From NCBI GenBank assembly GCA_043739185.1, contig JAYUEN010000265.1, positions 1 through 14,354 on the forward strand: a stretch of DNA of 14,354 nucleotides, read 5' to 3'. Positions 1 to 14,354 of this stretch are shown piece by piece. The stretch's first letter is position 1; each line of letters starts with the position of its first letter. Made by a program: the position numbers and the translations under genes. Origin of the DNA: Bdellovibrionales bacterium. Lineage in GTDB: Bacteria > Bdellovibrionota > Bdellovibrionia > Bdellovibrionales > JAMPXM01. The notes beneath the pieces were generated by a model. The model searched no databases and was not told the origin of the DNA. It saw only the letters and a list, made by a program, of their open reading frames with translations.

Positions 1-1839
1 GGCATAGCACTGACCATTGGCCATGGCGTTGCTACTATTCACTACAATTGAAGTAGGTACGGATTGCGCCACTCCAAAATCTAAATTCATTGGATAGTAT
101 CCAGGAGACTGAACCATTATATTATAATAGTCATTTGCAGTGCCCACAAAATAAATGGTAGCCACACTTTGGCCAGAGGCAAAGCTATAAGTCAGATTAG
201 GTGATGGACTCGAACAACCTGCGGAAAGTGAAAAACCAGAGCCCGCCATACTTGACGAATTCGCATTGACGCTGAGATTCGCGCTAAAAGCTGACGGTGT
301 CGTATAGGCTGCCCCTGCAGGCGTTAACAATTTGAGGTTAAAAGATTTGCAGCTGGAAACAGAACCAGTATTATTTGATCCCCCACCAGAATCGACCAAT
401 GCAAACTGCAAATTTGAAGTGGATGAATTATTAAACCACTGCGCTGCCGAATGAAAATAAATTGGTCTACGTGAATTTGAATACGGACACAGCAATGTAA
501 TCAAACTCTGACCTGCAACTGGCGCTGAGCCGACATTAAATGAAGTTGAATTATGAGCTACCGCAACTTGCCCGCCGCTCGTGAATCCAAAGCTAGAAAC
601 CAAGTTTTCACAGGCATAGCCATTATTGATTTGATATGGAGGGCTACCCGTTGATGGTGTATCCCATTTGTAAAATGCTTCAACTCCGTCGATTCCGGCA
701 CTGGCCCCAGGCATAAATTGCCAGCCCAAAGTAAGCGTTGAGCCACTTAAACTTCCGGTTATTTGTTGCGCATTGCCTGAACCAGAATTAGTAAGTTGAA
801 AGGGGCCTCTAAAGAGCATAATTTGATCATTGCTAGATAAAAGGCTTTCGTCGAATTTCAAATTACTGACATTATCAATTGTTGAACAACTCGAATCCGA
901 ATTCGTTCCGCCAGCAACTAAGCAAGCTTGATTTGCGGCACATGCTGATAGTGAACCATTCCAATTGATTGGAGATGATCCGGCAGCGTCCAAAAATAGA
1001 TGTGGAATTACCAGCGAGGCTGCGGGATTGAAACAAACTTTTTTAGAGCTCGATCCTGGTCCAAAAAATCCCGCCAAAATATATTCTGCAGAATTGTAGT
1101 TTGAATTGCCGCCCCCACTATTGATTCTGTAACCAGCAGGAACACTCACCAATGCCGAAGCCATGCCAGAAGTAAAAGACGAAGCTGGTTGATAGTTTGA
1201 CAAGATGACTGTTCCATCATCTGCTTTATAAGTAAAACTCTGTCCCGGAAGCGAGAAGGCACTAAACCAACCACCGAAAATTTCATTCTGATCAAGGATC
1301 ATTTGTGGCTTGCCTGTTCCCGGAGTAAAATAAGTACTCAGGATACCCGTTGGCCCACTGCCAGCAGCATTCAAATAACGTCCGACAATTCGCCCCTGAG
1401 AATTGGCCGTGCCAATTGCATTCACATCGATTGCAACCGGAACTGAAGCCGCTGCTAAGTCTTGGGTCACATCATTATAATAAAAATACAAATTTTGACT
1501 GGCATCTTGAGTAACATAAAGCACTTGAATAAGGCGCGCTAAGCCCTGATTAACTGTGATTGAAACTCCTGGTGGAGCGGATGAAGTGGCATTATTACCA
1601 TGAGAATCCCATGCCCAAAATACGGTGGTCATATCAGGAGCACTTATATTGACCGAAATATGCACCGGAATTTCAACTGTTGACGATGCTTGGCTAGATT
1701 GATTTTGCGAAGTGGGAAATACGAGCTTAACTTGGCTTGTATCGTTCGCTGCTCGGGTACATGAATTTAAAAATACGAATACCAATAGGAGAATTACCCC
1801 AAGTAGTCTTCGAGAAGTCATGCCACTTACGTCCATCAT
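1..1839 (-). CDS. Large Ser/Gly/Asn-rich putative surface lipoprotein, 3' end outside window (>=613 codons)
   Basis: Not in ORF track (no stop in window). Manual translation from 1839: MMDVSGMTSRRLLGVILLLVFVFLNSC-TRAANDTSQVKLVFP...SNAMANGQCYA, open to base 1. GAGGT SD-like at 1844-1848 (start may be 1836 or 1821). Basic N-terminus, hydrophobic stretch and lipobox-like LNSC; several Cys and beta-rich composition. Confidence 0.85.
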   Translation of the reverse strand, partial: MMDVSGMTSRRLLGVILLLVFVFLNSCTRAANDTSQVKLVFPTSQNQSSQASSTVEIPVHISVNISAPDMTTVFWAWDSHGNNATSSAPPGVSITVNQGLARLIQVLYVTQDASQNLYFYYNDVTQDLAAASVPVAIDVNAIGTANSQGRIVGRYLNAAGSGPTGILSTYFTPGTGKPQMILDQNEIFGGWFSAFSLPGQSFTYKADDGTVILSNYQPASSFTSGMASALVSVPAGYRINSGGGNSNYNSAEYILAGFFGPGSSSKKVCFNPAASLVIPHLFLDAAGSSPINWNGSLSACAANQACLVAGGTNSDSSCSTIDNVSNLKFDESLLSSNDQIMLFRGPFQLTNSGSGNAQQITGSLSGSTLTLGWQFMPGASAGIDGVEAFYKWDTPSTGSPPYQINNGYACENLVSSFGFTSGGQVAVAHNSTSFNVGSAPVAGQSLITLLCPYSNSRRPIYFHSAAQWFNNSSTSNLQFALVDSGGGSNNTGSVSSCKSFNLKLLTPAGAAYTTPSAFSANLSVNANSSSMAGSGFSLSAGCSSPSPNLTYSFASGQSVATIYFVGTANDYYNIMVQSPGYYPMNLDFGVAQSVPTSIVVNSSNAMANGQCYA

Positions 1840-1871
1840 CTCTACCTCTGTAATATTTTTCTTATTGCTTC

Positions 1872-1899
1872 TTATCGGTATAATGATTTGGGTTTGTGA
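1872..1899 (-). promoter_or_regulatory. Putative sigma28/FliA-type promoter for the lipoprotein gene
   Basis: ACCGATAA on - strand at 1872-1879 (consensus GCCGATAA); weak -35 TCAC 16 nt upstream. Confidence 0.45.
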
Positions 1900-1972
1900 G
1901 ATGTTCGCAAAAGATTTGTAATGCAATTTAGATTCTTGCTTTATTTTGAGAAAAACTTTGTCTCAGATTTAT

Positions 1973-2602
1973 TCAAACGAAATGAAAATGCCTCAAAACG
2001 AGGTAGGTGCAGCAAAAGAGGCCAATCGATAAAAGCGAACCAAATAAAAAAGATCTCAAATTTAACTTACTTGGTTTAATTTCAAGTGATTTTTCTTGCT
2101 TTTGATGGGTCTCGAGAGCTTGTTTCAAATTCATAATTTGCTCTTCTAATTTTAAAACTTGAGCTCTTAAATTCGAGCTCTCGCTAAGGAGGCTCACCTG
2201 CAGAGCTTGGGTAGTTTCTAATACCGCCCCACTTTGCTTGCCATTGGCATGCAACCAAAAATTCACATCAAAGCCGGGATACTTATCGTTGAGGGCAAGA
2301 TACCACTCGCAAGCCCTCAAGATATGAGGTGGCGTCTTGCCTTCGTCTGAAAGCCATCTACTCCAGCTGCTTGGATCAACCAATAGGAGTTGGCAAATCT
2401 TCCTTTGGCTTAGGTTTAATTTGGCCTGAATTCCTCTCAGACCGCCGAATTTTTTTAAAATTATTTGTGATTCGGCTTCATACTTCAGTCGTAACGAGGT
2501 TTTAGCACGAATATTTAAACTATTTTCTAAGTCTATTTTTAGGTCTGCACCCAAAGAGCCATTGCTAAATGCTTGATCCTGCTTGAGTACGTCTATCTGC
2601 AT
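1973..2602 (-). CDS. XRE/Cro-like HTH protein with coiled coil and C-terminal transmembrane anchor (209 aa)
   Basis: HTH-like LRGIQAKLNLSQRKICQLLLVDPSSWSRWL; heptad-like LRAQVLKLEEQIMNLKQAL; hydrophobic C-terminal FLFGSLLSIGLFCCTYLVL; AGGGGG SD 8 nt before ATG. Confidence 0.8.
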   Translation of the reverse strand: MQIDVLKQDQAFSNGSLGADLKIDLENSLNIRAKTSLRLKYEAESQIILKKFGGLRGIQAKLNLSQRKICQLLLVDPSSWSRWLSDEGKTPPHILRACEWYLALNDKYPGFDVNFWLHANGKQSGAVLETTQALQVSLLSESSNLRAQVLKLEEQIMNLKQALETHQKQEKSLEIKPSKLNLRSFLFGSLLSIGLFCCTYLVLRHFHFV

Positions 2603-2650
2603 GTTATCAGCCCCCTATTGGTAGCCTTATTCTAAATTCTAGCCTTTGGC

Positions 2651-2680
2651 TGGCAACTAAAATCGAAATTTTTGCTGCCA
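2651..2680. promoter_or_regulatory. Imperfect inverted repeat, possible operator upstream of the HTH gene
   Basis: TGGCAACTAAAATC-GA-AATTTTTGCTGCCA; arms match 11/14. Confidence 0.4.
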
Positions 2681-2717
2681 TTTTATTGTATTTCACCATA
2701 AAAGACGATGTATTATA

Positions 2718-2762
2718 CAATATATATGCATGCCTGGACATTCCATTAGGCATAATATATTG
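2718..2762. repeat. Bulged hairpin / inverted repeat
   Basis: CAATATAT(2718-2725) pairs with ATATATTG(2755-2762); ATGCCT(2730-2735) pairs with AGGCAT(2748-2753). Confidence 0.45.
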
Positions 2763-2828
2763 AAATTACTTATTATTATAAAAACAAGAAATCGTTCTGA
2801 ATTGGCGGTTAATTTTAGACGCGAGGTG

Positions 2829-2883
2829 ACTTACACTTATAGTTATAAGTTAGACTATTAAATATTTAATAATATTAACTTAT
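2829..2883. other. Overlapping palindromes upstream of the recombinase; candidate recombinase binding/crossover site
   Basis: ACTTACACTTA-TAGTTA-TAAGTTAGACT (2829-2856, 11-6-11; core ACTTAT-N4-ATAAGT) overlapping a 39-bp imperfect palindrome (2845-2883) with a perfect 16-bp centre TATTAAATATTTAATA (2856-2871). Confidence 0.4.
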
Positions 2884-2940
2884 TTTTAGTTTCTTAAAAT
2901 TTTGCTTTGCTTATCTCAATTTTTTTGATTTGATCAATTT

Positions 2941-3477
2941 ATGGCTTCAACACTGAGATACGCACTAAATAAGAACAAATATCTGCTCGATCCTGAGCTT
3001 GAATCCTTAGAAAATTTATTGAAAAAGTCATCCTCTGCAGAGCTTCGGGACTCAAGCCTACTTTCACTTGCCTTGGCCACTGGCGCTAGGGCTCAAGAAC
3101 TTTTGAATATTAGGCGTACTGACCTCAATATTTATGATCAGAGCATTTTTATAAGGGGTCTCAAATCTAGCAATGATCGTGAAATTCCGATTCGAGAAGA
3201 ATTATTCTCTCAGATTCTAAGCCTTGCAAAAGAAGTGGGTGCAAGTGAGCTCATCTTTCAAATTGGTTACCATCGCCTCAGGCAAATCTGGAAATGGTAC
3301 CGTCCGGTTGATAAGAAATTTCACTGTTTAAGACATACATTTGCCATCAGACTTTATCGAAAGACTAAAGATATTCGCCTAGTGCAAGTAGCTTTGGGGC
3401 ACCGGAATATTACAAATACCATGGTTTATGCTGATTATGTATATTCCCAGCAGGAGCTTAAAAAATTAATTCTTTGA
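2941..3477 (+). CDS. Minimal tyrosine recombinase (catalytic domain only, FimB/FimE-like size; 178 aa)
   Basis: Full catalytic set: R50 (TGARAQE), K75, H128-x-x-R131 (HCLRHTFA), H154 (LGH), Y163 (TMVY). Only ~35 residues precede box I, so there is no XerC/D-type core-binding domain. No clear SD. Confidence 0.93.
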   Translation: MASTLRYALNKNKYLLDPELESLENLLKKSSSAELRDSSLLSLALATGARAQELLNIRRTDLNIYDQSIFIRGLKSSNDREIPIREELFSQILSLAKEVGASELIFQIGYHRLRQIWKWYRPVDKKFHCLRHTFAIRLYRKTKDIRLVQVALGHRNITNTMVYADYVYSQQELKKLIL

Positions 3478-3795
3478 TTAGTTGGTGCGCTCAACAATAT
3501 CTGAAATATCTTTATAATTTGAAGCATTCTTAGTATCTGCTTCATCTTTGTCAAAATCGATTTCGACAGCTTCTTTTACCTTACCGCCCTTGAGGGATTT
3601 TGGTACTTCAATGGTTTGAAACTCACTGGCCGGGGCGCGACTGATCGATTGGATGATTTCTTTATTTTCTTTTAGGGAGTCATTGAGGGCGGCATTAAGA
3701 TCCGTTGCATCGGCCATTGCTTTTGAGGCACCCAAGCCCAAGCCAAGTATCAAACAAACAGATAAGTTAATGAATAATTGTAGCGAACTTCTCAT
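3478..3795 (-). CDS. Small secreted hypothetical protein, paralogue A (105 aa)
   Basis: Signal peptide ending AMA; AAGGGG SD; similar to the neighbouring gene (LNAALNDSLKE, VEIDFD, ASNYKD). Confidence 0.8.
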   Translation of the reverse strand: MRSSLQLFINLSVCLILGLGLGASKAMADATDLNAALNDSLKENKEIIQSISRAPASEFQTIEVPKSLKGGKVKEAVEIDFDKDEADTKNASNYKDISDIVERTN

Positions 3796-3828
3796 AAGAC
3801 CCCTTATTTGGTTAGCTTGTTTAATCTT

Positions 3829-3852
3829 AATTGCAAGCTATGCCAGTCTCAT
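3829..3852 (-). promoter_or_regulatory. Conserved upstream motif copy A (TGGCAT-N3-TTGCAATT)
   Basis: ATGAGACTGGCATAGCTTGCAATT, 33 nt before ATG; 19/24 identical to 4338-4361. Confidence 0.65.
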
Positions 3853-3923
3853 GTCTCATATAAGGGCAGCTCATGAATCATCGCTGTGTTGATAATTTTC
3901 ACGTGAAAAGAAAATTTTAAGTA

Positions 3924-3940
3924 TGTCCAAACTTTAGACA
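3924..3940. promoter_or_regulatory. TGTC-N9-GACA palindrome, candidate activator site for paralogue A
   Basis: TGTCCAA-ACT-TTAGACA, starting 79 nt from the TGGCA element. Confidence 0.5.
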
Positions 3941-4001
3941 CTGCAGTTGCACCCCTGTTTACTAGGGGGATCGTCTAAATATTAGAGACTATTGAAGGCG
4001 C

Positions 4002-4307
4002 TTAGTAGCGGTCCTCGCGCAAATTTCCGGTTGCTTGGCTATCTTTATAGTTTGCTGCGTGCTCTCGATCAGGCTCATCTAGATTGATTTCAACCTTCGA
4101 GCGCGCTTTTACTTTGTGATTCGCGCTTTTGGCTTCTTCGGCTAGATTTTGATTCATTGATTGTGCTAGATCACGGCTTTCTTGAAGTGAGTTGTTTAAA
4201 GCAGAATCTAAGGCTGAGGTTGTGGCATTGGCATAGTCCATAATCAGTAGGGCTGCCGCCAATAAGACCGACAGAAAAAATATTCTAGGCAGAGTATTTC
4301 GAGACAT
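4002..4307 (-). CDS. Small secreted hypothetical protein, paralogue B (101 aa from the re-assigned start)
   Basis: Start moved from 4361 to 4307 (GGAGG at 4313-4317); signal peptide ending ANA; LDSALNNSLQE, VEINLD, AANYKD align with paralogue A. Confidence 0.8.
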   Translation of the reverse strand: MSRNTLPRIFFLSVLLAAALLIMDYANATTSALDSALNNSLQESRDLAQSMNQNLAEEAKSANHKVKARSKVEINLDEPDREHAANYKDSQATGNLREDRY

Positions 4308-4337
4308 AAAGTCCTCCGTTAAAGTTATAATATATAG

Positions 4338-4361
4338 AATTGCAAATGATGCCAAGCTCAT
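4338..4361 (-). promoter_or_regulatory. Conserved upstream motif copy B (TGGCAT-N3-TTGCAATT)
   Basis: ATGAGCTTGGCATCATTTGCAATT, 30 nt before ATG 4307. Confidence 0.65.
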
Positions 4362-4433
4362 CTCGAATACAGGGGTGCTTCAAGTCCGTTTAAAGCAGAG
4401 TTCTCCTGAGTGCGCCCAAGAGCATTCTGCGAA

Positions 4434-4450
4434 TGTCAAAAAACTCGACA
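4434..4450. promoter_or_regulatory. TGTC-N9-GACA palindrome, candidate activator site for paralogue B
   Basis: AATGTC-N9-GACATT; TGTC starts 80 nt from the TGGCA element. Confidence 0.5.
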
Positions 4451-4687
4451 TTTTGAGGTATCTTTCTTCTTTTGGTTGGTCCATTTTTAGCTCTAGATTT
4501 TAAATCAGATTAATTTGCAGCTGCAGCGGTTAGCCGCTTGGTTGTTTCGGTTTCTGAATTCAGAGTATTAGTTTGTAGAGGCACGCTCCCAATTGATCTG
4601 CCAGCAGATGAAGCTCAACCAATGAATCCTCTAAATCAATTAAAAAAATAGGATTGGACCCATAGCGCGATTAGGTTCAAGAGACCT

Positions 4688-5191
4688 TCAGTTCGGAGAT
4701 TTTCGTAAAAATTTAAAGAACTTTGTTGGATTGGAATCCAATTCAAGCTGGCAATTTTCTACTTTACAGTCTTTGAATTTTTGAATATCCGCCGCTACGC
4801 TTACAATATTGTTTTTTACAATGACGTCTTTTCCTACTTCAAAAAGAAAATCCTGCAAAAACCCACATTTTTCGCAAAAATAGGGTGCGTAAAAAGAAAG
4901 AATTCGGGCGCCCTCCGGGAGAAATCCTGAGACGGCATTGAACTGATGAATCAATCTCTTTGGACAATTAATCATAAAGATTTTGAATTTAGCAGACAAT
5001 GGCTCAATCCATTCAACCCAATCACGAATTCCGAGAGAGTTGATATAAGTTAGTTCTTGCAAATCAAAAATCAACTTTTTTGCTGGATAATTGTCCAAAT
5101 TTGGAAACTCAGTTTCTTCGCTGATCATTCCAGACATAACCAATTTAATCTCTGAATGATCTGCGCTTACCTGTACGGAAATTTGGGACAT
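4688..5191 (-). CDS. STAS-domain (anti-anti-sigma-like) protein with C-terminal Cys4 putative Zn ribbon
   Basis: LIFDLQELTYINSLGIRDW resembles the STAS D-L-x-x-hydrophobic-x-[YF]-I-[DN]-S-x-G motif with its phospho-acceptor Ser; CEKC and CKVENC pairs. Start 5191 preferred (AAGGA upstream); ORF extends to 5218. Confidence 0.8.
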   Translation of the reverse strand: MSQISVQVSADHSEIKLVMSGMISEETEFPNLDNYPAKKLIFDLQELTYINSLGIRDWVEWIEPLSAKFKIFMINCPKRLIHQFNAVSGFLPEGARILSFYAPYFCEKCGFLQDFLFEVGKDVIVKNNIVSVAADIQKFKDCKVENCQLELDSNPTKFFKFLRKSPN

Positions 5192-5320
5192 CTGAATTTT
5201 CCTTCTTTTTTTTTGCATTATTCAATATTCTAAATAGAGCGCAATTCAATTGATAGTCTAGTTTCAAAAGACAAAGTATAATAAAATTTTAGCTATTTTG
5301 AGGTCGGTGAATGAATGAGT

Positions 5321-5731
5321 CTAGCAGGCATTGCAGTTTTTAATTGATGCTGTAGGCGCTGAGGTTACACCATCGGTGGCATCTAAACTTTGTACGGGAA
5401 CAATGTTATTAGGCATAGTAAACTGCACGTCGACTGTACAAGAATTTGAGGGCAGTAGCTTAACCCCTGTGCAGTTATCATTAATCAAAGAATAAGTAGG
5501 ATCACCAGGACTTAGGCTGAGGCTAATTGGTTTTGATTTGAGAGCGCCCAAATTGGTCAGGACAAATGTTTGTGTAGTTGTCGCACCATAACCGTCAAAT
5601 TGAAATTGTATAGGAGTCCATGCCAATACTGTTCCATTAGGAATCTGTGGCAGCATCATGAATCCTGAGTTTCCACCAGCGAAACAAATTTTAAAATTAA
5701 ATATCATTAAAAATATTAAAATAGCTTTCAT
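5321..5731 (-). CDS. Small secreted Ig-like (choice-of-anchor D/ASH-like) protein, 136 aa, translationally coupled to the fibre gene
   Basis: ATG at 5731 overlaps the upstream stop (TGATG); signal peptide MKAILIFLMIFNFKICFA; TQTFVLTNLG...NDNCTGVKLLPSNSCTVDVQF pattern; ends CNAC. Confidence 0.78.
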   Translation of the reverse strand: MKAILIFLMIFNFKICFAGGNSGFMMLPQIPNGTVLAWTPIQFQFDGYGATTTQTFVLTNLGALKSKPISLSLSPGDPTYSLINDNCTGVKLLPSNSCTVDVQFTMPNNIVPVQSLDATDGVTSAPTASIKNCNAC

Positions 5732-8700
5732 CAAAACCCCGAGGCCCATGAAACATAAACCACAGTTCCAATTCGCATAAATGTATAAATGGTGTGAGTA
5801 TTAGCCGATCTTGCAGCATTAACTGGGCGATAGCGATAGCTGACGGTAGCGGCATCTTTGCCAGTGGTAGTAGTTGAGAAATCACACATACTAGTCCCGG
5901 TATCTGTGACCGCCAAATTATAAGTTCCGCCATCCATTAAATTAGCAAAGCTAACAAGTCCTGCGCAAGAATAATCAGTAGATATTGAGTTCCCGTTGTC
6001 CCAATCAATTGCTGAAGTGCCTCCGGAAATGGTTTGTGATCCCGTTCCCAATTGCCCGGTTACCTTTACTCTTCCTGCAACCTCAAGTTTGGAGCCTGGA
6101 TTTGAAGTACCAATTCCGATATTTCCACCGGAAGGGGCGATGTAGATGTTCCCTTTGGTACCGTTGGAGGTGGAATCTAAGGTTAGATTTCCGCTCGCTG
6201 AGTAAGTCCCGAATAGCGTGTTGTGAAAGGCGCGTCCGGACCCGTCGACGCCTCCCAAGTAGGATCCTGCGGTTGAGTAGAGCCCTATCAACTCTTGTCC
6301 TCCGCCCGTTGCAATCAGCAGCTGCGTTCGAGCTGTCGTAGGCCATATATTTACGTTGGCGGGAATCGAGCCGAAAGAGGTCTGCATGTTGGCTGCGTTT
6401 CCGAGTACGATTTTACCAGCGCCGCCAGTACCATTCCCTGATCCAGGCAATAGCTGGATGTTTCCGCCGTTCGTGTTGCCCGTTCCTCCAGATTGTGAAG
6501 TCATTTGAATATTTGAACCGGCGGTGGAAGCCGCGGCTGTTCCGCCTTGAACATCAAGCGTGCCTCCTGGTGTGTTCGTTCCAATACCGACGTTTCCGGT
6601 TGGATCTATTGTCATACGAGTGGGCGGTGCCCCGCCGACACTGCTCGTCTTGAAGTGAAGTCCGCCCATACCATAAAGAGACGTGGATGATATATAGTGG
6701 GTGATTGCCGCACCCGCGTTTCCGGCGCCAGGAGAATCGCCAAAGAAAATTCCATTCTCGCCACCAACGCTTGTTGGGACTCTGAGATACATATTGGCTC
6801 CGGACGTTCCAGCTCCGCTCGCGTCAGTCAAACTTGTCTGTGAACCGTTGATCGAGACAATCGGACCACCAGCATTATTTCCGTTTACAACGAACATCGC
6901 ATTGCTGGCGTTATCAAAGAGGGACCAAACCGGCCGCCCATAGCCATCGTCATTGAAAGAAAAAATTTTGCTTCCACTTGAATTCGTTGCATCTTGATAA
7001 ACTCCTGAAACTGCACTTATCTTGGTTGAAAGCAATGCCGACGGTGAGCTCGTACCAATACCGACGTTGCCGCTAGATAAAATCGTCGTTTTTGCCGAAT
7101 CGCTAGGGCCAATCATCAATGATGAGGCAATATTGTTAGTAATGCCTTTGCCAATTGCGACCGAATTTGCGGCCCCTGTGGTGTTATTGCTATTACCAAT
7201 TGCAACTGAGCCGCCTTCGACTGTATTAGAAATTCCAAACGCAATTCCTTGATCACCATTTGAGGGATTAATTGCATTTGAAATCCCCATGAGGACAGTG
7301 GCATCCCCTTGGCCTAAGTTATTGTTTCTTCCTACGCCAAGAGAATTACTATAGCCAACTGTATTGCCAATTCCGATATTTATGCCATTTGTCTCGCCGT
7401 AATTTGAGCCACCAAACCGAATGATTCCGGTTCCAATTCCAGTGATGCCATTGACTGTTAAAAGATTTGACGGAGAATTGGTTCCTATGCCGACGTTTCC
7501 CGAGTTCACTATTAGTCCATATCCTGTCGCGCTTGTAAAATATCCTGCTGTTCCCGAAGTGGAGGCTCCATAAACTCCATATCCCCCCACCGCATTTGTT
7601 GATTCGCCACGAACGCCATTGCTGCCCGACCCCGAATTAATTCCAGCCAAAGCATAGCTACCGCCAGCCTTACTATAAGTTGACTTAAGTGCATAGGTTC
7701 CTGAAGTTCCTACAACCTCAAGACTTGCTCCTGGGCTGGTTGTACCAATACCAACATTGCCGCCTGCAGAATTCAAAAGGACAAATCCCTTTGTGGCGTT
7801 TGAAGTACCATCAATTTTTACATTGCCACCAGCAGAATATGAGCCATAAATTTGCGGTGCAAGAACATAAGTTCCCGCCGAAATCGCAGTCGAAGCATTT
7901 ATCGACGCTCCAGAAAAAATGTCGCCAGTAGAACCAATTCCGCCCATAACAACTAATGCTCCGGTCGTACTACTAATTGAGGAAGTATTAGAGCTAATCG
8001 TTACCGACCCAGTATTTGAAATCGGCGAAAGAGTAATATTACCACTTGGGTTTGAAATGCTCGTAATATTAGTTAAATTAGGAGTAATGCTTGCGATCGT
8101 TCTGCGAGCAGCACTTGAGTCAGTAAAGTAAAGTGATGTTCCGTCATATTCGATCGCACCTGGTTCTGGAGTTGTTAGATTGCTACCAGCAGTTAATTTC
8201 AAAGGAGCGCTTCCCGCTGTAATATCTCCAGCTTTTATATGAAAAAAAGCTGATGGCGTAGTCCCAACCCCAACATTACCGACAGTAGCTCCTAAAATAA
8301 TATTTCCGTAATTGAAACCTGTGCCCGCATTGATCAAGACGTTTCCGCCGGAGCCGCCTACACTACGTCCATTACCTGCAATCAATGAAAGATCTCCGCC
8401 ACCAAAAGGTACGCCTGTTGTTGCCGAACCACTTTTTATAGTTAATGAATCACCATTTGTAGCAGCTGCTGCATTACTAACAGCTATTGTCCTCGCAGCC
8501 CCTTTAGACAAAGTAATATCACCGGTCACCTCTAATTGAGAGCTTGGATTCACATTTCCGACACCGACATTGCCACCCATGAAAGTCGCAGCATAACCAG
8601 CGCCCGATTGAGTAACTGCCAAAGCAGGTGAAGCGCTATTTGAATTATTTATGAGTGGTCCGGTCATGGTACCGCCACTGAGCTTGAGGTTTTGAGCTCC

Positions 8701-10680
8701 GCTAGTTGCCACTACTGAATCAACATATTGTTTGGTTGAGGCTCCAAGGGCAGCCGAAGGATCAGCTGATAATAATAAGAGGCCAGACATGGTGTCGCCA
8801 GACTTCATCACCTTAGTACTATCAGGTGGAATTGACGCCCAGGTTGGAGCTAGGCCTACTCCAGCAGACATCAAAACGTAATTGATTGGACCACCAGGAA
8901 GCGAAGTTAAATCTGCACTCGAGTTTGAGAAAATAATTTCGCCCTTGCCGAACGGCGCAAGTGCCGTGCCTGTTCCGCCTCGATTGAATGGAAGTAATCC
9001 AGTTGTAATTTGAGTGGCACCTAGGTTTGTGAGTTGCGAACCATCAACTGCTGGTAATTTTGCTGTGGCACTTAATTTTACGATCTGGTTATTACCAGTG
9101 CCTGAATTCAAAGTAAGAACTGGAGTCGTAGTGCTCGATGAAACATTGATGTCTGTGTTTGAAGAGCTTACATTTGTAACTGTACCGGTGGCTGGAGTGA
9201 AATACTCCCATGCGGGAGTTGCATTATTCCAACGCAAAGCTTGGCCATTTTGACCAGCGGCAGGCGCTGCAGGTAAAGTTTTGCCAATTAAATTTGAATC
9301 AACATACTGCTTGGGTGCAGCTCCCATGGCCGCAACTGGATTTCCAGACAATAGTAAAAGACCAGTCATCGTATCGCCGGCTTTTGAAACTCTTGAATTG
9401 TCTGAACCTGCCGTCCAGCTTAAAATTCCAGCCCCATCAGTGGTCAATACTTGATTAGGAGAGCCTGCAGAATTGGGTAAGGTTAGGGTATAACTGGCTC
9501 CGCCTAAAGAAATATCATTAACAGTTTGCATTCCAACAAAGTTCGGTCCGGCACCTGAGTGATCAAATAGAAAAATACGTTTGCTTGAAATGTCCGAAGT
9601 CGTTTGTAAATTTCCTGAAGTATTTATTGAAGTGGAGCCTCCGATAGTTCCTGAATTGATGGCAGATCCCAAGACCTTTCCGGCCGAAGATAAAGTTGGA
9701 ATATCTGTTTGCAAAAGTGCACTGCCGGCGGAGACTCTTCCGTAAGCGTCAACTGTAACTTTAGGATAAGTACCAGCCGTTCCCAGCGTCGCAAGGTCGA
9801 GAGTTCCTGTCGTAGTTAGGGTGGCACCTGCGGTACCGTTCACACTTAGGTTAGAAGAAGTTGTGATTGATGTTACCCCGGCGGCGGTTGTTCCCAAGAC
9901 GTGGTTGGCAGTGCCATCTGAAAATACAAGTTGTTTACCTGTAGAATCGTACCAAATATCCCCGGCAATAGGAGACGCTGGTGCGCTCGGAAAGCTTGGC
10001 AATACGGCTCCGCCAGTTCCTTTTTGGACATAATTTCCTGCCAAAATAGGGGCCAGGTTTGCAAAAGCTGCCGCCGTAAATAGACTTTCTAAATTTGCTT
10101 GTGTAAGAACTTCACCGACCGGAACCGTCGTATTTGTATGTAGAATACTCGAACGATCAAGCCCCTGTACACTTTGAGCAACGATCGCACTCGGAACAGA
10201 ATCTAAGACCATATCAGGAGTTAATACATCTGGAGTGCCAGAAGACGGAATGACAGTAATACGAAAGTAGCGCGTATCACCAGCCGAAGGAGAATAGGTC
10301 GCGCTCACACAGGTTTTGCCTGGGGCATTGCTGGCAGGGATCGCCGAAATATTTTGAACGATATTCCCCATAGTTTGACCCGCATCGAGACCAGATCGCT
10401 TGGGATTTCCTGGCAAGGAACCAACTTGAATACTAAAAAATCCATTAGTAGAAATCGTATTTATATTTTGAGTTTCTTCGTACAGGACACATGTTTGAGA
10501 TGGATCAAGAATTTGCACATTTAACTTGGCTCCGCCATCAATCAAAGGAGTGTTGGAGCCGGCATGAAAGAGTTGACCATCCAAAGTGAAGCTTTGAGAT
10601 GCATCGTTTGCAGCTCTAGTCATAAGACTAAAGAGCAAAATATTTAATAATAATAAGAGCTTCATCAACTGTACATACAT
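5731..10680 (-). CDS. Large secreted mosaic phage-tail-fibre-like adhesin (MAT-like trimeric fibre), 1649 aa
   Basis: Signal peptide; N-terminal domain with CVLYEETQ; two 33-aa KxGDTMxG...KQYVDS tail-fibre repeats (9295-9393, 8716-8814); seven GN[VI]G[VI]G[TN] beta-repeat motifs; SVAIG YadA-head-like stretch; C-terminal IDWDNGN domain. Confidence 0.9.
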   Translation of the reverse strand: MYVQLMKLLLLLNILLFSLMTRAANDASQSFTLDGQLFHAGSNTPLIDGGAKLNVQILDPSQTCVLYEETQNINTISTNGFFSIQVGSLPGNPKRSGLDAGQTMGNIVQNISAIPASNAPGKTCVSATYSPSAGDTRYFRITVIPSSGTPDVLTPDMVLDSVPSAIVAQSVQGLDRSSILHTNTTVPVGEVLTQANLESLFTAAAFANLAPILAGNYVQKGTGGAVLPSFPSAPASPIAGDIWYDSTGKQLVFSDGTANHVLGTTAAGVTSITTSSNLSVNGTAGATLTTTGTLDLATLGTAGTYPKVTVDAYGRVSAGSALLQTDIPTLSSAGKVLGSAINSGTIGGSTSINTSGNLQTTSDISSKRIFLFDHSGAGPNFVGMQTVNDISLGGASYTLTLPNSAGSPNQVLTTDGAGILSWTAGSDNSRVSKAGDTMTGLLLLSGNPVAAMGAAPKQYVDSNLIGKTLPAAPAAGQNGQALRWNNATPAWEYFTPATGTVTNVSSSNTDINVSSSTTTPVLTLNSGTGNNQIVKLSATAKLPAVDGSQLTNLGATQITTGLLPFNRGGTGTALAPFGKGEIIFSNSSADLTSLPGGPINYVLMSAGVGLAPTWASIPPDSTKVMKSGDTMSGLLLLSADPSAALGASTKQYVDSVVATSGAQNLKLSGGTMTGPLINNSNSASPALAVTQSGAGYAATFMGGNVGVGNVNPSSQLEVTGDITLSKGAARTIAVSNAAAATNGDSLTIKSGSATTGVPFGGGDLSLIAGNGRSVGGSGGNVLINAGTGFNYGNIILGATVGNVGVGTTPSAFFHIKAGDITAGSAPLKLTAGSNLTTPEPGAIEYDGTSLYFTDSSAARRTIASITPNLTNITSISNPSGNITLSPISNTGSVTISSNTSSISSTTGALVVMGGIGSTGDIFSGASINASTAISAGTYVLAPQIYGSYSAGGNVKIDGTSNATKGFVLLNSAGGNVGIGTTSPGASLEVVGTSGTYALKSTYSKAGGSYALAGINSGSGSNGVRGESTNAVGGYGVYGASTSGTAGYFTSATGYGLIVNSGNVGIGTNSPSNLLTVNGITGIGTGIIRFGGSNYGETNGINIGIGNTVGYSNSLGVGRNNNLGQGDATVLMGISNAINPSNGDQGIAFGISNTVEGGSVAIGNSNNTTGAANSVAIGKGITNNIASSLMIGPSDSAKTTILSSGNVGIGTSSPSALLSTKISAVSGVYQDATNSSGSKIFSFNDDGYGRPVWSLFDNASNAMFVVNGNNAGGPIVSINGSQTSLTDASGAGTSGANMYLRVPTSVGGENGIFFGDSPGAGNAGAAITHYISSTSLYGMGGLHFKTSSVGGAPPTRMTIDPTGNVGIGTNTPGGTLDVQGGTAAASTAGSNIQMTSQSGGTGNTNGGNIQLLPGSGNGTGGAGKIVLGNAANMQTSFGSIPANVNIWPTTARTQLLIATGGGQELIGLYSTAGSYLGGVDGSGRAFHNTLFGTYSASGNLTLDSTSNGTKGNIYIAPSGGNIGIGTSNPGSKLEVAGRVKVTGQLGTGSQTISGGTSAIDWDNGNSISTDYSCAGLVSFANLMDGGTYNLAVTDTGTSMCDFSTTTTGKDAATVSYRYRPVNAARSANTHTIYTFMRIGTVVYVSWASGF

Positions 10681-10691
10681 GCTAGTTATAC

Positions 10692-10718
10692 TTATCGTCA
10701 GGTCTAGGTCTAGGCTAA
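10692..10718 (-). promoter_or_regulatory. Putative sigma28/FliA-type promoter for the fibre gene
   Basis: TTAG-N15-GACGATAA versus consensus TAAA-N15-GCCGATAA; the -10 ends 11 nt before ATG. Confidence 0.5.
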
Positions 10719-10845
10719 AGACGATAGATTGAACTCAACGATTTCAAAAAATTAATTTCAATTCGAAATGTTTCAAACTGATAAATTGAAACCGACATGA
10801 AGGAATCTGCTCTATTTTGAGATTAAATTTTTTTTGAATCCATTT

Positions 10846-12660
10846 TCAATTGAATTCAAATGCACAAAAGGTGACGTCGTCAATTAACTTTATTTTGTCA
10901 GAATAGGCTATAGATTCGTCTTTAACTATATTTACAAAATTTTCTAAATCTGTTCGCTCGTTCGTAGCGTGTACCAATGCCTTTATTAAACCACGTTCAT
11001 CCCACATTTTCTTTTCTTGATTTTCTAAATCCGTCAAGCCATCGGTGAATGCAAAAACAATATCTCCCGGAAATATGTCACAAACGGTTTCAGAATATCG
11101 ACAATTGAGAACGTGGCCCAGTCTCAGACCTTGTTCTTCAGCTAAAAGTGGAACTAAGTTACTTTTGGTAATTGGTTCACTCGATTTTCGAATGAGGTAG
11201 GGTGCCGAATGACTAGCGTTTGCATATGTTAACTTATTTAGTTCGGTATCAATGCTGGCGACAAAGAAGGTCAATTGAATTTGACCTTTTGACGACATAT
11301 ATATGGCGCGATTGAGCAGGGTCAAAAAACTAGCGGGGGTAATATTTGGCGTCATTTCAATTAAAGAAACCGCTGACCTTGCTGCGCTAGTTATCAAAGC
11401 CGCCGATGCGCCATGTCCTGTGGCATCACCAATACAGACAAAAACTTTATTTGAAGATTTAAAGTAATACCACCAATCGCCCCCACACTCACTAGCGGAC
11501 CTGTAGTAGCCACTAATTTTCACGCGATCAATCTGTGCATTATTGTCTGGAAAATACGTATCTTGCACAAGCTTTGCAGTTTCAAGTTCCTTTTCCATTC
11601 GCGCTTTTTCGACGTTGTCTTTCATTAGTGCCGAAACTTTAGTAACCATGGTATTAAAGTTTCGGGATAAGTTGCCAACTTCATCCGAACTTTCAATATT
11701 TAGATTGACTTCAAAGTTGCCGGCGGCAAGATCCGTAGTTGCTGAATCTAAAACACTTAACTGACTTGTAATTTTCTTTGAAAAGAAAATAGCAAGCATT
11801 GAAGTAAGAGAAATAAGTGCAATGAAAAATAAGGATGCTTTGAGCAGAAGCGTTTCAATTGCATTTAATGCTACATCCCGCGATATAGTTGAAATAGAAA
11901 TTAAATTGGACAATCCGACCTTTGAAAATGACACCAGACTCGGTACAGAGTTTATATTTGTCGTCTCTTCTGCCCCATCCGGAATTGAATCATTACTAAT
12001 TTTATTAAAGAACTTCCAGTCCTTTAATGAAATAACGGGACTATCAATTTTTGATTGCAACAAAACCTGTCCATTCGATCTTACAATAAAATTATCATAG
12101 TTCGAGGTCCTCTTAAGGAGATTTAACAATCCCTCCTCGTGATCTACTGAAGTTATAAAATAACTATCTGGATCACCTTCCATCAATACTTTTTGTGAAT
12201 AGATAAGAATATTTTGATCCGATTGAACCACTTTAAAAGAAAGAGTATCTTCAATGGCCTGGCGCTCAACTAGAATTTTATTTTGCTCAAGAGCTCGACT
12301 TTTTTCCTCGCTAAAATCAACTTTCTTCATTGTGGCTATGATTTCAAAAGTATTGCCGTCAAATTTACTTAAAATCACTTCATCTAGATTGTCGTCCCTG
12401 TCAAAAATGTTTTGTGCACTGGATTCAAAAATGCGCTTTGTAAAATCAAAGCTAGAGACAAATAGCGACATTTGGGCAGATCGCATATGGAGCTCTGTTT
12501 TAATTTGATTTGCAATACCTTTCGAATTAGCCAAGCTTGAATCGAAAATATAAGCGATTTTGTCTTCTTTGAATAGACTTACAGCCAGGGTGAGGACCGC
12601 TGCCAGTGAAAGGCCCGTAAGACTTAACATGACTATTAGGAGCTTGTAACGTAATGACAT
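10846..12660 (-). CDS. Membrane sensor Ser/Thr phosphatase: 2 TM, extracytoplasmic Cache-like region, HAMP, PP2C/SpoIIE (RsbU-like), 604 aa
   Basis: HAMP ...DEVGNLSRNFNTM; ELETAKLVQ linker; PP2C motifs GGDWW, IGDATGHG, FTDGLTD and DDVT all intact. Confidence 0.93.
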   Translation of the reverse strand: MSLRYKLLIVMLSLTGLSLAAVLTLAVSLFKEDKIAYIFDSSLANSKGIANQIKTELHMRSAQMSLFVSSFDFTKRIFESSAQNIFDRDDNLDEVILSKFDGNTFEIIATMKKVDFSEEKSRALEQNKILVERQAIEDTLSFKVVQSDQNILIYSQKVLMEGDPDSYFITSVDHEEGLLNLLKRTSNYDNFIVRSNGQVLLQSKIDSPVISLKDWKFFNKISNDSIPDGAEETTNINSVPSLVSFSKVGLSNLISISTISRDVALNAIETLLLKASLFFIALISLTSMLAIFFSKKITSQLSVLDSATTDLAAGNFEVNLNIESSDEVGNLSRNFNTMVTKVSALMKDNVEKARMEKELETAKLVQDTYFPDNNAQIDRVKISGYYRSASECGGDWWYYFKSSNKVFVCIGDATGHGASAALITSAARSAVSLIEMTPNITPASFLTLLNRAIYMSSKGQIQLTFFVASIDTELNKLTYANASHSAPYLIRKSSEPITKSNLVPLLAEEQGLRLGHVLNCRYSETVCDIFPGDIVFAFTDGLTDLENQEKKMWDERGLIKALVHATNERTDLENFVNIVKDESIAYSDKIKLIDDVTFCAFEFN

Positions 12661-12749
12661 TTGGCTCGAATTTATTAAAGTTGAAATCGATTCCTGATTA
12701 AAATTATCATGTCTTTAGTTTGGTTACAATAAGTGCCTGGATGCCTCGA

Positions 12750-12806
12750 CCATCGGCCCGATCATTTTAAATTTTTACCTCTAGAATTCTCATTATGAGC
12801 CGAAAA
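12750..12806. promoter_or_regulatory. Back-to-back putative sigma28/FliA-type promoters
   Basis: - strand TAAA-N16-GCCGATGG (12777-12750) toward the phosphatase; + strand TCTAG-N14-GCCGAAAA (12780-12806) toward the FecR-like gene. Confidence 0.45.
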
Positions 12807-12825
12807 GAAGATAGGTGAACTATCT

Positions 12826-14354
12826 ATGTTAGAGCTCAAAAACAAGCCAAAACGAAATCGCAGTGACATATTAATATTTCTGCTATTTACCTTTGCATTT
12901 GGTCTTTCGTTGTATTGCATTTATTTTGACGAAAGTGTTTTTGGATTGATTCAAGAAACAAAAATAAAAAATGTTCAGCCCATTGTTGGGGCAATGGACA
13001 TTTTGGTTCGTGATATCAGAAAAAAAGAGGCCACATCAGTGTTGTGGGAAAAGGCCCGGCACGGTGACCAGATTCGAATTGGCGATCGAGTTTTTACTGG
13101 CAAGGGCTCGAGCTTACGAGTCATTCTTGAACAAGGTGGCAATTTAGATCTTGGCGAAAACACAATGATTACTTTTTCATCGCTAAAAGGCAAGTCCGTG
13201 GCGAATTTGAGTTTTGGAAAAATGAAAGTAAACGTCGATGGCAGCGCTAAAATTGCAATCAACGGAAAAATTCAGACCATAAAGGGTAAACAGTCTCAAA
13301 TAGAAATTTCTGTTGATGCAAAACAAAAGCCGAAATTTCGCATTATTCATGGTGATGTTCAAGTCACCGCCGAACCAATAGAGATAGCAAAGACTCAATT
13401 GGTCGATGAAAAATCTATAATATTGCCGCCAAAAGCAGAAGAAATCGTAGTGAAGCCAAAACTCATTCCGATCTCCTCTCAACAAGAATATTTTTACACT
13501 GAACAATTAGAATATATTTATGAGAGCCGAGATCAAAAATTATTCTTAAGAGAAGAAAAACCAAATCAAGTCGCAGTTTCAATTCCGCTTCATTGGGGGA
13601 TAAAGGGCATCGTTCATCAAATGAGTGGTCAATTATCGAACAACCAAAATTTTGAAGCTCCGATGCAATCATTTGAGGCTGAAGCGGACTCTTACGAGCT
13701 CAAGCGCGCTTACCTGGGCGAAAATTATTGGCGCCTGATGGGCGCAGGGCTCGAATGGACTTTGCCATTAGAATTTAAAGTAACTTCAAGGCCCTTAAGT
13801 GTTTCGCCGCCAAAGCTCAAATTGACATCCTCAAAAGTATATTTGCTCTCAAATAGTGTCCCGATCCGCGCGCAAATTGAAACCAACGAAGAGCTAAAAA
13901 GTTTTATAGTTGAGATTTCAAGTTCGGCGGCTTTTAACAACTTTGAAACGCAAGTTCGCTTAAAACAAGAACCAAGTTTTAATTTTAATGCAAGTAAGGC
14001 TCAAGACTTCTTCATTCGATTAAGAGGAGTCAATGCGAAAAATGAAGTCACTGCATATTCGCCAATTCAAAAATTAGAGATTTTAGAGGCCCCAATGCCA
14101 ACTCCTCCTAAGCTTGCTTCTAAGTCTTACAAACTCTATGTCGATCAAGTACTAGATATCGAATGGGACAGTTCAAAAAATGCTAAAGAATACGAGATCA
14201 GTGTCGTCAATAAAACTGGACAAATTGTTGAAAGTCGGAGCACTAGCGGTAATAAGAATCAATTTAATATTGCCACTCCTGGCGAATACCAAATCGCAAT
14301 AAATGCAATTGATCGCTTCGGGCGCAAAAGTGCGAGTAGTTTTGCAAAGCTAAT
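12826..14354 (+). CDS. FecR-domain membrane-anchored protein with FN3/Ig-like repeats, 3' end outside window (>=509 codons)
   Basis: Not in ORF track. AGGTGA SD 7 nt before ATG 12826; MLELKNKPKRNRSD-ILIFLLFTFAFGLSLYCIYF (TM); FecR-like IRIGDRVFTGKGS...LDLGENT; FN3-like IEWDSSKNAKEYEISV...GEYQIAINAIDRFG; no stop to the window end. Confidence 0.88.
   Translation, partial: MLELKNKPKRNRSDILIFLLFTFAFGLSLYCIYFDESVFGLIQETKIKNVQPIVGAMDILVRDIRKKEATSVLWEKARHGDQIRIGDRVFTGKGSSLRVILEQGGNLDLGENTMITFSSLKGKSVANLSFGKMKVNVDGSAKIAINGKIQTIKGKQSQIEISVDAKQKPKFRIIHGDVQVTAEPIEIAKTQLVDEKSIILPPKAEEIVVKPKLIPISSQQEYFYTEQLEYIYESRDQKLFLREEKPNQVAVSIPLHWGIKGIVHQMSGQLSNNQNFEAPMQSFEAEADSYELKRAYLGENYWRLMGAGLEWTLPLEFKVTSRPLSVSPPKLKLTSSKVYLLSNSVPIRAQIETNEELKSFIVEISSSAAFNNFETQVRLKQEPSFNFNASKAQDFFIRLRGVNAKNEVTAYSPIQKLEILEAPMPTPPKLASKSYKLYVDQVLDIEWDSSKNAKEYEISVVNKTGQIVESRSTSGNKNQFNIATPGEYQIAINAIDRFGRKSASSFAKL

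Follow-up and report, generated by a model that had tools for sequence, protein, structure and literature searches.

A minimal tyrosine recombinase, a divergent HTH partner and a palindromic crossover site form an order-wide module near dif in Bdellovibrionales

Near dif, Bdellovibrionales carry an order-wide, uncharacterised tyrosine-recombinase module that comprises a dedicated crossover site and phased accessory DNA. We describe it in a window of 14,354 nucleotides, the whole of contig C265 of a 4.85-Mb, 540-contig assembly, and in relatives taken from other Bdellovibrionales records. A reading of the window from its sequence only had proposed a two-part recombination system placed at the terminus. 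The two-part module and its position held when the related genomes were compared, and the roles proposed for the system did not all do so.

The recombinase gene (2941 to 3477, forward strand) encodes a catalytic-domain-only tyrosine recombinase of 178 aa. An in-frame stop is found four codons upstream of the start, so that no N-terminal domain was missed. PF00589 was the sole Pfam match (residues 19 to 165; E = 3.5e−23), the AlphaFold model is a lone catalytic domain (pLDDT 89.6), and Foldseek aligned it with the catalytic domains of XerH, XerA, P2 and HP1, XerH being the best structural match. The alignment of the window protein with 63 of the 120 homologs listed revealed that R50, K75, H128, R131, H154 and Y163 are invariant in all 64 sequences, and so are R6, Y7, N10, K11 and K13 of a basic N-terminal arm. 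The initial description of a minimal recombinase with an intact R-K-H-R-H-Y hexad and no core-binding domain is thus confirmed by the ORF, the Pfam match, the structural model and the alignment. We infer that the basic arm is a better candidate than the HTH partner for an extra DNA contact. The protein matched 1,514 others of 97 to 312 aa, with identities of 65 to 90% among the 120 matches listed; a search for fused longer relatives (313 to 2000 aa) at E = 1e−15 found none, which is weak evidence. The enzyme has the catalytic fold with the R-K-H-R-H/W-Y residues of the tyrosine recombinase superfamily and falls outside the XerC, XerD, XerS, XerA and invertase families. It scored 63 to 68 bits with the XerC and XerD models (cut-offs, 330 to 335), proteins of about 300 aa with a core-binding domain, 51 bits with XerS (cut-off, 267) and 40 to 45 bits with the FimB/FimE invertases (cut-offs, 221 to 222; a weak match, E = 1e−11). 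It scored better with the XerA model (E = 1e−24), yet far under the XerA cut-off.

The divergent gene (1973 to 2602, reverse strand) encodes an XRE/Cro-like HTH protein of 209 aa with a coiled coil and a predicted C-terminal membrane anchor, as assigned by Pfam, structure prediction, Foldseek and hydropathy. The predicted structure consists of a helix and the HTH (residues 36 to 104), a 60-residue helix (113 to 173) and a hydrophobic helix (179 to 208), and hydropathy peaks at residue 185 (KD19 maximum of 2.13). The HTH domain itself is weakly assigned (HTH_31, E = 0.02; Foldseek top match, the Cro/XRE-like Aca1, E = 0.53). With this reservation about the HTH, the predicted helices agree with the earlier view of a divergent HTH and coiled-coil protein ending in a transmembrane segment. 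The C-terminal hydrophobic helix, at most 12 residues from the C terminus, was present in 72 of the 86 distinct HTH homologs, while 14 were under the transmembrane threshold, 8 of them narrowly and 6 clearly without a helix. Homologs without the C-terminal hydrophobic helix occurred in loci L017, L050 and L056, which cluster on the tree, and also in L026, L059 and L071; a soluble variant of the HTH protein may exist in the former cluster, or its members may carry frameshifts. When the Atlas was searched with a module protein, the only cluster above 0.9 was the module's own Bdellovibrionota cluster, the phage HTH clusters below 0.9 being leads only.

Between the two genes lies an inverted-repeat core site of 28 bp (2829 to 2856; arms and spacer of 11, 6 and 11 bp), identified with a profile derived from the regions upstream of the recombinase genes. 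The outer arms are degenerate in the window (7/11 pairs). The profile gave one match with a score above 12 in the 4.85-Mb source genome, and this match was the window site, so that the candidate site suggested beside the genes turned out to be a palindrome that is single-copy genome-wide. The site was kept in 100 of 110 loci. We found no second half-site in these 110 loci, whereas a prophage integrase with attL and attR would lie at the edge of an integrated element with a duplicated core. With a loose half-site pattern applied to 251 genomes of the order, the reversed control matched about as often as the extra matches occurred. The spacer (2840 to 2845) was TAGTTA in 67 of 92 distinct sites and the flipped TAACTA in 11, and its asymmetric 2-bp centre changed between GT and AC at least three times on the tree. 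Arm positions 7 to 10 from the centre were complementary in 66 to 77 of the 92 sites, compared with 31 to 40 expected from independent columns. At these four covarying positions, the top strand showed 18 G-T pairs and the bottom strand 17 equivalents, which rules out an RNA hairpin: since the arms covary without strand bias in wobble pairs, the palindrome points to DNA symmetry, not an RNA stem. The core site goes with the HTH gene and the operators. It adjoined this gene in all five of the split loci fetched, where inserted genes separated the core site from the recombinase gene and never from the HTH gene. An ACTCGCG-like motif, possibly a promoter element, recurs in many loci between the IHF-like box to the right of the core and the recombinase start codon.

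Palindromic operator repeats, which are predicted binding sites of the HTH protein, occupy the interval from the core to the start of the HTH gene. The window has two (2707 to 2721 and 2685 to 2699, respectively 129 and 151 bp from the core centre), and related loci have two or three, 21 to 22 bp apart. There were 201 matches in 88 loci, compared with 0.03 per locus in shuffled sequences. Almost all the operators (209 of 213 matches in 96 loci) were found at about 108, 119, 129, 141, 151, 162, 173 or 184 bp from the core centre, a ladder of about 10.8 bp whose half-turn positions were empty from 111 to 171 bp (resultant of 0.89 at 10.7 bp). Part of this periodicity is the 21- to 22-bp repeat itself; the informative part of the phasing is that there are two registers, one helical turn apart, which require at least 10 changes on a low-support tree of 85 rows. 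One IHF-like box (2859 to 2871, forward strand) stands directly to the right of the core, with one mismatch to the consensus that we assumed for IHF, and its offset is fixed across relatives. With a relaxed pattern, it was found at this offset in 70 of 96 loci; of 92 loci, 16 had the exact assumed consensus and 52 had at most one mismatch. The other IHF-like box (2753 to 2765, forward strand) lies 90 bp to the left of the core centre and at 78 to 79, 88 to 90 or 100 bp in relatives. The spacing of operators and IHF-like boxes to the core by whole helical turns fits a looped synapse, as expected; it would also fit a purely transcriptional loop. A matS-like operator array throughout the terminus is ruled out, since there were two phased pairs genome-wide, one of which is the window locus.

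A provirus occupied the palindrome in one of about 100 loci, L128 (G053:C1:222000-239000), where it lies at about 3840 to 13220 on the reverse strand. The element spans 9,383 bp between its junctions, with a full site beside the HTH gene and, 71 bp ahead of the recombinase gene, a right half-site. The identity between the junctions starts at the first base of TAGTTA, and the two remain near-identical over about 30 bp, a stretch that takes in the right arm and the IHF-like box. Because the junctions become identical exactly at this base, the spacer is a real crossover point. The virus imports a right arm with an IHF-like box that closely copies the host's, and the full site is restored on the operator side. 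The element encodes its own minimal recombinase (215 aa; 42% identity to the window enzyme), and therefore its insertion is no proof that the host enzyme cuts the site. Its other genes include an ATPase-like protein, a transglycosylase, a GNAT protein and a possible capsid protein of 374 aa without a confident family. No tail or terminase-sized genes were evident in the element, which is possibly a tailless provirus. Like the IMEX elements CTXphi, TLCphi and GGI, this provirus has one host-like arm with the spacer and one divergent arm, and it leaves a full site behind, as do TLCphi and GGI at dif (PMC5357621). Unlike them, it targets the palindrome instead of dif and encodes its own related recombinase.

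Among the 92 distinct loci whose upstream sequence reaches 1 kb or more, 82 had a divergent HTH gene within 1 kb of the recombinase gene and 87 had an HTH gene anywhere in the locus. In four of the other five loci, it could be traced 3 to 10 kb away (the remaining locus is L033); the distance was at most 6.4 kb except in L057, where the two genes are 10 kb apart with the provirus between them. The recombinase was single-copy in 31 of the 41 genomes of the relatives sample, which includes the source genome. A sample of the phylum yielded it in 23 of 30 genomes of the order and in none of 120 outside it. No HTH gene was found in 14 of 15 recombinase-negative genomes of the order, the exception being an 89%-complete assembly, or in any of 13 genomes of other orders. 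Since kin are not independent, these linkage and distribution counts are descriptive and are not tests. The conserved linkage and the joint loss support the proposal of a two-part module. Neither gene was found in the five genomes of genus g27 (G034, G073, G178, G190 and G198) or in the complete genomes G027 and G032, and the module is therefore dispensable for some lineages. Of these seven genomes, all of them complete or near-complete, G073, G178, G027 and G032 retained a dif match.

We used the distance to dif as a proxy for the terminus, since GC skew says little over a 14-kb window and cannot be accumulated over 540 contigs. In all 29 genomes with both on one contig (12 complete chromosomes and 17 genomes of seven families), the recombinase gene was 6.7 to 60 kb from dif, as the suggestion of a terminus position had implied; in 10 more genomes, including the source genome, dif is on another contig. 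In the 12 complete chromosomes, the distance to the canonical dif was 10.8 to 22.8 kb; a 13th gave no dif match. The gene was directed away from dif in 28 of the 29 genomes, but relative to the polarity of dif itself it occurred on both sides. In the source genome, synteny with G003 suggests the contig order C265-C257-C511-C51, the last of which carries dif, and would place the module about 12 kb or more from it. The source genome encodes an XerC-like protein (C75, 303-aa frame) and an XerD-like protein (C38, 291-aa frame), so named by likeness, and a canonical dif. XerCD and dif are likewise predicted in strain HD100 (PMC2731167, PMC11318664). The module is therefore additional to XerCD and not a replacement for it, and the presence of full-length xerC and xerD together with dif contradicts the earlier idea, in its strongest form, of an unconventional way of resolving dimers that would replace XerCD. 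Small contigs of the source genome (G000:C161:1356-1374) and of a congener (G003:C9:1589-1607) carry another dif-like sequence, with a spacer unlike that of dif, which may mark an IMEX element or a plasmid dif.

Relatives of the recombinase are found in viruses. We collected 22 viral minimal recombinases of 160 to 215 aa, a set that excludes some near-duplicates, at 37 to 53% identity. The hexad was RKHRHY in 20 of them and RKHKHY in 2. None of the 30 viral loci scanned carried an HTH homolog or a full core site, and the half-site pattern was absent, at up to two mismatches, from all five viral records tested. Three exact half-site matches in viral contigs, including the integrase-less L141, were discarded as within rough chance expectation. 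The enzyme family can thus exist without an HTH partner, which argues against a partner that replaces the core-binding domain. This, together with operators that lie 106 to 184 bp from the core, makes it doubtful that the HTH protein supplies specificity for the core, as first suggested. The host recombinases clustered on the tree (2 label changes, compared with 21.5 after shuffling), and the viral ones were more diverse. The host gene was probably captured from a phage, a direction read from a sequence tree whose root is unreliable because of long branches. About 20 viral records from IMG/VR (L133 to L138 and L155 to L174) had intact tyrosine recombinases of 160 to 204 aa without the site or the HTH gene; several carry tailed-phage gene sets, and the recombinase is often found amid early or packaging genes.

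The surroundings of the module in the window revealed no phage, IS or conjugation families by Pfam in the other ORFs scanned (all but the one cut by the left end of the window), consistent with the first impression that no such genes lie nearby. Two small paralogous proteins, probably secreted (3478 to 3795 and 4002 to 4361; repeat family D7), are encoded convergently to the recombinase gene, and a similar gene follows the recombinase gene in the distant relatives L093 and L057. Further along are a 176-aa protein without a Pfam match (4688 to 5218), which we take to be STAS-like, and a Gly/Ser/Thr-rich repeat protein of 1,649 aa (5731 to 10680; no Pfam match at E = 0.1) that presumably resembles the fibre-like adhesins of Bdellovibrio. 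A HAMP-SpoIIE phosphatase was identified by Pfam at 10846 to 12660. Elsewhere, the source genome G000 carries eight mobile-type integrases of 375 to 418 aa (C54, C223, C127, C211, C457, C191, C416 and C74).

Published data on B. bacteriovorus cover the likely HD100 orthologs, Bd2025 and Bd2026, whose orthology was judged from size, annotation and gene order instead of sequence. Bd2025 has 534 bp and is annotated as "bacteriophage integrase or recombinase" (PMC3627812 supplement); the predicted dif lies 12.4 kb away from it, and the maximum of the skew about 6 kb away. In the same supplement, both genes are transcribed, with RPKM of 54/80 for Bd2025 and 42/156 for Bd2026, compared with 1.4/25 for xerC and 54/901 for xerD; the sheet name suggests that the two columns are attack and growth phase. 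Neither protein was found in the readable part of the supplementary proteome tables of PMC12546842, which list XerC and XerD. Transposon sequencing of host-independent 109J showed no fitness cost for the position-matched integrase EP01_RS06045 (W of 1.2 to 1.8) or its neighbour RS06050 (W of 1.8 to 2.5). These data are insensitive here, because ftsK and most other integrase or recombinase rows in the tables show no cost either (PMC6561027). The terminus is polar in B. bacteriovorus, and a 2023 review anticipates that dimers are a greater problem there than in other bacteria and, in the part covered, names only XerCD, dif and FtsK (PMC11318664). A word search of the main text of a 2025 Hi-C preprint found no mention of recombinases. 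Our literature searches, paywalled papers aside, gave no paper on the module, and those with Bd2025, Bd2026 and Bd2027 returned only unrelated papers. How B. bacteriovorus untangles and positions the many chromosomes of a filament is an open question on which the module bears, with defined genes (likely Bd2025 and Bd2026) and a defined site with accessory repeats in a tractable organism. An enzyme of 178 aa with a short symmetric site would rank among the smallest site-specific recombinase systems, and its family, for which the literature searched describes no role, extends to 22 viral records or more.

We tentatively favour the explanation that the module is an auxiliary resolvase for sister chromosomes, gated by an accessory complex, tethered to the membrane and working alongside XerCD/dif. 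The host recombinase would act on the two sister copies of the single-copy 28-bp site, and recombination there would help to separate chromosome dimers or interlinked sisters. The HTH protein would bind the operator repeats and assemble a complex with IHF, which would bend the DNA at the IHF-like boxes, so acting as a directionality factor like that of cer/psi or TnpT and as a regulator of the divergent promoters. Its anchor would hold the terminus at the membrane, and the recombinase gene would have come from a phage. The basis in the data is the intact enzyme, the linkage and co-loss of the two genes, the single site per genome, the use of the spacer by a provirus, the phased repeats and the proximity of dif. 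Against an auxiliary resolvase, nothing yet explains why a second system should be needed beside XerC, XerD and dif, no cost was seen by transposon sequencing, the proteins were not found in the proteome tables, and the viral relatives lack an HTH partner. A bolder version, which we consider unlikely, is a second chromosome-unlinking machine, independent of FtsK, in which a membrane-tethered XRE protein licenses a domesticated phage-type enzyme while also anchoring the terminus and setting the directionality of recombination. If true, this machine would serve filaments that hold multiple chromosomes and give rise to many progeny, and it would be the first chromosomal resolvase system to combine a catalytic-domain-only enzyme with a membrane-bound accessory factor.

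It is also unlikely that the module is a domesticated phage integrase-repressor pair policing its attachment site, with the HTH protein as an ordinary autoregulatory repressor acting on three operators and the induced enzyme excising proviruses that enter the palindrome. A divergent integrase and XRE gene are a typical prophage layout, the host genes stand apart from the 22 viral recombinases and are less diverse, the operators are just upstream of the HTH start, one provirus uses the site, and transposon sequencing shows no fitness cost. Such policing would explain neither the fixed closeness and orientation to dif nor a virus's choice of a site from which it is evicted; only one site was occupied among about 100 loci, the half-site pattern was absent from the five viral records, and the tree root is unreliable. 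Slightly less probable is a terminus tether, in which the tail-anchored HTH protein holds ter at the membrane through the operators, in a role likened to that of MatP or ZapT, and the enzyme nicks and closes or decatenates DNA locally, at its specific site, without completing net recombination. In favour of a tether are the hydrophobic helix that follows a long coiled coil in 72 of the 86 homologs, the closeness to dif and the polar terminus of B. bacteriovorus. The operators do not form ter-wide arrays, however, some lineages have no anchor, and the provirus junctions reflect true strand exchange at the spacer by some enzyme.

The near-perfect palindrome, with covarying arms and a centre that flipped between GT and AC, could also recall a hairpin-telomere resolvase that linearises the chromosome at ter, perhaps in one life stage; we regard this as very unlikely. 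A single contig crossed the site without a fold-back joint in seven of eight sequencing runs, although contigs drop rare forms, so that rare or stage-specific hairpins escape this check, and those from RNA runs carry no readout of expression level or strand. The eighth run, a metagenome, broke 33 to 45 bp beyond the centre. The complete chromosomes have an intact site, and the telomere resolvases known to us are far larger than the window enzyme. That the module replaces XerCD/dif, and that its HTH protein does the work of the missing core-binding domain, is highly improbable: the gene-linked site near the terminus recalls XerS/difSL, but xerC, xerD and dif are present in the source genome and relatives, and the viral enzymes lack core-binding domain and HTH partner alike. 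We give least credence to a phase switch driven by an invertase of the FimB/FimE kind, for which the similar size, the weak model match and the IHF-like boxes speak, since one site per genome leaves no invertible segment, the XerA model matched better, and no inversion joints were seen in the runs examined.

The auxiliary resolvase that we favour can be compared with several known systems. FimB and FimE are, like the window enzyme, small tyrosine recombinases without a core-binding domain that use IHF. They invert the DNA between two repeats, whereas the module has one site per chromosome, a single one in 4.85 Mb. XerS/difSL and XerH/difH each have, as the module does, a single recombinase gene that neighbours its inverted-repeat site in the vicinity of the terminus (PMC5357621, PMC2731167). 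Nevertheless, XerS (356 aa) and XerH (about 350 to 360 aa) have a core-binding domain and replace XerCD, while the 178-aa enzyme coexists with XerCD/dif and, unlike them, has a partner gene and a phased accessory region. The TnpS/TnpT/rst system of Tn4651-type transposons shares the divergent recombinase and helper genes, the site between them and the core and accessory inverted repeats (PMC7157771). It is carried by a Tn3-family transposon with a transposase, whereas the module is a single-copy chromosomal pair near dif with no transposase in the ORFs scanned; its helper is XRE-like with a predicted membrane anchor, and no Pfam match suggests homology to TnpT. The plasmid sites cer and psi (XerCD with PepA and ArgR/ArcA) have a core of 28 to 30 bp with about 180 bp of one-sided accessory DNA, which restricts them to resolution (PMC5357621), a geometry that matches that of the window. 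In contrast to these sites of XerCD, the window site is chromosomal and has other arms, its own enzyme and a candidate accessory factor. Although it is a member of none of these systems, the module may, by analogy, work like a hybrid of XerS/difSL, with a gene-linked site at the terminus, and of TnpS/T or cer/psi, with resolution gated by a helper.
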